A stretch of DNA of 35,657 nucleotides. Source: a virus. Lineage: Duplodnaviria > Heunggongvirae > Uroviricota > Caudoviricetes. Under the pieces are notes generated by a model, which worked only from the letters and a program-made list of their open reading frames with translations, made no database searches and was not told the DNA's origin. Location: IMG/VR virus record IMGVR_UViG_2740892433_000005, positions 1-35,657 of that record. One strand, 5' to 3'. This document shows positions 1 to 35,657 of the stretch, in pieces (position 1 is the stretch's first letter; every line of letters starts with the position of its first letter). The translations under genes and the position numbers were made by a program.

Positions 1-516
1 TCAGAGGTGCTGTTGGTGGCACTGCTCAGTTGATCCCCGGGCCAGATCATACGCGATTTTCACAGCCTTCGGCGTGGCAGCCTCAGTTTCTGATTGACTG
101 TCCGTGGCACTGCTCAGTTGTACGGTGCCTTTTGCCGTCAGCGAGGCAGCAGGCACTCCCGTTATCTGACTCCACGGGTGAGTGTGGCTGACGGGTGCCT
201 TGCCGGCTGCAAGGTCGTATGCAGCCTTGACGGCTTTTGGTGTGGCGGCCAGCGTTTCAGAGGTGCTGTTGGTGGCACTGCTCAGTTGGGTGAACCCCTT
301 AGCTGTCAGTGTCGCGTCCGGGTGGTTACGGGAACGTACGTGTTCAGCCAGTGACTGTGCGGCTTCCTCCGTTTTTTTCTTCAGCCATTTCGTCCTGTTT
401 GCCAGTTGCCGGGGGGCTCGATTTGATATCCCGTCAGCACCACCCAGAACCGGATCTGATGTCTCCAGTTGATAGATATTTTCTTCCCACTTTTCTGTTT
501 CATTCAGGTTTCCCAT
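1..516 (-). CDS. tail fiber protein, N-terminal part (gene continues past window start)
   Basis: Minus-strand ORF with ATG at 514-516, GGGAG 9 nt upstream, 2 nt after the stop of the preceding baseplate gene; two near-duplicate ~33-aa segments (TAKG..QLSSAT..SE..AATPKAVK.AYDLA) typical of fiber shafts; no stop before coordinate 1. Confidence 0.55.
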   Translation of the reverse strand: MGNLNETEKWEENIYQLETSDPVLGGADGISNRAPRQLANRTKWLKKKTEEAAQSLAEHVRSRNHPDATLTAKGFTQLSSATNSTSETLAATPKAVKAAYDLAAGKAPVSHTHPWSQITGVPAASLTAKGTVQLSSATDSQSETEAATPKAVKIAYDLARGSTEQCHQQHL

Positions 517-518
517 AA

Positions 519-1097
519 TCAACTGCTCCCGTGGTTATAACTGCCATCATGGATGGCGGTATTGTTATAGCGAATGGCCACAGACTGATACTCCAGGCTG
601 GCCAGATGGCAGCGGGCCGGTGCAAATGCAGCGAGCGTCTGACGCAGCATCGCGGCCTGATCGTTAGTAATGGGCTGTTTCAGAATAACGCGATAAACCG
701 CCCAGGCGGCTGCATCTCCATGAACAAACAGTCCGTTATAGCTGCGATTGCCGTCGTAACTGAGACGACCTGTGCCTTCAATCAGATCCACTTCACCAAA
801 GCCAAAACGGCGGATAACTTCCCGGATTGACCACGGCGTCCCTTTATACCGGTGCAGTTCGATGGCTGCTTTTATAAGCATGCGGCGAACATCGTCCGAT
901 TCCGCCAGCTCCCAGCCATCGCCAGACAGTGAGAACTGCTCGCCCAGCCATGGCAGCGCAGAACTGTCGACGATATCGACGAGAAAGACCATCAGTACGC
1001 TCAGGTCGATGTTATCCAGCCGCCCTGCCAGTCTTCCCAGCGTCCTGAGACTGATATCACCCTCAAGCGGTGGCGGGAGTTGTAATGGCTCAGTCAT
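519..1097 (-). CDS. baseplate/tail protein, P2 gpI-like (Mu gp48-like)
   Basis: ORF track 519..1109; ATG at 1097 overlaps the stop of the upstream gpJ-like gene; position immediately before the fiber gene and size match the gpI slot of P2/Mu baseplate modules. Confidence 0.55.
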   Translation of the reverse strand: MTEPLQLPPPLEGDISLRTLGRLAGRLDNIDLSVLMVFLVDIVDSSALPWLGEQFSLSGDGWELAESDDVRRMLIKAAIELHRYKGTPWSIREVIRRFGFGEVDLIEGTGRLSYDGNRSYNGLFVHGDAAAWAVYRVILKQPITNDQAAMLRQTLAAFAPARCHLASLEYQSVAIRYNNTAIHDGSYNHGSS

Positions 1098-2193
1098 CAG
1101 ACACTCCACTCATGTTAAGTGTGATCGCCGTACAGTTTGCCCATTCGTTTTCTGCCACCACCCTCAGTGCCGGTGTCACCAGTTCAACCTGGTACACCCC
1201 GGAAACGGACAATGCACTGATAATCTGGCTGGGGACAATATCACGCCCCAGCGTGGCGGCACGTGATGCCACCCAGTTCTGTATGGCGCTGTTAGCGGCA
1301 TCTTTTACAGACCTGGCATCCTGATCACGATAGATCGTAATCCTGGCTTCAATGGTGTAATCCACCTTCACTGGTGTTTTAGCCCGCACTGTATCAGTGA
1401 GTGGCCTGACTTTCTCATCAGAGCAGAAACTCTCTACCAGCGTGAGAACACCGCCGTCCGGCAGACCGGTACTGAGCAGCGGATACAGATCTACGGTCCC
1501 GGGAACCGGGGAAAGCACAGCAACATCGACAATGTTGGGATGGGCCTGCATGGCATGAAAGCGGTATGCGCCACGGCTTCCGGCATTGGTGAATGACTCC
1601 GGGGCCAGCCTGATACGCTCCCGGAGCCTGTCATCGTCTTCCTGTTCTGAACCGCCGGAACTGGCCGTCAGATTGCTCACCAGCAGGTCGACGTTATCAA
1701 TCTCATCGAGTAACTGACTGACCTGCGCAGGTTGCCAGCCGTTACCAGCGGTACCGGGTTCGGTACAGGTGGACGTGACATTGACCAGCAGCAATCCGGC
1801 CTTCAGTACCACATCTGTATCGGTGGCAAAAATAACGCTGTCGGAAGCGCTGACGCGGGTGCCTGCCGGGATCAGCACATCAATGGTCAGTGCCTCATCC
1901 ACAGAGAACTGAAGTGTGGTGGTGGCAGGCTGCGCGGCAAGGCGGTATACACCAACCAGTTCTCCGAGGTAATCAATCATCGGCTCTCGTGAAAAGGCGA
2001 CCAGATTCTGCTTTGCTGCCTCCTGTACCGCAACCCTGACCAGCATTTCGCGATAGGCCCACAGATCAATCAGCAGACGTTCTGCCTGTGCCGGGTACAG
2101 CGTTTTGCCGGTATCCGCTTCATACTTCGCAATCATTTCTGCCGTGATTTTGTCGGCATCGCGTTCAATAAAATCGGGTTCTGTCAGCGCCAT
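1090..2193 (-). CDS. baseplate protein J-like (Mu gp47-like)
   Basis: 367-aa ORF, ATG at 2193 with AGGAG upstream; size and position between gpW-like and gpI-like genes; N-terminus and length fit the baseplate J family. Confidence 0.65.
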   Translation of the reverse strand: MALTEPDFIERDADKITAEMIAKYEADTGKTLYPAQAERLLIDLWAYREMLVRVAVQEAAKQNLVAFSREPMIDYLGELVGVYRLAAQPATTTLQFSVDEALTIDVLIPAGTRVSASDSVIFATDTDVVLKAGLLLVNVTSTCTEPGTAGNGWQPAQVSQLLDEIDNVDLLVSNLTASSGGSEQEDDDRLRERIRLAPESFTNAGSRGAYRFHAMQAHPNIVDVAVLSPVPGTVDLYPLLSTGLPDGGVLTLVESFCSDEKVRPLTDTVRAKTPVKVDYTIEARITIYRDQDARSVKDAANSAIQNWVASRAATLGRDIVPSQIISALSVSGVYQVELVTPALRVVAENEWANCTAITLNMSGVSDD

Positions 2194-2531
2194 AGCAACT
2201 CCTGAGTCCGGGTCTGTCCGTCTGAGCCTTTCCAGCTCACCCGGAGCGTAAGATGTTCGCCGTCGACGGCGGGTTTAACTGACATAAGCTGGCAGCGGGG
2301 CTCCCAGCGTCGGATGGCATCGACGGATTCGCGCACCACATGCGGAATGGCCCGGTCTACAGGCCAGTCGATATAAAGATGCAGATTGCTGCCGAACTCC
2401 GGGCGATGCGGGTCGCTGCCGCGGGGAGTCCGCAGGATAATTTGAATCGCCTGCCGGATATCATCCAGCCCCCGGACAATTTCGCCGGGAGCCTGCAGGG
2501 TCGGTTGCCAGAATACTGAGGTTGTTTTCAT
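2184..2531 (-). CDS. baseplate wedge protein W-like (gp25/GPW lysozyme-like fold family)
   Basis: 115-aa ORF directly upstream of the J-like gene with 10-nt overlap; size and order (V-W-J-I) as in P2/Mu baseplate clusters. Confidence 0.6.
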   Translation of the reverse strand: MKTTSVFWQPTLQAPGEIVRGLDDIRQAIQIILRTPRGSDPHRPEFGSNLHLYIDWPVDRAIPHVVRESVDAIRRWEPRCQLMSVKPAVDGEHLTLRVSWKGSDGQTRTQELLWR

Positions 2532-2585
2532 GGGGGCAGTATTGCCCCCGTGCGGGAACGCTGATATTAAAGGCGTTTAAAAAGC

Positions 2586-3182
2586 TCAGTGGGAGTGGTG
2601 GCTGGAGTTTTCGCCATCAGACAACATACTGCCCGTGGCATGGGCATTCCCTTTAATCTCGATATTGCCATGGATGGTCGCGGTAACACCTTCACCACCA
2701 GAACCCGCCATGCCTCCTTCGTAAATCAGCTTACCCCTGACACGCAGATCTCCGGTAAGTTCGGTTTCCGGTGCGTCAATCGTGGCTTTCTGTGTTTTCA
2801 ATACCACATCAGCACCACACTCAATGACAATATGCTCAATGCCGCCCCGGATGATCAGAGTGTGCGTCTTCCGGTTGTAGCTGTACTCTGCACCATCAGC
2901 AAACCGGGTTCCCCGGATATTTTTGTCACTGAACGGTGGTTTATCGACGTCTGAATACACCGCGCCCAGAATAACACCATCCTCGCCGTTGGCATCGAGC
3001 AGCACCTCAACCTGCTCCCCCACGTCAGGGAGCCAGTAATCTTTGTTATCCTGGGTATTGCGCTGCAGCACGTTAAGCCAGTTTGTGCGCAGGTTATCGC
3101 ATTCAGGCAGACGAACGCGGGCCTGAACCCTGTCGGCATCAACGGCACTGACCGTACCGACCTGACGAGTGACACCAGTCAT
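2586..3182 (-). CDS. baseplate assembly/spike protein V-like (Mu gp45-like)
   Basis: 198-aa ORF; ATG at 3182 overlaps the stop of the gpD-like gene (ATGA); Gly-rich C-terminal region and size typical of gpV spike proteins. Confidence 0.65.
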   Translation of the reverse strand: MTGVTRQVGTVSAVDADRVQARVRLPECDNLRTNWLNVLQRNTQDNKDYWLPDVGEQVEVLLDANGEDGVILGAVYSDVDKPPFSDKNIRGTRFADGAEYSYNRKTHTLIIRGGIEHIVIECGADVVLKTQKATIDAPETELTGDLRVRGKLIYEGGMAGSGGEGVTATIHGNIEIKGNAHATGSMLSDGENSSHHSH

Positions 3183-4351
3183 TTTTTCTTCTCTCTTATT
3201 ACTGTGGACGTGCTGCCGTCCGGTTTATAGATGGTCAGCATCCGGGTTTTGCCGATTTTTTTACCTTTCTTCGCCTTGCCCTGTGTGATCGGCCCCCGTG
3301 CCACTTCCAGCTCTGTGGTGTAGCCGCTGTTACGGTCAAACGCATGGCGGGCAGTGGTTATGAGCCATGGCCCGGATAACTGCCCAAAACCCACCAGTTC
3401 AATTTTGTTGCCTGCTGTCAGTTGAGGTGTTCCCGTCAGCGTCAGGGAGCCGTTCTGCTGGTATTCGTTATGTCTGGCCAGTGCTGAATCCGCTTTAATC
3501 CGGGCACTGTCCGGGTCGCTGACGCGGCTGTTAACTTTAAGTGAGTCAGCGCTGGTAACCTTACCACCTTTGAGCTTTTTGTCGCTTTCACGGGTACCAC
3601 CATCAGCTTCGTAGACGATCAGTTTTTTACTGCTGCTTTTCTGGTGTTTTACCTTTGCAGATTTATAGACCCGGTTGATGGTGTCACGCAGGGAAAAGCG
3701 GGCCACATCCTGCGGTTTTAACTGCCTGACCGGCTCCTGACTGCGCAGTGTGGCCAGATGAGAAAAAATCAGCTGGTCACTGACCACTTTCACTGCATAA
3801 CCATACTCGCTGGCCAGCCGGCGCAGAAAACCCACGTCGGTTTCAGCATACTGGGTCACCCGGTCGATTCTGATGGACTCAATGCTGCCCACCAGTTTCA
3901 GCCGGTGCTTTCTGGCAATCCGCCCCGCAACAGCTGCCAGCGTGGTGTTCTCAAAACCACGACTGGTTTTAGTCCGCAGGGCACTGTTAACCGAGGTGGC
4001 CACCCCACGGATAGAAACAACGGAAGCGGGCGAACTCACTTCGATCTCGTCTATAGAGAACGTACCGCAGGACAGCAGCTTCTCGTCCTGATAGCCCATT
4101 TTCAGCGTCAGCGTGTCACCCTTGCCCGGATACCACTTATCCAGCCAGCGGCCATCGGTGTCGTCCAGCTCCACCTCAATGGTATCGGACTCATTTTTGA
4201 TGTTATCGCTCCAGGTCACACGGGTGACATAAGGCGCGATATCAGAGGTGATGTTTTTCTGCAGATACCACAGAGTGAACACCGGTGTCAGCACATCGCT
4301 GACGCCGGTTAACGCTGATGTGACTTGCGCAGTGCTGTTTATCTCAGCCAT
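3179..4351 (-). CDS. tail protein D-like / baseplate hub (Mu gp44 P-like)
   Basis: 390-aa ORF following the X-like gene; basic C-terminus; order U-X-D-V-W-J-I matches P2-type tail gene order. Confidence 0.6.
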   Translation of the reverse strand: MAEINSTAQVTSALTGVSDVLTPVFTLWYLQKNITSDIAPYVTRVTWSDNIKNESDTIEVELDDTDGRWLDKWYPGKGDTLTLKMGYQDEKLLSCGTFSIDEIEVSSPASVVSIRGVATSVNSALRTKTSRGFENTTLAAVAGRIARKHRLKLVGSIESIRIDRVTQYAETDVGFLRRLASEYGYAVKVVSDQLIFSHLATLRSQEPVRQLKPQDVARFSLRDTINRVYKSAKVKHQKSSSKKLIVYEADGGTRESDKKLKGGKVTSADSLKVNSRVSDPDSARIKADSALARHNEYQQNGSLTLTGTPQLTAGNKIELVGFGQLSGPWLITTARHAFDRNSGYTTELEVARGPITQGKAKKGKKIGKTRMLTIYKPDGSTSTVIREKKK

Positions 4352-4551
4352 GGGGCAATATCCTCTTCTGTACGGGCTTCTTCAGCCTCAATCACCGGGA
4401 TCAGTAACAACAGCCCGGAGGGCAGCACCGGCGTGATGGCCACGTGCGGATTGGCGGCAATAATCCGGGGATAGCCCAGCGGGTCACCGTAGTACTGCCA
4501 TGCCAGCGAATCCCAGCGCTCTCCGTCACGGGTAACATGTTCAAGAAACAT
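4339..4551 (-). CDS. tail protein X-like (small LysM-like tail protein)
   Basis: ~70-aa ORF; ATG at 4549-4551 shares one nt with the stop of the upstream gene (TGATG); position between U-like and D-like genes. Confidence 0.45.
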   Translation of the reverse strand: MFLEHVTRDGERWDSLAWQYYGDPLGYPRIIAANPHVAITPVLPSGLLLLIPVIEAEEARTEEDIAPWLR

Positions 4552-5435
4552 CACACACTCCTCGTCAGTATTCTGGCGGCCATTGCACTTAATCCCGGAG
4601 ACATGCGGTTGAATGCTGTTCCGACGGCGTTAAGCTGCCCGGAAACGGTATCCAGAGCACCTGCAATATTTCTTTTGTCCACACCACTCAGCGCAGACTG
4701 TGCCTGCTGTACATACGTGGCTGCTTCGCTGGCTGTTCTGGCCAGACTGATGGCATCGGGCATGGATTCAGAGAGTGCGTTAAACGCCGGAACACTTTTC
4801 CCCAGAGCCCCGGAGATATTACCCAGTCCGCTCATCAGCCCCGGCACACGGGTCAGTGCGACAACGGGGTTATCCTTCATTTTCTGTGTCACTCGAACGG
4901 CGCTGATAGTGGTCTGGAGTACAGACTGCGCCTGTTTCGCATAGTTGACGCCGTTGCGGATGAACTGCGCCACCCCGGAAGGTGAAGGAATGGCACCGGA
5001 GACCGCCCCGACACCCGGGAGCTTCGTGCGTATTGCCGGTGGTTGCAGAGGATTTTTCGGGTCACCGGTGTATTCCCGGAGAGACACGGTGGCACTGACA
5101 GCCAGCACGTTGCCGGTACTGTCAGTCTGCTCGCTGGTTGCAGTCACATCGGTAATCACGAACCAGCCGCGATAGTCACCGTTGCCGAAGACCAGCGCCA
5201 GTGCCTGATGGGCTTTCATGGCTGTTCGCAGTCTCGCCAGCTCCACATCGGGTACACAATAATGCTGATGGAAAACCAGAGTTATCTGGATTTCGTCCAG
5301 CCTGTCGCCGACGAACTGCAGGCCAGGCTTACCCCCGATGCGGGCATGCTCCGCATAATCGACGCCGAACGTGGCCTCGAAGCCGTCCCAGTAGGTAATC
5401 AGCTCAAACTCAATATCACCCAGTACGGCAAACAT
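4551..5435 (-). CDS. tail protein with P2 gpU-like / Mu N (DNA circulation) N-terminal region
   Basis: 294-aa ORF immediately downstream of the tape measure gene; N-terminal segment (..RIGGKPGLQFVGDRLDEIQITLVF..) resembles gpU-type tail proteins as I remember them. Confidence 0.45.
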   Translation of the reverse strand: MFAVLGDIEFELITYWDGFEATFGVDYAEHARIGGKPGLQFVGDRLDEIQITLVFHQHYCVPDVELARLRTAMKAHQALALVFGNGDYRGWFVITDVTATSEQTDSTGNVLAVSATVSLREYTGDPKNPLQPPAIRTKLPGVGAVSGAIPSPSGVAQFIRNGVNYAKQAQSVLQTTISAVRVTQKMKDNPVVALTRVPGLMSGLGNISGALGKSVPAFNALSESMPDAISLARTASEAATYVQQAQSALSGVDKRNIAGALDTVSGQLNAVGTAFNRMSPGLSAMAARILTRSV

Positions 5436-7033
5436 CAGCGGTACTCCTTACGTTGTTTCTGAGCCAGCAGACGCTCCAGCATTTTTTCCAGCTCATGCAG
5501 ACTCATATTCAGGGCACCAGTCAGTCCTGCAGGCGCTGTGGTTTCCCTGCCATTGAGGAAAAACTGAGGATTAAAGCTGACCTGGATACCACCAGACGTT
5601 CCACCGCCGGTTGCAGCTGCACCACGGCCTGAATATCCGGCAGCCAGGATTTCAGGCGAGGGGATACGGGGAACATCCGGTGTCATCTCATTTGCCAGAC
5701 GTTGCCCTGGTAAAATCGATGCCCGGGTGGAGAGCGGAATAACGGGCATGGAAGACAAACTATTGATTACGGCTCCGATCGCATTTTTAGCAGACGACAT
5801 AAACCCATTGATATCGGGCAACGGCATACTGAAGCGAACACCTGAAGTGTTATCCCGTATTTCTGGCCCCTGAATGCTCACGGGCATTCTGGGGAGCAGT
5901 TCACTGGCCATTCGCTGCCCGGCCAGAGCTGCAAGCGGAGTGGTCCGCTGCAGGCCAATGGCGGCCCCCTGCGCGATATTGTCACCAAAGCCCATAAACA
6001 CGCGGCTCGGCGAATGAATGCCCAGCTTTTCGCTGAACCAGCCACTGATGCTGTCACCCATTCCGGTTACACTGGATTTGAGCGACTCCCATTTGTTTTT
6101 GATACCGTTAATCAGACCGTCGACAAGATGGCCACCGAAGTCGGTGAACTTTGCCGGCAGATCAACACCAAGATATTTCAGCGCAGCTGCAAAGGCTTTA
6201 TAGAGCAGGCCTGCCGGCGACCAGTTAATCAGCAGCTTACCAGTTCCCGCGATACCGCCGTTAAAGGCTTCCTGAATGTCAGCCCAGCACTGTTTAAACC
6301 AGCTACTGATGCTGTCACCCATTCCGGTTACACTGGATTTGAGCGACCCCCATTTGTTTTTGATACCGTTAATCAGACCGTCGATAAGATGGCCACCGAA
6401 GTCGGTGAACTTTGCCGGCAGAGCAACGCCGAAATATTTCAGCGCAGCCGCAAAGGCTTTATAGAGCAGGCCTGCCGGCGACCAGTTAATCAGCAACTTA
6501 CCAATTCCCACAATTCCGCCGTTAAAGGCTTCCTGAATGTCAGCCCAGCGCTGTTTAAACCAGCTACTGATGCTGTCACCCATTCCGGTTACACTGGATT
6601 TGAGCGACCCCCATTTGTTTTTGATACCGTTAATCAGACCGTCGATAAGATGGCCACCGAAGTCGGTGAACTTTGCCGGCAGAGCAACGCCGAAATATTT
6701 CAGCGCAGCCGCAAAGGCTTTATAGAGCAGGCCTGCCGGCGACCAGTTAATCAGCAACTTACCAATTCCCACAATTCCGCCGTTAAAGGCTTCCTGAATG
6801 TCAGCCCAGCGCTGTTTAAACCAGCTACTGATGCTGTCACCCATTCCGGTTACACTGGATTTGAGCGACCCCCATTTGTTTTTGATACCGTTAATCAGAC
6901 CGTCGATAAGATGGCCACCGAAGTCGGTGAACTTTGCCGGCAGAGCAACGCCGAAATATTTCAGCGCAGCCGCAAAGGCTTTATAGAGCAGGCCTGCCGG
7001 CGACCAGTTAATCAGCAACTTACCAATTCCCAC
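5435..7033 (-). pseudogene. tail tape measure protein, C-terminal segment (out of frame with the N-terminal segment)
   Basis: 532-aa ORF made of 87-aa tandem repeat units followed by a unique C-terminus; same gene as 7012..9801 but in a different frame because of a 110-bp aberrant repeat unit at 7059-7168. Confidence 0.55.
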
Positions 7034-7995
7034 AATGCCGCCGTTAAAGGCTTCCTGAATGTCAGCCCAGCGCTGTTTAAACCAACCACTGACAGCCCCC
7101 CACCTGCCGGCGACCAGTTAATCAGCAACTTACCAATTCCCACAATTCCGCCGTTAAAGGCTTCCTGAATGTCAGCCCAGCGCTGTTTAAACCAGCTACT
7201 GATGCTGTCACCCATTCCGGTTACACTGGATTTGAGCGACCCCCATTTGTTTTTGATACCGTTAATCAGACCGTCGATAAGATGGCCACCGAAGTCGGTG
7301 AACTTTGCCGGCAGAGCAACGCCGAAATATTTCAGCGCAGCCGCAAAGGCTTTATAGAGCAGGCCTGCCGGCGACCAGTTAATCAGCAACTTACCAATTC
7401 CCACAATGCCGCCGTTAAAGGCTTCCTGAATGTCAGCCCAGCGCTGTTTAAACCAGCTACTGATGCTGTCACCCATTCCGGTTACACTGGATTTGAGCGA
7501 CCCCCATTTGTTTTTGATACCGTTAATCAGACCGTCGATAAGATGGCCACCGAAGTCGGTGAACTTTGCCGGCAGAGCAACGCCGAAATATTTCAGCGCA
7601 GCCGCAAAGGCTTTATAGAGCAGGCCTGCCGGCGACCAGTTAATCAGCAACTTACCAATTCCCACAATGCCGCCGTTAAAGGCTTCCTGAATGTCAGCCC
7701 AGCGCTGTTTAAACCAGCTACTGATGCTGTCACCCATTCCGGTTACACTGGATTTGAGCGACCCCCATTTGTTTTTGATACCGTTAATCAGACCGTCGAT
7801 AAGATGGCCACCGAAGTCGGTGAACTTTGCCGGCAGAGCAACGCCGAAATATTTCAGCGCAGCCGCAAAGGCTTTATAGAGCAGGCCTGCCGGCGACCAG
7901 TTAATCAGCAACTTACCAATTCCCACAATGCCGCCGTTAAAGGCTTCCTGAATGTCAGCCCAGCGCTGTTTAAACCAACCACTGACAGCCCCCCA
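6018..7995 (-). repeat. tandem array of ~261-bp (87-aa) repeats inside the tape measure gene, about 8 units
   Basis: The unit-start motif atgtcagcccagcgctgtttaaacca recurs at 6276, 6537, 6798, 7059, 7169, 7430, 7691 and 7952 (spacing 261, 261, 261, 110, 261, 261, 261); units are nearly identical at nucleotide level. Confidence 0.9.
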
Positions 7996-9801
7996 GTTGC
8001 GGTAGATAAGGTAAGCTGCTGTCGCGACAGCGGTGATAACGAGACCGATGGGATTCATCATCAGCGCTCGCCCAATCCAGAGAACGGCACGTGCAGCGCT
8101 CATAAAACCGCGAACGAGGCTGCCCGCCAGAACTTTGCTGAGTTTCAGTCCTCCGCTGGTCAGTCGGCTGAATCCAGTGACAAGCCAGCGTAATTTGCCA
8201 CCTTCTCCGAGTGCGGTAGTCAGTCGATGCCAGTTGGTCCGGAGTAAAACAGTAGTTTTCCAGACGTTCACAAAGGGGGAAATAAGGAGATTCAGCCCCA
8301 GTTTGAGACCAATAGTCGCTATCTTAATCGCAAGGAGCGCACTGATGAGCTTAAAAGCCCCACTGACAAATTGCGGGTGAGTCGCTACCCAGTGTTTTGT
8401 CCCCTGAATGAGTGGGAGCAGTTCCTGAGTCAGAGAAATAAAAGATGGAGCTAATTGATCGCCCAGCGTAATTGCCAGATCGCGACTGCTGACCATAAGT
8501 GTTTTAGTGGCTTCAAGGGGAGATTTCAGCCGCTGATCATAAGCACTGGCAAGCAAATCGTTATCCGCAGCCCTGAGAGCACCGGCACGGATCTCTCGAT
8601 ATCTGTCCATGTTGGCCAGCATCGGGCGGATAAATGCCATGACCTGCATATCCGCGAACATATCGCCCAGACCAAAGTTTTTCGCCAGAGCCTGAAGTGC
8701 CTCATCTCTTGCCGTATCATTCTTTATTTTCATGGCTGATTTGAAGCCGGCCAGCGCTTCGGGGCTTTTGGCATTGAGGTAACGTTCTATAACACTCAAC
8801 ATCCCTTCAATCGGAGAGATCCCCGCAGCTTTATAACTCGCAATAGATCCCTGCAAATCAATACCCAGATCAGCAAACTGTTTCTGAGTATCGCGGGCAA
8901 AAATTTTGGTAAGAAAGTTTTTAAAATTATTGGCTGCTTCGTCGGTGGAACCTGCACCGATTTTTGCTATCTGGAGACTGGCCCCGATTTCAGCAACAGC
9001 CTCTTTTCCACTGGCAAGACCCGCCATCATTGGGGCCAGGGACTGCATCCACTTGACCTGATCCGGGATTTCAAATGACCCCTGGTCACCGGCATAAGCC
9101 ATAATATTCTGAACGGCACCAAAATCTCTGGCCGCACCTTTCAGGGAGTTTTGCCAGACTGCGGCCACTTTTGCCCAGTCCTGAGCAGACGTGCGTGTTG
9201 CCGTTGCCGCGCGGGCAATATCCGGCATCAGAAAACCGATATCTGACACATTATCAATATTGTCGCTGATGAGTGAACCCACCGCCTCCTGCAGCTCATC
9301 CTGATACTGATTGTATTTAAGCGCCCAGCCTTTTATCTGTCCGGCAAGTGCATCCCGCGTTTTATTGTCATATTTTGCGGTGATCGACATATCAATCATT
9401 TTGTCCTGAAAAGACATGGACTGCTGAACGGCAGGGGAAACCGTATGATAAACAGTCTGTGCCATGCCATACGCTTCAATCCCCTGACCATACAGCGCCA
9501 TGCGGTTAGCTTTCAGCGCATCACTGGTAGCGGATGCCGCTGACAGACGGCGCTGCTGGCGCTCAATTTGCTCCATGGTGCGGCTTACCCGCAGCAGCTC
9601 GCTGTTGAGATGCTGCATCCGGGAAGAACCCAGTTGACCATAACGTTCTGTTGCACGGGTTAAAGCGTTCTGACGTTCCTGCAGGCGGCGTGAGGTATCG
9701 CTCAGGGAATCAAGCGCACGGCGGGTACCGCTCATTGCAGAACGGAATGTGCTGCCAATCATCCCGCCGATAACAACGCCGACTGAAAACTGTCCCGACA
9801 T
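7012..9801 (-). CDS. tail tape measure protein, N-terminal segment including the first repeat units
   Basis: 929-aa ORF; ATG at 9801 with GGAGG 9 nt upstream; long Ala/Gln-rich helical N-terminal region typical of tape measure proteins, then 87-aa repeats; ORF ends inside the aberrant repeat unit. Confidence 0.75.
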   Translation of the reverse strand: MSGQFSVGVVIGGMIGSTFRSAMSGTRRALDSLSDTSRRLQERQNALTRATERYGQLGSSRMQHLNSELLRVSRTMEQIERQQRRLSAASATSDALKANRMALYGQGIEAYGMAQTVYHTVSPAVQQSMSFQDKMIDMSITAKYDNKTRDALAGQIKGWALKYNQYQDELQEAVGSLISDNIDNVSDIGFLMPDIARAATATRTSAQDWAKVAAVWQNSLKGAARDFGAVQNIMAYAGDQGSFEIPDQVKWMQSLAPMMAGLASGKEAVAEIGASLQIAKIGAGSTDEAANNFKNFLTKIFARDTQKQFADLGIDLQGSIASYKAAGISPIEGMLSVIERYLNAKSPEALAGFKSAMKIKNDTARDEALQALAKNFGLGDMFADMQVMAFIRPMLANMDRYREIRAGALRAADNDLLASAYDQRLKSPLEATKTLMVSSRDLAITLGDQLAPSFISLTQELLPLIQGTKHWVATHPQFVSGAFKLISALLAIKIATIGLKLGLNLLISPFVNVWKTTVLLRTNWHRLTTALGEGGKLRWLVTGFSRLTSGGLKLSKVLAGSLVRGFMSAARAVLWIGRALMMNPIGLVITAVATAAYLIYRNWGAVSGWFKQRWADIQEAFNGGIVGIGKLLINWSPAGLLYKAFAAALKYFGVALPAKFTDFGGHLIDGLINGIKNKWGSLKSSVTGMGDSISSWFKQRWADIQEAFNGGIVGIGKLLINWSPAGLLYKAFAAALKYFGVALPAKFTDFGGHLIDGLINGIKNKWGSLKSSVTGMGDSISSWFKQRWADIQEAFNGGIVGIGKLLINWSPAGLLYKAFAAALKYFGVALPAKFTDFGGHLIDGLINGIKNKWGSLKSSVTGMGDSISSWFKQRWADIQEAFNGGIVGIGKLLINWSPAGGGLSVVGLNSAGLTFRKPLTAALWELVSC

Positions 9802-9851
9802 AGTGGTTAACCTCCGGGGAAGGTGAAAAGACGTGAGGGGATAACGCAGAA

Positions 9852-9870
9852 CAGCCGCTACTGGCGGCTG
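9852..9870 (-). other. stem-loop between tail chaperone and tape measure genes
   Basis: cagccgc / gcggctg 7-bp inverted repeat with 5-nt loop in the 75-nt gap before the tape measure start. Confidence 0.3.
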
Positions 9871-9876
9871 TCTGTA

Positions 9877-10134
9877 CTATGATTTGTCGCCGTACTCGCT
9901 TTTGATTTGCTCTTCAGCCTGCTCCAGCCACATCTCCAGATCGTCAGTATCGAGGGCATCAATCTCCCCCGGCTGAAACCGGAACCATCTCGCCAGCAGC
10001 CCCTGCGCCTGCGTCAGCGCCCTGGTTGCTCTCACCCATCCCCGTGATGAGCTGAAATCGTTTCTGTAACTGCAGGTAATCAGCCAGATCCATATTGTCG
10101 AGATCTTCCGGGAGAAGACCAGTACTGCGGGCAA
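9877..10134 (-). CDS. putative frameshift-extended C-terminal segment of the tail assembly chaperone (+1/-2 frame)
   Basis: ORF overlapping the 3' half of the chaperone gene in the +1 frame; its last ~45 codons (..GLLARWFRFQPGEIDALDTDDLEMWLEQAEEQIKSEYGDKS) look protein-like and end 75 nt before the tape measure gene, the classic chaperone-extension position. Confidence 0.35.
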   Translation of the reverse strand: MPAVLVFSRKISTIWIWLITCSYRNDFSSSRGWVRATRALTQAQGLLARWFRFQPGEIDALDTDDLEMWLEQAEEQIKSEYGDKS

Positions 10135-10294
10135 TCAGCGGTTCGTCCCAGTCTGCCGGGTTTTTGCTGATTTTGCGCACCTGCTTCAGGTCTTTTACCG
10201 TCAGGCGTTTCAGTTCAACCAGCTCAATTCTGGTGCCTGCAGCAGTGGTGAAGGGATAAGACAATTTAAAAGTATCGGATGGGGTCTGTGACAT
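9959..10294 (-). CDS. tail assembly chaperone
   Basis: 111-aa acidic ORF between tube-side genes and the tape measure gene; ATG at 10294 with AGGAG 8 nt upstream; overlapping alternate-frame ORF downstream as in G/GT-type chaperones. Confidence 0.55.
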   Translation of the reverse strand: MSQTPSDTFKLSYPFTTAAGTRIELVELKRLTVKDLKQVRKISKNPADWDEPLIARSTGLLPEDLDNMDLADYLQLQKRFQLITGMGESNQGADAGAGAAGEMVPVSAGGD

Positions 10295-10354
10295 GATTGT
10301 GCTCCTGTGTAAGTTCAGGGCAGTATGTCGGGAGAAGCGCGTGACGGATATTAA

Positions 10355-10385
10355 AGGAGATTAAGAAGAAGGGGCCGGAGCCCCT
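10355..10385 (-). terminator. putative partial intrinsic terminator inside the tail operon
   Basis: On the minus strand AGGGGC-UCCG-GCCCCU hairpin (plus 10370-10385) followed by the U-rich run UCUUCUUAAUCUCCU, directly after the stop of the 93-aa ORF and before the chaperone RBS. Confidence 0.35.
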
Positions 10386-10391
10386 GTGATG

Positions 10392-10673
10392 TCAGCAAGT
10401 GCGAAACCCCTTGCAGTTACGCAGGAAAGCGATGAGAAGCGTCTTTCCCTCAGATTTGCCGATGCCGGAGAACCAGTGGTCGGGAGGCTCCCATGCTTCA
10501 ATCAAATCCGCCAGTTTGCGGGCCTTTGAACGTGTGCAGTCAATCGGGTCATTGGTTTTACGGGTATTAAAAAGGGTTTCCACCCCCGGAATATCAAGGA
10601 GGGTAAACCACGTACCATTTGACATGCCCAGTGCCGCACATCGTCCTCCTTTATCCGTCAGTTCAACACTCAC
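10392..10673 (-). CDS. hypothetical protein (GTG start), between tail tube and chaperone genes
   Basis: 93-aa ORF starting 2 nt after the tube gene stop; only a GTG is available at that position (first in-frame ATG is at codon 17); no family recognised. Confidence 0.3.
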   Translation of the reverse strand: MSVELTDKGGRCAALGMSNGTWFTLLDIPGVETLFNTRKTNDPIDCTRSKARKLADLIEAWEPPDHWFSGIGKSEGKTLLIAFLRNCKGFRTC

Positions 10674-10675
10674 CG

Positions 10676-11197
10676 TCAGCCCCCGATATTGATACGGTAG
10701 TCAGTCAGTTGATCAACACCGCCGACCCGGAAGATGTTGGCCAGATAGTCCAGTTGCAGCAGCTCTTCACCATCCAGTACCTGTCTGATATACGTGCAGG
10801 TGAAGCTACTGGAGAACTCGGCGTTCTCGTGCTGTTTGAACGTCCCCAGCGGGTTCTTCTTGAACATAATCGTCAGGAAGGTGACCAGCGGGATTTCGTC
10901 AATCAGCCCCTGCGAGCTGTAGCGCTGGACGCTGGAACGACACTGCAGTGCCAGCGACCTGTACGGGTTCGCGGCAGACAGCATCGCATCGCGGTAAAAG
11001 CTGTTCCATTTGATTTCGCCTTCCAGCTTGTCAAAACCAGCCGGGAGTTCCACCTTACCCACCATCCCCAGCGCCTTGTGTTCCTGCATAATCATGGAGA
11101 CATCGGGGAGTTTGACTTCCTCAGCCCGTCCCAGCAGGTTAGTACCATCCAGATAGATGTTGGCATTCGTGATGCGGTTTATCTCAATCTTTGACAT
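10676..11197 (-). CDS. tail tube protein (Mu gpM-like)
   Basis: 173-aa ORF; ATG at 11197 shares a nucleotide with the sheath gene stop; size and position right after the sheath gene. Confidence 0.6.
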   Translation of the reverse strand: MSKIEINRITNANIYLDGTNLLGRAEEVKLPDVSMIMQEHKALGMVGKVELPAGFDKLEGEIKWNSFYRDAMLSAANPYRSLALQCRSSVQRYSSQGLIDEIPLVTFLTIMFKKNPLGTFKQHENAEFSSSFTCTYIRQVLDGEELLQLDYLANIFRVGGVDQLTDYRINIGG

Positions 11198-12624
11198 CAG
11201 TTGCCCCCTTTCAGGGTTAACAGGTATTCCGAGGTGATCTCAGTCTCAAACGTCAGTCGCTCCAGCGGCGGTGGTGGCGTATATTTGTAGCTCAGCAACA
11301 GGTGCCCGGCGGCCAGCTCCGTCTCCGGATTGCGGGCCGGATCAAACCAGCAACGGAAGCCCAGTACCGCACCATCACCAGTCATTTTGCGACCGTAGGC
11401 GTTGACCGACTCCGTCAGTGCATCAATCAGCGCCTGAGTAATCGGCATGTCGATGTACTGCTGGCTGAAATAACGAATGGACTCGTTGATCACATCACCG
11501 GTGCGGCGAACGTTCTCAAAGTTACGCATATGGGTGACCGTTGGCCATGCTGCCGTCCGGTTACCCCACAGACGAAGGCCGCTGCCGTAACTGCTGAATA
11601 CCGTGGTGATCCCCTGTTCGTTAAGCAGGTTCACCTCACTCTGCGGGTCATCAATCATCGCGGACAGCTGGCGCTCCACGCCGGTGATCCCCAGAATCTC
11701 CTGATTGGAGGATGACCACCAGTAGCCCTTGTCCAGATCGACTCTGGCACGCAGACCTGCTGCACGCTGGCTGAGCGGCTCCAGACGCTCTGTGTTTGTC
11801 ACCGGGTCATATACCTTCACATGCGGATAGCACAGACGGACGCGGTCGGAGCTGGTATTGAAGTTGATGGTGCCTTCCGGGCCACGACCTGCCAGAGCCT
11901 GTGCAAAGGTGGTACCGACAGGCGCATCAATGTAGGTTACCGCGCCCAGCTTCTCTGCCATGGCGATAAGCTCAACTGCGACACTCTTCTGGGTGCAGAA
12001 CACCGGCGCAATCAGAATTTTGGCGAAATAGCCGTACAGGTTGAAGCTGTCGTTAAGCAGCTTCATGCCGGTTCGGTTTCCGGCGCTGTTCACCCCGCCG
12101 ATGATGTCCGCCGCAGTCACCTTCGACGGGTCCGCGTACTCATAGCTCACCTTCACGCTGCCACCGGCCTCAATAGCCTTGCCCAGGTTCGTGAGCACAC
12201 CCGCCTGCGCATCAACACGGTAGTCCGTGTTCGCCGTGTGGGTGGTGCTGCCTTCACTGTTTTTCACCACCACATTAGCGACAACCGGATGCGCCAGTCT
12301 GGCCTGCCCTGTCGATTTGTCAAAGGTAACCACCTCATCCTCGATCGCCGTTTTATGTTTCGCCGGGTCGAGGACGTTAATGACCAGAACGGTGCCTGCA
12401 CCATGGTCATAAATCGCATCCAGCGCCTGCGGAATGGTAAAGCCGGTGAACTGGCTGCCAAATGCCGCTGCGTCTTTCTCAGACAGGCACTGTACCAGCG
12501 TATTGACATCCCCCATCGGGGCGGTACCAATCAGGCCAATAACGGCAGATTTCACCGTTTTAACCGGGCGGGCTCCGTTTTCCACCTCAATGGTTTCGGG
12601 ACCATGCAGATAGTTAGCTGCCAT
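11197..12624 (-). CDS. tail sheath protein (Mu gpL-like)
   Basis: 475-aa ORF; size and placement upstream of the tube gene; composition typical of contractile sheath proteins. Confidence 0.75.
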   Translation of the reverse strand: MAANYLHGPETIEVENGARPVKTVKSAVIGLIGTAPMGDVNTLVQCLSEKDAAAFGSQFTGFTIPQALDAIYDHGAGTVLVINVLDPAKHKTAIEDEVVTFDKSTGQARLAHPVVANVVVKNSEGSTTHTANTDYRVDAQAGVLTNLGKAIEAGGSVKVSYEYADPSKVTAADIIGGVNSAGNRTGMKLLNDSFNLYGYFAKILIAPVFCTQKSVAVELIAMAEKLGAVTYIDAPVGTTFAQALAGRGPEGTINFNTSSDRVRLCYPHVKVYDPVTNTERLEPLSQRAAGLRARVDLDKGYWWSSSNQEILGITGVERQLSAMIDDPQSEVNLLNEQGITTVFSSYGSGLRLWGNRTAAWPTVTHMRNFENVRRTGDVINESIRYFSQQYIDMPITQALIDALTESVNAYGRKMTGDGAVLGFRCWFDPARNPETELAAGHLLLSYKYTPPPPLERLTFETEITSEYLLTLKGGN

Positions 12625-12865
12625 GGGCGTCCTCCGTTTTCACTTCGCTGTCACTGCTGCTTCTGCGCTTTGGTGACTGCACAGCCGGTGTGACGGCGGG
12701 TTTAGTATCTTCTGGTACCGGCGTCAGATGCTTCAGCGCCACCAGTACCTTCACGTAGTCATGCTCCTCCGGCAGGGAAACCGTCTTCCCCGGCCAGAGC
12801 AGGATTTCGGTTCCGTCCGACAGCGTGACGCCGCTGGCCGGGCCGGAATAGCGGTATTCTTTCAT
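12614..12865 (-). CDS. small conserved phage protein (Mu gp38-like by position)
   Basis: ~83-aa ORF; ATG at 12865 overlaps the upstream gene stop; sits between head-completion genes and the sheath gene. Confidence 0.35.
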   Translation of the reverse strand: MKEYRYSGPASGVTLSDGTEILLWPGKTVSLPEEHDYVKVLVALKHLTPVPEDTKPAVTPAVQSPKRRSSSDSEVKTEDAHGS

Positions 12866-13329
12866 CACTCGCTTTCCTCATAGTTCACTTCGGTTAACAG
12901 CGGGCCGGACGGTAAATCGCTGTCTTCGATAAAGATGCTTTCAGTCGCGAAGTCGAGGGCGTATTGCCACAGCCCCCTGACTTCACCGATAAACACCTCG
13001 CGGGTCAGCCAGATACGGCAGCGGCACCCGGGCGGGGTGTGGCCACCGAGAATGCGGCGGACAGCATCCAGGACATTAATCGCCCCTTTTTTACCGTTGA
13101 GCTGGCGGAAGACCACCGTGACGCAGAGCTGGATAGTCTGAGACTGGATCACCGCACCGGTATCATCCGGCCTGTCAAAGCGCGAACCGGCATAGCTCAG
13201 CAGCAACGCGCCAACCGGATGGTTCAGGCGATATTCAGCCGGTTTCTCCGGGAAGTACTCCACCTGCAGTTGCGGCAGCTTCTCGCGTAACCGGGCCAGC
13301 ACCGCATCAAGGACGGGCAGAACGTTCAT
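12865..13329 (-). CDS. head-tail joining region protein (Mu gp37-like by position)
   Basis: 154-aa ORF in the gp36/gp37 slot between capsid and sheath genes; translationally coupled to its neighbours. Confidence 0.4.
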   Translation of the reverse strand: MNVLPVLDAVLARLREKLPQLQVEYFPEKPAEYRLNHPVGALLLSYAGSRFDRPDDTGAVIQSQTIQLCVTVVFRQLNGKKGAINVLDAVRRILGGHTPPGCRCRIWLTREVFIGEVRGLWQYALDFATESIFIEDSDLPSGPLLTEVNYEESE

Positions 13330-13775
13330 CAGTATTTCTCCAGTAAACCGTCACGACCGCCGAAAGTAGCCGGGCGACTGCGTACACGAAACTCGCCAGG
13401 CTCAGGCACATCTTTCTGAGTGGACGGCAGCCCCAGCGTGAGCCTGTTATCACGTAACTCCCTGAGTTGCCGCAGCGCTTCTTTGTGGTCATCCTTCACC
13501 GTATCCGGGAGGTCACCTTCCGGGCGGCGGGCGTAGAGCCGGTAACGGACCAGCGTGATGGCAATGTCCCGCAGAACAGTCGGTATCTCTGCCAGTGGCA
13601 GGATATAGCGTCCGCGCAGATGGGCATCAATCAGCTCGTCGGCATAGCGGATACAGCTGTCCACCACACGGGTATTCACTGTTGCAGGTGAGTCGAAGTC
13701 CATCTCTTCACTGGTGAGCTCGATAAGCGTCCGCTCCGGCACCTGCGCAAGCAAATCCTCCAGGGTGCAGTACAT
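13329..13775 (-). CDS. head-tail joining region protein (Mu gp36-like by position)
   Basis: ORF track 13329..13937 begins with TTG and overlaps the upstream gene; the in-frame ATG at 13775 (MYCTLEDLL..) lies 2 nt after the upstream stop and is the likely start. Confidence 0.4.
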   Translation of the reverse strand: MYCTLEDLLAQVPERTLIELTSEEMDFDSPATVNTRVVDSCIRYADELIDAHLRGRYILPLAEIPTVLRDIAITLVRYRLYARRPEGDLPDTVKDDHKEALRQLRELRDNRLTLGLPSTQKDVPEPGEFRVRSRPATFGGRDGLLEKY

Positions 13776-13776
13776 G

Positions 13777-14115
13777 TCACACCCCGCGCAGGATACGAAT
13801 GACGTCGCCTTCACCCCCGGCTTCATCAAGTGCAATACCACAGGATTTACCGTCGCCGGACTGCGGCACGGCTCTGGCCTGAGCATCTGACTGAACAGCC
13901 ACACCACGGCTGACAGCGGCCCCGGCCTCGACAGCAATAATGCCCAGAACGCTCACCGGCGTGCTGTCGCCGGTAACAGCATCCACTTCGGCAACCCCGA
14001 GCGCTGCGGCACCGGCTTTACAGGGGGTATTATCTGCCCCGACAAAACGCTGCTGTGCCAGTGCTGCCCCTGCCGTTACGGTTGTGATCAGAATGACCTG
14101 CTGAGTGGTTCCCAT
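13777..14115 (-). CDS. small Ala/Gly-rich head protein (DUF2190-like decoration/cement candidate)
   Basis: 112-aa Ala/Gly/Val-rich ORF immediately downstream of the major capsid gene; AAGGAGG upstream of the ATG at 14115. Confidence 0.4.
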   Translation of the reverse strand: MGTTQQVILITTVTAGAALAQQRFVGADNTPCKAGAAALGVAEVDAVTGDSTPVSVLGIIAVEAGAAVSRGVAVQSDAQARAVPQSGDGKSCGIALDEAGGEGDVIRILRGV

Positions 14116-14124
14116 AACGCCTCC

Positions 14125-15078
14125 TTATTTACTGATACCGGTAATGAGATACCCGGCATCGCCACCAACCACGGCGACTTTGTAGATATCGGTATAACGG
14201 CAGTACTTCACCTTGCCACCGGCTCCGTCGTATTTGTCGGCAACAGGCATCCCCTTACGACGCAGGGTGTAGCCGAAGGACGGCTCGTTCTCGTCCGCGC
14301 TGTCCGCCCCCGGCTGCGGTTTGCCGACATAGTGCAGCATCAGATTGTCTCCCCAGATATCCGCCGGCACGCTGTTCTTATCCATTGCCGCTTTCATGGA
14401 CGGCAGGGAGACTGGGGCACCGATGACGATCTCTTCGATCTGAAAGAGGTCCTGCAGGATTTCTGTGGTGATGCGCTTGCGTTCGTTGGCTCCGATGGCG
14501 GCCTGAATCGCCGGGTGGAACTTCAGCAGCGCCATCACGCCGGCCCCCATGGTCATCAGGTTAGGACGCAGCCCCGTGGCCGTACGGACCGCTTCCATAC
14601 CGGCTTCAATCACCCCGATGGGGTCCCCCTTACCACCGGCCCAGCGATCACTGGCTGTCAGTTTTTTGACGTGCCCGGTACGGTAGACCTTTTCATCCTG
14701 AGCCAGACGGGCAGCGATAAGTTCACGGCGCAGGTTCACGCCATTCGTGGCGCGACGGATGGCCTTGCTCTCTTCGTTAAACATGGACTCCGCCTGCTCG
14801 CGATAGTCCACCGGCGCAGCCAGATCGTGTTCACCCAGCACCAGGTCCAGCGTGCCTGTTTTTTCACGGACCAGAACATTGCTGTCCGCCCCGACGGCAC
14901 GCTCGGTGTCATATTCCACAAAGGCGGTTTTCCCGAAGGTCGGTACACGCACGCCTTCCTTGTCCGTCAGCACGACGGGGAAAATACGTTCGCCGATGAA
15001 TGCGGCATTTTTATAGCCACGGGCGATACTGGTCAGTACCGGATCAACGACACGTTTACCTTTTAAGTAATCAGACAT
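14125..15078 (-). CDS. major capsid protein (Mu T-like)
   Basis: 317-aa ORF with AAGGAG RBS; position after the protease/scaffold gene and size match Mu major head subunit. Confidence 0.65.
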   Translation of the reverse strand: MSDYLKGKRVVDPVLTSIARGYKNAAFIGERIFPVVLTDKEGVRVPTFGKTAFVEYDTERAVGADSNVLVREKTGTLDLVLGEHDLAAPVDYREQAESMFNEESKAIRRATNGVNLRRELIAARLAQDEKVYRTGHVKKLTASDRWAGGKGDPIGVIEAGMEAVRTATGLRPNLMTMGAGVMALLKFHPAIQAAIGANERKRITTEILQDLFQIEEIVIGAPVSLPSMKAAMDKNSVPADIWGDNLMLHYVGKPQPGADSADENEPSFGYTLRRKGMPVADKYDGAGGKVKYCRYTDIYKVAVVGGDAGYLITGISK

Positions 15079-15092
15079 GCTCTCTCCTTAAA

Positions 15093-16208
15093 TTACAGGC
15101 AGCGTGCGACAGCAGCCTCATAGCTGATGCCTTCTTTTTTGGACAGGGCCACTGCTTTCTGATGCAGGGCCAGACGCTCAGGATCGGCTTCCGCAAACTC
15201 TGCCACATCCACCTTCACCGTGTCGCCGACACGCTCTTTTGTGGCCTGTTCGGCGAAATTCATCACCGGCTCCCCGTCGGAGAGCAATGAACGAAAGGCG
15301 GTGGCCAGCGGTGTGCGGCTTTCCCCCTCAGCAAACTCCACCGGCTTGTCGCCACCGGCGACGGCATCCAGCAGGGCAACCACCACGGAGGAGGCGCGGG
15401 GAGCCAGACGGCCCTCTGCGACCAGTTTTTCTGCAAAGGCCACATTGTCCTTATGCAGTTGCTCCTGTCTGACCTGTGCATCACGCGCATCGCGATCAGC
15501 AGCCTGCTGCTTCAGGCGGCGGTTCTCCTCCTGAAGGGCTTCAATCTCTTCTTTTGTCATCGATGATTCCTCGTTACTTGCGGAAGACGGCCCCGGGCCT
15601 GTCTCACTGAATTGTGCACCTGCTGCATCCTGCGACAGTGTGTCGCGGTACGCCTCTTCGCGCAGACTGTTGAGCTGCCATTCCGGCAGGACTTTTTCTG
15701 CCTCGTCCAGACTGAAGCGGGCGATCAGAAAATCGCGCAGCTTTCCCCACAGGGAGGCATTCGTGATGGCCTGCCAGTCGGCGAACTCCACCACACCTTC
15801 TTCCTGCTCACTGAAGGACACCTGTTTCAGCCCCTTGACGGAAGGTGGCTGTGCCCCGAGAAAGCCCACATGGCGAAGGTAGAGCACGCCGGGCTTCGGA
15901 TTGGACGGTGAATCCGGGAGGTAGAAAGAGGCGGACACTTTTTTGAATCGTCCGTCGGTGACCATCTCAGCAAACTGCGGGTCCAGCTGGGCAGGCTCTG
16001 CCATCAGATCGACGCCGCTGAGCGACAGGGCTTTCACCCAGCCCCACGCCGGGTCTTCCGTTCTGGGATGACCAATCACGAGTGGTGCTTCATGGACGGA
16101 CGGGTCATAGGCTTTCACGCAGGCGGCAAGATCGTCTGGCGTGAACGGCAGTTTTTTGCCGTGCATATCGGTATGAGTACCGGCTTTAAAAATGTGAATG
16201 GCTGACAT
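15093..16208 (-). CDS. head maturation protease / scaffold protein (Mu I-like)
   Basis: 371-aa ORF; acidic coiled-coil C-terminal half (..EEIEALQEENRRLKQQAADRDARDAQVRQEQ..) typical of a scaffold domain; located just upstream of the capsid gene. Confidence 0.6.
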   Translation of the reverse strand: MSAIHIFKAGTHTDMHGKKLPFTPDDLAACVKAYDPSVHEAPLVIGHPRTEDPAWGWVKALSLSGVDLMAEPAQLDPQFAEMVTDGRFKKVSASFYLPDSPSNPKPGVLYLRHVGFLGAQPPSVKGLKQVSFSEQEEGVVEFADWQAITNASLWGKLRDFLIARFSLDEAEKVLPEWQLNSLREEAYRDTLSQDAAGAQFSETGPGPSSASNEESSMTKEEIEALQEENRRLKQQAADRDARDAQVRQEQLHKDNVAFAEKLVAEGRLAPRASSVVVALLDAVAGGDKPVEFAEGESRTPLATAFRSLLSDGEPVMNFAEQATKERVGDTVKVDVAEFAEADPERLALHQKAVALSKKEGISYEAAVARCL

Positions 16209-16335
16209 TTTGCTGTCCCGCGTTATGTTGTCGGAGACAGTTTGTGAGAAATGCAGGCCCGGCGATTTTAATCTGCTTTAGAAAACATCAGGGGAGAAGG
16301 ACAGGGAAAGCAATGCGGTGAACCGGAGGCGGTTA

Positions 16336-16376
16336 TAAAACAGAGGCTGTAAAGCCTTTATAAAGGTAATACAGCC
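16336..16376 (-). terminator. putative terminator-like structure after the G-like gene
   Basis: ggctgta / tacagcc stem (16345-16351 with 16370-16376) enclosing the palindrome CCTTTATAAAGG (16355-16366); on the minus strand it is followed by UCUGUUUUAU. Confidence 0.3.
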
Positions 16377-16422
16377 CCTCATTCGCTGGCAATGATAAAT
16401 CACCCGCCTGAAGAGAGAAAAC

Positions 16423-16881
16423 TCAGCGACGGGCCGCTGATTCAAGATGGCGGACAATGGTATCGAGGATGGGGATTACCACTTCAGGCTGTAGTTCTCC
16501 ATCCCCCGTCACCGGCAGGAACGGGCGGGCCGGAAGTTCAACAGACTCATTACGCCCCGTTTTACCCCCGAACTGGTGAATGGCACCGTAAACAACGTTG
16601 GTCCCCACAACAGCCTGCCGGTCGTCATGGTCGGTTGATACTGACCCCATCAGACGCCCGGTATCCTGCAGTGTCTGCCCGTCACGTTCTTCCGCTGCCA
16701 GCGAGGGCATCCACCCCGGACGCCCCTCATCAAGAAAGTTAAACTGTGTTTCCGCCAGCAGGGTTCCGGCGATTTTGCGCATCGCGGGCTCCAGGTCTGT
16801 GGCAGCAAGATCCAGCGCACGGAGGCTCCGGCGCAGGGACTTATCGTTAATGGTGATACTGACCAGGTTATCGGAAGCCAT
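16423..16881 (-). CDS. virion morphogenesis protein (Mu G-like)
   Basis: 152-aa ORF following the F-like gene with a 2-nt gap; GAGG upstream; size and position match Mu gene G. Confidence 0.55.
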   Translation of the reverse strand: MASDNLVSITINDKSLRRSLRALDLAATDLEPAMRKIAGTLLAETQFNFLDEGRPGWMPSLAAEERDGQTLQDTGRLMGSVSTDHDDRQAVVGTNVVYGAIHQFGGKTGRNESVELPARPFLPVTGDGELQPEVVIPILDTIVRHLESAARR

Positions 16882-16883
16882 TG

Positions 16884-17705
16884 TTATCCTCTCAGTTCCT
16901 GTTGTGCCAGTGGCTGAAGCGTACCCTGATAGCGGGCCAGGTCGGGACGGTATGCTGCCCCCGGTGCATAAGACCAGCCGACGTCGGTGGTCACCTTCGT
17001 GGTGCCGGTATTAAAGGTGGCCACGTTCCGCATTTCGCCGGTTTTCTCTGAGACCAGTTTCAGTTCCTGGCCCATGGCAGAGCCGGAGCTGATAACCTTC
17101 AGGCCACGGGCACGGACATCCGCCGCACTCAGGGCAATCACACTACAGCGGCAGCGCCAGCCGTTCGGCGGGTAAAATGCCTGCCAGAACGGGTCATCCC
17201 AGCGCAGCACCAGACCATGCAGCGCCAGATGGCTCCTGCGGGTATGGCTGTCGTTGATGCCGGTATACATCCAGTACGGCCTGTCGTCGACGTTTTCCAT
17301 CTGCTCCGCCCAACGACCGGCGCTGTAGAGTACGGACATATTGGTGCGAAAGATGGTGTCGAGCCGCCACGGGCTGCCCTGCTGAATGGTGACCGGCTCA
17401 CCCGTTACCGGGTCAGTCGTGTCACGTGGTCCCCACCATCCCTTACGCTTCAGCACCGGCTCCAGCTCCTGCCGGAACCAGCGATCGGTTTTTCCTTCAT
17501 CGACAGCCTGCTGCAGTGCCCCGCGAATATCTTCCAGGATATCCAGGCGGGTCACTTTAGCGACGGTAAAGGCGCGGGCATGGGCTTCCTGCCACATTTC
17601 TTCCCAGTCCCAGGTAATCTGATACCCTTTGGACTTCAGGTAACTGACTGCCCGCTTCGGGGGAAGCGTCATGCAGTACGCCAGTTCAGCCGTTGTCACG
17701 CTCAT
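16884..17705 (-). CDS. head morphogenesis protein (Mu F / gp30-like)
   Basis: ORF track 16884..17732; in-frame ATG at 17705 (MSVTTAELAY..) overlaps the portal gene end by 20 nt; follows the portal gene as Mu F does. Confidence 0.65.
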   Translation of the reverse strand: MSVTTAELAYCMTLPPKRAVSYLKSKGYQITWDWEEMWQEAHARAFTVAKVTRLDILEDIRGALQQAVDEGKTDRWFRQELEPVLKRKGWWGPRDTTDPVTGEPVTIQQGSPWRLDTIFRTNMSVLYSAGRWAEQMENVDDRPYWMYTGINDSHTRRSHLALHGLVLRWDDPFWQAFYPPNGWRCRCSVIALSAADVRARGLKVISSGSAMGQELKLVSEKTGEMRNVATFNTGTTKVTTDVGWSYAPGAAYRPDLARYQGTLQPLAQQELRG

Positions 17706-19182
17706 GCAGACGCCCCCAGATATTTGCCACAAAGAGAATGCGGGCCAGCCGTTCCTGCAGATCGTCCGTGTTCATCTGAGGGTAGAGCTCCGCCAGTTCG
17801 CCCAGCAGCTCAGACGGGTTAACCCCGTTTTCGACCCGCTTAAACAGAGGTGCCAGGACGGGTTCCAGCGTGCCATTTAACACACCTCCGTTCATCAGAA
17901 TGTCCAGCGCGTCGTCAAGCTGCTGCTGAGCCTGAATATCGGCATCAATCGCCTCGGCAAATGACAGCGGCAGCATGTTATTCTGGCGTTCCGACGGTGG
18001 TGTCTCGTCAATATCGCCGTCCTGCAGCTGGTACTCACGCTTAAAGTATTGCGGGGTCAGACGCAGACCCGCCCGGGTGAGTTTTTCGTCGCGGGTGGCG
18101 CGGGTGTCATCAATGGTCTCCTGTTCCCACATGGCCCAGACCGGACACGGCACATCGCCGAAGTTCAGGGTGACCACCGTTCTGATAACCTGATTCACTG
18201 CTGCCTGAATGATGTCCGCATCCGCATCGCGGATATCAGCCGTTACCTCCAGCCCGGCCTGTGCAGAGGCCTTGTTACTGTTCGCTTCCGTGGTCTGATT
18301 CTGACCAAGTAATGCAATGGAGATCTCACTGCGTGACAGTGTGATCAGCTCGCGGAATACCTCGCTGCTGTCCGCCTTACCATCCGCGGCTTTGAGTTCG
18401 ATGCTGCTGTCATCGGGGATGGCGGCCACCGCGTCCTCCACCATCTGCTCCATGGAGTCCAGCAGTTTTTCAATCTCTGCATCATTTGCACCCCTCGGGT
18501 GCTTACCGATCACCCACGGGGAGCCAAACTTTTCGGCAAAGCGGAGCCAGAATTTCATCCCGCCTTTCTTGAAGGCGACCGGCCAGAAGCACATGGACAG
18601 GTCAGGGAAACCGTAAGGATTGTCATACGAGGCATCCTGTGCCGGCACCACGAATTTTGACGGTGACAGCAGCTCACCCTCCACACCCGCATCACGCGCC
18701 CGGAAGCGCAGGCAGTTGTCCGTATCAAACTGAAACCACTCAGGCGGTTTGCCGACAATATCCGTCACCGCCCACGCCCTGACCGAACGGCCCCACATGA
18801 TTTCACAGGGCTGATACCCGTAGAGCACGGCATCGCTCATCTCACCGATGATGCGGGACAGATCCAGATCGTCGAGCATGTCGCGGATGAAACGGAAGAC
18901 CCGGGCAGAAGCGTGACCGCGCTCCAGTCCACGCTCCAGCGATTTGAGCGCTGCTTTACGTCTGCGGATACAGCCTCCGACCAGCGGGTCGGTGCGCAGT
19001 TCGCGGTAGATACGGATATCCCGTCCCTGAGCCTTGAGAATGGGATCAGGATTGGGCAGATACATGCCCAGTCCGTAAAAGTCGATCGCGCGGCTGCGGG
19101 AGGCAATCTGCGCGGTCAGTGATTTCTGAGGCTCAGAAAAAGCAACAAATTCATCGGGTGAAACCCAGATACCCCTCGCCAT
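17686..19182 (-). CDS. portal protein (Mu gp29-like)
   Basis: 498-aa ORF; ATG at 19182 shares a nucleotide with the terminase large subunit stop; size and position typical of Mu-type portal. Confidence 0.7.
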   Translation of the reverse strand: MARGIWVSPDEFVAFSEPQKSLTAQIASRSRAIDFYGLGMYLPNPDPILKAQGRDIRIYRELRTDPLVGGCIRRRKAALKSLERGLERGHASARVFRFIRDMLDDLDLSRIIGEMSDAVLYGYQPCEIMWGRSVRAWAVTDIVGKPPEWFQFDTDNCLRFRARDAGVEGELLSPSKFVVPAQDASYDNPYGFPDLSMCFWPVAFKKGGMKFWLRFAEKFGSPWVIGKHPRGANDAEIEKLLDSMEQMVEDAVAAIPDDSSIELKAADGKADSSEVFRELITLSRSEISIALLGQNQTTEANSNKASAQAGLEVTADIRDADADIIQAAVNQVIRTVVTLNFGDVPCPVWAMWEQETIDDTRATRDEKLTRAGLRLTPQYFKREYQLQDGDIDETPPSERQNNMLPLSFAEAIDADIQAQQQLDDALDILMNGGVLNGTLEPVLAPLFKRVENGVNPSELLGELAELYPQMNTDDLQERLARILFVANIWGRLHERDNG

Positions 19183-20705
19183 CAGAATCCCTCCAGCATA
19201 CGGGCCGCCTGACGACGACGGCGTGAGCTTGCCTTCACCGGCCCTTTGTTAATTTCACGGCTGGCGAAATACGCCAGCGCCAGTGCGATGGCTGAATCCC
19301 CGTGGCGTTTACCACCGTCAGCCTTTGCTTTTGAGCGTTGCTCCGGTACGCGGGGGACACCGTTCACCACCTGAACGGCCCGCAGGTCATCCAGTGTGTC
19401 TTCATCCTTTGGTAAGTCCACCAGGTTACCGTCTTCCAGTGCAGCTTTGACCGGAGGCATATGCTCCCTGTACCAGCCTTCGGTTGGCATCACCTGCTGA
19501 ATCCGGCTGGAGCCGTAGCGCTGCATGGCGTATTCAGCCAGATAGGCACCATTACCACGGGCATCAAACGCTGCACCCAGCAGACCGGGCAGGCCATCCA
19601 TCAGATACCAGGTGATTTGCTCCTGCTGCCTGAACGGCACGTTACGCAACTCCAGTACGAATGGCACGCGTCGTATCAGGTTCTTCTCCTGCAACAACGG
19701 GTAGTCCACCGACAAATCCCCGCTGCGACCAAAGTCACGCCCCAGAAAAGAGCGGGCATCAGTGGGGAGTGCCTCCAGCAAGGGTTTCAGATGCTCATCA
19801 AGCCAGTCCTGCGTCTCGCGGAAGCGAACCTCATCAGACAGCAGTTCATAACCTTCCTTGCAGGTCAGACGCAATACCGGCGTATCAGCGGACATGCGGG
19901 ACTCTATCAGGGCTCGGGACAGCCAGGCACCGCCACCGTTGGCCGGAATACAGTCAAGCTCTTCGGATGCACCGGCACCGTAGAATTTGTACACCGACGC
20001 CATCCAGGCCTGCTCGGATGCCTCCGACCATTCCTTCCCGGTGCGCAGACAAACGCGCCGGAACAGCCCCTCAGATACGGCTTCCCGGAAAGTGATGCGA
20101 TGTACGCTGCCTCCCTGACGTCCGGCACGGATATCCCCGATAAGCGTATTGAACGGATTGTCGTCACCGTCATGGGTGGAGATAACGCGTACCTTTCCCC
20201 CCCAGATAAGCATCGCCAGCGCCGCTTTCAGCAGTTCGTCCAGTTGCTCATGGAACGCCGCTTCATCAATGACAATAACCCCCTGACGACCACGCAGGTT
20301 AGACGGGCGGCTGGAGAGCGCAACCACGCGAAAGCCGGACTCCGGGAACCTGATGGTGTAAGTTTTGATGTGTTTGTCGTCGTCGTCCTCTTCCCAGAAT
20401 CCTTCTTCAATTTCACTGGCTGCGTAGTTGAATACCCGTGCCCACATGGCACAGGCCTGGATATATTCGACGGTCATGTCCTGGTTATAAGCGATGTAAT
20501 ACACATTCATCCCGCCTGCTGGCGCAGAAGAGGCGGCGGTCAGTACGTTATCGGATGCCTCAGCCCATGTAATACCGGTACGACGGCTCTTTTCTATCAC
20601 CTTAAGCGGAGAGGCATCTGCCACCCAGCGCTGCTGGTAGGGCAACAGAACGGGAGGGGCATCATAACCGGAAGTGTCTGGTATTACCGGCGTGAACTGG
20701 CTCAT
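19182..20705 (-). CDS. terminase large subunit (Mu gp28-like)
   Basis: 507-aa ORF; ATGA overlap with the upstream small-subunit-like gene; acidic patch and size typical of Mu-family large terminase. Confidence 0.75.
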   Translation of the reverse strand: MSQFTPVIPDTSGYDAPPVLLPYQQRWVADASPLKVIEKSRRTGITWAEASDNVLTAASSAPAGGMNVYYIAYNQDMTVEYIQACAMWARVFNYAASEIEEGFWEEDDDDKHIKTYTIRFPESGFRVVALSSRPSNLRGRQGVIVIDEAAFHEQLDELLKAALAMLIWGGKVRVISTHDGDDNPFNTLIGDIRAGRQGGSVHRITFREAVSEGLFRRVCLRTGKEWSEASEQAWMASVYKFYGAGASEELDCIPANGGGAWLSRALIESRMSADTPVLRLTCKEGYELLSDEVRFRETQDWLDEHLKPLLEALPTDARSFLGRDFGRSGDLSVDYPLLQEKNLIRRVPFVLELRNVPFRQQEQITWYLMDGLPGLLGAAFDARGNGAYLAEYAMQRYGSSRIQQVMPTEGWYREHMPPVKAALEDGNLVDLPKDEDTLDDLRAVQVVNGVPRVPEQRSKAKADGGKRHGDSAIALALAYFASREINKGPVKASSRRRRQAARMLEGF

Positions 20706-21244
20706 GTGGCAATCCCCAGAATCTCGCGACGAAGTGCCTGTACTGCGTCGCTTGACAATCCGCCCTTACGGGCAATTTTCTCGGCCGCATTCGCTGCAAG
20801 TTCTGCTTTTTCCTTGACCTCACTCTGAAAACGCTTGAGATTGACAGAGGCGCGGGTCAGGGTCGCAATATTGCGGGAAGCGGTGGCCAGCAATTTCGCC
20901 CGATCAGTCGGATCATTCTCGTCACTGACTTGTTGCAGACGCATCAGGATGTCGATCATCTCCGTCTGGATCAACGTCATCAGTCCCGCAGAACGGTCAT
21001 CCGCATCATCCCCCGCTTCACGAGCCATCAGCCTGGCTGCTTCAGTTGCCGCACGAACACGGGCCAGTTGCTGCTCCATTTTGTAGCCGAACCGCTGCAG
21101 GGAGGAGCGGGTTATCACATATCCCCTCTCTTTTAACAAACTTTCAAGTTCAGCATAGCCGGTGAAATTATTCTCCGTCAGCGCCCGCTCCAGCCAGCGG
21201 CGGACATCCGTCGGCAGAGAATCAATGCTGCTGCGACGTCCCAT
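20702..21244 (-). CDS. terminase small subunit-like protein (Mu gp27-like)
   Basis: ORF track 20702..21250; ATG at 21244; N-terminus (..GRRSSIDSLPTDVRRWLERAL..) resembles Mu gp27-type proteins as remembered; sits immediately upstream of the large terminase. Confidence 0.5.
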   Translation of the reverse strand: MGRRSSIDSLPTDVRRWLERALTENNFTGYAELESLLKERGYVITRSSLQRFGYKMEQQLARVRAATEAARLMAREAGDDADDRSAGLMTLIQTEMIDILMRLQQVSDENDPTDRAKLLATASRNIATLTRASVNLKRFQSEVKEKAELAANAAEKIARKGGLSSDAVQALRREILGIAT

Positions 21245-21246
21245 AA

Positions 21247-21558
21247 TCACTCACTCCAGTATTTTTCCGGTCGGGCAATACCCGGGCCGCATTCCACGGT
21301 GTATTCCACAATATCCACACCAAGGCGACTCAGATCGGCAAACCAGTCACCGGACGGTCTCTTCTCCAGCTCCACCATTTTGCGATCTGCCAGATAATCA
21401 AGCTCCCGGCGCAGCTCCAGTTGCGTGGTGTCCGGGTAGATGGCGCGGGACACGTCCAGCAGCAACGTTTCGCTGGCGGTGTAAGGGCGGGTTTTGTTCA
21501 GGGCAACCAGCAGACTCCAGCGCAGGGATTCGCGGCGTACCCGGGTAATATCGACCAT
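21247..21558 (-). CDS. hypothetical protein in lysis/packaging junction (Mu gp26-like by position)
   Basis: 103-aa ORF with GGAGG RBS; start overlaps the stop of the upstream membrane protein gene. Confidence 0.35.
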   Translation of the reverse strand: MVDITRVRRESLRWSLLVALNKTRPYTASETLLLDVSRAIYPDTTQLELRRELDYLADRKMVELEKRPSGDWFADLSRLGVDIVEYTVECGPGIARPEKYWSE

Positions 21559-21884
21559 TATTGACCTCCGGTATTGCGGTACTGCTGTACCACTTCCAGT
21601 TTGTTATAAAGCGCGTCCAGTTTGGCCTCGATGACTGTCTGGCCACGGATATAATCCTCGCGACGGACATAATTCAGCGGTAAATCCGCTTTAAATCGCA
21701 TAAATTCTTTTTCCAGCTCGCCCCAGTTGGATGCGGACTGTTGCAGGGCCTGTTCAAGAGAGGCGAATCGTGCCGCCTGGCGTTCTTCTGTTTTACTGAA
21801 CAACCATTTGGCGAGCCCTCCCACAAACCCCATGAAGGTGAGCAAAAAACTCACCACCGTCCAGAATTCAACCTGCAGTGTCAT
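21558..21884 (-). CDS. membrane protein with N-terminal TM helix and coiled coil (Mu gp25-like by position)
   Basis: 108-aa ORF; hydrophobic N-terminus (FWTVVSFLLTFMGFVGGLAKWLF); ATGA overlap with the i-spanin gene stop. Confidence 0.4.
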   Translation of the reverse strand: MTLQVEFWTVVSFLLTFMGFVGGLAKWLFSKTEERQAARFASLEQALQQSASNWGELEKEFMRFKADLPLNYVRREDYIRGQTVIEAKLDALYNKLEVVQQYRNTGGQ

Positions 21885-22531
21885 TTCTGTAATCCTTCCC
21901 GTTCATCCAGTAGCGCGTTTATCTGGTTCCGCCAGCGACGACATTGCCCTGCGTTGTCGATGATGTTGGCGAGAACGTCACGCTGGGAGACGCCTGAGTC
22001 GCGTAGCCAGGCGTCAGCGGTTTCAGGTTGCCCGGTCGCTGTGCCAGAGCGGGTGCCAGTGGCGGCAACTGAGTCTGAATGACCGCTGTCGACGGATGCG
22101 TTGTCATATCCGAGTGCGGCGTTGTACTGGCGCACGAAACCGCGAGTAAACACGCACTCAATGGGATGGCTCTTACCTTTTTCATCAATCCAGCGCTGTG
22201 TGACATCGTTAATTTGCCCCTGTAGTTGTTTATTCCGGCTCTCCAGTTGAGCAATCTGCTCAAGGTAACTGGCTTCAGCCTGCTGCCCGGCGGCCACCTG
22301 CTCCTGATACCGTTTTGCCCAGGCCCGCAACGCAGCGTTCTCAAGCGTTGCCTGCTCCGTTTTGTATTTGTCGAATGCTGACTGCAACTGACTGAGCGCG
22401 GTATTACCGTCACGCTTTGCAGAGTCATGACCACTGCTGTATCCCATGGCATACAGGCCGACCAGAAAGGCATTGATAAGAATGGCCAGCAGAATGCCGC
22501 GCCACGGCAGCTTTTTAACCAGATGCCACAC
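21881..22531 (-). CDS. i-spanin (Rz-like inner-membrane spanin)
   Basis: N-terminal TM segment (WRGILLAILINAFLVGLYAMGY) then periplasmic coiled coil; directly downstream of the endolysin; contains an embedded +1-frame lipoprotein ORF. Start uncertain: GTG at 22531 taken, upstream ATGs would overlap the endolysin gene by ~100 nt. Confidence 0.55.
   Translation of the reverse strand: MWHLVKKLPWRGILLAILINAFLVGLYAMGYSSGHDSAKRDGNTALSQLQSAFDKYKTEQATLENAALRAWAKRYQEQVAAGQQAEASYLEQIAQLESRNKQLQGQINDVTQRWIDEKGKSHPIECVFTRGFVRQYNAALGYDNASVDSGHSDSVAATGTRSGTATGQPETADAWLRDSGVSQRDVLANIIDNAGQCRRWRNQINALLDEREGLQK
21919..22185 (-). CDS. o-spanin (Rz1-like outer-membrane lipoprotein), embedded in +1 frame of i-spanin
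   Basis: ATG at 22185; predicted product MKKVRAIPLSACLLAVSC.. has a lipoprotein-type signal with Cys, followed by a proline-rich segment; entirely inside the i-spanin gene. Confidence 0.45.
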   Translation of the reverse strand: MKKVRAIPLSACLLAVSCASTTPHSDMTTHPSTAVIQTQLPPLAPALAQRPGNLKPLTPGYATQASPSVTFSPTSSTTQGNVVAGGTR

Positions 22532-23255
22532 AACTGCTGCCTCCCCATGTGAGATATCGCGGTGCCAGCTCGCGCAGGATGCGTTGTGGATAATGGCGGT
22601 TCTCCCGCCAGCTGGCAGCATTGCGTCCGGCATTCACCGTGGCGACATGTCCGAACCAGCGCTGACTGTCCAGCCCCAGATATGCGGCGAGCCGCTGGTC
22701 ACGGCGCACCCAGCCCGGGCCACCGTTATAGCCCGACAGTGTCATGGCCATACGCTCGCAGTCGCTGGCGGCACTGATGCGCTGCCACAGCCAGCGGTCA
22801 TAACTGACCAGCGCCCGGATAGCCCATGCCGGATTAAACGGCTCTCGACTGCTCAGCGCCGGCATCAACTGGCTTATCCAGTCGGCAGTGGCAGGCATAA
22901 ACTGCGCCAGTCCCTGAGCCCCCACCGGCGAGATCGCATCAGGTCGCCAGCCGCTTTCCTGATGCAGTTGCGCAGCGAAATCAGCCACCGGCGCAGACAG
23001 TCCCCATTCAAGCCGGGCATTACGGATCACATCATCGCGATACTGCAGGGCAGCCCGCGGGGGCTGTGCTGCGGATGCCTGACTGAAAAAGCCACCACAC
23101 CAGAGCAACATTGCGACAAAGAATACCCATGCCATATGAACCAGAAAGGTCCCGGCGCGGACTGACAGGCGTTCGGTTCTGATGAAGACCCGAAAGGCTT
23201 CGAAAGCCAGTTTCAGGGACATGCATACAATCCAGGTGATCTGCGGCCAGTTCAT
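22515..23255 (-). CDS. endolysin, lytic transglycosylase (SLT domain) with N-terminal signal-anchor or signal peptide
   Basis: Motif ..LHQESGWRPDAISPVGAQGLAQFMP.. (catalytic Glu-Ser of the SLT family); hydrophobic segment MAWVFFVAMLLWCGGFF; ATG at 23255 is 2 nt after the holin stop, alternative ATG at 23135. Confidence 0.7.
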   Translation of the reverse strand: MNWPQITWIVCMSLKLAFEAFRVFIRTERLSVRAGTFLVHMAWVFFVAMLLWCGGFFSQASAAQPPRAALQYRDDVIRNARLEWGLSAPVADFAAQLHQESGWRPDAISPVGAQGLAQFMPATADWISQLMPALSSREPFNPAWAIRALVSYDRWLWQRISAASDCERMAMTLSGYNGGPGWVRRDQRLAAYLGLDSQRWFGHVATVNAGRNAASWRENRHYPQRILRELAPRYLTWGGSSCVASG

Positions 23256-23257
23256 GA

Positions 23258-23608
23258 TTAAAGCCCCATCGCAACAGCCAGACAGACAGCTGCAACAATC
23301 AGTGCACGACGAAGCAGGGCGGCAGCAAACACCAGATGAAGCCCGGTCTGTACGGGCCAGCGCCCCTCAGCCATGAGGCGCTCGTCATGCTTCAGGTACT
23401 GCCCCGGGCGGGCCTTCGGGAAGAGCGAGCGGTCCAGCCAGTAGCCGAGAACGGCGGCGAGGGAGATGAGAGAGAGCTTGTACACCACCACCGGCAGCTG
23501 CTGGGGCGAGACCAGCGCGATGATGAGGAGCAGCAGTACGGCGGCAACAAGCCAGCCACGCAGGCGGGTTTTTTGTACGTCTGCGATAAGGGAGGTGAGT
23601 TTTTTCAT
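23258..23608 (-). CDS. holin candidate (three predicted TM segments)
   Basis: 116-aa ORF with three hydrophobic stretches, first gene of the leftward late block, directly upstream of the endolysin. Confidence 0.5.
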   Translation of the reverse strand: MKKLTSLIADVQKTRLRGWLVAAVLLLLIIALVSPQQLPVVVYKLSLISLAAVLGYWLDRSLFPKARPGQYLKHDERLMAEGRWPVQTGLHLVFAAALLRRALIVAAVCLAVAMGL

Positions 23609-23613
23609 AAAGA

Positions 23614-23636
23614 TGTCTCCTTGTGTAGTGGAGACA
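23614..23636 (-). promoter_or_regulatory. stem-loop overlapping the holin ribosome-binding site
   Basis: tgtctcc (23614-23620) and ggagaca (23630-23636) are perfect inverse complements with a 9-nt loop; on the minus strand the GGAG 8 nt before the holin ATG lies in the 3' arm. Confidence 0.35.
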
Positions 23637-23740
23637 GCATCACAAATACGGGGCGCGAAGGATTTTAAAGCGCGTTAAGAGAGCCGGGGATACGGGATGC
23701 GCAGAATAAACGATGAATTATTCACAGAGGAGAATACGAT

Positions 23741-24484
23741 ATGACGCACACACTGAATCCGGTCATCACTGTCACTGTGTCCGGTCCTGTGGGCAGCGGT
23801 AAAAGTTACGTACTGGCGCGGATAGAAGAGATGGTGAAACAGGAACTCGGAAACAGCGTCATTGTCGATGCTGCTGACGTGGAGAATGAGCGCCGTATGA
23901 GTGGCGATGATCTGACGACCTGGCAGAAGCCACGGGGTGGCACAGTGATCAGGCTGGAGGAATACACGGGACAGGGCCTGTTGTCATACGGCGAGGAGCG
24001 TATCTGTCGGACGAATGAGCTGCTGGATGTTATATGCCCCGCGGGCCGGCAACCCTGGATACTGCCCGATGCACTGCATGCCACCATTGCGGCACTGATG
24101 ACAGTTTACGATCAGGAACTGCTCATGAAGGAGTTACGTAAACTCACCGGTCAGCCAACAGAATGTTTTTCGGCCCCGAAGTACGGGAAGCAGGAACACA
24201 TCCCGGTGAACACAATCCCCGTTAACCAGCCTCCCCGGTTCTTCGACGAATACATTCTGACACCGGAAAATAAAGCTGAGCATGAAGAGATCAAAGAGGC
24301 GTTGTTCCGGGAAATCAGGAAGATTGCTGAAATGCAACTGGGGGGCGGGCTGGACAGAGTGATGGCGAGAGGAGAATGGGAGTCGCTGTTTGAAAGAGTT
24401 TCCCCGGAATTACTGCCCCTCGCACTGGCTATCGGGATTATGCAGACAGCAGATAAACCTCACTTACGTTCATCAAACACGTAG
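23741..24484 (+). CDS. P-loop (Walker A GPVGSGKS) protein of unknown function
   Basis: 247-aa ORF, GAGGAG 8 nt upstream of ATG; Walker A-type motif at residues 15-22; no further family assignment possible by eye. Confidence 0.45.
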   Translation: MTHTLNPVITVTVSGPVGSGKSYVLARIEEMVKQELGNSVIVDAADVENERRMSGDDLTTWQKPRGGTVIRLEEYTGQGLLSYGEERICRTNELLDVICPAGRQPWILPDALHATIAALMTVYDQELLMKELRKLTGQPTECFSAPKYGKQEHIPVNTIPVNQPPRFFDEYILTPENKAEHEEIKEALFREIRKIAEMQLGGGLDRVMARGEWESLFERVSPELLPLALAIGIMQTADKPHLRSSNT

Positions 24485-24537
24485 CGCAGAATATTTTGCC
24501 GGTGAGTACATAAAAATCATCATTTAAGGAGTGCATC

Positions 24538-24762
24538 ATGAATCCCCGATTAACGTTAACAGAACATCAGCGCCGTGCCGAAGCAGTGAACAATGTTCTG
24601 GAAGATATTATCCGGTTACATCGCGGAGAACTGAGTGTCTGTCGTGCTACTGTTCATTTTCAGGAAATACAAAAGCAGTTCGATACTTCTGTTTTTGCAG
24701 AAGGGATCACTTATGCCCTGGACCAGATAAAGGCAGAAAATCGCTCCCCGGATAATCCCTAA
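24538..24762 (+). CDS. small hypothetical protein
   Basis: 74-aa ORF with strong TAAGGAG RBS 7 nt upstream of ATG, 53 nt downstream of the P-loop gene. Confidence 0.4.
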   Translation: MNPRLTLTEHQRRAEAVNNVLEDIIRLHRGELSVCRATVHFQEIQKQFDTSVFAEGITYALDQIKAENRSPDNP

Positions 24763-24811
24763 ACCACATTAACAGAAATCCCGCCATCCCTGCCGCATCA
24801 TGAAAGAACGA

Positions 24812-24839
24812 CCAGCCCGGAACCCGAAATCCGGGCTGG
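24812..24839 (+). other. 10-bp-stem hairpin in the leader upstream of the methyltransferase gene
   Basis: ccagcccgga / tccgggctgg perfect inverted repeat with 8-nt loop; not followed by a U-tract on the plus strand. Confidence 0.4.
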
Positions 24840-24944
24840 CCATCGTCCCACAGGAATGCACTGTGAGCCGACCGAGGTTCAGTCAGTCTCGCGAGACCAG
24901 ACTAGCCTGCCATATTTTTAGTAATTGTAAAAGGCTTACAGATT

Positions 24945-25709
24945 ATGAAAATGCAGACATTACCCATCGTTCCATGGATTGGTGGCAAACGCCGCCTTGC
25001 AAAACACATTCTGCCGCTGTTTCCGGCGCATGAATGTTATGTGGAGCCGTTTTGTGGGGCAGCAGCGCTCTATTTTCTTAAGACACCCGGCAAGATCGAA
25101 GTCATTAATGATATCAACGGTGAACTGGTGAATCTGTACCGGGTGGTAAAGCATCACCTGGAAGAATTTGTCCGCCAGTTCAAATGGGCGCTGGTCAGCC
25201 GTCAGATCTACAAATGGCTGCAGATCACCCCGGAAGAAACACTGACGGATATCCAGCGTGCGGCACGGTTCTACTACCTTCAGAAGCAGGCGTTTGGCGG
25301 CAAGGTGGCAGAGCACAGCTTCGGTACCTCCACCACATCCCCGCCACGCTTCAACCTGCTGCGTATTGAAGAAGAACTGTCAACAGCACACCTGCGGCTT
25401 TCCAGAACAGTCATAGAACACATGGACTGGCAACAGTGCATTGAGCGTTATGATCGTCCGCACACACTGTTCTACTGCGACCCACCGTACCTGGGTACGG
25501 AAGGCTATGGTGTGGATTTTCCTGAAGGGAACTACTCGCGGCTGGCAGAGCTGGCCCGGTGCATCAGAGGAAAAATGATAATTTCGGTGAACGATATCCC
25601 ACAGATGCGCGAGGTGTTCACTGGACTGAACATACAGACAGTGAACATCAACTACAGTCTGGCGGGGAAACCCACGCCGCGCCGTGAACTGGTAATCTGC
25701 AACTTCTGA
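24945..25709 (+). CDS. DNA N6-adenine methyltransferase, Dam (D12) class
   Basis: Motif I ..VEPFCGAAALYF.. and motif IV ..YCDPPYLGTEGY.. in the order typical of Dam-family enzymes; N-terminal ..PWIGGKRRL.. resembles the Dam N-terminus; 254 aa. Confidence 0.8.
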   Translation: MKMQTLPIVPWIGGKRRLAKHILPLFPAHECYVEPFCGAAALYFLKTPGKIEVINDINGELVNLYRVVKHHLEEFVRQFKWALVSRQIYKWLQITPEETLTDIQRAARFYYLQKQAFGGKVAEHSFGTSTTSPPRFNLLRIEEELSTAHLRLSRTVIEHMDWQQCIERYDRPHTLFYCDPPYLGTEGYGVDFPEGNYSRLAELARCIRGKMIISVNDIPQMREVFTGLNIQTVNINYSLAGKPTPRRELVICNF

Positions 25710-25715
25710 GACAAA

Positions 25716-25740
25716 ACCGGAAAGCACAATGCTTTCCGGT
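25716..25740 (-). terminator. intrinsic terminator-like hairpin between methyltransferase and repressor genes
   Basis: accggaaagca / tgctttccggt 11-bp perfect stem with a short loop; on the minus strand followed by UUUGUCUC; lies ~85 nt downstream of the repressor stop and 7 nt after the methyltransferase stop. Confidence 0.5.
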
Positions 25741-25825
25741 AAACCAGACGATTTCTGCCATGCTACTGACGGCGCTTTCTGAAAGCGTCCAGATCAACCA
25801 CCTGTCCTTTGTGTCCGGGTCAGTA

Positions 25826-26179
25826 TCAGCCTGCGATTTTTCCTGGTTTTGGCTGAGTATAGAATCGCCCAATCTCAAGAAATGAGCGTTGTTGGTCTGG
25901 TGTCATGTTGTCAAAAGTATCTATTAATTTTTGTTTTTCGGGGGATATCCGGTTCTGAATTTCCACCTCACCATCTGTGCTCATACCCGTAAGAATGAAG
26001 GCAACATCTACTCCTGCGGCTCCTAAAACTACCAGTTTATCTAGCGGGATATTTCCTTTTTCCATCCAGTTATAAATCGTCGCCCGCGAGATACCAGTGG
26101 ACTTAGATACCGCCAAAGGACCAACACGTTTTAATTCTGAAATGAGACGCGCATGTATTTTTTCTAAATTAATGGACAT
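25826..26179 (-). CDS. prophage repressor (XRE-family HTH)
   Basis: ORF track 25826..26401; chosen start is the in-frame ATG at 26179 (MSINLEKIH..) because the longer form would read through the operator region and the Ner-like gene start; HTH ..VSKSTGISRATIYNWMEKG.. and ..VDVAFILTG.. helix typical of XRE/CI-type repressors; divergent from the early operon; visibly AT-rich. Confidence 0.65.
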   Translation of the reverse strand: MSINLEKIHARLISELKRVGPLAVSKSTGISRATIYNWMEKGNIPLDKLVVLGAAGVDVAFILTGMSTDGEVEIQNRISPEKQKLIDTFDNMTPDQQRSFLEIGRFYTQPKPGKIAG

Positions 26180-26184
26180 AAAAC

Positions 26185-26213
26185 TTGCTCTGTCTAAATT
26201 TTTAGACAATAAT
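26185..26213 (+). promoter_or_regulatory. candidate early promoter with operator palindrome in the spacer
   Basis: TTGCTC (26185-26190), 17-nt spacer, AATAAT (26208-26213); the spacer contains the perfect 16-bp palindrome GTCTAAATTTTTAGAC (26192-26207); a related half-site tctaaatt occurs at 26164-26171. Confidence 0.45.
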
Positions 26214-26260
26214 CTATCACACATAACGCAAACATCATTGCACCAAACAAGGAGACAACA

Positions 26261-26449
26261 ATGACTGCAGACCAGGTCAAAGCTCATTTCCGTCGCAATG
26301 GGATCACTTTTACCCAGTGGGCAAAACAGAACAACTACACCAGAGCGGAGGTTTACCGCGTACTGAATGGCCAGGTAAAAGCGAACTACGGCAAAGCCCA
26401 TGAAATCGCTGTAAAGCTGGGATTAAAAACCATCACTGACGCTGCTTAA
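26261..26449 (+). CDS. small DNA-binding regulator, Ner/Cro-like by position
   Basis: 62-aa ORF, AAGGAG 6 nt upstream of ATG; first rightward gene divergent from the repressor; no confident family match by eye. Confidence 0.45.
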   Translation: MTADQVKAHFRRNGITFTQWAKQNNYTRAEVYRVLNGQVKANYGKAHEIAVKLGLKTITDAA

Positions 26450-26498
26450 AAAGATACAGCATACGAAAAAGATTATCACATATTGAAAAGGTGTGCAG

Positions 26499-26804
26499 AT
26501 GAGTAAGGCGAATGTTTCAAGCTCCGGCACCCGTATCCTTCGGGTACTTAAGGCACTGCGCGGTCATGCCCTGAACGGTATTTCCAACGGTGAACTGGCA
26601 GCAGCACTGCACGAGTCACCGGCAAACATCAACCGGGCACTCAACACCCTCATCGAAGAAGGGCTGGCTCTGAAACTGGAAAACGGACGTTTTGCGCCGG
26701 GCATCCAGTTGCTGCAGATCGCCATGGCTCATAACAATGAAATGGCCCATGCCCAGGCCCGTATTAATGAAATCAACCAGCGTGTTATCGCTGGCAGCCG
26801 TTAA
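26499..26804 (+). CDS. putative winged-helix DNA-binding regulator
   Basis: ATG at 26499 preceded by AAAAGGTG; product ..GTRILRVLKALRGHALNGISNGELAAALHESPANINRALNTLIEEGLA.. looks like a winged-helix HTH. Confidence 0.4.
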   Translation: MSKANVSSSGTRILRVLKALRGHALNGISNGELAAALHESPANINRALNTLIEEGLALKLENGRFAPGIQLLQIAMAHNNEMAHAQARINEINQRVIAGSR

Positions 26805-26813
26805 GGAATAACT

Positions 26814-27746
26814 ATGGCTCGTACAAAATCACAACCTGCTGAACTTGTCCCTGACGTGGAACTGAATCCTGAACTGGAATCAACCCAAAATTTAATGGCA
26901 ACAGCTATCAGCCAGATTACTGATGAACGTGACCTGCTGAACCAATTACTTGGCCAAGCACAGATGGCAGGAGCATTCGAAGATTTTTCCCGCACCGTGC
27001 GGACTTCTAAACTGGCTTTTGTCAAAGAAAACAAGCTATACCGAAATTTAAAAGGCTCAAAAAGTCCGCACGGTGCGGAAAAAATGTCAGGAACATGGGA
27101 AGAATTTTGCAGTTTGCTTGGCAGGTCTGTTGATCAAGTAGATCGCGATATTGCCAACCTGAGAACCTTCGGCGAAGAAGCCCTCGAATCCATGTCACGT
27201 ATGGGAATCGGTTACCGTGAATTACGCCAGTTCCGCCGGCTGCCGGACGACCAGAAAAACGCACTCATTGAAGTGGCCAAAGAAGGCGATAAAACGGCCC
27301 TGCTGGAATTAGCAGAAGAAATGATCGCCAGACACACAAAAGAGAAAGAAGAACTTAAAACTGATCTCGAAATCAGCCGTCAGATGCTGGCAGAGAAGAA
27401 AAGTGAAATCGAAGTTCTCAAGGATCAGACTGACGAACTAAAGACAAAACTGACGCGCCGCGCGACAACAGAGACACCTGATGAAGAAGGTCAGGTACTT
27501 GAAACTGAAGCCACCGGTTTTAAGAGCGGTGTACTCAGCGCTCTTATCAACCTCAAATGCGGTTTTGAGGCACTGGCCGAACACGCAGAACGTACAGGTA
27601 TCAGCCATACCCACATTATGACAGGGTTGCTTGATGATATTGAAGCCCGTGTTGTCGATATGCGTCAGCAGTTTGATTTGCCTGACTTCCGCGAGATTGA
27701 TGGCATGCCGGACTGGGTGAAAGAAGCACAGGAAGGGGATGAATAA
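26814..27746 (+). CDS. hypothetical protein with coiled-coil region
   Basis: 310-aa ORF with AAGGA RBS; Glu/Lys-rich central heptad-like segment; AT-rich compared with flanking phage genes; no family recognised. Confidence 0.4.
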   Translation: MARTKSQPAELVPDVELNPELESTQNLMATAISQITDERDLLNQLLGQAQMAGAFEDFSRTVRTSKLAFVKENKLYRNLKGSKSPHGAEKMSGTWEEFCSLLGRSVDQVDRDIANLRTFGEEALESMSRMGIGYRELRQFRRLPDDQKNALIEVAKEGDKTALLELAEEMIARHTKEKEELKTDLEISRQMLAEKKSEIEVLKDQTDELKTKLTRRATTETPDEEGQVLETEATGFKSGVLSALINLKCGFEALAEHAERTGISHTHIMTGLLDDIEARVVDMRQQFDLPDFREIDGMPDWVKEAQEGDE

Positions 27747-28092
27747 CATGGTCGCTTCACATCCGACACCACCAGTAAAAGAACGCGAACCACAAGAAAG
27801 CCTTTTTATGGACAGCCCGGAAGCTCTTGGATACGCGTTATGCACTCTTGTACCAGACATGATGGCGGGATTCAGCATCCTGACAAGTACCGGAGAAATC
27901 AGGATTTCAGCACCCGATGCGCCTGCATTTGCCACTGCAATGGAAACATTACTTCTGGAAAAAATTCACTATATCCAGAACGAACGCAGTGACCATTCTG
28001 CCAACAAACGGGCTGTTGAGGCTGCGGAGAAACTTCTGGAGAACCGTAAGAAATGGAAGCAATGGCAACAAGAAGTGAAGGCTAATTTATGA
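27739..28092 (+). CDS. hypothetical protein
   Basis: 117-aa ORF overlapping the stop of the upstream gene and the start of the transposase gene (ATGA). Confidence 0.35.
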   Translation: MNNMVASHPTPPVKEREPQESLFMDSPEALGYALCTLVPDMMAGFSILTSTGEIRISAPDAPAFATAMETLLLEKIHYIQNERSDHSANKRAVEAAEKLLENRKKWKQWQQEVKANL

Positions 28093-29882
28093 ATCCGGCG
28101 CTGACGCAACGGCTCGTCAGCATAGCCGCCGCCGCTGACGCAGCTATACACGGCGAAAAAGAGGCGGTATACCGGGCGGCGTGTGAAGAATTACAGATGT
28201 CACGCGCCACCCTGCTAAAAAAGCTTAAGGGTGTACGGATGAGCAAACCACGCAAACAGCGATCTGATGCAGGTAAAACGACACTGACTCACGATGAAAT
28301 GCTGACTATTTCTGGTGCATGGCTGGCATCACCTCGCCCTGGTAACGGCAAGAAAGGTTACAGCCTGGAGGATATTGTGGACGGTTTACGCGATAACGGT
28401 CTGATTATTGCTGGTCGAACCGATACTGAGACTGGAGAATTTTTCCCGCTATCAATTGACGCCATCAGTCGCGCCCTCCGCCAGCATCGTATGCATCCCG
28501 ACCAGTTACGGGCACCATCTCCTGCTCTGGAGCTGGCCAGCCTGCACCCAAACCACGTCTGGCAACTGGATGCGTCTATTTGCGTACTGTATTACCTCAA
28601 AAATCCGGCTAAAAAGGCTAAGGGGGACACCGGACTGCGCGTCATGAGCGCAGCAGAGTTCAACAAAAACAAACCCCGCAATTTGGACCGTATTGTCAAT
28701 GACAGGGTGTGGTCATTTGAAATCACCGACCATACCACAGGCTGGATTTACGTCGAGTACCGCTTCGGTGGTGAAAGCGCCGTCAACTTTCTGGAGGTGA
28801 TGATTAACGCCATGCAGGAACGCGGTGGTGCAGACGTGCTGCACGGCGTGCCGAAGATTCTGTTTACTGACCCGGGCTCTGCACTTGTTTCAGCCTCCCT
28901 GCTCAACATGTGCCGGGCGATGGGTATTTGTACCATTCAGCATAAGGCTCACAACGCCCGGGCCACCGGTTCGGTGGAAAAAGCCCGTGACATTATCGAA
29001 CGCAAGTTTGAAGGGGGGCTGCGTTTTCTGAGGGTGGATGATATTGATGAACTGAACCGGCTTGCACGTCTCTGGCGCATGAAGTTTAACCGCACAGCAA
29101 TTCACAGCCGCCACTGTATGTCGCGTACAGATGCGTGGTTGAGAATTACCGAAGAGCAACTGGTAAAAGCCCCGGCACCTGAAATCTGCAGGGAACTGGC
29201 CATCTCTTTACCTGAAGAACGCACTGTTACCGGCAAGTTGCGCGTACCTTTCAGAGGCAAGGAATACGATGTGTCTGATGTTCCTGGTGTATTTGTCGGT
29301 GACAAGGTGATGGTTGCCCGTAATCCCTGGTCAGATGAGGAGGCCAGAGTCGTTATCATCAATGATGAAGGCTTTGAAACCTTCCATGTTATTAACGCAA
29401 TACAGAAAGATGAACTCTGGCAGTACAGCACCAGTGCGCCGGTGATTGGAGAGGAGTACCGTCAGTTACCGGAGACCATTACCCGGACGAACCGCGATGA
29501 GGTGGAGCAACATACCTACGGCACTGCCAGCCGGGAAGAAACAGATGCGGCTAAAAAAGACAAAGCTCTGCCATTCGGTGGTCGCTTCAACCCTTATCTG
29601 GATATTGAGCGCGATGATCATCCTGCCTACCTGCCGAAGCGAGGCCAGGCCTCTGACGTACGCGGACCGCGCACTGAACAGCGTCCCATGACTCATGTGG
29701 AGGCCGCGAAAGCCCTGCGCGATAAGTTCAGCGCCGACGGCCTTACCTGGACGCCGGAACATTACCGCCAGTTAACGGCACAGTACCCGGACGGCGTACC
29801 GGAAGCTGCACTGGATGAAGTCATGGCCACGCTGACCACGCCGGCACGCAGCAGTGTTATCAGCATTGTTAACGGCAACTGA
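28089..29882 (+). CDS. DDE-type transposase (integrase-core, rve-like)
   Basis: 597 aa; N-terminal HTH-like region; candidate catalytic residues in ..HVWQLDASI.., ..ILFTDPGSA.. and a Glu ~35 residues further on, the D-D-35-E spacing of retroviral-integrase-type transposases; followed by an ATPase gene as in Mu A/B and Tn552-type pairs. Confidence 0.7.
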   Translation: MNPALTQRLVSIAAAADAAIHGEKEAVYRAACEELQMSRATLLKKLKGVRMSKPRKQRSDAGKTTLTHDEMLTISGAWLASPRPGNGKKGYSLEDIVDGLRDNGLIIAGRTDTETGEFFPLSIDAISRALRQHRMHPDQLRAPSPALELASLHPNHVWQLDASICVLYYLKNPAKKAKGDTGLRVMSAAEFNKNKPRNLDRIVNDRVWSFEITDHTTGWIYVEYRFGGESAVNFLEVMINAMQERGGADVLHGVPKILFTDPGSALVSASLLNMCRAMGICTIQHKAHNARATGSVEKARDIIERKFEGGLRFLRVDDIDELNRLARLWRMKFNRTAIHSRHCMSRTDAWLRITEEQLVKAPAPEICRELAISLPEERTVTGKLRVPFRGKEYDVSDVPGVFVGDKVMVARNPWSDEEARVVIINDEGFETFHVINAIQKDELWQYSTSAPVIGEEYRQLPETITRTNRDEVEQHTYGTASREETDAAKKDKALPFGGRFNPYLDIERDDHPAYLPKRGQASDVRGPRTEQRPMTHVEAAKALRDKFSADGLTWTPEHYRQLTAQYPDGVPEAALDEVMATLTTPARSSVISIVNGN

Positions 29883-29892
29883 GGAGGAAAAC

Positions 29893-31059
29893 ATGCTGGT
29901 ACTGAAGCAGCAACTGAAAGAGGCCCGTATCCCACAGGCGGTGGTGGCGAGAGCTGTCGATGTTTCTGAGGCCACGCTGGCCCAGATTGTGAATCATAAC
30001 GCGTGGCCCCGCACCAGCCCCGGAGAAGTGCGCCGGCGTCTTGCGTCCTGGCTGGAAAGTCAGGGGATTGATACAACGAAGAGTTTTGATGCTGTACAGG
30101 GCGCAGCCACGCCCCGTACAGCGGGTACCACAGATAAAACGAGCCTCAGTGAGGAAGAGAATATGTTACTCAAAAAACAGGTGTTATTTCCAGCAACCAA
30201 AAAAGCGTTTGGTCTTTTCCGTGACCCGTTCGCCGATGAAGCCATGCAGGGTTCTGATGATGTGTTCACCACCCCGGACATTCGCTACGTGCGTGAGGCG
30301 TTGTACCAGACAGCCCGTCATGGTGGGTTTATGGCCGTCATCGGTGAGTCCGGTGCGGGTAAATCCACGCTGCGCCGCGACCTGACTGAACGTATCAACC
30401 GCGAGAATGCGCCGGTAATTGTTATCGAGCCATACATCATCGCTATGGAAGACAACGATGTGAAAGGGAAAACCCTGAAGGCAGCAGCGATTGCCGAAGC
30501 CATTATCAGTACCATCGCACCACTGGAAAGCATCAGACGCAGTCAGGACGCCCGTTTTCGCCAGTTGCATCGCGTCCTGAAAGACAGCAGCCAGGCGGGG
30601 TTCAGCCACGTTCTGGTGATTGAGGAGGCCCACAGTCTGCCCATTCCGACACTGAAACACCTCAAACGCTTTTTTGAGCTGGAGTCCGGTTTCAAAAAAC
30701 TGCTGTCCATCGTGCTGATTGGCCAGCCGGAACTGGCGACAAAACTGTCTGAACGCAATATGGAAGTCCGTGAAGTCGTTCAGCGCTGTGAGGTGGTCGA
30801 ACTTCTGCCTCTGGACAATAACCTTGAAGAATTTCTGACGTTCAAACTGCAACGGGCCGGTAAACAGCTGACGGACATTATGGACGCCGGTGCAGTGGAT
30901 GCCATACGTGCCCGCCTGAGCAATCCGGGAAGTCACCGTAAAAATATGGTCAGCCTGCTGTATCCGCTGGCCGTCAGTAACCTGGTAATAGCCGCCATGA
31001 ATCTGGCCGCTGAAATCGGGGTTCCACAGGTCAACGCTGACGTTGTCAAAGGGGTTTAA
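29893..31059 (+). CDS. transposition ATPase (MuB-like, AAA+)
   Basis: ATG at 29893 with GAGGAGG upstream; N-terminal HTH-like segment then Walker A ..GESGAGKST.. and Walker B-like ..HVLVIEEAH..; immediately downstream of the transposase. Confidence 0.7.
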   Translation: MLVLKQQLKEARIPQAVVARAVDVSEATLAQIVNHNAWPRTSPGEVRRRLASWLESQGIDTTKSFDAVQGAATPRTAGTTDKTSLSEEENMLLKKQVLFPATKKAFGLFRDPFADEAMQGSDDVFTTPDIRYVREALYQTARHGGFMAVIGESGAGKSTLRRDLTERINRENAPVIVIEPYIIAMEDNDVKGKTLKAAAIAEAIISTIAPLESIRRSQDARFRQLHRVLKDSSQAGFSHVLVIEEAHSLPIPTLKHLKRFFELESGFKKLLSIVLIGQPELATKLSERNMEVREVVQRCEVVELLPLDNNLEEFLTFKLQRAGKQLTDIMDAGAVDAIRARLSNPGSHRKNMVSLLYPLAVSNLVIAAMNLAAEIGVPQVNADVVKGV

Positions 31060-31061
31060 TA

Positions 31062-31331
31062 ATGAAATCCACCACAGGTATCAACCAGCAAATCAGCAAA
31101 GTGCAGTCAGCCATTATGGCGCTTAAGGCGACGAACACGGATGTACAAAGCATCACCATCAGGGGTAACAAACCTGTCATCCGCGTTTCCCGGAGTGCGC
31201 ATTGCATGCGCATGCTTGAGCAGGGAAAGGCCTGTTATCTGTATACCGGACATGACCACAGGGGATATTTCCGTCAGGGCGTTTTCGAACTGCACGGCTG
31301 TCGCGTCGTGTGGCCGGAATCTTTGTGGTAA
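31062..31331 (+). CDS. hypothetical early protein
   Basis: 89-aa ORF starting 3 nt after the ATPase stop, AAAGGGG upstream. Confidence 0.35.
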   Translation: MKSTTGINQQISKVQSAIMALKATNTDVQSITIRGNKPVIRVSRSAHCMRMLEQGKACYLYTGHDHRGYFRQGVFELHGCRVVWPESLW

Positions 31332-31358
31332 TCAGCACAACTGGAGAAATCATAAAAA

Positions 31359-31889
31359 ATGGCAAAAAGTACAAAAGGTGCAAAACGTATCAAGGCCGCA
31401 GCAGCACTCTGGGTGCCGGGGACACGTGAAGAGGTCATTGAGGGAATCAGACTACTCGGTGACGCACAACGTGAACTGGTCAGGGCTGAAACAGAAATGA
31501 ATGACGCCATTGGCGATATCACCGCACGTTATGCCCCGCTCACCGAGAGCCTGAAAAAACGCATGGCCGAACTGCAGTCCGGTATTCAGACATGGTGTGA
31601 GGCACACCGTGATGAACTGACCGGCAACGGGAAGGTGAAGTTCGCTAACCTCACCACCGGCGAGGTGCAGTGGCGAAACCGTCCGCCGTCAGTCAGCATT
31701 CGCGGGGCGGATAATGTCATTGAACTGCTGAGACGTCTGGGGCTTGAGCGCTTTATTCGTGTAAAGGAGGAAATAAATAAAGATGCCATTCTGAATGAAA
31801 AAGAGGCTGTGAAAAATATTCCCGGTATTACCATAAAAAGTGATATTGAGGATTTTTCAATAATTCCTTTTGAGCAGGATGTGCAGTAA
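31359..31889 (+). CDS. gam: host-nuclease inhibitor Gam (Mu Gam-like DNA end-binding protein)
   Basis: 176 aa; long collinear similarity to Mu Gam as I remember it (MAK..KRIK.AAA..VP..R..VI..I...GD.QRE..R.ETEMNDAI..IT....P......WCEA.RDELT..GKVK.ANL.TG.V.WR.RPPSVSIRG.D.V.E.L.RLGL.RFIR.K.EINK.AIL.E..AV....GIT.KS.IEDFSIIPFEQ). Confidence 0.85.
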   Translation: MAKSTKGAKRIKAAAALWVPGTREEVIEGIRLLGDAQRELVRAETEMNDAIGDITARYAPLTESLKKRMAELQSGIQTWCEAHRDELTGNGKVKFANLTTGEVQWRNRPPSVSIRGADNVIELLRRLGLERFIRVKEEINKDAILNEKEAVKNIPGITIKSDIEDFSIIPFEQDVQ

Positions 31890-31931
31890 ACACACCACGT
31901 TAATTATTTAATAAAAACATTTTCTTTTTTA

Positions 31932-31968
31932 TTCCGGCGTCAGCGCCGCGGGCTTCTGCACGCCGGAA
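31932..31968 (+). other. stem-loop in the gam-downstream intergenic region
   Basis: ttccggcgt (31932-31940) and acgccggaa (31960-31968) perfect 9-bp inverted repeat with 19-nt loop, preceded by a T-run and followed by GAGGAG and the next ATG. Confidence 0.3.
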
Positions 31969-31986
31969 ACAGAGGAGAATTAAATC

Positions 31987-32181
31987 ATGATATTTAAATG
32001 TATTCAGTGCGAGAGGGATATAACAGCCCTGCGTTTTCACAGCGCCATCGCCGTGATGTCCGGTAAATACCACATCCCTGCGGTACGCGTCACCCTGGTC
32101 TGCCCGTACTGCAGCCAGCATTTTTCGGCAGACGTGCCCGTCATGGAATTCTCCCGCCCTGACAGGGAGGACTCGCAATGA
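31987..32181 (+). CDS. small Cys-rich protein (zinc-ribbon-like CxxC...CxxC)
   Basis: 64-aa ORF with C-x2-C (CIQC) and C-x2-C (CPYC) pairs about 38 residues apart; GAGGAG RBS. Confidence 0.4.
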   Translation: MIFKCIQCERDITALRFHSAIAVMSGKYHIPAVRVTLVCPYCSQHFSADVPVMEFSRPDREDSQ

Positions 32182-32450
32182 TTACCCCACAGGAAGCACG
32201 ACAGCGCACCCGAACCCTTGTTGAACACTATGTCAACGAGTGTGAATGCCGCGACCTCACCGATGTGAAGCACGTCCTGACGGCGCTAATCAGCATTGCC
32301 GCTCAGGCCATTGTGGCGACCAACGGAAAGGCGGCTGCCCTGCAGGTACTGGTGAACACACTCACCCACACGGCAGAGCATGAGGTGCCGTACCGGATGG
32401 AAACCACTGCAGAAGGCGGCCTGCACATCACCGTCAGCCGGAAGCACTGA
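32178..32450 (+). CDS. hypothetical early protein
   Basis: 90-aa ORF with ATGA overlap to the upstream gene. Confidence 0.35.
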   Translation: MITPQEARQRTRTLVEHYVNECECRDLTDVKHVLTALISIAAQAIVATNGKAAALQVLVNTLTHTAEHEVPYRMETTAEGGLHITVSRKH

Positions 32451-32459
32451 GGGCGCGGC

Positions 32460-32756
32460 ATGACACGGAACACCATACTCACCCGCACCGCCCTCTACCG
32501 TCTGGCCCTGCAGCGTTTCGGGCCGGACGCACAGGCCCTGAAACTGACAGAAGAGGCCGCTGAACTGGCGGCCAGTGCTGCCCGCAATCTGAACGGACAG
32601 GGCAGCGAAAGCGACCTCGCGGCAGAGCTGGCAGACGTGGAAATCATGACAGAGCAATTGCGCCTTCAGGGGATGGACCGGCTGATTGACTTCCACAAAC
32701 AGAAAAAACTGGAACGTCTGGCTGCACGACTGGGCGTGATTTACACGAACGAGTAA
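32460..32756 (+). CDS. MazG-like nucleotide pyrophosphohydrolase domain protein (tentative)
   Basis: 98-aa ORF with ..TEEAAELAAS.. and ..AAELADVEIMTEQL.. acidic helix motifs resembling the EExxE/ExxD pattern of small MazG-type enzymes. Confidence 0.4.
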   Translation: MTRNTILTRTALYRLALQRFGPDAQALKLTEEAAELAASAARNLNGQGSESDLAAELADVEIMTEQLRLQGMDRLIDFHKQKKLERLAARLGVIYTNE

Positions 32757-32770
32757 CCGGGAGGCATTCA

Positions 32771-32986
32771 ATGGCTGACATACTCAGTGAAATCACCGCA
32801 TGGATACTGATTCTTACTGGCCTGGCGACATGCCTCAGTGCGGGGGCAGCCCTGGCTGCCCTGCTGATGCACATAACAACACAGTGGTTATGGGAAAAGC
32901 TTAAAGCAGCATACAGCCTGAAAGAGCTGTCCGACGCTGTCCGGGCATGGAAACGGCAGAAAAATACCGGAGATACAGAACAATGA
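32771..32986 (+). CDS. small membrane protein
   Basis: 71-aa ORF, GGGAGG RBS; one hydrophobic helix (ITAWILILTGLATCLSAGAALAALLM). Confidence 0.35.
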   Translation: MADILSEITAWILILTGLATCLSAGAALAALLMHITTQWLWEKLKAAYSLKELSDAVRAWKRQKNTGDTEQ

Positions 32987-33666
32987 CAGACCAGAATAAA
33001 CACATTGAGAAACTGAAAAAGTTGCTGGCGCTGGCCGCATCCGGCAACCCGCACGAGGCCGCTCTGGCACTGCGCCGAGCCCGTAAACTGATGGATGTTC
33101 ACGGCATCACACATTCCGACATTGCTATGAGTGATATTGATGAAACCATCAGTCATTACTGGCCGACAGGCAGTCTCCGTCCACCGCGCTACATGCTGGG
33201 CCTGATGAACATCATCCGCGAGGCATTTGGTGTTAACTCCATCATTCACCCCGGCACGCATCCGTCTGTGGGGTTCTACGGTAACCGGGAACGAGCGGCA
33301 CTGGCTGCGTACACCTGGGAAGTGCTGGTCCGCCAGCTGAAAAAGGCGCGTCAGCAGTATATCAGCGCACAGAACAAAAGAATAAAAAACGCCACCCGTA
33401 CCAGCCGTGGAGACCAGTTTGCTGAAGGCTGGGTACTGGCCGTTATCAGTGAAATACAGTCCTTTGCCCTGACCGATGATGAGCGTGAACTGATGCAACA
33501 GTGGCTGGAACATAAATACCCGCAGACGCAAACCACCAGGGCGCGTAAACCGGGAAGAAGCCGCAATGGCGACGCCTCGCGCTATGCGGGGTTTCGTGAA
33601 GGGCAGAACGTCAGACTGCACCGCCCGGTCAGTGGGCAGGAACAACAGAAACTGGAGGCCAGATGA
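32983..33666 (+). CDS. conserved phage early protein (DUF2786-like N-terminus)
   Basis: ORF track 32947..33666; ATG at 32983 overlaps the upstream stop (ATGA); N-terminal ..KHIEKLKKLLALAASGNPHEAALALRRARKLM.. matches the motif I associate with this prophage protein family. Confidence 0.4.
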   Translation: MTDQNKHIEKLKKLLALAASGNPHEAALALRRARKLMDVHGITHSDIAMSDIDETISHYWPTGSLRPPRYMLGLMNIIREAFGVNSIIHPGTHPSVGFYGNRERAALAAYTWEVLVRQLKKARQQYISAQNKRIKNATRTSRGDQFAEGWVLAVISEIQSFALTDDERELMQQWLEHKYPQTQTTRARKPGRSRNGDASRYAGFREGQNVRLHRPVSGQEQQKLEAR

Positions 33667-33893
33667 TTACGCTATCAGGTAAAAGCCGGAAATTAAAAGC
33701 CTGCCGAATATCTGCCAGATACCTTTTTGCCCGCGCCTTTTTTAAGAACGTCAGGCCGGGGATCACAATTGGTGTTATTGCCGGACGCGAACAGGTTGAA
33801 AAATACATGTCAGGTGCATGGTGGAATAACGACCCTGTCATTGCTGCCCGTAATATTCATATCAGTTGGGGGGATATTCAGAATGACTACTGA
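33663..33893 (+). CDS. hypothetical early protein
   Basis: 76-aa basic ORF with ATGA overlap to the upstream gene. Confidence 0.3.
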   Translation: MITLSGKSRKLKACRISARYLFARAFFKNVRPGITIGVIAGREQVEKYMSGAWWNNDPVIAARNIHISWGDIQNDY

Positions 33894-34089
33894 AACCATT
33901 GTCTGTTTTCTTTTCTGGTATATGTACGCAGGATCATGCAGCGCAAGACTTCATCGTTCCCTGGGCTATGGCAGGCACTACGACACCGCGCATTACATCC
34001 TGTACATGACCGCCGTCATGTTGTTCTGGCCAGTCACCCTGCCAGCTGCAACCGACATTGTTGCCGACAGACTGAAAAAAAGGAGATGA
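33883..34089 (+). CDS. small hydrophobic protein
   Basis: In-frame ATG at 33883 within ORF 33727..34089, overlapping the upstream stop; product is largely hydrophobic. Confidence 0.3.
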   Translation: MTTETIVCFLFWYMYAGSCSARLHRSLGYGRHYDTAHYILYMTAVMLFWPVTLPAATDIVADRLKKRR

Positions 34090-34090
34090 T

Positions 34091-34540
34091 ATGCAGAAAA
34101 AACGCCTGATACAGCTTATCCATATTGCCCGTAATGAACTGGGTATGGATGAAGACACCTACCGCCAGATGTTACAGGGGCTGACCGGTAAAGCCTCAAC
34201 CAAAGGAATGGATACCACACAACTAAACTGCGTGCTGGAATCCATGAAAAAGAAAGGCTTTCGCGTTAAACCAGCCAGAAAAGCCAGCTCCGGTTTACCG
34301 CTTGATAACCATCCGCAGTCCAGGAAAATTCGTGCGCTATGGCTTGAAATGGCTGCTGCCGGCATTGTTCGTGACCGTTCAGAAAATGCATTAGCGAGGT
34401 GGATCAAGCGGGAAACGGGCATCAGCGCCCTGCGCTGGCTCAGTACTGAACAGGCAAGCAGTGTTATTGAGAAACTGAAGAAGTGGCAGCGCAGAGCTGC
34501 GGGAGTCAAACATGAGCGACCTGAATCAGTTTCGAAGTAA
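34091..34540 (+). CDS. gemA: GemA-like protein (Mu gp16 family)
   Basis: 149 aa; AGGAG RBS; N-terminal ..LIQLIHIARNELGMDEDTYRQMLQGLTGKAS.. fits the Mu gp16/GemA pattern as remembered; located just upstream of the Mor-like gene as in Mu. Confidence 0.55.
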   Translation: MQKKRLIQLIHIARNELGMDEDTYRQMLQGLTGKASTKGMDTTQLNCVLESMKKKGFRVKPARKASSGLPLDNHPQSRKIRALWLEMAAAGIVRDRSENALARWIKRETGISALRWLSTEQASSVIEKLKKWQRRAAGVKHERPESVSK

Positions 34541-34910
34541 GGGGCCGGAACTCCTGGTGGAACTGGCACAGCATACCTCTGAGACCGTTCGCGAGATTAT
34601 TGATATTGAGCCCGAAGTTGCCGACCAGATTGGTCAGGCCGTCGCGAACCGAATGATGCAGGTCTGGGGCGGGCAAAACGTTTATTTTCCTATGGGCATG
34701 GTATGGAAGGTCAGTCAGCGCGACCGGGAAATCTTCAGGGAGTTTAACGGACGCAACCACCACGAACTGGCCCGCAAGTTTGGTGTTTCGCTTCAGTGGG
34801 TCTACAGCGTGGTTAAGCGGGTCAGAAAAGAAGAACTGGATCGGATGCAGGGCAGGTTGTTTGATGAAGATCTGCCAGAGGAGACGAAAGACGTTAACAA
34901 ATCCAGATAA
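34512..34910 (+). CDS. mor: Mor/C-family transcriptional activator
   Basis: 132 aa; C-terminal ..GGQNVYFPMG....RDREIFREFNGRNHHELARKFGVSLQWVYSVVKRVRK.. matches the Mor/C HTH region pattern (..GGQ.VYIP.G......R...I...FNGRN...L...YGV....VY..IRR.R.); last gene of the rightward operon. Confidence 0.7.
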   Translation: MSDLNQFRSKGPELLVELAQHTSETVREIIDIEPEVADQIGQAVANRMMQVWGGQNVYFPMGMVWKVSQRDREIFREFNGRNHHELARKFGVSLQWVYSVVKRVRKEELDRMQGRLFDEDLPEETKDVNKSR

Positions 34911-34952
34911 TTCCTGCTTGTTAAAGTCCTTTCAAAAATCTCCTTATTGTAT

Positions 34953-34987
34953 AAAAGCACGGTAGACCCCTTACCGTGCTTTTTTTA
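34953..34987 (+). terminator. rho-independent terminator after the Mor-like gene
   Basis: agcacggta (34956-34964) and taccgtgct (34972-34980) 9-bp perfect stem, 7-nt loop, followed by TTTTTT (34981-34986); 46 nt after the stop codon. Confidence 0.7.
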
Positions 34988-35024
34988 TGCTCTCTCTTTA
35001 GTATTCAGGATGCAGGGAGAAAAT

Positions 35025-35657
35025 ATGTTTGACGTTTCGTTGTTAAATCTGCCATGGGCAACACTGGTGACCCTGACCAGTGGCTATATTGGGTATTTTA
35101 TTGCGAATGTGGGACTGAAGGATCACCACAAGCCCATTGAGGTGACTTTTTCTTCGCTGATTTTTGGCCTGACAGCAATGATGGCTTACCAGGCTGTTAT
35201 GTGGGCAGGTCTGAATGCCTGGCTGGCAACACCACCAGCACTTCTGTGTGCCGTTACATGCGGTGCGTGGTGGCGCAGGTACGGTCGCAAATGGATGTAC
35301 AGATTACTGTGGAATAATGATATTTCATGGTCTGACGATACCAGCTCAGCATGGCAGGCAATGTTTGATCAAACAGGCTTCAGCGTTACCGAGGTCAGAG
35401 TGATTCTTCGCGATGGTTCCGGTATGATGTCACGACTGCCAGGGAACTTTGAAGAGTGGCCTAACGGTCCGTTTACCCTGGGGAATAAAGGCGATATGGT
35501 TCTTTACGTCACGCACAGCAGCCCTTCAGGCAGTAACGAATGGGAAGAGTATAAAGGCGTGGTTGATAAGTACTGGGGAGCTCTGGCAACCTATATTCCA
35601 GCAGATCAGATTGCCAGAGTGGAGATCAGGCGCGTTCGTGCGACGAACGATGAATGA
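35025..35657 (+). CDS. membrane protein of unknown function (3 predicted N-terminal TM helices plus soluble C-terminal domain)
   Basis: ATG at 35025 with AGGGAG 8 nt upstream; hydrophobic segments in the first ~90 residues; stop codon is the last three bases of the window. Confidence 0.5.
   Translation: MFDVSLLNLPWATLVTLTSGYIGYFIANVGLKDHHKPIEVTFSSLIFGLTAMMAYQAVMWAGLNAWLATPPALLCAVTCGAWWRRYGRKWMYRLLWNNDISWSDDTSSAWQAMFDQTGFSVTEVRVILRDGSGMMSRLPGNFEEWPNGPFTLGNKGDMVLYVTHSSPSGSNEWEEYKGVVDKYWGALATYIPADQIARVEIRRVRATNDE

Follow-up and report, generated by a model that had tools for sequence, protein, structure and literature searches.

At the right-hand end of a Mu-like prophage, just beyond the terminator that closes the early operon, lies a gene for a predicted membrane protein. 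What does this gene do there, when is it expressed and does it act alone? These questions were addressed computationally using the window, i.e. the whole 35,657-nucleotide stretch of DNA that was analysed (positions 1 to 35,657 of IMG/VR record IMGVR_UViG_2740892433_000005), together with related loci in other genomes. The original prediction had described a stand-alone, separately transcribed gene near a prophage end and had seen in this arrangement a common signature of superinfection exclusion, abortive infection or lysogenic conversion.

Accessory cargo at the right end of a Mu-like prophage

The membrane-protein gene is a complete open reading frame on the plus strand, running from an ATG at 35025 to a TGA at 35655–35657, with which the window ends, and encoding 210 amino acids. 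A Shine-Dalgarno sequence (GGGAG, 35015–35019, read from the sequence on the same strand) lies 5 nt 5' of the ATG, in agreement with the earlier description of a complete gene with its own ribosome-binding site. An in-frame ATG at 35010 was considered as an alternative start and rejected; it lacks a Shine-Dalgarno sequence and the homologues all begin, with MF or MI-D, at the position equivalent to 35025, which is therefore taken as the start. The G+C content of the gene is 49.9%, compared with 54.5% for the window.

The host element is a transposable Mu-like prophage with a BcepMu-style layout, in which late and lysis genes on the minus strand are followed by the repressor region and then by a plus-strand early operon encoding a DDE transposase, an ExeA/MuB-like ATPase, Gam, GemA (34091–34540; PF06252, E 8e-41) and Mor (34512–34910; PF08765, E 1.1e-43). 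The last of these, a Mor/C-family late activator, is encoded by the final gene of the operon and is the only member of its family in the window. The last 1158 nt of the window are 100% identical to many E. coli chromosomes, including those of ZH063 and SaT040, and inspection of the sequence beyond the window places the prophage end (...catttatctcatgtctgatca) of ZH063 ∼360 bp past the membrane-gene stop, abutting a truncated ssuB; the predicted location near a prophage end is thus borne out. The window is nonetheless a mosaic, its transposase being only 64% identical to the ZH063 counterpart, and none of the complete E. coli genomes matches it throughout.

Comparison of related prophages reveals that the membrane gene is non-essential accessory (moron-type) cargo. 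The GemA/Mor segment occurs in 640 of 5426 complete E. coli genomes while the membrane gene, counted as present at a coverage of at least 80%, occurs in only 115, being absent from ∼80% of related E. coli prophages. In most prophages homology to the window breaks at ∼34867–34870, inside the 3' end of mor, and at the cassette-free ends (L002–L004) mor is the last gene, with the prophage end ∼165 bp later. The related sequenced phages PhiKM and KP12 likewise align to the GemA/Mor part only and are missing the membrane gene. In other strains (L005) a 75%-identical variant occupies the same site, and a homologue directly follows GemA-Mor in loci of Serratia, Klebsiella, Citrobacter, Salmonella, Symbiopectobacterium, Arsenophonus and Pantoea, the Klebsiella loci lying at three different chromosomal insertion sites.

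This presence/absence pattern among related prophages excludes a core phage function. The reading in which the gene belongs to the core virion, replication or transposition genes of the phage family draws on its conserved position after mor and on nothing further, and is extremely improbable given that most related prophages that appear complete, as well as PhiKM and KP12, do not carry the gene. Homology to a virion or replication protein, which the original prediction had itself set down as evidence against it, was looked for in Pfam, PHROGs, NCBIfam, PADLOC and PDB sequences, and none was found.

More distant homologues are found in different surroundings. In Rhizobium leguminosarum the homologue is flanked on one side by an Avs2/SMEK-like gene and a pVip-like radical-SAM gene and on the other by ShosTA (ShosA E 1.4e-70) and an AriA/PtuA-like ATPase gene, and in Allosphingosinicella it adjoins genes for an RmrA-like M78 peptidase and a DUF4411 protein. 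Other neighbours include serine recombinases or resolvases, a Dam methylase, an integrase, prophage tail genes and HigB. The PADLOC matches (ShosTA, AriA/PtuA, pVip, Avs2 and RmrA) are confined to such neighbours in the distant loci. These neighbourhoods indicate that the gene is always mobile-element cargo, often within defence islands, and the occurrence of distant homologues in prophages, recombinase-bearing islands and defence islands supports the assignment as accessory cargo. Membrane-protein genes carried as accessory cargo near prophage ends are, as a kind, well known. Among 50,697 sequenced phage records only one carries a homologue; this is distant, comes from a Synechococcus phage record and has a CDS that extends to the record end.

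The membrane protein and its family

Three hydrophobic segments (residues ∼9–29, 40–60 and 64–82) are present in the protein, and the distribution of positive charges (a KDHHK loop, and RRYGRK after the third segment) predicts an N-out/C-in topology. An AlphaFold model (mean pLDDT 85.6) has helices at residues 11–27, 37–60 and 65–97 and a beta-domain at 119–205. The charge-based topology and the model thus agree with the earlier expectation of about three N-terminal transmembrane helices followed by a soluble C-terminal domain. The latter (residues ∼105–205) is predicted from the model to be a cytoplasmic Sm/LSm-like beta-barrel, the modelled domain being a small bent barrel that superposes on Sm/LSm/Hfq structures. 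It differs from Sm, LSm and Hfq proteins in its three-helix membrane tether, and its sequence similarity to them is not significant. Conservation is strongest in the first transmembrane helix (L9 P10 W11 T13 L14 T16 L17 G20 Y21 Y24 A27 V29 G30), which carries a conserved polar stripe, and at H35, while the C-terminal domain has the conserved motifs SWSD, AW, PNGP, G.xGD, YVTH and IRR.

The protein has an end-to-end match to phrog_12870 (residues 1–210 against profile positions 1–210 of 210, E 6.3e-134). It has no Pfam match at E ≤ 0.1, DUF6338 (PF19865) included; among 35 aligned close homologues, 16 match DUF6338 weakly at E ≤ 0.01 (best 8.5e-6), and PF19865 is among the precomputed annotations of some homologues. 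Judged from these matches, the window protein is a distant relative of DUF6338, and the proteins of PF19865 and phrog_12870 have the same length (∼200–220 aa) and architecture. No usable match was obtained in NCBIfam, no family in PADLOC-DB 2.0 was hit at E ≤ 1, and a profile search against PDB sequences returned nothing significant. The structure search that the original prediction had proposed was carried out as a fold comparison with viral models (BFVD) and gave one significant match, to an uncharacterised protein.

A single-sequence search gave 72 homologues and a profile search 280. Without exception they are annotated as hypothetical or as DUF6338 family, they come from Enterobacterales, Rhizobiales and Sphingomonadales, and no characterised homologue was found among them. 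When 1.84 billion representatives were searched exhaustively with a profile, ∼520 clusters at 50% identity were recovered. Since nearly all of these are of similar length (196–245 aa, mostly around 200–220 aa) and match end to end, the architecture appears to be fixed, with no evident domain fusions. Literature searches with DUF6338, WP accessions and phrog identifiers retrieved nothing relevant, the DUF6338 mention that was found concerning an unrelated topic. Nor was a description found in the literature of the family, its combination of folds, the mini-partner or the box-inside-terminator arrangement described below.

The mechanosensitive channel MscS has three transmembrane helices followed by a cytoplasmic Sm-like beta domain, and the window protein has the same order of parts. 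This order, which is that of the MscS core, is one argument for a lysogenic conversion gene, whose product would alter host physiology to the benefit of the lysogen, independently of phages, for instance as a small channel for ions or solutes or as an Sm-like protein that binds RNA or nucleotides at the membrane. The wide distribution of the protein may be another; the exact protein is found on at least 1000 contigs, and the genomes that match the gene include many human clinical isolates. No similarity of the window protein to the pore helix and beta domain of MscS (PF00924) was found at the sequence or profile level. We consider a conversion role of this type very unlikely.

Terminator, promoters and Mor-like boxes

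The early operon is closed by an intrinsic terminator at 34953–34989 on the plus strand, consisting of a stem-loop (34953–34983; 13 pairs, of which five are G-C, in the hairpin scan) and a T-run. An A-run precedes it, and given this flanking run the terminator is possibly bidirectional. The original prediction of a terminator after the Mor-like gene is therefore upheld, and its position is conserved. Most related loci have a hairpin with a T-run at the equivalent position, which in most Enterobacterales loci is 30–75 nt 5' of the ATG. The hairpin sequences differ, with compensatory changes between the arms (AAAGCACGGTA/TACCGTGCTTT in the window and AAAGCGCAA/TTGCGCTTT in L005); because the sequences differ while base pairing is kept, insulation from the early operon appears to be a conserved feature of the locus. 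A 16-mer 5' of the terminator (CCTTTCAAAAATCTCC) has no second copy within the window.

No good sigma-70 promoter was found after the terminator, where the best candidate scores 8 of 12. The threshold of the promoter tool was 9 of 12, and this candidate came from a separate scan. It is a weak sigma-70-like promoter lying within the terminator (34963–34991, plus strand; −35 TAGACC at 34963–34968, a 17-nt spacer and −10 TATGCT at 34986–34991), and a similar geometry is seen in 7/12 loci, where the −10 element ends 29–36 nt 5' of the ATG. Of the proposed separate transcription, the part that stands is insulation by a conserved terminator, while for a promoter of its own this 8-of-12 sequence is the best candidate.

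Analysis of the late genes points to a different mode of control. The palindromic box TTAA-N6-TTAA occurs three times in the window compared with 0.23 expected, and none of 100 shuffled sequences reached three. Each of these perfect boxes (2567–2580, 10351–10364 and 23665–23678) lies just 5' of a minus-strand late gene (starting at 2531, 10294 and 23608, the last being the holin gene), and the box at 23665–23678 marks the promoter of the holin/transglycosylase operon. In each of these late promoters a −10-like hexamer, NAT(A/G)CT, occupies +37 to +42 relative to the box. In Mu, the site bound by a Mor dimer is a pair of 5-bp inverted repeats with 6 bp between them; it is centred at −43.5 and takes the place of a −35 element (PMC4390567). 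By analogy, the geometry of the window boxes matches that of the Mu Mor site, and the Mu promoter Pm likewise uses, instead of a −35 element, an activator box whose two short inverted repeats stand 6 bp apart (PMC4390567). Pm, too, lies directly after mor. The present locus differs from Mu in that TTAA-N6-TTAA was inferred from sequence rather than footprinted, that the late genes are on the other strand and that the membrane gene is unrelated to C, Com and Mom.

A similar element lies upstream of the membrane gene. The Mor-box-like sequence TTAAAGTCCTTTCA (TTAA-N6-TTCA; 34921–34934, plus strand), one mismatch from TTAA-N6-TTAA, is found just 5' of the terminator. Three related loci (L005, L019 and L025) have a perfect box before the hairpin, which is the sole such site in 8–12 kb there, and L020 and L021 have the TTCA form in this place. 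Comparison of spacing with the late promoters gives candidate −10 elements of an activator-dependent promoter at 34950–34963 on the plus strand. TATAAA (34950–34955), the better hexamer of the two, lies at +29 from the box start, 8 bp closer than the late-promoter spacing. At that spacing (+37) stands CACGGT (34958–34963), in which the A of position 2 and the T of position 6 are the sole letters retained. In L019 and L025 the hexamers at +37 are −10-like (CAATAT and CAACAT). In every case the predicted activator-dependent start (∼34962–34970 in the window) falls inside the hairpin, so that activated transcripts would be without its 5' arm and would escape termination. The box was also considered as a leftward promoter and rejected, because the minus strand has no suitably spaced −10 element.

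The presence of a late-promoter-type box 5' of the terminator suggests that expression of the membrane gene is Mor-dependent and belongs to the lytic phase rather than to the lysogen. We regard Mor dependence as a supported hypothesis and not more, since the imperfect form of the box, weakly significant alone, also occurs twice inside genes in the window, L005 combines a perfect box with a poor −10 element, and the box is absent in 5/12 Enterobacterales loci. Expression during lytic growth only is what the original prediction had itself named as the observation that would speak against a lysogen-expressed exclusion gene.

These signals bear directly on superinfection exclusion. A protein expressed constitutively in the lysogen from the weak promoter could reside in the inner membrane and block entry of phage DNA without killing the cell. 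This is consistent with insulation of the gene from the lytic early operon by the terminator, with a sigma-70-like promoter that, if weak (8 of 12), keeps a conserved distance in 7/12 loci, and with the variable presence of an inner-membrane protein at the prophage end. However, that promoter is below the scan threshold, a strong convergent promoter (described below) would send antisense transcripts across the gene, and the upstream late-promoter-type box suggests lytic-phase control; furthermore, no similarity to known exclusion proteins was found in the PHROGs, PADLOC and PDB-sequence searches. P22 SieA, T4 Imm and HK97 gp15 are likewise phage-encoded accessory inner-membrane proteins, but they have no sequence or fold relation to the window protein, and the window cassette is distinguished from them by a partner gene and lytic-phase signals. 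An exclusion gene expressed in the lysogen therefore seems unlikely.

A convergent small gene and the possible roles of the pair

The gene had been described as stand-alone, and this description does not hold. A small ORF on the opposite strand lies just beyond the window, 4 nt past the membrane-gene stop, and encodes 53 aa in ZH063. It is arranged stop-to-stop with the membrane gene, and thus convergent, in 10/12 Enterobacterales and 8/9 alphaproteobacterial loci, and the gap between the two genes ranges from −11 to +44 nt across loci, being mostly +1 to +8. Summed over 17 loci, the frame of the small ORF contains no internal stops, compared with 24–59 in each of the other five frames. The conserved convergent small ORF makes the membrane gene one half of a tail-to-tail two-gene cassette, and prophages without the membrane gene (those with ends of the L002–L004 type) are also without the small ORF.

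The small proteins are 33–60 aa long, hydrophilic and fast-evolving. Those of Enterobacterales have a common N-terminal motif (MTTQNN..D.LDYSENPK), and in every lineage the C-terminal tail is proline-rich and ends in lysine (e.g. ...PAAPAPGKK, ...PPAPLSNR and ...PSTPPPSPKKK), the two prolines of a P..P.KK pattern being near-invariant. The E. coli protein matches phrog_15726; no match for the small partner was found in Pfam. The nine ORF-bearing Enterobacterales loci were scanned for promoters, and in all nine a sigma-70-type promoter (TTGAAA-N18-TAGAAT, 9–10 of 12) lies at a fixed distance 5' of the small ORF, which is also preceded by an AAGGAT ribosome-binding site in the same nine loci. No terminator was found between the two genes or downstream of the membrane gene, and therefore the small-gene transcript must cross the membrane gene in antisense, towards the hairpin with its A-run and T-run.

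Conserved adjacency of two genes, as seen here in 10/12 and 8/9 loci, is a feature of toxin-antitoxin modules. The cassette might accordingly be a selfish addiction module with no dedicated anti-phage role, in which the membrane protein is the toxin and the small gene, as protein or as antisense RNA, the antidote, and which stabilises the mobile element. Such a module would account for conservation of the pair across classes with genes that overlap or abut tail-to-tail, for the strong constitutive promoter of the small gene and for the constant association of the cassette with mobile elements. Against this, two degraded symbiont genomes, those of Ca. Pantoea persica and Arsenophonus, retain an intact membrane ORF and have lost the small ORF, which argues that the small protein is not an obligatory antidote. 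An integrated transposable prophage also has little need of addiction, and the Mor-type box and the company of defence islands suggest a link to phage infection. This explanation is decidedly unlikely in our view.

The closest alternative role to the one we favour is control of lysis timing in the phage's own cycle, by an accessory pair in which a Mor-activated holin- or pinholin-like protein and an antiholin-like small protein tune the time of lysis. Class I holins have three transmembrane segments in an N-out/C-in topology, as predicted here, and in Foldseek comparisons the transmembrane part weakly resembles LydA-type holins, at values that are not significant (E 0.04–0.7). The upstream box is common to the promoter of the holin/transglycosylase operon (23665–23678), and a separate small partner recalls LydA/LydB, the holin/antiholin pair of P1. 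However, a lysis cassette is already present at another site in the phage (∼22515–23608, minus strand), with a holin (23258–23608) and an SLT transglycosylase, and the membrane gene, unlike LydA/LydB-type pairs, lies outside it. It matches no holin family in Pfam or PHROGs, it is absent from ∼80% of related prophages, and its homologues also occur in defence islands that are not of phage origin. A lysis-control role is thus doubtful.

The reading that we favour, and put forward tentatively, is that the membrane protein is a restrained effector in phage conflict, acting in exclusion or abortive infection by perturbation of the membrane, switched by Mor and forming half of the two-gene cassette. 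The cassette is optional cargo of the mobile element, wedged between mor and the transposase sites of the right end. The three transmembrane helices, with the polar stripe of the first and the KDHHK loop, would anchor the cytoplasmic Sm-like barrel in the inner membrane. By analogy with other proteins of this fold, the barrel may drive oligomerisation into a ring, and with enough protein the helices might then open a pore or perturb the membrane in another way. Toxicity, oligomerisation, Mor dependence and the biological role itself we infer.

Three forms of restraint can be envisaged. The conserved terminator would block read-through from the early operon, the membrane gene itself lacks a strong sigma-70 promoter, and the strong promoter of the small gene would drive antisense transcription over it. 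In addition, the proline-rich, lysine-ended tail of the disordered 33–60-aa protein may bind the barrel domain, although this is pure speculation. Mor would switch the gene on from the box just 5' of the hairpin, with transcripts that pass the terminator, either at induction or upon entry of a related Mu-like phage. The apparent design is one in which the activator-dependent start lies within the terminator hairpin, such that early transcripts stop and activated ones pass.

Parts of this arrangement have counterparts in known systems. In hok/sok type I toxin-antitoxin systems and in P1 LydA/LydB, a membrane protein is likewise counteracted, either by a small partner or by a transcript that converges on its gene or overlaps it, and pairs of the hok/sok and holin/antiholin types are, like the window cassette, cargo of mobile elements. 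Type I toxins are shorter than 60 aa, whereas the window protein has 210 aa and a folded cytoplasmic domain, and unlike in type I systems the opposing transcript here encodes a conserved peptide.

If the favoured reading is true, the cassette would represent a new family of prophage-encoded conflict systems, in which a membrane effector is restrained by a small protein or by antisense transcription, and a first function would be provided for DUF6338-type proteins, phrog_12870 and phrog_15726. If the cassette is inert or merely tunes lysis, it would be an ordinary phage accessory gene. A bolder and more questionable proposal, which we think probably incorrect as a whole, is that a DUF6338-like membrane protein and a proline-tailed mini-protein constitute an undescribed two-gene module that mobile elements carry across Proteobacteria, with an Sm-like ring pore restrained by the constitutively produced peptide and its antisense transcript. 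In Mu-like prophages this module would be wired to Mor, and the membrane would collapse once a related transposable phage or the prophage itself reaches late development, as a switch for abortive infection or lysis that senses the phage activator.

Annotation of the membrane protein and of its partner goes no further than 'hypothetical', despite the presence of the membrane gene in 115 of 5426 E. coli genomes. As a non-essential accessory gene that lies at a transposable phage's right end and appears to be tightly controlled, this gene resembles the mom operon of Mu.

The convergent small ORF of the cassette

The membrane gene (window 35025-35657, + strand) is accompanied by a conserved, convergent small ORF (WP_001571575.1, phrog_15726), which in the E. 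coli ZH063 prophage locus (L001) occupies positions 13162-13323 on the minus strand and therefore lies outside the window, 4 nt past the membrane-gene stop at window 35657. It is preceded by a strong, conserved sigma-70 promoter (L001 13396->13367, minus strand) and encodes a product of 33-60 amino acids with a proline-rich tail ending in lysine. The small ORF accompanies the membrane gene in Enterobacterales, Rhizobiales and Sphingomonadales. In a single metagenomic prophage locus (L017), the small proline-rich ORF is present downstream of the membrane gene in two tandem copies (8609-8716 and 8716-8829, minus strand).

The small ORF is deleted or replaced, with the membrane ORF intact, in Ca. 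Pantoea persica and Arsenophonus (L023 6633-6700; L024 6633-6900), and the membrane gene of Ca. Phlomobacter (L032) is itself disrupted. A single membrane-gene homologue was found in 50,697 records of sequenced phages, in Synechococcus phage Ssp-JY41 (L036; 29% identity); it is located at the extreme end of a 20-kb linear record (positions 1-744), which thus contains no sequence downstream of it.

The mor end region and probable late-promoter boxes

Prophages with and without the cassette cease to be homologous within the mor 3' end, at window ~34867-34870. As a result, the two groups differ in the final ~13 residues of Mor, which is 132 amino acids long in those with the cassette and 129 in those without it. 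The 29-nt overlap of gemA with mor (window 34512-34540) suggests that these two genes, which close the early operon, are translationally coupled. A sigma-70-like promoter candidate (TTGAAA-17-AATTAT, 9/12 match; window 34935->34907, minus strand) reads leftward into the mor 3' end and overlaps the Mor-like box, TTAA-N6-TTCA, at window 34921-34934.

Three TTAA-N6-TTAA palindromes were observed in the window (2567-2580, 10351-10364 and 23665-23678) against 0.23 expected. Each has a -10-like NAT(A/G)CT element 37 nt downstream of it and is located immediately ahead of minus-strand late genes, the holin operon among them. The three sites are probably Mor-dependent late promoters of the window phage.

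Mosaicism and insertion sites

The window is mosaic in structure: the transposase it encodes (window 28089-29882) shares only ~64% identity with that of the ZH063 prophage (L001 5614-7383), the right ends of the window and the ZH063 prophage are 100% identical, and no match to the whole window was found among complete E. coli genomes. The ZH063 prophage is inserted in ssuB (L001 ~13519), a cassette-free relative adjoins ycaL, and a Klebsiella relative occupies three different chromosomal sites (L013-L015). These insertion sites, together with the repeated ATTTATCTCA motifs and terminal ...ATCA that the prophage ends have in common, are consistent with active Mu-type transposition.
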